Below are positions 1-34,393 of a stretch of DNA of 34,393 bases, piece after piece. The notes below the pieces were generated by a model. The model had not been told where the DNA came from, made no database searches, and was given only the letters and a program-made list of their open reading frames with translations. Position 1 is the stretch's first letter. Every line of letters starts with the position of its first letter. The position numbers were made by a program, and so were the translations under genes. Source of the DNA: Octopus bimaculoides (Eukaryota). The stretch spans positions 6,031,219-6,065,611 of the forward strand of contig NC_069007.1 in NCBI RefSeq assembly GCF_001194135.2, given 5' to 3'.

Positions 1-270
1 GGGCTCCAGGAAGGGATGGTGGCAAACCCTGCTGTACTCTTTCACCACAACTTTCTCTCACTCTTACTTCCTGCTTCTGTTGTGCCTGTAATTCAAAAGG
101 GTCAGCCTTGTCACACTGTGTCACGCTAAATATCCCCGAGAACTACGTTAAGGGTACACGTGTCTGTGGAGTGCTCAGCTGCTTGCACGTTAATTTCACA
201 AGCAGGCTGTTTCGTTGATCGGATCAACTGGAACCCTTGACATCGTAAGCGACGGAGTGCCAACAACAAT
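1..270 (+). mobile_element. SINE family E (tRNA-headed, AAC tail), 3' part; head lies outside the window
   Basis: Near-identical to 24230-24495 (+) and to the reverse complement of 9321-9600; ends in gccaacaacaat. Confidence 0.85.
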
Positions 271-515
271 GTATGTATGTATACGCTTGTATATGAACAT
301 CCTGTTCTTTGTAGCCGTAGACAGTAGAGGCACAGACTTGTTTTCTGACACCAGACTCTGCTGACAATATATTACACAACACAAGCTATGTTATTGATGA
401 CGGAATTGTTTCAGAGACGTGTTTTATGTTGCTGTTATTGATTTTGTTATTTTCAATCAACACAACATGGAATGATGGAAATTTCACAGAACAGCACTTT
501 GACCTCAGGTATATA

Positions 516-571
<56 letters not shown>

Positions 572-1308
572 NNNNNNNNNNNNNNNNNNNNNNNNNNNNN
601 NNNNNNNNNNNNNNNNNNNNNNNNNNNNNNNNNNNNNNNNNNNNNNNNNNNNNNNNNNNNNNNNNNNNNNNNNNNNNNNNNNNNNNNNNNNNNNNNNNNN
701 NNNNNNNNNNNNNNNNNNNNNNNNNNNNNNNNNNNNNNNNNNNNNNNNNNNNNNNNNNNNNNNNNNNNNNNNNNNNNNNNNNNNNNNNNNNNNNNNNNNN
801 NNNNNNNNNNNNNNNNNNNNNNNNNNNNNNNNNNNNNNNNNNNNNNNNNNNNNNNNNNNNNNNNNNNNNNNNNNNNNNNNNNNNNNNNNNNNNNNNNNNN
901 NNNNNNNNNNNNNNNNNNNNNNNNNNNNNNNNNNNNNNNNNNNNNNNNNNNNNNNNNNNNNNNNNNNNNNNNNNNNNNNNNNNNNNNNNNNNNNNNNNNN
1001 NNNNNNNNNNNNNNNNNNNNNNNNNNNNNNNNNNNNNNNNNNNNNNNNNNNNNNNNNNNNNNNNNNNNNNNNNNNNNNNNNNNNNNNNNNNNNNNNNNNN
1101 NNNNNNNNNNNNNNNNNNNNNNNNNNNNNNNNNNNNNNNNNNNNNNNNNNNNNNNNNNNNNNNNNNNNNNNNNNNNNNNNNNNNNNNNNNNNNNNNNNNN
1201 NNNNNNNNNNNNNNNNNNNNNNNNNNNNNNNNNNNNNNNNNNNNNNNNNNNNNNNNNNNNNNNNNNNNNNNNNNNNNNNNNNNNNNNNNNNNNNNNNNNN
1301 NNNNNNNN

Positions 1309-1340
<32 letters not shown>

Positions 1341-1671
1341 AGGAGACAGTTTTCCACCCTGTGTGATATATACTCTAATCACAATTTCTCACATTTTATA
1401 GCACAAGTATTCTTTATGGTACATACGAGTACTTTAGCTAAAGTGTAATTTAATTTAATTGTCAGTGAGATTCTTTTATTCCATTTACAACTTGTTATTC
1501 TCTGTCTTAATTCTATAACCTATTAGATTTCTTTTACAAATGGGTAGAGTCCATTTTGGCTTTATTTATTTTATCTTTTACTTGTTTCATTCATTACACT
1601 ACAGCCATCCTGGAAAACCACTTCTATATATGTATATATATATATGTGTATCTATCTATCTATATATATAT

Positions 1672-1812
1672 GGGAGAATATACAAATAATAACAACAGAC
1701 GAGGACAGGTGGTGTAAATAACAAAAGTATATATTAGTTTAACGCTCGGGAATACGGAAAGTCNNNNNNNNNNATATTAGTTTAACGCTCGGGAATACGG
1801 AAAGTCTTTGAC
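1672..1812 (-). repeat. Dispersed repeat, probably Penelope pseudo-LTR-derived
   Basis: Reverse complement matches 31850-31945 (aaagactttc..ttcccgagcgttaaactaat..tttacaccacctgtcctcgtctgttgtt). The other copy carries a hammerhead-like core. Confidence 0.6.
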
Positions 1813-1826
1813 TTTCTATATATATA

Positions 1827-1872
<46 letters not shown>

Positions 1873-2113
1873 GTGTCTGGGTAGAGTCATTCTGGTTTAA
1901 TGCCTTATTAATTAACACACTCACGACTCAATTTCTATTCATTTGTTATTATCTTTTCCAAACATTTTCGTTGCTTCTTGCAAACTCTTCAATATTTGTT
2001 GACTCTATCCGTTGACTCTGTCCCTTATGCGTTCTTTTTGGTTGTCTGTGCGCATGTGTGTGCATGTGTATACATATATGTATGTAAGTATGTGTGTATT
2101 TGTTTGTCACAGT

Positions 2114-2764
2114 TTAATTTTGTAGAACTTCTAAATATACAATGTTTTCAGTGTGTCCTTTAACTGGTGTACAAAGAAAAATAGTTTTGGGACTTCCAAC
2201 TCGCGAATATCTTACATATAATTGCCCACGAGAGAAGCAAGGAGAAGCAAGGTTAAGTCCAACAACGTTGAGAGATTGTGCTTGAGATTTATTTATGGAC
2301 ATAGCAAAACTTTGTTTCACTTGGAACTGGAGGTCATAGGGGAGGTCAGATGGGATTAATGGGGTCCGTGGAATGAAGACATTGTCACCCTTATATTTCC
2401 CTAGAGAAAAGAATTTTGGAGGTAAGGACTCAACCGCTTGCTTCATTATCACAATTAAAAAGCGTTTATTTTTGCTTTAAAAAACAAAGAGGTGGGGTTG
2501 TAGACTTATGACGGAGAATTATTCAATATCTTGTTTGCTTCTGTCAGAATTGTTTACCTTTAAAAACAAGCTGACATATACGACAGGTATGTAAAACATA
2601 TTTCTGTTTTTGAAAAACAGTTTAAAATTCAGTGACCCCCACACCTTGAACCTTTCCTGATTCATGAAAAGCCTTCATGCCAAATTTGGTACAGATTGAT
2701 CCAAGAGTTTGGCCGTGCATAGAGGAAATGCACACGCACGCACGCACACACACGCACACACACG

Positions 2765-2802
<38 letters not shown>

Positions 2803-2835
2803 CAAAGACACATACAGACAATGAATTTTATTGAA
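2114..2835 (-). mobile_element. Internally deleted Helitron: 5' module with microsatellite plus C-terminus of the RepHel PIF1-like helicase
   Basis: ORF 2114-2452 reads VFIPRTPLIPSDLP..FAMSINKSQAQSLNVVGLNLASPCFSRGQLYVRYSRVGSP..ENIVYLEVL, matching Helitron helicase motifs V/VI (TINKSQGQ, HGQLYVAxSRV). The upstream minus-strand module has (TG)n followed by aaatttggcatg. Confidence 0.85.
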
Positions 2836-3269
2836 ACCGTGCTTACACAGAGCAGGTAGAAACAAAAGGTATACTACTCTAACAATGGATGAATTAATGT
2901 AGGTCACTCATTAAGATTAAGAATGAAGTGGAGAACACATAAATCTGTGTTACTCCTTGACAGAACAATAGGCTGTATGGCTAGGAGGAACTTGTAGATT
3001 CAATTTCAAATCTGAGGTTGGACCAATATCCAAGTAGAAATAGTCACATCAGATTTAAATATGAAATATCGAGTGTACTCTAGCTATGATTTTATTAGGA
3101 CCATTTCATGAACAATTATTTGAATAACTCATGTCAATATCTCTAACTTATGTCACGGGATATTGAACTTTAAATTTTATAAAGTTTATCGCATAAATTG
3201 AAAAATATCCTACAGTGCGTGTGTCCGTATGAAGACATTTTGTTATTTAAAAAACCTTACTGTTTCTTT

Positions 3270-3650
3270 TTCTTTAAACCTCTTGTTTCATTATCACAAT
3301 TAAAAAGCGTTTCACAATCGTTTACCTTTAAAGTGAAAGAAAAAAAAACTGACGTAATTTCCAGACAGCCAAATTTGGTACAGATTGATTCAGCAGTTTG
3401 GCCATGCATAGAAGAAAGAAACAAACACACACACACACAGTAAGAATAAACGTGAAACAATCATTGAAATATGTTTCACTTATGAAAAGTGAAAGAATAA
3501 AAGTGGGGCTACAGCTCCCTATATGGGCAATGGCCAAAATTTGCGCCCTCCCTCTACAATCTTCCCCGAGTAATGAAAATCCTTTATGCCAAATTTAGTA
3601 CAGATTGAACCAGCTGTTTGGCCGTGCATAGAGGAAATACACAGTGAATT
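3270..3650 (-). mobile_element. Two further degenerate copies of the Helitron 5' module
   Basis: gccaaattt(g/a)gtacagattga..gtttggcc(g/a)tgcataga recurs at about 2679, 3369 and 3588; ttcattatcacaattaaaaagcgttt is shared by about 2443 and 3285. Confidence 0.65.
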
Positions 3651-4319
3651 ATATATATATATATATATATATTTTTATGGATTTCATTAAACCCTCCTAC
3701 CCTCTTGGGCCTCGTAGACCATAATAAACTGCAATGAATATCAATAAAGAGGAGCTTTCCTTTCACTGTCTATCATACATTTCTTCTAATGATAGCATGC
3801 CCGGTTTATAAAGTCTTCAATCAGTACAATGATCCAATGGCTAGGATATCCCAGAAACAGCTGTCAAACACTATCTCTACCTTCTTTACCAGTTCTGTAT
3901 CGTTTTACTATTTTTAGATTGAATTAAATGAATTTGAATTTCATAGTCATACTTTGATTAATTGTTTGTCTTCCCCACTATTTTAACCGATACCTGCTGA
4001 TTCGAAAGTAAGATACCAACTGTCAGTTTTTTCCGAACAAGACATTCATACAATCACAACTCCAGTCACTGTTCTAACTGGAATTTTGGTGGACTACTTT
4101 TCGAAGTATTCAGAACGCATACATATTAGTTTGGGTTACCTTAACCTCAACTTCTCATAACCTGTATACATATTTTTACATGTATCTATATATGAGAACA
4201 TTTCGTGGACAAACTTATAAACACTGCAAGTATCATAAGGCTGTGAGGACAGTTTAGAAAATCAGGTAAACACCCTTTAAAAAAAATGGAGAAAAAGTGT
4301 CCTGCAAACCTCCAATCAT

Positions 4320-4381
4320 AATCGAATCCTGCACATCTCAAATTGCAGCTAAGCGCTCCGAACCATTAAGCTAAGAGACCC
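4320..4381 (-). repeat. tRNA-like head (probable SINE head), Cys(GCA)-like anticodon loop
   Basis: Minus strand GGGTCTCTTAGCTTAATGGTTCGGAGCGCTTAGCTGCAATTTGAGATGTGCAGGATTCGATT has A-box-like and B-box-like motifs and CTGCAAT; no complete acceptor stem. Confidence 0.45.
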
Positions 4382-5038
4382 ATGACAACAGATACCGCCT
4401 TTTTTATAATGCTAAATGATAGCTTTTGGAATGTGAGACCATTTTGAACACGGAGTTATAAGAGCTGAGTGTGTCAGTATTCTATAGAAAATAAAGGAAT
4501 TCACAAATGCATGAAGGCTGTAAGGACAGCCGATATGCAAATTATGCACGAATTATGAAATGGAAGCAATAAAAAGATTGATAAATAGAATTATGAGCAT
4601 TCACCGTATATTGACTTTAAAAATAGCTTAATATTAAGGCACGCAAACCCTGTTACAGGGCAAATAGGCATTTGTGCACGTTACAGTGTTTGTATATCAT
4701 GATATGCCGGAATATTCGACTATTTTCTATAGACTGCAAAAGCTTATAATTCTATTTACGAAATTCTCGTCGCACCATTGCCTAATTCATGCAGAATTCA
4801 CACGTTTACATATTTACTGCTATGAAATCATAGTTCCTAATTTTAACGGAGAGCATCTTGGTGTAGTTGGTCGGCAATATTATTGCAAAAATAAGAGATG
4901 GGAGTTCAATTCCTATGTGCATTAATCCCCATATTTTTTCTGTTACGTCCGTTTCATTGCCCTAATATTAAACTCTTCTCTATAGTCAATATACGGTGAA
5001 GGTTTATAACTTTATTTACAATATTTATCTTTTACTTA

Positions 5039-5259
5039 TGGCAGCATGCTGGCAGAATGGTTAGCACGCTGGGCGAAATGCTTAGCAGTTTTTCGTCTGT
5101 CTTTACGTTCTGAGTTCGAATTCCACCAAGGTCAACTTTACCTTTCATACTTTCGGTGTCAATAAATTAAGTACCAGTTGTGTACTGAGGTCGATCTAAT
5201 CGACTGACCCCCACCTCTCCAAAAACTTTGGGCCTTGTGCGTAGAGTAGAAGAGAATTA
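5039..5259 (+). mobile_element. SINE family B (tRNA-derived head)
   Basis: tggcagaatggttagc (A box), gagttcgaattcc (B box); its 3' part (gataaattaagtaccagt..gtagaa..gaattat) recurs at 19138-19240 and as tail fragments at 5372-5452 (+) and about 17619-17680 (-). Confidence 0.75.
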
Positions 5260-5749
5260 TCTTTTGTTTCGGTTATTAGACTGCAGTCATTCTGAGGCAC
5301 TGCCTTGATGAGGTTTTAGTCAAACGAATCAACCATAATCCTTTTTTTTTACCCCCTCTCGGTATATATACCACTTGAACACTGGACTCGATGTAATCGA
5401 CTTACCTCCAACCTTGAAGTTGCTGTCTTGTGCCAAAATTTGAAATCAATTTTAATAATCCAGGTACTGGTTCAATTCCAGGCAAACATAGCCTTTGTGG
5501 CAAACTGGAAGAAATAATAAGTGAAGAGGTTGCGAATAGGGACAAAAAAACTTTGACAAATTAGAAAGAAAAAACAAAGAATGATCGATTGTTTAACAAA
5601 CAAGTTAAACAAAGGATCGATTAGTTACTTGGATAGACTTTAACCAATAATAAAGAAGTGTCAAGTAAAACAAATGTGAAATAAGCAGAAGAGGAATCAA
5701 GTGTGTACTAAAAAACGGTACAAACAGGACACAAATCAGGAAACAAACT

Positions 5750-6252
5750 CGTTTTGCATGTAGAGGTCTACACCTGAGAAAAAACTGCCCATTTAAGAAA
5801 GTGGGATGTTTCTGTTGTAAATAATTTTGACACGTAAAAGCGTACTGTAAAACCAGGATGACAAAACGTTGGAAGAAAGAAAAAAGAGTAAACAAGATGT
5901 TATCAAAAGAAAATGGCAAAGTGACAAAGAGGAAATTCGTAAATGTGAAAACTGAAAATATAAGGGTAAAAATGCATTTAGATACTGGAAGTGATATTAC
6001 CATTGTGAATGAAGAAACTTGGAGGTATATCGATAAGCCAAAATTATCTACAAAAGTAGCACACGGGATCATGGGTAAAAGATTATATTTTGTTAGTGAA
6101 TTTGTGTGTAATGCAACAATTTGGGATCAAATGAAAATGGCAAAAGTATATGTGCTGAAAAATACAAAAAGGGAGAAATATTGGACAGAAAGAAAAAAAA
6201 TGATAAAACAAATTTCGTTTCCTACGGAAATCGAAATCGCAAAAAGGGGAGA
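5750..6252 (+). pseudogene. Ty3/Gypsy (Mag-like) gag zinc knuckles and aspartic protease remnant, ending in a polypurine tract
   Basis: In frame with ORF 5858: RFACRGLHLRKNCPFKKVGCFCCK*F*HVKAYC (two decayed CCHC knuckles), then MHLDTGSDITIV (retropepsin DTG). PPT AAAAAGGGGAGA at 6241-6252 is followed by TGTTG. No RT/RNase H. Confidence 0.8.
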
Positions 6253-6310
6253 TGTTGTGGTGAGAGTCAGGACACCTCCTGCGATAAAAGACTTGACCGA
6301 ACAACTCTAA
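6253..6310 (+). mobile_element. Start of a Gypsy LTR (right boundary uncertain)
   Basis: TGTTGTGG directly after the PPT; weak similarity to the LTR start at 10522 (tgtt(g/a)tgg..agg(a)acacctc). Confidence 0.45.
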
Positions 6311-6517
6311 ACAGTAGCGGTCTGAGTGAGAGAGGGGAGTAGGCGTCAATGGCAGGTGGTTTGGGTTGTTCATAACGGAGTGTTTTTGTCGGAAGTTATA
6401 GTGTTGAATATTTGTTTCATTGATTGTTACTGTTCGAATTATTGCTGTCGTTATTGTGAATTGTTGTTTTTTTCTCCTATTGGGGGAAAAATTTAGAAAA
6501 CGCCAGCAGGTGGTCAC

Positions 6518-6965
6518 AGTTATGCGGCTGCAACTGGAAAAGGGATAGAAGCAGTAACGCCACTGGAAATCCGTGAAATAAATGTGGAACCAAGAAAAAT
6601 GAAGGAATGCGAGACATTGCTGGAAAAAGACGGAGATACATTGAAGTTAACGCCACCGGCAGAATTGACAAACAATGTAATGAAAGGGACAGTAATATTC
6701 AAGACGATGAAGATAACTTTCTTTTATTAGCCACACAGGGCTGCACACAGAGGGGAGAAATACAACTGTAGAGCTTTCCTTTAAAAAAAAAAAATCCGAA
6801 CAAAAGGGATCGGTAGGGGCAAAAGAAAAAAAAGGGGGGGACCGTATATCACAGAAAATGTCAATAGTGTAAAATGGGGTAACATTAGGTTTATCCACGG
6901 AGAGAAAAGCTTACGGAAAAGGCCACGGTAACCTCACCAGGGAATAGACACATGAGAGCAAGGTG
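6518..6965 (+). pseudogene. L1/Tx1-like ORF1 fragment (N-terminus plus knuckle relic)
   Basis: SYAAATGKGIEAVTPLEIREINVEP.. from 6518. ggaatagacacatgagagcaaggtgc (HMRARC) near 6940 resembles the knuckle of the copies at about 7760 and 8600. Confidence 0.45.
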
Positions 6966-7036
6966 CTCTCTCTCTCTCTCTCACTCTCTNNNNNNNNNNC
7001 TCTCTCACTCTCTCTCTCTCTTTTATTTTTCTCGAT

Positions 7037-7290
7037 TTATAGGATCATGCTCAAAGAAGTGTCGTCACTCGTATGCACCATCTTTGCTACATTCACCCAC
7101 CTTTTAATGAAACTTTCACGAGACAAAACCTGCCTCACTATTCTCACCTTCCTTTTCAAGTGATACTTGAAAAACCTGATGAGCGATTGGCCAGAGAGGT
7201 AGGTTTTCGTCTCTAATCCTTTCGCTCGGGTCCACCACACACATTCTTTCACCATGGCCACCAGTATGATGAACACTGCCTTGCCTTCCC
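7037..7290 (-). pseudogene. 3' end of an L1/Tx1-clade ORF2
   Basis: FIILVAMVKECVWWTRAKGLETKTYLSGQSLIRFFKYHLKRKVRIVRQVLSRESFIKRW resembles the Tx1 ORF2 C-terminal helical region. The stop is followed by gagaaaaataaaa and (GA)n. Confidence 0.6.
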
Positions 7291-7292
7291 TG

Positions 7293-8460
7293 TTGAGGGA
7301 CGGTGGCGGAGCAATTTGCAGCGACAGTGGAGGCGATTGAAGAGTGTTTAAAAAGTATTAAAAAACTAACGACATTCATAACAAAAGGAAGGAAGTACGC
7401 CACCGTGCGCTTTGTGACAGAGGAGGAGGCAATTAAGCACTCCACGGAGGTAATACGATCGGAGGAGTGGATGTTTTTGCCATCGTACTGTGGCAAACAT
7501 GTGGCTAGAGTGCGAGTTGGCAAAGTACCCCCAGAACTGAAAGAAACATGGTTGATGACAGCCATAATGTTTAACATGAAGGAGGCCGAGATACTCTGAA
7601 GGCCACAAGGACACAAAAAATAAACTACTGGGGATACGAGATTGAGCTGACAGTCCAAGCAACAATAGAGGACTTAAACCGAATTGTCGAGGAGATAGTG
7701 CTGCCCGATGACTTGAGATTGAGAGTAGTGGTTGAAGGTAAGCCGCCTATATGTTTTACATGTGAGTGAAAAGGTCACATGAGGGCGAGGTTCCCACAGA
7801 GAGAATAGACGGAGAAGCAGGAGAGTACGGACCAGGTGGTACAGGTGGAGATGAAGGAAAAAACAACGAAGGAGGAATACACGGTGGTGAAAAAAAGAAA
7901 GAGAAGTGGAAGAGTGAGCCCTCCGCCAGAGAACCAGAAAAAGAAGTGGAAATGGAAGTTGTGACCAGAAGGAAGGAAGACAAAACGGTGGTGGAGAAAG
8001 AAAGTGAAAAAGTGTTCGAGAAGGAGTTACAGAAGGAGGAAACAGTGTTGAAGACGCCGGTTATTTTAACGGAAGAAAGAGATTCAAGAGTGCAACTGTA
8101 CGAGGGTGAAATAGAGAGATTGTTCAGAGTGGAGAAAGAAGAGGAAAAGGTACCGAAAGTGGAGCAGGAAAAGTGAAAACCAAGAGGAGGAAAAAAAATC
8201 GATGGAATTTCGTAACGTATGCGAAAAGCAAAGAAATGGAAAGGAAAATTTTTAAATTTAAGCATATCATAAGAGTGAAGTTACCCACGGATAATGTATT
8301 CTGAAAATGTGAAGGCCATCAGGGTCGACAAAGATATTTACAAGAGACTAAGAGACATGTGCGGAAGCGAGATTGACCCGCCTGGAGTGTTGGTGGAGTT
8401 CGACGATTTGCCACCAGTTATAGAGCTGAAAGACTTGGAGCCTTTCAAAGGGAAAAAAAA
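7293..8460 (+). pseudogene. L1/Tx1-like ORF1 copy A (RRM-like region, CCHC knuckle, charged region, C-terminal domain); frameshifted
   Basis: KYATVRFVTEEEAIKHS..ARVRVGKVPPELKETW; after a shift near 7595, LPDDLRLRVVVEGKPPICFTCE*KGHMRAR; C-terminal RLRDMCGSEIDPPGVLVEFDDLPPVIELKDL. Confidence 0.75.
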
Positions 8461-8499
8461 AAAAATTGTTTTGTTGAAAAGAAAAAGGGAAAAAAAAGT

Positions 8500-9830
8500 T
8501 CTGGTCCATATTCGCCTGCCAGACCTTCATAAAATAGCAGAGGAGCTGGTGCTTGCGGATGACACGAGACTGCGAATCGTTGTGGAGAGGAGACCTCCGG
8601 TATGCTACGCATGTGGAATAAGGGGACACATGAAAGCAAAGTGTCCCCTGAAAAGCGAGCGGGAGGAGGCGGAGAAGGAGAGTCGGGAAGAAGAGATTGC
8701 AACTGCAGAAGAGGAAATGGAGAAGTATACAGTAGTAGAAAGAAAAAGAAAGAACATGGAATCCCCACTTAAAAAGAAAAGAAAGGGATGGAAAAAGAAA
8801 AAAAAATGAGGAACCAACGGAAGAACGAACGCAAAGACCGGAGCCTTTAACTAGTAAGGAGGAAGAAAGACGGAAGAAGAGACTTAAAAGTGAGAAGGAG
8901 GAAGAAACAGAGACGAAAACCCGAGAAGAGCCACTGAAGGGGAAACACGAAAGAGTGATGGTTTGTTACAGAAAGAGTGCGGAAATAGAGAAGAGAATTT
9001 CCAAAATGAAAAGCATTTTAAGGATCAAACTGGCCGACAAGGAGGAGAACCAAAATGAGAAAGCGGAGTTGTTGGAGGATGATAGAGCAAGAAGGTTGAA
9101 AGAAATATTTGGAGACAGAATAGAGAATACAGCACCTCGATTTCGGTACGACAAGTTGCCATCGGTGGTGGCGTTCGAGGATTTAATGGATTTTATGGTG
9201 TGACATTGCGAACACGATGCAAACTGATAAATTATTACTTTATTTTAAAAAACAGTAAAATAGAATTACCTACGTTGGGGGTAGGAAAGCCATTCCTTTC
9301 TCATTACTTTCATATTCATATGTTGTTGTTGTTGGCACTCCGTCGCTTACGATGTCGAGGGTTCCAGTTGATCCGGTCAACGGAACAGCCTGCTCGTGAA
9401 ATTACCGTGCAAGTGGCTGAGCACTCCACAGACACGTGTACCCTTAACGTAGTTCTCGGGGATATTCAGCGTGACACAAAGTGTGACAAGGCTGACCCTT
9501 TGAATTACAGGCACAACCGAAACAGGAAGAAAGAGTGAGAGAAAGTTGTGGTGGAAGAGTACAGCAGAGTTTGCCACCATCCCCTGCCGGAGGGAGCCTC
9601 TTGGAGCTTTTAGGTGTTTTCGCTGAATAAACACTCACAATGCCTGGTCTGGGAATCGAAACCGCGATCCCATGACCGCGAGTCCGCTACCCTAACCACT
9701 GGGCCATTGTGCATCCACATTTTTCATATTCTTAATTCATTTGTTATATGTTTGCATGTACTCTATGTATTGTTTTGTCTGTCCTTTTGGTGTCCCCTCT
9801 TTATAATGGCCATGTACCCAAATAAAAGAA
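8500..9830 (+). mobile_element. L1/Tx1-like ORF1 copy B (5'-truncated) with 3' UTR and AATAAA, no ORF2; interrupted by a SINE
   Basis: LADDTRLRIVVERRPPVCYACGIRGHMKAKCP (intact CX2CX4HX4C). C-terminal segment 8955-9203 is homologous to that of copy A. After removing the SINE, about 220 bp of non-coding sequence lead to AATAAA at 9821-9826. Confidence 0.7.
9321..9720 (-). mobile_element. SINE family E, full length, with target-site duplication
   Basis: tRNA-like head (tggcccagtggttagg..ggtttcgattccc) and (AAC)n tail; TSD tttcatattc at 9308-9317 and 9722-9731. Confidence 0.88.
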
Positions 9831-9839
9831 ATTAGTAGG

Positions 9840-10680
9840 TGTTAATCGCAGGAAGTCGTAACGTGTCGCTTTGATAGTTTGTCGGAATATCGTTTGTTGT
9901 TTCGTGTATCGTGGAGACTTTGTTGGATTGTTACGTTCTTGTTACTTTGCTTCGTTACATGTTTTATTGTTACTAGATAGTTATTGTGTAAACAAGTATT
10001 GTCTTAAATAGTAGTGATACTACAATAATTGGCGACAAGTAACTATATTACAATAGTAAGAAAATAAAAAATTGCAATAGATAATACAGCAAGATGTTTC
10101 TAAATTGGTGAAAATATATCTGTGTGGGCATACAAGAATGGAAAACAAAATTGGGAAGACGGCGTGGTTACCAAACGCATATGAAAAATGCTTAACTGGA
10201 TAAAAGGAAGCAAATGGGTATAAAAACAACAAAGATTTTTCAGATCGAACCCAAGAGAATGGAAGAACCAACGGAATGGTTATATGATACTTTTCAAGTA
10301 CCAACTCCACTACAATTAATTGGATCCAGACGCACAAGCGAAAGAAAAAGAAAATGTACGGAGTTCCTGGAAGTGGACGCCAAACGAAAAAATATTCAAT
10401 TTGTAATTGTGTGGGAAAAAAACCCCAAAAAAAACTCAGAAAAGGGAGGTGGGTGATGTAAAAATTATTGTTAATAAAAAGAAATAAAATTACACTCCCT
10501 AAGAAAAAATTTAATGGGAGATGTTATGGGGATAATAATAATAAAGGAACACCTCACCCACGTGATGAGTGGTATGTGATAGTCGTTGCAAATACTGTGA
10601 TGTAAGAAGTCGAGAGGTTGGCGAAGTCGGTCATAGATAGTCGTATCTTACTTGTCTAGGTATACTGCTATGCCAGAGTG
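9840..10680 (+). mobile_element. Heavily deleted Mag-like Gypsy remnant: LTR end, PBS, integrase C-terminal tail, PPT, LTR start
   Basis: ..tactACA at 10025 then ataatTGGCGACAAG (PBS-like); RCF*IGENISVWAYKNGKQNWEDGVVTKRI (Gypsy integrase C-terminal motif); GSRRTSERKRK..LEVDAKRK (pol end); purine tracts at about 10438-10453 and 10513-10521 are each followed by TG. Confidence 0.7.
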
Positions 10681-10778
10681 GACGGAACAAGACACAAAGA
10701 AAAACACACACACTGAAAAATGCATGCACACACACACGTGTGTGTGTACGGATGTATATATATATATATATATATATA

Positions 10779-11426
10779 CGAGGGAAAGTGAAAAATTATC
10801 CACACTTTCGCCATAGCATACCCTTATTATTGTCACACCCCTTTCTGCGCATGCATGTATATAATTGGTACTATTGTGGTTAGACGATCGAAGTTTGAGC
10901 CTGATCATGCCAGTTTAAGCATGACCACCCCACAAGCAATGGGCATGAAAGAAAAACAAAGAGCAGTGATCAGAGAGATGGTAATGGTGAACCAGTTCAC
11001 CATTGTCATCTCACATGCTTGCTGAATCTTCTTGTCAGTGGTCGAGGTTGACAAGCGTTTTGTTCCCTCTCCACGTGCCATGCTTGTCTGGCATCTTTTA
11101 AACTTCTCAATCCACTCATACACACTTCTATATGGTAGTGCACTGTCTCCATATTGTGCTAAAAGCCTCTGATGAATTTTAGCACCTGACACGCCTTCCA
11201 GCCTGAAAAATCGGATCACTGCTCTTTGTTCTTCTTTGGTGCTCTTTGCTGATGGAGCGGCCATGCTTACACTGGGAAACCAGAAAGAAGAAATGGCAAC
11301 GATCAGGTTCAGACTTCGGTCATATGACCACAACAGTACCAACTATAAGCATGCATGTGCAGAAAGCAGTGTGACAATAATAAAGATGTTATGGCGAAAG
11401 TGTAGATAATTTTTGACTTGCCTTCA
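10779..11426. mobile_element. Fold-back mariner derivative made of two convergent 5' ends
   Basis: TA-CGAGGGAAAGTGAAAAATTATCC at the left end and its diverged inverse at the right end. Minus arm: MAAPSAKSTKEEQRAVIRFFRLEGVSGAKIHQRLLAQYGDSALPYRSVYEWIEKFKRC (mariner HTH). Plus arm: MTTPQAMGMKEKQRAVI, then EMVMVN. Confidence 0.85.
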
Positions 11427-11468
11427 CACACACACACACACGGATATATGTATACAATGAGTTTTTTT

Positions 11469-11617
11469 TTCAGCTTCTGTCTACCAAATCCACACACAAG
11501 ACTTTGCTTGGCCCAAGGCTATAGTAGAACACACTTGTCCAAGGTGTCACACAGTGGGACTGAACTCGGAATCCATGAGGTTGGGAAGCAAGCTTCTTAC
11601 CATACAGCCACGCCTGC
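11469..11617 (-). mobile_element. SINE family A, 5' portion
   Basis: Matches the head and central region of 15646-16070 in reverse complement. Confidence 0.8.
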
Positions 11618-11633
11618 ATACATACATACATCC

Positions 11634-11707
<74 letters not shown>

Positions 11708-12479
11708 ATTTATGTATATGTATATATATCACAAAGACCAATAAAGTTAAGCATTTTAATCTTACTTTAACATCATTGAAATACTTTTATCTGGTAACTT
11801 TCATAGAATTGGAAATTCTCTAATTCTCGGAGTTACCATTGTTCAAGGCAATTTCCTTCTATTACTGGTCCCAGAACGAATTTAGTCTTATTAAACAGTT
11901 TCTGTTTAATAGAATTCTGCAAGAATCTGATAAATAAAATATATTTTCCAGCAAAAGAAATTATTTCTTATACAGTTATTCCCAAATGTATATATTTTTT
12001 CTTCGAATAATGAAAAGAATTTTGTTATTCCATAAACAATGTGAGTGGCTTTTTGAATTTCTTTCATATTATCATCATCATCATCATTATTATTATTATT
12101 ATGCAAAACTGTTGGGCAGTGATCTTTGAAATTAAGTCAATACTTTTGTGCTAGATAAATGATTGAAGCTCCATTCAGACGCTGGCAGGATTCTTTTAAC
12201 ACTATCAGAAGGATACATTTTAGTCTGTAATTTGGTACTTGTTGCTAGAATTTGGGTTATATAGTTGTCTGATTAGCAAATCATGTTTCTCGTCCAGGTG
12301 ATTCTGGGTTCAATTCAACCGCGCATAAACTGTTCAGCAAGTGTTTTCTTTCATAGCTTCTGTCTTTCAGTTTATCTGATCCCTTCAGTGGGGAATTTTC
12401 TGGGGTCACTGTCCTGAAGGACTTAATTAAAGTCATCAAACCCAAGATTATTTTTAATTCTGTTATTACTTAGTCTATC

Positions 12480-12708
12480 AATTTGGGGTGGGGATGTGAG
12501 GTGGGTGGAGATGTAGGTGTGGGGTGGAGGTGTGGGATAGGGGTGGGGTATGTGGGAGTGGGGTGCAGGTGTGGGATATGGGTGGATGGGGTATCAATGG
12601 AGAGAGAATGTGGGTAGGAGTGAAGAGAGACAGTAGGTAGGAGTGAAGAGAGGAAGTGGGTAGGAGTGAAGAGAGGAAGTGTCAGATGAAGAGAGGAGAG
12701 GAGGGGAG
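12480..12708. repeat. Purine-rich low-complexity tract and short tandem (ggtaggagtgaagagag x3) at the Penelope 3' side
   Basis: Direct inspection. Confidence 0.65.
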
Positions 12709-14065
12709 TCAGATGAAGAGAGAAGGGGAGTTGAGCCCATGTGGAGCAAAGGAGCGAAGAGAGAAGATTAATTCCTATTCACAGCAAAGGCGGGTATCCG
12801 GATGGCCCTTGTGCAAAGACAATTCGAACACAGGCAGGTGTTGTAGTAAATGACCGGTAGAGCGGAAATGGCACGAGACCAGGGTGTCGTTGCTGAGTCC
12901 GATGTGTCAGAGGTGCTCCATGAACTGGTCAGTCAAGCAGCCACCCATTTGACCGATGCACAGAAAAGGGTAGAAAGAGCAGGAGATGCAGTAAACGACG
13001 CTGCTAGAAGTACAGGTAAAGGAGTCAGTGATATAATAGGAACGATGATGGCTGCCTGTAAGGATGGTGGTGCTGTAAAGGTAGGGGCAAATGCGGCATC
13101 ATGGATGGAAGTAGGAGAACCAGCCAGGTTGGGGGGAGGGGTTAGGGTAGAAACTGTGGACCAGGAGGTCATGAAGGTTGTGGGCTCATTTGAAGGACGA
13201 AAGGGGTAAGTTAGAGAAGATGTGCGAGGTGGAGAGGTCAGATTGGGGACACCAGAAGGCTCAGAGAATGGTGCGTTGGAGGGGAACGGGTAGTAGGTGA
13301 GGAGAAACGGGAGACAAGCAACGGTGGGGCGAGTGCGGGGGAGAGAAAGTGGAGGGACAGTCCAATGAACGTGCTCTGGCAAGAGCTGTATGGATAATGG
13401 TGAGGGGATATCCACGAAAGATGAAGTGGCGAACCATGAGTTGAGACTGTCACAAAGTCATGGTTGCCATTGCAGATCCTGCGCAGATGGAGGAATTGGG
13501 AGTAGGAGATAGAAAGTTTGGTGTGGGTAGAGTGAGAGGAGAGGAAGTTAAGATATGAGTGTGAGTTGGTGTGTTTGTAGTGGATGGAGGTAGTGAGAGC
13601 AGAGTTGTGTATGTCGATCGAAATGTCAAGAAATGCGACAGAAGTGTTGGAAATAGTGCAGGAGAATTCGAGGGCAGGATAAAAGGATTGGACAAAAGTG
13701 AGGAAGGAGTCTAGTTGTTCGTGGGAGAGTGAGGTCACACCGATACAGTCATCAATATAATGACCATATATTTCGGGAGTGGGACCAGTGAATCGTGAGA
13801 AAATTTGGGCCTCAACGTAGCTAACAAACAGGTTCGCACACTTGGGGCCCATTCTCATTCCCATTCCCGAGGTTTGCTGGTAAAACTCCCCCATGAACGA
13901 CAAGCAGTTGAGGGAGAGAACAAGTTCGACCAGGCGAAGAAATGTGGAGGTGTCAGGTTGGGGGTTGAGTTGAAGGTGTAGGAAGTGTGTGAGTGCAAGA
14001 AGTCCTTCATTGTGTAGGATCGCTGACTGGAAATAGACTATTGATATCAAGAGTGAAGAGTAGTT
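12709..14065 (-). pseudogene. Penelope-like retroelement (Neptune-type): RT, Cys linker and GIY-YIG endonuclease; decayed
   Basis: LFTLDINS..GMGMRMGPKCANLFVSYVE..YIDDCIG..VAFLDISI..YSQFLHLRRIC (PLE RT). A downstream frame reads HP*CRICPYL..FTCTSSSVVYCISC..LCIGQMG..FMEHL*..HFRSTGH..ELIFSLRSFAPHGLN and ends at TGA 12709-12711. Frameshifts and stops are present. Confidence 0.9.
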
Positions 14066-14210
14066 TAGAGGGTATAATATCCCAGTTTTTGTATGATTTT
14101 TGCTACCCTGGTAACTATTAACATATTTACATTATCATAGTTTTTTCAACCAAGATAATATTAATATATACATAAATTAAATATATATATATGTATATAT
14201 ATAGATATAC

Positions 14211-14342
14211 ATATTGAAAAAAATGTCGTCAGAATTTTGGAATAACTTCTTTCATTTATTTTATACATATATTAGCGCTAATATATGTATAAAATAAATG
14301 AAAGAAGTTATTCCTAAATTCTGACGACTTTTTTTTCAATAT
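14211..14342. repeat. 132-bp near-perfect palindrome without spacer
   Basis: Two 66-bp arms centred on TTAGC|GCTAA (14276/14277); 2 mismatches. Confidence 0.92.
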
Positions 14343-15645
14343 TTAATTCTGTACATCACACCTAACACTCTATACACACACACACACACANNNNNNNNNN
14401 NNNNNNNNNNNNNNNNNNNNNNNNNNNNNNNNNNNNNNNNNNNNNNNNNNNNNNNNNNNNNNNNNNNNNNNNNNNNNNNNNNNNNNNNNNNNNNNNNNNN
14501 NNNNNNNNNNNNNNNNNNNNNNNNNNNNNNNNNNNNNNNNNNNNNNNNNNNNNNNNNNNNNNNNNNNNNNNNNNNNNTGGCTATGGCTGCCCTCATTGAA
14601 ACTTTTCTGTAATAGAATCATAAAGAAAATCATGTCCAAGAAGAATCTGATTTCTAAAAGTAGAGACAGCGATAGAGAGAGAGAAAAAAAAAAGCCAAGA
14701 TTATTTTGAGAACCTAGGTTCCAATCATGAGGTAATTGACTCAATTATGCTTCTGCACATATGAAGAATTCAAGAATTTGGCTCACAAAAGATGCAAAAC
14801 ATTGATTTCTTGTGATTCCACATGAAATTTACTCAGAATGGCTAAAGTCAGATCCATAAGATAATTTATTTGGGCAAATTCTTCAGATTAAATAACTAAA
14901 TTTAATTGAAGAGATTTCATCTTAATTTCTGAAGAACAATTAGTGAAGAGAAGGATGGTGCAATCTATAGTTCTATTTTTTGGGTGATTCCTCAGCAATC
15001 TTTGCAATTATATTTAGCGCCATTATTTCTTTACCATTCTAATTGCATTTTAACAGTGAGAAGTAGAAAGAAAATAACAAACAACAATACAACTCCTTTT
15101 GTATTGTATGTTTCTTTGGAACTAAATTCTCTGCATCCATTAATTTTCTTCTTAGAAAAGAATTTTCTGTCATTGGGAAGCAATTAAGAGCAATTTCTTA
15201 TTTCTAATATATATTTTTATATTGATTTATTTTTATTCTTATTTTAGTTTCCTCATAAACTATTGTCTCTGGCTTTAATATCTCCATATATTGTAAGCAG
15301 ATGTTTGTTGTTTATGTTTTTCACTTTAATCTTTCAAGTGGTCATTACTACATTTGTCTATGATGAGTCAATGAAAGGGAGAGCATCGACGTGGTCGTTC
15401 GATGTGCTAGAAACAGAAGCCAAAAACCTTACTAGTTTAAAAAGAAATGAAAAAAATATTAACAATCAATACTGAAATGCTTTGATCAAAACTTTGTGTG
15501 ATGTGAGCTAACCTAAGGGATAAACAACCATAACAACACCAACAACAACATTTTGTTTAATAAACTAATGGGATAGCATCTACCTGGTTACTCAGTCTGC
15601 TAGAAATAATAACTCAGAAGCTTATCATCATCATTATTTAACATA

Positions 15646-16070
15646 TAGGCGTAGAAGTGGCTGTGTAGTAAGTAGCTTGCTTTCCAACCACATGGTTCCG
15701 GGTTCATTCCCACTGCGTGGCATCTTGGGCAAGAGTCTTCTACTATAGCCTCGGGCCAACCAAACCCTTGTGAGTGGATTTGGTAGACGGAAACTGAAAG
15801 AAGCCCGTCGTATATATGTATATATATATATATGTATGTATGTATGTGTGTGTATATGTTTGTGCGTCTGTGTTTGTCCTCCCAACATCTCTTGACAACT
15901 CATGCTGGTGCGTTTACGTCCCCGTAACTTAGCGGTTTGGCAAAAGAGACCAATAGAATAAGTACTAGGCTTCCAAAGAATAAGTCCTGGGGTCGATTTG
16001 CTCAACTAAAGGCGGTGCTCCAGCATGGCGACAGTCAAATGACTGAAATAAGTAAAAGTGTAAAAGAGTA
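15646..16070 (+). mobile_element. SINE family A, full length (tRNA head, CORE-like segment, internal microsatellite, taaaagag tail)
   Basis: gtggctgtgtagtaag..gggttcattccc; tggcatcttgggcaag; 3' cagcatggcgacagtcaaatgactgaaataagtaaaag; at least 7 related copies in the window. Confidence 0.88.
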
Positions 16071-16080
16071 TCTAAGTTTT

Positions 16081-16200
16081 CATGCTTGCATGAGTTGGAT
16101 GGAGTTTTGTTGAGGAAGATTTTTCTACAGCTGGATGCCCTTCCTGTCGTCAACCCTTACCTGATTCCAAATAGGGCATTATTTCTTAAAGACCAGGCAT
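16081..16200 (-). repeat. Degenerate repeat family F fragment
   Basis: tttctacagctggatgcccttcct motif shared with family F. Confidence 0.55.
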
Positions 16201-16301
16201 ATTTCCATGGAAGATTAGAAATAAAGAACTCCATTTGAATGATAGTGACATTTGTTTACAATTATCACGTGAAGTCAAGACAATGAGACATTGACATGCA
16301 T

Positions 16302-16340
<39 letters not shown>

Positions 16341-16937
16341 TATATATGATGATGATGATATATATATATTGATAGATAGATAGTTATGTATATTGTGTGT
16401 GTGTGTGTATCTGTGCATGTGTATATATACTTATATCCATATATATATAAATATACATAAGGTGTATTCAAGAAATTTTGAGAGACTTTTTCTCTAGATG
16501 CAGTGGAATCAAACCTGTCACAGCTAAACAAACATCTCATCCACATCACCATACCAGCATCTATTTCTTGTTGTTGCTGTTATTTTAATTTTTCATCTCA
16601 TCTTCTGCTTCATTAAAAATTGATTAGATTAAGACAACACTAAAATTAAATATTTTAAATGGTCAATACTGACAATGCATTGGTTTTGCTTTTGGGATTA
16701 TTGAACTTTATTGCAATAATCACAATAATCAATATTTATTTGTCTCAGAGAGGTGCAAACTGACAGAAATGGTGAGTTGACAGAAAAGGTAAAATTTAAA
16801 TAATTTTAAAGTTTTAATTTAATTATGTCACATTTTTATTCCCCAGTTTATTCTGCCAACACTGTCTCAGCTGCATTTTAATATTCTTACCATCACTTTT
16901 AAATATACATATTTGTATCCCAAACGAAATGCAACTT

Positions 16938-16996
<59 letters not shown>

Positions 16997-17556
16997 ATAC
17001 ACTGGAAGCTATGCCAACACTATGGAATAACAACAGAAAAAAGATGGTATAAACACACACCAGAAAAAGGTCACAGAAAATGAGAAAGCAACAATACTAT
17101 GGGATATGCCAATACACACAGATAAAGCAATTAAGGCAAACAGACCAGATATAGTCGTCAAAGATCATGAAGGGAAAAAATGCTTTCTAATTGATGTATC
17201 AATACTAGCAGATGACAATGTTTCTCTGAAAGAAATGGAGAAACTTTCAAAATACAAAGACCTGGAAATAGAGGTAACTCGAATGTGGAATCTAAAAATA
17301 GAAACAATTCCTATCATAGTAGGCGCCTTAGGTATAATAAAAAAATATTCAGACAAATACATAATAAAAACACCAGGACTTACAAATATATATAACATAC
17401 AGAAAATTGTACTACTGGGCACTGCACACATCCTACGCAAAACACTTTCAATACAGTAACCATAAGAGCATCACAGCAAACCACAGCACATACCCAAGGC
17501 ACACAGAGCTGCGCTCGGTAGTGAAGTGAAAGCACGTTATAAAAATAAAACTACTG
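16997..17556 (+). mobile_element. 3' end of an R4/Dong-like non-LTR retrotransposon with a restriction-like endonuclease domain
   Basis: IHWKLCQHYG..ILWDMPIHTDKAIKANRPDIVVKD..CFLIDVSI..EKLSKYKDLEIEVTRMW..IPIIVGALG..IQKIVLLGTAHILRKTL* (PD-(D/E)xK RLE); a short 3' UTR ends in (TAA)n. Confidence 0.9.
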
Positions 17557-17801
17557 AATAATGATAATAATAATAATAATAATTATTATTATTATTATTA
17601 TAACAATAATTATAATGAAGGCTTCAAATTTTGACACAAGGGCAACAATTTTGGGGAAAGGAATGAGTCGATTACATGAATACCTGCTGCAATATGGTGT
17701 GTAAGACATGGGTGTAAACGCAGATGAAATGGTGGACAAGGAACACTTTAACCAAAGAGCTTAGGAGAAGAGAAAAGAAGACCTTCTTGAAATGAGAATC
17801 C

Positions 17802-17873
<72 letters not shown>

Positions 17874-17999
17874 NNNNNNNNNNNNNNNNNNNNNNNNNNN
17901 NNNNNNNNNNNNNNNNNNNNNNNNNNNNNNNNNNNNNNNNNNNNNNNNNNNNNNNNNNNNNNNNNNNNNNNNNNNNNNNNNNNNNNNNNNNNNNNNNNN

Positions 18000-18258
18000 G
18001 GTTTTCGAGCGAGATCGTTGCCAGTGCCCCTGGACTGGCTCTTGTGCGGGTGGCACATAAAAGACACCATTTCGAGCGTGGCCGTTTTCGTGTGGGTGAC
18101 ACGTAAAAGCACCCACTACACTCTCTGAGTGGTTGGTGTTAGGAAGGGCATCCAGCTGTAGAAACTCTGCCAAATCAGATTGGAGCCTGATGTTGCCATC
18201 CGGTTGCACCAGTCCTCAGTCAAAGCGGACGTTAAACGATGATGATGATGATGATGAT
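18000..18258 (+). mobile_element. Repeat family F (SINE-like, GAT tail)
   Basis: ttaggaagggcatccagctgtagaaactctgcc..gcggacgttaaacgatgatgat; multiple copies in the window. Confidence 0.85.
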
Positions 18259-18513
18259 ATACATGCATATATATATATATGCGTGTGTGAGTTTTTAGTT
18301 ATAAAAACTTCTTTACTTTAGTGATTATAGATAATGATGTCAACACTTTTTTAAACATCACGAAGCTGTGTAATTAATCAAAACTGTGCAACAATTCATT
18401 TAAAAGTTCCGTATTGATCACCCATTAATTACATTTACAATTCTTATTTTATTTTCCTAAATTTGACTACAGCACATCACTATTGTTTAGAATAATTAAA
18501 CAAAATTAATATT

Positions 18514-19000
18514 TTAACCCCCTTTGATACCAATCCACTGGAGGCTGTCCTTAGTTCTATGATAAAATTTTCTGCTGTTGACTGATCTAAATTAAAATGT
18601 TCCATCAAAATTTCATGCTAATTTATTTTTGAATTTTTCATTATTTTCAAAAATTATTTGAAACAAATGTACTGTATTTTAACCAAAAATATAACAAATT
18701 TGTTAAAGTGATCTAAATTAAAATGTTTCGTCCAAATTTCAGTTGAATTTATGTTTGAAATCTTCATTATTTTAAAAGTTAATCGAAATTAAAGCAGTGT
18801 ATTGCAATAGAAATATGTTGACAAAAGTGTCAAAGTGATCTAAGGTAAAACATTCAATCAAAATTTCATGTTGATTTATGTTTGTATTCTTCATTATTCT
18901 CAAAATTAATTGAAACAAAGGCAGTGTATTTCAACAGAAAAATGGTTGAAGTGATCTAAGGTAAAACATTTCATTAAAATTAATTCTTAATCTATGCTTG
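18514..19000 (+). mobile_element. piggyBac-like end (TTAA-CCC) followed by an approximately 126-bp AT-rich tandem subrepeat
   Basis: TTAACCCCCTTTGATACC at 18514; gatctaa(a/g) unit starts at 18584, 18710, 18837 and 18953. No partner end found. Confidence 0.5.
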
Positions 19001-20005
19001 AACCGCTATCTTATTAATGAGAAATTAATTTTAATGAATTCTTTGCGTTAATAGTTTCTAGAGTAATGGTATGCAAATAATAGGTGTATAATTACTGATT
19101 TCTCTTCTCTTTTTTTTTGTTATTATTATTATTATTCAGGGTTGATAAATTAAGTACCAGTGTTTCACTGGGGCCAATGTAATCCCCTTTCCCCAAATTT
19201 CAGGCCTGCTGCCTATAGTAGAAAGGATTATCATTATTATTATAAGCATTTTGCTCAGCCTCCCCTATGATTCTGCCAGCCTTAGTAATAATTATAAGAT
19301 GAAGCACAATCAGAAACAGCTGTTAGCTAATGAAACTGATTATATAATTCCTTCTCCTTTGCCATTCAATTATGTATATACACATACATATATACACACA
19401 CGTGTATATATATATATATATATATATNNNNNNNNNNNNNNNNNNNNNNNNNNNNNNNNNNNNNNNNNNNNNNNNNNNNNNNNNNNNNNNNNNNNNNNNN
19501 NNNNNNNNNNNNNNNNNNNNNNNNNNNNNNNNNNNNNNNNNNNNNNNNNNNNNNNNNNNNNNNNNNNNNNNNNNNNNNNNNNNNNNNNNNNNNNNNNNNN
19601 NNNNNNNNNNNNNNNNNNNNNNNNNNNNNNNNNNNNNNNNNNNNNNNNNNNNNNNNNNNNNNNNNNNNNNNNNNNNNNNNNNNNNNNNNNNNNNNNNNNN
19701 NNNNNNNNNNNNNNNNNNNNNNNNNNNNNNNNNNNNNNNNNNNNNNNNNNNNNNNNNNNNNNNNNNNNNNNNNNNNNNNNNNNNNNNNNNNNNNNNNNNN
19801 NNNNNNNNNNNNNNNNNNNNNNNNNNNNNNNNNNNNNNNNNNNNNNNNNNNNNNNNNNNNNNNNNNNNNNNNNNNNNNNNNNNNNNNNNNNNNNNNNNNN
19901 NNNNNNNNNNNNNNNNNNNNNNNNNNNNNNNNNNNNNNNNNNNNNNNNNNNNNNNNNNNNNNNNNNNNNNNNNNNNNNNNNNNNNNNNNNNNNNNNNNNN
20001 NNNNN

Positions 20006-20219
20006 AGCGTGGCCGTTTTCGTGCGGGTGACACGTAAAAGCACCCACTACACTCTCTGAGTGGTTGGCGTTAGGAAGGGCATCCAGCTGTAGAAACTCTG
20101 CCAAATTAGACTGGAGCCTGGTGTTGCCATCCGGTTTCACCAGTCCTCAGTCAAATCGTCCAACCCATGCTAGCATGGAAAGCGGACGTTAAACGATGAT
20201 GATGATGATGATGATGATG
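20006..20219 (+). mobile_element. Repeat family F
   Basis: Same conserved body and (GAT)n tail; a degenerate copy follows at about 20320-20490. Confidence 0.85.
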
Positions 20220-20487
20220 AAAAAGTGTTGAGCCTCATGGAGGCAATAACAAAAGAGTCAGTCCTTTGGCATTATACTGTGCTTGAGAAGAACCATCAAG
20301 CCAAATAAAATCATAGTCATGGCGGATGCTGGTATCACATAAAAGTACTGGTCATACTCTCACAGTGGTTGGCATTAGGAAGGGCCAAAGCAGACTGGAG
20401 TCTGGTGCAGCCTTCCAGCTTGCCAACCCTGGTCAAACCGTCCAACCCATGAATGCATGGAAGACGGACGTTAAATGATAATGATGA

Positions 20488-20581
<94 letters not shown>

Positions 20582-20841
20582 GCATCAATATACACATGCA
20601 CATATACGTCTAACAGAATATATAATATGACTCAGGATATCCTCGTTGTCTTGAAATCAATGCCGTGTAATCAATTCTAATTAATCTTTGTAATTTAATT
20701 AGCGACAGATATAGCTTGGCTGCTGAACAATTAATAGATTCTCGTCTTATTTGTTTAACGCAATTCTCAGGCGATATTTGCCTCAATTCCTTACGTCTGC
20801 AAACGAATCTCTGTATATGAGTGTGTGTGAATTCATATATA

Positions 20842-21235
20842 TAGGCGGTGGCTGTGTGGTAAGTAGCTTGCTTACCAACCACATGGTACCGGGTTCAGTT
20901 CCACTGCGTGGTATCTTGGGCAAGTGTCTTCTACTATAGCCTTGGGTCGACCAAAGCCTTGTGAGTGGATTTGGTAGACGGAAACTGAAAGAAGCCCATC
21001 GTATACATGTAAATATATGTATGTGTGTGTGTGTGTGTGTTTATGTGTTTGGGTGTCTGTGTTTGTCCCCCCAATATCGCTTTACAACTGATGCTGGTGT
21101 GTTTACGTCCCCGTAACTTAGCGGTTCGGCAGAAGAGAATGATAGAATAAGTACTAGGCTTCCAAAGAATAAGTCCTGGAGTTGATTTGCTTCACTAAAG
21201 ACGGTGCTCCAGCATGGCCACAGTCAAATGACTAT
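20842..21235 (+). mobile_element. SINE family A, near full length
   Basis: Collinear with 15646-16070. Confidence 0.88.
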
Positions 21236-21474
21236 AACGATGATGATAGTGATGATATCAATGATGGTGTTGAGGATGATGATAACGATGATTATGATGG
21301 TGGTAATGATGATGATGATGATACTGATGATGATGGTGGTGGTGGTAGTGGTGGTGATGATGATGATCATCATAACAAGAATGACAAAACTGATGACAAC
21401 AATGACAACAGTTGATGATAATAATGATGAGAGGCAACAACGATGACAGCAACAATAACGGTGATGACGATGAC

Positions 21475-21506
<32 letters not shown>

Positions 21507-21695
21507 CAGCAACGACGATGATGGTGAAGATGATGATGATAACAATGATGATCATGATGAGGATGATGATGATAATGCTGATGGTAATGATGACAATGAT
21601 GACAAAAGTCAAGATCTGCTGCTACTCTTGCTGCTGCTGCTGCTGATGATGATGATACTAATGGCAACAATAGGATAATGATGATGATGATGATT
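21236..21695. repeat. Degenerate (GAT)n-based triplet array
   Basis: Mixed GAT/GAC/AAT/GGT/AAC/CTG triplets over about 460 bp. Confidence 0.9.
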
Positions 21696-21781
21696 TCTTG
21701 TCTTATATTCTCTTCATTTTCTTTCCCACATTTCTATCTGCTTTTTTTTTTGTAGTTGCAGAAACACTTCCATTTTTCACA

Positions 21782-21851
<70 letters not shown>

Positions 21852-22372
21852 TACACACACAAGCATACACACACAGATATATACACACCATTAACTGGTG
21901 ACCCTTTAACCCAATGAACAAAGACCACAGACAAACACACACATACAAACACACACACAAACACAAAGACAAACAGACAGGGAGACAAACAAGACAGGCA
22001 GAAAGACAATTTTATTGTCGATTCGTGATAAAGCTGAAACAAAACAAAAAATATCCGTGATTTCAACATTGAACCGAATATCGAACGCAATACTTTTGAG
22101 AGAGTAAATTATGTCTTTGGAATATCTGCATGCAATATGGTTTTACGATTATTGAGTAAGTTAAAGCAATGCTTTGTGTGAACTTCGAGAGATGTGGCCG
22201 CAATGATACATGGTCAAAATCTAATATATTCTTCTGGAAGTCATTACAAATATGAATTTATTTCAATGAAATGTCTCCAGCTCTATATTTTATGATATAT
22301 ATAAGATCATGTCTGCATTAAGTATGTTTATATAATAAGTGTGTATGTATGTGTACGGGTGTATAATTTTGC

Positions 22373-22431
<59 letters not shown>

Positions 22432-23404
22432 NNNNNNNNNNNNNNNNNNNNNNNNNNNNNNNNNNNNNNNNNNNNNNNNNNNNNNNNNNNNNNNNNNNNN
22501 NNNNNNNNNNNNNNNNNNNNNNNNNNNNNNNNNNNNNNNNNNNNNNNNNNNNNNNNNNNNNNNNNNNNNNNNNNNNNNNNNNNNNNNNNNNNNNNNNNNN
22601 NNNNNNNNNNNNNNNNNNNNNNNNNNNNNNNNNNNNNNNNNNNNNNNNNNNNNNNNNNNNNNNNNNNNNNNNNNNNNNNNNNNNNNNNNNNNNNNNNNNN
22701 NNNNNNNNNNNNNNNNNNNNNNNNNNNNNNNNNNNNNNNNNNNNNNNNNNNNNNNNNNNNNNNNNNNNNNNNNNNNNNNNNNNNNNNNNNNNNNNNNNNN
22801 NNNNNNNNNNNNNNNNNNNNNNNNNNNNNNNNNNNNNNNNNNNNNNNNNNNNNNNNNNNNNNNNNNNNNNNNNNNNNNNNNNNNNNNNNNNNNNNNNNNN
22901 NNNNNNNNNNNNNNNNNNNNNNNNNNNNNNNNNNNNNNNNNNNNNNNNNNNNNNNNNNNNNNNNNNNNNNNNNNNNNNNNNNNNNNNNNNNNNNNNNNNN
23001 NNNNNNNNNNNNNNNNNNNNNNNNNNNNNNNNNNNNNNNNNNNNNNNNNNNNNNNNNNNNNNNNNNNNNNNNNNNNNNNNNNNNNNNNNNNNNNNNNNNN
23101 NNNNNNNNNNNNNNNNNNNNNNNNNNNNNNNNNNNNNNNNNNNNNNNNNNNNNNNNNNNNNNNNNNNNNNNNNNNNNNNNNNNNNNNNNNNNNNNNNNNN
23201 NNNNNNNNNNNNNNNNNNNNNNNNNNNNNNNNNNNNNNNNNNNNNNNNNNNNNNNNNNNNNNNNNNNNNNNNNNNNNNNNNNNNNNNNNNNNNNNNNNNN
23301 NNNNNNNNNNNNNNNNNNNNNNNNNNNNNNNNNNNNNNNNNNNNNNNNNNNNNNNNNNNNNNNNNNNTAAATATATGTGTGTATATATATATATATATAC
23401 ATAC

Positions 23405-23552
23405 GCTAGGAAGGGCATCCAGCTGTAGAAACTCTGCCAAATCAAATTGGAGCCTGGTATAGCTATCTGGTTTCACCAGTCCTCAGTCAAATCGTCCAAC
23501 CCATGCTAGCATGGAAAGCGGACGTTAAACGATGACGACAATGATGATGATG
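23405..23552 (+). mobile_element. Repeat family F, 3' part
   Basis: Conserved body and tail. Confidence 0.82.
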
Positions 23553-24111
23553 ATATACACAGATATATATGTATTTGAATGTCTTGCAAACAACTCGCAC
23601 ACGCAAGTGCTACCAGTCGAGAACTCCGCATACCGAAGCCAGCAAGTGCATTGGATCGTTTCTATTTCACTGCCACTTTTCAATTTCTTGAATTTTGTTC
23701 CAATTGATTTGTAATTTGGTGTAGTTTTCTATGCTGATTATTGACATTAAATTTATCTTCACCATGGATCGATAAATAAACAGTTTATAGTGTTTAAAGT
23801 TTGCAAATTTTGGGTAATTTTAGCCAATTGAAAGCCACAGACATATAGGTGCCTGTTTCCATAGTAATAAGCCAAACATTGGAAAAGCAGTTACGAAAAA
23901 CTACATGTGTTTACAAATTGATATTCTATGTTGTTTTCCTGCTTGCATCCATATTTTTCTACTCTTAAAACTACAAAATGTGTTAATTTATGCTATTTTT
24001 CATATTAAATGCCTATTGAATGTACAAAACTACAAAATATGTGTTGTTAACCCATTTTATGGTTACTTTTCATTCATTAATAGCTTAAAACATGTGCTAT
24101 CATTGCAATGT

Positions 24112-24495
24112 GTGGAGGCGCAATGAACCGGTGGTTAGGGCAGCGGACTCACGGTCATAGGATCGCAGTTTCGATTCCCAGACCGGGCGTTGTGAGTGTT
24201 TATTGAGCGAAAACACTTAAAGCTCCACGAGGCTCCGACAGGGGATGGTGGCGAATCCTGCTATACTCTTCCACCACAACTTTCTCTCACTCTTACTTCC
24301 TGTTTCTGTTGTACCTGTAATTCAAAAGGGTCAGCCTTGTCACACTGTGTCACGCTGAATATCTCCGAGAACTATGTTAAGGGTACACGTGTCTGTGGAG
24401 TGCTCAGCCGCTTGCACATTAATTTCATGAACAGGCTGTTCTGTTGATCGGATCAACTGGAACCCTCGACATCATAAGCGACGGAGTGCCAACAA
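24112..24495 (+). mobile_element. SINE family E, full length, with TSD
   Basis: tRNA-like head (ccggtggttagggc..gtttcgattccc); TSD cat(t/c)gcaatgt at 24101-24111 and 24496-24506. Confidence 0.88.
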
Positions 24496-24681
24496 CATCG
24501 CAATGTTGACAATATTGTTGTGTCATCTTATGACTAAAGACATGCAGAAAATGATAGCTTCCAAATCCTGTTTTCTGACTAAATAAAATTTATCAAACTT
24601 TAAACCTCAGTGACATGAAAAAAAATTCTGCTGCAAGTGAATTAGGCCCTGAGATTTGACATGAAAATTTACATGAACACA

Positions 24682-24938
24682 CATCATCATCATCATCGTT
24701 TAATGTCCGCTTTCCATTCTAGCATGGGTTGGACGATTTGACTGAGGATGGTGAACCAGGTGGCTACACCAGGCTCCAATCTGATTTGGCAGAGTTTCTA
24801 CAGTTGGATGCCCTTCCTAATGCCAACCACTCCAAGAGTGTAGTGGGTGCTTTTACATGCCACCTGCACGAAGGCCAGTCAGGCGGTACTGGCAACGGCC
24901 ACACTCGAAATGGTGTCTTTTACGTGCCACCTGCACAG
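24682..24938 (-). mobile_element. Repeat family F
   Basis: Reverse complement of family F. Confidence 0.85.
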
Positions 24939-25018
24939 GAGCAAAATTTGAAAATTTTGAAATTTACAAAAAAAATTTACATGAGCACACAAAATTTAAA
25001 AATTTTGAAATTTCAAAA

Positions 25019-25378
25019 ATGGGTCACCGTGGTCCATATGAGTAAAAAGACAGGAGTCCCAAATTAACAACCTGTGACTCCTTTCTTTGAGGTTGGTCAA
25101 AGGAACAAATCTGCTATGCCAAACCAAAGACTTTGGAAGAACTTAAAGGGCAAATACAAGAAGTTGTCTTCCATCCCACAAGAGTTCTTGGTGAAATCAG
25201 TTGATGCAATTCCTGAGTGACTCAAGAAGCTGGTGGTCACATCTGGAACTGGTTTCAAATATTAAATAAAACCTCATACTATAAACGTTCCTCTCACATC
25301 CATTTTTTTTTTTTTTGTAAAAATTACAATTAATAAATAATTTAAGTATTTTAAAATAGAGAGTTTTCAATCACCGTG
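25019..25378 (+). pseudogene. 3' end of a Tc1/mariner-superfamily transposase with a decayed terminal repeat
   Basis: MGHRGPYE*KDRSPKLTTCDSFL*GWSKEQICYAKPKTLEELKGQI matches WPxRSPDLTPCDFFLWG..VY..P.TL.EL; ends ttttcaatcaccgtgtg. Confidence 0.7.
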
Positions 25379-25627
25379 TGTTTGCGTGTGTGTGTGTGTG
25401 TATACATTTATATATATACATATATATACATATGCATGTGTGTGTGTTTGTGAGTGTATACCTGAGTCAGTGTATGCGTGAGTGTGTGAATGTGTGAGTC
25501 TATGTGTGGGTTACCTGATTTGCAGTACATACATTTAACTCGTTTGAAACTGGACTTTGTGACTTGTACGCAAAAGTTATTTTATGACAGCACTTCAGTG
25601 AAGTATTATGCAATACAAAGAAGAAGA

Positions 25628-25658
<31 letters not shown>

Positions 25659-25994
25659 TATATNNNNNNNNNNNNNNNNNNNNNNNNNNNNNNNNNNNNN
25701 NNNNNNNNNNNNNNNNNNNNNNNNNNNNNNNNNNNNNNNNNNNNNNNNNNNNNNNNNNNNNNNNNNNNNNNNNNNNNNNNNNNNNNNNNNNNNNNNNNNN
25801 NNAAGGAAGAAGAATATATATACATATATATATATATATATTTATATAAGGAGAAAAAGAAGAAGAATATATGTACACATATATATATATATATTGCTCA
25901 ATCTAGAAAACAAAACCAACAAAGTCTCCTTTTATTTCTTCATGATGGTGTTATAGGAACACAAATCAATATTTCAGCTATATACATACATACA

Positions 25995-26031
<37 letters not shown>

Positions 26032-26631
26032 CTCCACTATTATATATTATATATCTGTATGTTATAGATTTCTTCACTATTGTTTTATGTATGATCTGTT
26101 GATGATAGTAATGAGATTCAGAGAATATTCCATTGGGAGTTTATAGATTGGAGAACCAGAATTTTAATGGTGCTGATGTATTTCAATCTAGGAATCTCCA
26201 ACAGCTTCAAAGCCAGAATACGATTTTCCAAGCATTATTTGTACCCAGTGCCATCAAAGATATCCGCAGATCAATATTAAAGCAAGTACGTAAGATAACT
26301 CAATTGCATTCTCATGAGATATTACATCATTTTTCTTTGATGGTTGTTTCGTCGCATGCTTGTACGGGGCATTTTATATTCATTGTGCGTCTTTTCTCAC
26401 TGCGTAACTATTTGCATTTAGATTTTTGATAATCCCAACGTTAAATGATATTAATGATATCACACTAACTTAGCTGTTGCTTTTCCATGCAGATGACGTG
26501 ACTGAGTAATAAAGAAGCCATTGGGAGAAGCTTAATGTCCCAGTCAATTCGAATTATGCAACATTTGGGGAAATATTAATCACTGAGAATAATATACTTT
26601 ACACATAATTAATTTTATATTGGCGCCGCAC

Positions 26632-26985
26632 ACAGATGTATGGTAAGAAGCTTGCTCCCGACAACATGGTTCCTGGTTTAGTCCCACTGTGTGGCACCCT
26701 TGGGCAAATGTCTTCTGCTATAGCATCAGGATGACCAAAGCCTTCAGAGTGGATTTGATAGACAGAAACTGAAAGAAGCCCATATATGAGTGTGTGTGTG
26801 TCACTGAATCTGTGTTTGTCCCCCACCACTGCTTGAAAACTGGTGTTGGTGTGTTTACATCCCCATAATATAACAGTTCAGCAAAAGTGATTGACTGAAT
26901 ATGTCCCAGGCTTTACAAAAAATAATAAGTACTGGCATCGATTCATGGCCGCAGTCTAATGACGAAAACAAGGGTCAAAGGTCAA
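26632..26985 (+). mobile_element. SINE family A, diverged copy
   Basis: Collinear with the other family A copies. Confidence 0.78.
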
Positions 26986-27025
26986 AAATATGTATTTAGT
27001 CCTTCATTCTGTTAATTTTATTGTT

Positions 27026-27250
27026 ATTTTGTTGTGTCGAAATTTTTGCAATATTTTGGTAAATTATTTCTTTTATTCATCGAATTGCATGAAAATCAGC
27101 CTGGCATCCAGAGTAGAGGTCATCCGGCTGCACCATCTGAAACCACTTTTCTGCCAGTTCTTTGATCCCATGCTGATACCAGTTCTTGTGTTTTGCGGTC
27201 AAGAACTCCTTTACTGAAGTCTCCACTTCCTCTTGGTCGACGATGTGTTA
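27026..27250 (-). pseudogene. Mariner transposase 3' end plus TIR relic
   Basis: DQEEVETSVKEFLTAKHKNWYQHGIKELAEKWFQMVQPDDLY resembles the mariner C-terminus (FF..K...Y..GI..L..RW). Confidence 0.7.
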
Positions 27251-27489
27251 TGAGTACAGGAAGTGAGCTCCTATTTGACTGCTAGGCTTCTCTTGCTATA
27301 AACTTGATGAATAAAACTAATAAGTTTCTAAAATATTACAAAACTTTTGACTGAACACAAGATAAAATATATTCAGTTTGCCAAAAAGTTAATTTAGATT
27401 TTCTTTTAGCAAAAATAAGATACAATTTTTGAACACAAAGCAATTTAGTCATTGGTATAATTACCATTTCATTCCAGTATCTTCTACCA

Positions 27490-27871
27490 TTTGGTGAGCA
27501 GATCTGTTATTCTAAAATCGGAATAGCACCTGTGCCCAGAGTCGCCTTTCTGGCACTTGTACCCGTGACATGTGTAAGGATTTTCGAGTGAGATCGTTGC
27601 CAGTGCCCCTGGACTGGCTCTTGTGCAGGTGGCACATAGAATACACCATTTTGAGTGTGGCCATTGCCAGTACCCCCTGATTGGCCTTCGTGCTGGTGGC
27701 ACATAAAAGCACCCACTACACTCTCTGAGTGGTTGGCGTTAGGAAGGGCATCCAGCTGTAGAAACTCTGCCAAATCAGATTGGAGCCTGGTGTAGCCATC
27801 TGGTTTCACCAGTCCTCAGTCAAATCGTCCAACCCATGCTAGCATGGAAAGCGGATGTTAAACGATGATGA
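27490..27871 (+). mobile_element. Repeat family F, longest copy, with an internal approximately 66-bp subrepeat
   Basis: ttgccagt(g/a)cccc..ggtggcacata occurs twice; abuts the mariner fragment at 27872. Confidence 0.85.
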
Positions 27872-28450
27872 AAGAATTTCCTGTTTTTATTAGCAAAAAA
27901 CTCATCCAAGTGAATTTTTACATCCTCTTCAAAGTTGAAAGTCTGTTCATTCAAAGAATTTTGAAGAGACTGAAACAGGTGGACATCTGAAGGTGTAAAG
28001 TCAGCCAAATATGGAGGGTACAGCATTCCAGCCATAACTTCTGACTTATCTGCCAAAAGTGTGTGGTATGACATTGTCATCATGAGAGAAAATACCTTTA
28101 CAATTGGCAAGTGCTGACCCCTTCTGGAGAAGCACTGCATTTAATTTGTCCGCTAATCACAGTACATATCCGAATTGAGGGTGCTGTCCATGGAAAGAAA
28201 CTCACAAAAGACAACACCCAACTGATCCCACCAAATTAAAAGCATAACCCTCTTTGGCTAAAGACCTGCTTTGGAAGTTGCTTGGGATTGTTTACCACAC
28301 TTCCCCAATAATAGGTTGTGCTTCACATTGTTATAGACAATCCATTTTTCATCTATGTTACCATTTTCTTCAAGAAACATCATTTTCTTCATGTTCCTAC
28401 AACAAATCTCAGAAGGACACGTAAAGGTAAAGTTACTTTCTTCAGTTATA
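27872..28450 (-). pseudogene. Mariner DD34D catalytic-domain remnant
   Basis: IDEKWIVYNNVK..KAGL*PKRVMLLIWWD..LNSDMYC..SHDDNVIPH..YPPYLADFTPSDVHLFQSLQNSL; multiple stops and frameshifts. Confidence 0.88.
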
Positions 28451-28620
28451 CTGATTCGTGAGGGCCACTCTCCCAATTTTGTATATTCTTCTACCTGGAT
28501 GGGATACTGGTCCATCGCAGGATTATTCATTTATGCCAGCCGAATGGAGTGGTGCAACGAGAAATTAAGTGTTTTGCTCAAGAACACAACATGTAGCCCG
28601 GTCCAGGAATCAAATCCACA

Positions 28621-28778
28621 GGAGTGGTTGAGTGGTAAGTAGCTTGCTTACCAACCACATGGTTCTAAAAATAAGCTCTGGGGGGTCGATTTGATTTAAG
28701 ACCCTCCAGGGTGATGTCCCAGCATGGCCACAGTCAAACTACTGAAACAAGTAAAAGACAAAAGAAACGATAAAAGAG
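28621..28778 (+). mobile_element. SINE family A, internally deleted (head fused to tail)
   Basis: gtggtaagtagcttgcttaccaaccacatggttc is joined directly to aataag..ggggtcgattt..cagcatggccacagtcaa. Confidence 0.7.
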
Positions 28779-28826
<48 letters not shown>

Positions 28827-29423
28827 CAAGGTTTCAATTCCTGGACCAGGTGGTGCATTTGCGTTCTTGACCAAAACTCTTAATCTCATGTGGCTGTATG
28901 GTCACTTGGTTACTTCAACACCTGATGCATGATACACCATGCATCTCTTCGGGCAACATCAATCTAATGGAGGTGGGAAGTGCTAATGTGCTGCACAAAC
29001 ATTTGATCACTATAAACAAATTATTTATACAGCTTGTTATATTTCGGGATGATCATTTCTAACTAATTTCTTGTGAAATAAACACACCCATTATATATTC
29101 ATTCTTCACTCATTTATTATTGTTCTTATTTTATCTGATGTCAATTGTCTGGAAATCTTTCATTACACATCTGTGACCTCTTCAGTGACCCTTTCCATAA
29201 ACACGCCTCCTCCTATTCCGTTTAGTTCATTCTGTCTTTTTATATTGTAGATCCTTATCTGCCAAAAGTGTTTGTGTCTATATATATGTGTGTGTGTGTG
29301 CATGTATGTGTATTTTGTGTGTGTGTACAACTTGTTTAACTAGAAATTGCCAAACTATCTTCATCAGTCTACGAGAAGCTACCAGTATGAATGTTTGTGT
29401 AATAATATAACCAATGTGAACAT

Positions 29424-29761
29424 GCATGGTTCAGTAGTTAGAGCATTGAGCTCACAGTCGTGAGGTAGTGAGTTCGATTCCCAGACTCGGTTACCTCTTG
29501 TGTTCTTGAGCGATACACTTTATTTCACGTTGCTCCAGTTCACTCAGCTGTAGAAATGAGTTGCGACATCACTGGTGCCAAGCTGTAATGGTCATTGCCT
29601 TTCTCTTGGATAACATTGGTGGTGTGGCGAGGAGAGGCTGGTATGCATGGGCGACCGCTGGTCTTCCATAAACAACATTGCCTGGAATTGTACCTCAGAG
29701 GGGAAATTTCTAGGTGCAATCCCTTGGTCATTCATGACTAAAGGGGGTCTTTACCCTTTAT
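29424..29761 (+). mobile_element. tRNA-headed SINE family C
   Basis: tggttcagtagttagagc (A box), gagttcgattccc (B box), CORE-like gtgttcttgagc..; single copy in the window. Confidence 0.6.
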
Positions 29762-29812
29762 GCTTTTATAACGAATGATGATGCAGTCCCTAAATTTCAG
29801 ACCTGGTCACAC

Positions 29813-30221
29813 TCTCTTTTTACTCTTTTACTTGTTTCAGTCATTTGACTGTGGCCATGCTGGAGCACCGTCTTTAGTCGAGCAAATCGACCCCGGGACT
29901 TATTCTTTGTAAGCCTAGTACTTATTCTATCGATCTGTTTTGCCGAACTGCTAAGTCACAGGGACATAAACACACCAGCATCAGTTATCAAGCAATGCTA
30001 GGGGGACAAACACAGACACACAATCACACATATATATATATATATATATACATACATACGACGGGCTTCTTTCAGTTTCCGTCTACCAAATCCACACACA
30101 AAGCTTTGGTCAGCCCGAAGCTATAGTAGAAGACACTTGCCCAAGGTGCCATGCAGTGGGACTGAACCCAGAACCATGTGGTTGGTAAGCAAGCTACTTA
30201 CCACACAGCCACTCCTGTGCC
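29813..30221 (-). mobile_element. SINE family A, full length
   Basis: Reverse complement is collinear with 15646-16070. Confidence 0.88.
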
Positions 30222-30534
30222 TGGTTCTGTATTAATTAAAAAGAAAAATCAACAATTTTCCATTATTTCAGAACAAACTCATTTGCAATGTGGTCTCTGC
30301 GTTTCAACAAAGATATCAGAAAAAAGTAAATAACAGCATAATGGAAAGTTCCAGAATTTTACTGTCTACGAGTTGGAAGAACTGCAGTTTATCTGGAGCT
30401 GATCTTAACTATTAAACAGCTTTTCGCAGAGAATAGTCTTTCATTCAAAAGTCTATTGAGACTACAACTATCGACATCATTATTGTGTTATTGGCTTAGT
30501 GGTTAGCATGCTGGACTCATGATCATAAGATCTC

Positions 30535-30611
30535 TGTGTGTGTGTATGTGTGTGCGTGTGCATGTGTATATATATATATATATATATATGTATACATATG
30601 TGTATGTATAC

Positions 30612-30649
<38 letters not shown>

Positions 30650-30651
30650 AC

Positions 30652-30684
<33 letters not shown>

Positions 30685-30812
30685 AGAATATGAGTATAAA
30701 TATATATGTATATATATGCATGTATAAGTATATGTATTTATAGATATATTAAATTTATATGTATATATAAGTATATGCATCTATAGATATTTATATATAC
30801 ATGTGTGTGTGT

Positions 30813-30851
<39 letters not shown>

Positions 30852-31104
30852 TGTATAAGTATATGCATTTATAAATATTGAAATATATATGTATATATAA
30901 GTATATGTATCTATATATATTTATATATATATATATGTATATATCCATGTGTGTGTGTGTTTATATATATATATATATATGTATGTACATATATATGTGT
31001 ATGTGTACATATGTGTATGTATTAATATATACATATATACGCATATATACGTACATATATATATATATATATATATAAATATGCATGCACGTATATATAA
31101 ATAT

Positions 31105-31170
<66 letters not shown>

Positions 31171-31215
31171 GTATATATAAGCATACATGCACCCATATAT
31201 GTATAATATAAACAA
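30535..31215. repeat. Compound (TA)/(TG) microsatellite with a higher-order 131-bp duplication
   Basis: gcatgtataagtatatg.. units start at 30718 and 30849. Confidence 0.8.
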
Positions 31216-31475
31216 CTGTATGATATAAACAACTGCATGTTTAACAATGTTGAATATGTTTGCATTATATTTATTTTAACCAATATTGACTTAACAGAAA
31301 CGATAAAATATTGTAAACTTTAACATTTTGCGAGGATTCTAATTAGCAATAAATTCCATATTTGCCTTCAATAAAGAAGGACAAGAAGAACCATTTACCA
31401 AAATGAAAGAGATATTCTACCATTATGTTGAGTTTGAAGGAACTGTGTTCGATGCTGGTGCCACATAAGAAGCTC

Positions 31476-31697
31476 TGATGATGATGATGCCATGTAAAAG
31501 GCACTGGTGATAGTGTCACATAAAATAGCATGAAGTACATTTTGTGGACTGGTTGGGGCTGGGAAGGACATCCAACCATAGAACCCAAGCCGAAACAGAC
31601 CATGGGACCTGCTGTGGCCAGTTCCTGTCAAGCTGTCTAACCCATGCCAGCATGGAAAATGGACGTTAGATGTTGATGATGATGATGATGATGATAT
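31476..31697 (+). mobile_element. Repeat family F, degenerate
   Basis: gggaaggacatcca..aacccatgccagcatggaaaatggacgttaga..(GAT)n. Confidence 0.65.
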
Positions 31698-31821
31698 CAG
31701 CTGATAGAAGAAAGTTGTGCCTACTCTTGCAGTACTTTCTGTACAACTTTCATGTGTGCATACATACACTTGTATGCATATATACACACATTTTTTTTCT
31801 CCTTGTTTTTCTCCTTATTCT

Positions 31822-31942
31822 CTCTGTTGAAGAGCGTAGCTTGAAACGTTAAAGACTTTCTCTATTCCCGAGCGTTAAACTAATACATCCTTTTGTTGTT
31901 TACACCACCTGTCCTCGTCTGTTGTTGTTTTTTTTCGTAAAT

Positions 31943-31945
<3 letters not shown>
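31822..31945 (+). repeat. Penelope-associated repeat with a degenerate hammerhead-like core
   Basis: CTGTTGA-A-GAGC-gta-GCTT-GAAAC at 31824-31847; the rest matches 1672-1812 inverted. Confidence 0.5.
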
Positions 31946-32008
<63 letters not shown>

Positions 32009-32009
32009 A

Positions 32010-32690
32010 TATATAAAATTTATTAATGAGGGTAGAAATTGATATTAATCAATTAAAACCAGTGGTCTAGCATATTAGAAAAATCCGAAGATTAAAATTA
32101 TATTACATACAAAAATAAGAGGAATGACCAGCAAATGTGGACTCCTATATGCTAGAAATAGATGCCGAATCATCTAACCACGAAAAAAATATGTTCTCAG
32201 TAAAAAATTTAGTGACACAACAGACTGTAAAAGGGCAAGACAAATGAAAAAATACTAAATTAAAAAACGATTAACCTACATACCATGGTTTCACCTGTTA
32301 AAATTTACATAAGTAAATACCTGCAGGCTCGTCAGCGTAGTCTGTTAATTTGAGATATAATTCCCAGAACTAGACACAAGACGTCCATCCGTAAGGGAGC
32401 ACGTGTTGAGTTCTACAAATTACATTCAGTGTATCCTTTCAAATATCCTCAATCTGGCACACTAAGTCCGGAAATAGTTCTGCAGTTAATAAATTTTTGC
32501 AGCTAATTTACCGGTTTGAGAACATCATTATATAAAATTTATTAATGAGGGTAGAAATTGATATTAATCAATTAAAACCAGTGGTCTTGGTCATTCCTCT
32601 TATTTTTGTATGTAATATAATTTTAATCTTCGGATTTTTTTAATATGCTAGACCACTGGTTTTAAATTGATTAATATCAATTTCTACCCT
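32010..32690 (-). mobile_element. Non-coding hammerhead-bearing retroelement (Penelope-derived / retrozyme-like)
   Basis: Perfect 59-bp direct repeat 32010-32068 = 32529-32587 (period 519); 32588-32690 is an inverted copy of 32029-32130 with 2 differences; internal hammerhead; minus-strand AATAAA at 32019-32024; no ORF. Confidence 0.68.
32271..32348 (-). ncRNA. Type I hammerhead ribozyme, all core nucleotides present, GUA cleavage site
   Basis: Minus strand: UUAAC-aga-CUACG / CUGACGA / GCCUG..AUUUAC-uuau-GUAAAU..CAGGU / GAAA / C-CAUG-G / UA / UGUAG-GUUAA. Stems I, II and III all pair. Confidence 0.82.
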
Positions 32691-32691
32691 T

Positions 32692-32880
32692 GAAGGATTT
32701 TAGTTAAATGAATCAACCCCAATAGCATTTTACCTTTTTAAATGTCTGGTACTTATTTAATCAGAATCTTTTGCTGAAACACTATGTTATGGGGATGTCA
32801 ACACACCAACACAATTTGTCAAGCAATGACGGGGAACAAAAACAGACACAAAGACACACACACAGATATACATATAGACA
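32692..32880 (-). mobile_element. SINE family A, degenerate 3' half
   Basis: Matches 29870-30030. Confidence 0.6.
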
Positions 32881-33016
32881 TAAATATATAGAAATAATTA
32901 AGATTCAGTTGAATAAGGTAGCTAAGTTGAGGTACCAAGACACTCCATTATTATCCACACAGCTTGAAGTAAGGTGAATAAAAAGCAAATAAGTAACAAA
33001 GATGTCACGATATTAA

Positions 33017-33103
33017 TGCAATGTGGCCGTTTCTGGAGACTCTATTTGATCGATCAATGCAAGCTTTACATCAATTTGAAATACAACGCCATCTTCAGTT
33101 GCA
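33017..33103 (-). ncRNA. Decayed type I hammerhead relic (cleavage triplet mutated)
   Basis: Minus strand: UGCAA / CUGAAGA / UGGcG..CuCCA / GAAA / C-GGCC-A / CA / UUGCA; spacing is identical to the intact ribozyme. Confidence 0.5.
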
Positions 33104-33334
33104 AAAATACGGATTTTCAACAGACAGGATATTCTATAATAATTTGTAGCAGATATTTCATCAGAGCTAGAGAATGAAAGAATTCCATGCTGCTACTATT
33201 GTAGCAGAATGAACTTAGAAAGAAAACAACCACAATTTTGGAGTGGCCGAAGTGGATCACAGTGGGGGTCATGAGATGGTAATTTAGCTACAATTTTTAT
33301 CTATCTCCTTATCTTCATCCAAATATATATATAT

Positions 33335-33450
33335 GATGGGCTCTTTCAGTTTCTGTCAATTAATTTCATTCACAAGGCTTTGGTCAGCTCCAGGCTATTG
33401 TAGAAGGCACTTGCCCAAGGTACCAAGCAGTGGGACTGAACCTGGAATCA
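33335..33450 (-). mobile_element. SINE family A, 5' fragment
   Basis: cttgcccaaggtaccaagcagtgggactgaacc matches the family A head. Confidence 0.7.
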
Positions 33451-34095
33451 TATATATCATTGCGTTATAGATGTATGCTCTGAAACAGCATACCACTGCA
33501 ATTTACCATTTGTTAGTGATTCCCTACTCCTGGCAGATGACATCTTTGTAACACTCAGGCCAGAGCCCTCCAACTCATGAGTCTGTATGGATTGTCACTG
33601 CTGGATAAATTTTAATAAGGTCAAAGTGCAAATCCTATCTCAACCCCTTTTAGTTGCCTTTTACTACACACCCAGGAAACATTAAACCTATTCTTCAACA
33701 TGCTGGCTCCCAAGCAGCCCTAGACCAATGCGAAACGAAGTGATTTTTTGGCTCAAAAACACAACATGCCTCCTGGTCCAAGAATCGAACACATGACCCA
33801 GCAATCATCAATGCAACACCCTAACCACTAGACCAGGTCATATGCCTTTACTTAAATGTATATAAATATATATCACTAGCAAATACCCAGCCTGTTGATA
33901 ACTGCATTGGCCTATATAAACACATGCAATTCCACAGAAGTTAAATCATCCACCGGAGAACCGCTATTGATCATGAGGGGATTGTCATTCTATGACGTCA
34001 TTATATACACACACACTCCTATATATACATACATATATATATATATCATATACACATATATAAGTGTATGTATACATATATATATATATATATAT

Positions 34096-34234
34096 CATCA
34101 TCATCGTTTAACGTCCGCTTTCCATGCTAGCATGGGTTGGACGATTTGACTGAGGACTGGTGAAACCGGATGGCAACACCAGGCTCCAGTCCGATTTGGC
34201 AGAGTTTCTACAGCTGGATGCCCTTCCTAACGCC
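34096..34234 (-). mobile_element. Repeat family F, 3' part
   Basis: catcatcgtttaacgtccgctttccatgctagcatgggttggacg..gatgcccttcctaacgcc. Confidence 0.85.
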
Positions 34235-34277
34235 ATATATATATATATATATATATATACATACATACACATATATA

Positions 34278-34309
<32 letters not shown>

Positions 34310-34393
34310 GATAGATACAAACATACAAACATAATATATATACACACACACACACACACATATATATACACATATATAAGTGTGTGTATATAT

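What the first reader, a model, noticed from the sequence alone, without database searches (positions are those of the whole stretch)
32271..32348. Apparently intact type I hammerhead ribozyme with two palindromic dimerisation motifs
Seen in sequence (minus strand): full core CUGACGA..GAAA..GUA. Stem I is 5 bp + AGA bulge + 5 bp. Stem II is GCCUG/CAGGU, enclosing a 6-bp hairpin. Stem III is only A-U and C-G, capped by the palindromic tetraloop CAUG (ACCAUGGU overall). Predicted cut: between 32281 and 32280. Established knowledge: a minimal stem III with a palindromic tetraloop is typical of hammerheads from Penelope-like elements and animal retrozymes, which can cleave as dimers. Stem II also starts with a second 8-nt palindrome, CCUGCAGG, and CAGGU is repeated on both sides of a 21-nt insert. 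Inference: this allows an alternative short stem II or a second intermolecular contact.
Basis: partly seen in the sequence, partly recalled or inferred. Interest (0 to 1): 0.82.

Follow-up and report, generated by a model that had tools for sequence, protein, structure and literature searches.

The report
Lone hammerhead ribozyme in a retroelement
The sequence holds a genuine-looking type I hammerhead ribozyme motif, but it is a single, slightly flawed copy inside a small non-coding retroelement insertion, which is a known and common situation in invertebrate genomes.

Summary
The motif is exactly where and as described, on the minus strand at 32348..32271. It has the core CUGACGA/GAAA/GUA, stem I of 5+5(6) bp with an AGA bulge, a 5-bp stem II, and stem III of 2 bp plus CAUG. 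A chance match is very unlikely (about 1e-4 per window).

"Intact" overstates it:
- The closing pair of stem II is G.U rather than the conserved G10.1-C11.1.
- Loop 2 is 26 nt long.
- No Rfam hammerhead model matches even at E<=10, whereas a coral-type control scores 27 bits.
- Thermodynamic folding prefers a slipped stem I that buries the cleavage site.

The motif sits in sense orientation in a 519-nt non-coding, AT-rich unit (32528..32010). A 59-nt partial tandem copy and a head-to-head inverted 103-nt copy of the unit's 3' end precede it. The insertion abuts a (TC)n(TA)n microsatellite. This matches the architecture published for Penelope-like elements and non-LTR retrozymes. There is only one ribozyme, so this locus cannot release a unit-length or circular RNA.

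An unrelated hammerhead family in coral-like metagenome contigs has the identical stem III (ACCAUGGU). The second palindrome is a by-product of the repeated CAGGU.

Verdict: a new member of a known kind, of modest interest. No other genomic copies could be obtained, so covariation is untested.

The parts
32271..32348 (-). Type I hammerhead motif, 78 nt. Outer stem I 32348-32344/32275-32271. AGA bulge 32343-32341. Inner stem I 32340-32336/32280-32276. Core CUGACGA 32335-32329. Stem II 32328-32324/32297-32293, with a G.U at its base. 26-nt loop 2 32323-32298. GAA 32292-32290. Helix III plus loop ACCAUGGU 32289-32282. A17 at 32281.
   Evidence: Read directly. Only descriptor hit in the window. 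Top hit of my covariance model R1, full length, 14.6 bits, E about 0.04.
32280..32281 (-). Predicted self-cleavage site, after A17 of GUA, between 32281 and 32280.
   Evidence: Follows from hammerhead numbering applied to the sequence. Cleavage itself is not tested.
32298..32323 (-). Unusually long loop 2: CAGGU plus 21 nt containing the hairpin AUUUAC-UUAU-GUAAAU. The CAGGU duplicates the 3' strand of stem II and creates the palindrome CCUGCAGG.
   Evidence: The stem-loop II segment alone folds at -9.8 kcal/mol. The long stem II has probability 0.95 and the short alternative 0.0.
32010..32528 (-). 519-nt non-coding unit that carries the hammerhead in sense orientation. GC is 33%. As a circle it is predicted to be strongly self-paired.
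   Evidence: Spacing of the exact 59-nt direct repeat is 519. No ORF longer than 36 aa. GC. Circular MFE -128.5 kcal/mol, z = -5.2, against 12 control segments with mean z -0.4 and minimum -3.7.
32529..32587 (-). Partial upstream tandem copy: the last 59 nt of the unit, 100% identical to 32010-32068.
32588..32690 (+). Inverted 5'-truncated copy: 103 nt of the unit's 3' part, lacking the terminal 19 nt. It lies head-to-head with the main copy and is 98% identical to 32029-32130 in reverse complement (one substitution, one 1-nt indel).
   Evidence: Together with 32548-32587 it forms the hairpin that gave the below-threshold MIR5070 match.
32019..32024 (-). AAUAAA hexamer 9 nt before the 3' end of the unit. 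It is a possible polyadenylation signal, though it is weak evidence in AT-rich DNA.
   Evidence: Sequence read.
31948..32005 (.). (TC)14(TA)15 microsatellite directly beyond the 3' end of the unit; the likely insertion target.
   Evidence: Penelope-like elements show an insertion bias for microsatellites (PMC8557442).

Best explanation
The site is a solitary ('monomer') insertion of a small non-coding retroelement that carries a type I hammerhead ribozyme. This is the kind of element called a non-LTR retrozyme, or non-autonomous Penelope-like-element derivative, in animals.

Inferred life cycle of the family:
1. Tandem copies are transcribed.
2. Hammerheads with a weak 2-bp helix III pair through the palindrome ACCAUGGU, or fold alone, and cut after GUA.
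3. The unit-length RNA is ligated into a highly self-paired circle.
4. The circle or linear RNA is copied back into DNA by the reverse transcriptase/endonuclease of an autonomous Penelope-like element at microsatellite targets.
5. This leaves slightly more than one unit plus an inverted truncated copy.

At this locus:
- There are 1.11 units (578 nt) plus a 103-nt inverted copy, and only one ribozyme.
- At most, a read-through transcript could be cut once, between 32281 and 32280. No unit-length or circular RNA can be released.
- This copy also has a G.U at 10.1-11.1, plausibly a C-to-T change at a CpG. It has a 26-nt loop 2 and a competing slipped stem I. I therefore expect weak or no cleavage as a monomer, and cleavage only if a second copy supplies the extended helix III.

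Shown: the motif, its statistical unlikelihood, the repeat architecture, the non-coding nature and the predicted self-pairing.
Inferred: retrotransposition origin, family membership and activity.
For: - Complete core and three helices at the stated coordinates.
- Chance expectation about 1e-4 per window; 0 hits in 211 Mb of simulated sequence.
- Helix III plus loop 3 (GAAACCAUGGU) is identical to that of a real type I hammerhead family found in 25 metagenome contigs. That family's fold holds in 88% of cells against 22-46% when slid, with a compensatory U-A to C-G change.
- A covariance model built from that family places its best window hit exactly on 32271-32348(-), full length.
- Architecture: an exact 59-nt direct repeat spaced 519 nt apart, plus a head-to-head inverted 103-nt copy of the 3' part lacking the 19-nt tail, next to (TC)n(TA)n. 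This matches published Penelope-like insertions: partial tandems, an inverted 5'-truncated copy next to the upstream repeat, a short tail at one end only, and a microsatellite bias (PMC8557442).
- The unit is non-coding, has 33% GC and is 519 nt long. This is within the 51-972 bp range reported for retrozyme consensus lengths, and solitary monomers are described as common (bioRxiv 10.64898/2026.07.22.740005).
- The predicted circle is unusually self-paired: z = -5.2 against a control mean of -0.4. Retrozyme circles are described as highly self-paired (PMC7229834).
- The hammerhead and the AAUAAA hexamer are on the same strand.
- The window shows CpG depletion (o/e 0.57). In the coral-type family 2 of 19 copies carry the same U11.1 variant, which supports the CpG-decay reading.
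Against: - No second copy of the unit or of the hammerhead could be found. There is none in the window, none with the family-specific pattern in metagenomes, and no real hammerhead among the 4 matches in viral contigs. The claim that this is a repeat family is therefore untested.
- No Rfam hammerhead hit even at E<=10.
- My own model's score is marginal: 14.6 bits, with a junk hit at 14.1.
- No clear target-site duplication.
- No reverse-transcriptase or endonuclease remnants adjoin the element.
- The tandem junction (32529/32528) does not coincide with the ribozyme cut site.
- 103-nt inverted arms could also be read as the terminal inverted repeats of a DNA transposon.
- The assembly is a draft with 2,723 N, so the exact 59-nt repeat could be an assembly artefact.
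Confidence: 0.62

Rival explanations
1. The element 32029-32690 is a foldback/MITE-type DNA transposon with 103-bp terminal inverted repeats, and the hammerhead-like motif inside it is a chance or captured sequence without ribozyme ancestry.
For: Inverted arms 32029-32130 and 32588-32690 are 98% complementary. The right-hand hairpin resembles MITE-derived miRNA precursors (MIR5070, 54.9 bits, below the gathering score of 100). No Rfam hammerhead match.
Against: The chance expectation for the motif is about 1e-4 per window. The exact 59-nt direct repeat includes 19 nt outside the inverted repeat, which a cut-and-paste element does not explain. No target-site duplication flanks the arms. Helix III and loop 3 are identical to a genuine hammerhead family.
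Confidence: 0.12
2. This is an active retrozyme source locus. The hammerhead is fully functional, and the locus produces self-cleaved and circularised 519-nt RNA.
For: Complete core. Strongly self-paired predicted circle. The repeats are nearly identical (0/59 and 2/103 differences), so the insertion is young.
Against: There is only one hammerhead per 1.11 units, so only one cut is possible. G.U at 10.1-11.1. The inner stem I is predicted at <1%, against about 54% in consensus coral-type copies. Monomer copies are regarded as dead-end offspring (bioRxiv 10.64898/2026.07.22.740005).
Confidence: 0.06
3. This is a host-domesticated hammerhead, like the intronic HH9/HH10 of amniotes, that regulates a host transcript by site-specific cleavage.
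For: None specific. Such domesticated type I hammerheads exist (Rfam families HH9 and HH10; one search shows the HH9 model).
Against: The surroundings are repeats and microsatellites with no recognisable host gene. The motif sits inside a young insertion with its own repeats. No orthologous sequences could be obtained to test conservation.
Confidence: 0.03
4. The repeat architecture (the exact 59-nt repeat and the inverted copy) is an assembly artefact of a draft genome. The hammerhead motif is real but its context is misread.
For: The window has several N runs next to microsatellites, 2,723 N in all. The direct repeat is 100% identical.
Against: The inverted copy differs from its partner by one substitution and one indel, as expected for two real copies rather than one collapsed or duplicated read. 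There is no N run within 31800-33000.
Confidence: 0.08

Closest known systems
Metazoan non-LTR retrozymes (type I hammerhead repeats of corals, mussels, salamanders; PMC7229834; bioRxiv 10.64898/2026.07.22.740005)
   Same: Canonical-style type I hammerhead with a 2-bp helix III and a palindromic tetraloop. Non-coding, low-GC unit of a few hundred nt. Predicted highly self-paired circle. Solitary monomer copies are known.
   Different: No tandem array here: 1.11 units and one ribozyme. The unit (519 nt) is longer than the 170-400 nt of the 2020 description. Loop 2 is 26 nt. 10.1-11.1 is G.U. The loop 1/loop 2 tertiary-contact nucleotides are not recognisable. The cleavage triplet is GUA rather than GUC.
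Hammerheads of Penelope-like elements and their insertion architecture (PMC4209133, PMC8557442)
   Same: Partial tandem plus an inverted 5'-truncated copy next to the upstream repeat. A short tail at one end only. A microsatellite target. The ribozyme is in sense orientation in the 3' part. A long helix II and a 5-bp helix I resemble the 'min-HHR' description.
   Different: No RT/GIY-YIG ORF is attached. The duplicated part (59 nt) does not contain the ribozyme. A helix III is present, and there is no extra nucleotide between A9 and 10.1, unlike the minimal PLE variants.
Coral-type dispersed hammerhead family found here in metagenome contigs (L010, L027, L064 and others)
   Same: Identical GAAACCAUGGU (helix III plus loop 3). 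The same layout: outer stem I of 5 bp, loop 1, inner stem I of 5 bp, and stem II of 5 bp. Solitary copies in non-coding dispersed repeats with variable 5' truncation. A minority of copies has U11.1.
   Different: No sequence similarity outside the core. Loop 2 is 7 nt there and 26 nt here. The triplet is GUC there and GUA here. Loop 1 there carries the canonical AAUAC/UGAA nucleotides. The Rfam HH9 model recognises that family (27.4 bits) but not the candidate.
Newt satellite 2 / avocado sunblotch viroid 'double hammerheads' (Forster et al. 1988, cited in PMC4209133 and PMC6155905)
   Same: A weak helix III with a palindromic loop, so that two copies can form an extended helix III. Here that would be 8 bp at -11.2 kcal/mol. 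The duplex would also remove G16.2-U16.1-A17 from the competing slipped fold.
   Different: Those systems have two ribozymes in one multimeric transcript. This locus has one.

Membership tests
Hammerhead ribozyme, type I | Invariant core: C3 U4 G5 A6 N7 G8 A9, G12 A13 A14, A15.1-U16.1, H17 | tested here: met
   CUGACGA ... GAA A..U A, read directly. Only such site in the window with helices.
Hammerhead ribozyme, type I | Three helices around the core, with helix I open and helices II and III closed by loops | tested here: met
   Stem I is 5 + 5(6) bp, stem II is 5 bp, stem III is 2 bp. Stem II and the outer stem I have probability >0.9 in the ensemble.
Hammerhead ribozyme, type I | Highly conserved G10.1-C11.1 pair (PMC4209133) | tested here: not met
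   G10.1.U11.1 wobble (32328/32293). The same variant occurs in 2 of 19 coral-type copies. It is plausibly CpG decay (CpG o/e 0.57), which is an inference.
Hammerhead ribozyme, type I | Match to curated covariance models (Rfam Hammerhead_1, HH9, HH10 and others) | tested here: not met
   No hit at the gathering score or at E<=10. The positive control L010 gives HH9 27.4 bits in E-value mode but nothing at gathering, so the negative result is only moderately informative. My own model R1 gives 14.6 bits, E about 0.04.
Hammerhead ribozyme, type I | Loop 1 / loop 2 tertiary contact nucleotides | tested here: inconclusive
   The AGA bulge and the 26-nt loop 2 do not resemble the canonical UAC-type loop 1 seen in HH9 and the coral family. 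Mussel retrozyme hammerheads also lack these nucleotides yet cleave at about 0.1 per min (PMC7229834).
Hammerhead ribozyme, type I | Mg2+-dependent self-cleavage after H17 | not testable with these tools
   Needs in vitro transcription. In silico, the active inner stem I has probability <0.01, and the active fold is -12.3 against an MFE of -18.2 kcal/mol.
Hammerhead ribozyme, type I | Compensatory covariation in stems among homologous copies | not testable with these tools
   No homologous copy could be obtained. The available collections do not hold the source genome.
Non-LTR retrozyme (animal) | Tandem repeats, each unit with a type I hammerhead | tested here: not met
   1.11 units and one hammerhead. 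This fits only the 'monomer derivative' class of bioRxiv 10.64898/2026.07.22.740005.
Non-LTR retrozyme (animal) | Short, non-coding, low-GC unit (<45% GC) lacking LTR, PBS and PPT | tested here: met
   519 nt, 33% GC, no ORF longer than 36 aa.
Non-LTR retrozyme (animal) | Unit RNA forms a highly self-paired circle | tested here: met
   In silico only: circular MFE -128.5, z = -5.2, against controls with mean z -0.4 and minimum -3.7.
Non-LTR retrozyme (animal) | Expression as linear and circular RNA | not testable with these tools
   No transcriptome data are available.
Non-LTR retrozyme (animal) | Co-existence with autonomous Penelope-like elements in the genome | tested here: inconclusive
   An RT relic lies at 13235-14047(-): weak RVT_1, 56% identity to P0001. 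It is followed by a GIY-YIG-looking motif seen by eye only, which Pfam and a homology search did not confirm.
Penelope-like element (autonomous) | ORF with RT and GIY-YIG endonuclease between pseudo-LTRs that carry the hammerhead | tested here: not met
   No RT or EN similarity anywhere near 30-34.4 kb. No ORF of 90 aa or more there.
Penelope-like element (insertion architecture) | Partial tandem, inverted 5'-truncated copy at the upstream end, tail at one end, microsatellite target (PMC8557442) | tested here: met
   A 59-nt exact direct repeat, a 103-nt head-to-head inverted copy lacking the 19-nt tail, and an adjacent (TC)n(TA)n.
MITE / foldback DNA transposon | Terminal inverted repeats flanked by a target-site duplication | tested here: not met
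   Inverted arms are present, but no duplication flanks them. The left flank is ...TTAATG and the right flank is TGAAGG.... The direct repeat extends 19 nt beyond the arm.

The most novel reading that the evidence does not exclude
The unit could represent an undescribed retrozyme family, in what looks to me (from memory of its SINEs only) like a cephalopod genome. Its hammerhead would have a long interrupted helix II and two self-complementary segments (ACCAUGGU and GCCUGCAGGU). It would be locked in a slipped inactive fold as a monomer and switch on only in a two-contact dimer. The attached 103-bp inverted copy would make transcripts partly double-stranded, and so possible substrates for RNA editing or small-RNA pathways.
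Probability: 0.07. Interest if true: 0.55.

Novelty: new member of a known kind. Interest (0 to 1): 0.27.

Why it matters
Hammerhead-bearing retroelements are abundant in invertebrates, so one more copy changes little. It would matter modestly as a first pointer to retrozyme-type elements in this lineage. I found no paper linking hammerhead ribozymes to cephalopods, and the only octopus mention concerns Naiad elements that lack hammerheads (PMC8557442). It would also matter as a natural example where a slipped stem I and a weak palindromic helix III could act as a monomer-off/dimer-on switch. A practical point: Rfam's gathering scores missed the candidate, and also missed the six clearly genuine coral-type hammerhead loci tested here. 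Descriptor searches therefore remain necessary for this class.

Tried and rejected
- Rfam at the gathering score and at E<=10, on the whole window and on 171 nt: no hammerhead hit. The many miRNA 'hits' are microsatellite artefacts.
- Looked for other copies in the window by blastn with word size 7 and by a core scan: none.
- Looked for the same locus or paralogues through exact ORF products (36, 130 and 32 aa): none on record. The collections evidently do not hold this genome's non-genic ORFs.
- Viral contigs scan: 4 matches, all without helices, so chance.
- Metagenome scan with a family-specific pattern: 0 hits.
- The broader metagenome pattern found an unrelated coral-type family, not homologues.
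- Asked whether that coral family sits next to Penelope ORFs: no ORFs found in L052 or L022.
- Tried to use the head-to-head arrangement in L018 and L075 as independent support. Both share the same junctions, so it is probably a subfamily feature and not independent evidence.
- Tried to confirm a GIY-YIG endonuclease in the RT relic at about 12.8-13.0 kb: no Pfam hit and no homologues.
- Nested-structure evaluation of the double hammerhead is impossible, because helix III in trans crosses stem I. Only duplex energies are given.
- Organism not identified. The only RT homologue comes from an unnamed ENA metagenome scaffold.

Full report
**Observation.** The minus strand from 32348 to 32271 reads UUAAC AGA CUACG CUGACGA GCCUG CAGGU AUUUACUUAUGUAAAUUUUAA CAGGU GAA AC CAUG GU A UGUAG GUUAA. 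In hammerhead numbering this gives:
- C3-A9 = CUGACGA, G12-A14 = GAA, A15.1-U16.1, C15.2-G16.2, loop 3 = CAUG, and H17 = A at 32281.
- Stem I is 5 bp, an AGA bulge, then 5 bp (6 bp with 32349/32270).
- Stem II is GCCUG/CAGGU around a 26-nt loop that contains a 6-bp hairpin.
- Both palindromes (ACCAUGGU, CCUGCAGG) and the repeated CAGGU are present.

**Chance.**
- A descriptor requiring the core, stem I >=5, stem II >=5, stem III >=2 and a short loop 3 finds only this site in the window.
- It found none in 211 Mb of Markov sequence with the window's composition.
- A looser version gave 0.023 hits per window.
- My analytic estimate is about 1.6e-9 per strand-base, or about 1e-4 per window before the outer stem I is counted.

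The motif is therefore very unlikely to be a chance match in a randomly chosen window. A handful of chance matches per gigabase-sized genome would still be expected.

**Curated and custom models.**
- Rfam gives no hammerhead hit at the gathering score, at E<=10 over the window, or on 171 nt around the site.
- As a control I used a hammerhead family recovered from metagenome contigs (see "Relatives" below). It is also missed at gathering but scores 27.4 bits against HH9 in E-value mode.
- The candidate is thus at least about 14 bits less model-like. The likely causes are its 26-nt loop 2, U11.1, unrelated stems and GUA.
- A covariance model I built from that family (R1) puts its best window hit exactly on 32271-32348(-), end to end. 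The score is only 14.6 bits (E about 0.04, rough), and a junk hairpin scores 14.1.

**Predicted folding.**
- Stem II (P about 0.95) and the outer stem I (P about 0.9) are stable.
- The inner stem I needed for catalysis has P<0.01. ACUAC prefers to pair one register over with G16.2-U16.1-A17 and U-G, and U4-G5 pairs with loop 3.
- The active fold is -12.3 kcal/mol against an MFE of -18.2 kcal/mol.
- Consensus copies of the control family show the inner stem I at about 0.54.
- Nearest-neighbour models ignore the core's tertiary contacts, so this is a caution and not proof of inactivity.
- An intermolecular ACCAUGGU duplex (8 bp, -11.2 kcal/mol) would remove exactly the nucleotides used by the slipped fold. 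A monomer-off/dimer-on switch is therefore mechanistically plausible, as described for newt and viroid hammerheads (PMC4209133, PMC6155905, PMC7229834).
- The proposed short stem II (GCC-UGCA-GGU) is worth -0.7 kcal/mol, has P = 0.0, and would leave 26 nt inside the core.
- The GCCUGCAGGU self-duplex (-18.3 kcal/mol) would abolish stem II. I regard the second palindrome as a by-product of the CAGGU repeat and not as a designed contact.

**Context.** The motif is embedded in a structured insertion.
- 32010-32068 is repeated exactly at 32529-32587, a spacing of 519 nt.
- 32029-32130 and 32588-32690 are inverted copies, 103 nt long, differing by one substitution and one indel.

Read on the minus strand, from upstream to downstream:
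1. An inverted 5'-truncated copy of the unit's 3' part, lacking the last 19 nt.
2. The last 59 nt of a preceding unit.
3. One complete 519-nt unit carrying the hammerhead in sense. The cut site is about 270 nt from the 3' end.
4. An AAUAAA hexamer 9 nt from the end.
5. The (TA)15(TC)14 microsatellite.

The unit has no ORF longer than 36 aa and 33% GC. As a circle it is predicted to be unusually self-paired: z = -5.2, against 12 control segments with mean -0.4 and minimum -3.7.

This combination is what Craig et al. describe for Penelope-like insertions: partial tandems, an inverted 5'-truncated copy beside the upstream repeat, a short tail at one end, and a microsatellite bias (PMC8557442). 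The unit itself fits the animal non-LTR retrozymes. These are now argued to be non-autonomous Penelope derivatives with consensus lengths of 51-972 bp and frequent solitary monomers (PMC7229834; bioRxiv 10.64898/2026.07.22.740005).

A rolling or template-switching reverse transcription of a 519-nt RNA would naturally give 1.11 units. No RT or endonuclease remnants adjoin the element, and I see no target-site duplication.

**Relatives.**
- No homologue of the unit could be obtained: none in the window, none through exact-ORF look-ups, no real hammerhead among the viral-contig matches, and none with a family-specific metagenome pattern.
- A broader pattern (CTGANGAG...GAAACCATGGTH) returned 120 metagenome loci. 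Of these, 25 form a genuine type I hammerhead family...GGCAA CUGAUGAG AUCC...GGAUC GAAACCAUGGUC UUGCC....
- Its fold is supported: 88% of cells are paired, against 22-46% when partners are slid. There is one compensatory U-A to C-G pair in stem II.
- It has the same helix III and loop 3 and the same outer/inner stem I layout as the candidate.
- It occurs as solitary copies in a non-coding dispersed repeat with variable 5' truncation and a common 3' end.
- Two of 19 copies carry U11.1.
- Together with the window's CpG depletion (o/e 0.57), this makes a C-to-T change in the CpG formed by C11.1 and G12 a reasonable origin for the candidate's G.U. This is an inference.
- Two loci (L018, L075) show a head-to-head inverted arrangement, but they share junctions. 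It is probably a subfamily trait and not independent support.

**Mechanism and verdict.** The most likely reading (about 0.6) is a young, solitary copy of a hammerhead-bearing non-autonomous retroelement.
- The family would propagate through transcription of tandem copies, ribozyme self-cleavage (probably helped by dimerisation through helix III), circularisation, and reverse transcription by a Penelope-like element's enzymes.
- This particular copy has one ribozyme, a wobble at 10.1-11.1, an oversized loop 2 and a competing fold. It is probably a dead-end that at best cuts a read-through transcript once.
- The main rival is a foldback DNA transposon with a chance motif (about 0.12). The direct repeat extending beyond the arms, the missing target-site duplication and the motif statistics all argue against it.
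- An active circRNA-producing locus, a domesticated host ribozyme and an assembly artefact are each unlikely (<=0.08).

**Novelty and interest.** Type I hammerheads with minimal palindromic helix III in retrozymes and Penelope-like elements are well documented, so this is a new member of a known kind. I found no literature linking hammerheads with cephalopods. From memory, the window's SINEs look octopus-like, but the organism was not verified. The motif is real but ordinary in kind, imperfect in detail, and solitary.

Noticed in passing
window 12778-14047 (-): Decayed reverse-transcriptase fragment. It gives a weak RVT_1 match and has 56-61% identity to P0001, which carries PF26215 HTH_animal. 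After frameshifts it is followed by a peptide that looks by eye like a GIY-YIG endonuclease motif (VVYCISC..LCIGQM..EHL). This may be a Penelope-like element relic. Pfam and a homology search did not confirm the endonuclease part. No hammerhead core lies downstream of it.
   Followed up: partly
window 5858-6310 (+) and 8294-8809 (+): ORFs with a retroviral-protease-like DTGSD motif (seen by eye) and a gag-like CCHC zinc knuckle (Pfam zf-CCHC, E 1.7e-4). They lie in a purine-skewed 5-14 kb stretch and are probably remnants of an LTR-type retrotransposon.
   Followed up: partly
window 10905-11342 (-) and 27820-28140 (-): Mariner/Mos1-type transposase pieces. The first has an HTH_48 domain (Pfam E 3.9e-7). 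The second is a C-terminal-looking fragment, judged by eye only.
   Followed up: partly
window 18087-18271, 20018-20202, 23354-23538, 27687-27871, 24754-24942 (inverted); also 15622-16065, 20848-21238, 29818-30247: Two families of short interspersed repeats (71-96% identical copies), often ending in (GAT)n or (TA)n runs. From memory they resemble octopus SINEs. The organism was not verified.
   Followed up: no
window 572-1337, 14400-14600, 17880-18000, 19405-20005, 22396-23403, 25660-25800 (approximate): Runs of N (2,723 in all), each next to a microsatellite. The window comes from a gapped draft assembly, so exact repeat structures deserve confirmation with long reads.
   Followed up: no
window 32547-32691 (-): Below-threshold match to the plant miRNA family MIR5070 (54.9 bits against a gathering score of 100). 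It is explained by the hairpin formed by the partial tandem copy plus the inverted copy of the hammerhead element, and is not a miRNA gene. The many mir-297, mir-3149 and mir-466 matches elsewhere are (TA)n/(TG)n microsatellites.
   Followed up: yes
L010, L014, L017, L018, L021, L022, L027, L030, L039, L044, L047, L051, L052, L054, L064, L071, L074, L075, L078, L090, L095, L099, L117, L119, L120 (metagenome contigs): A genuine type I hammerhead family (CUGAUGAG-AUCC..GGAUC-GAAACCAUGGUC) in a dispersed non-coding repeat of at least 700 nt. The copies are solitary, with variable 5' truncation and a common 3' end. Rfam gathering thresholds missed all six loci tested (L010, L014, L030, L044, L117, L120); HH9 scores only 27.4 bits against a gathering score of 52. 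A subfamily (L044, L099, L117) has a compensatory change in stem II.
   Followed up: partly
whole window: CpG is depleted (observed/expected 0.57) and TpG+CpA is enriched (1.29). This is consistent with methylation-driven CpG decay in this genome.
   Followed up: partly
window 21218-21620: Long imperfect (GAT)n/(GGT)n trinucleotide array. It creates spurious His-, Asp- and Ser-rich ORFs on both strands.
   Followed up: no
window 2-268 and 24231-24497: A 267-nt direct repeat pair, 92% identical and 24 kb apart. It is an unidentified interspersed repeat.
   Followed up: no
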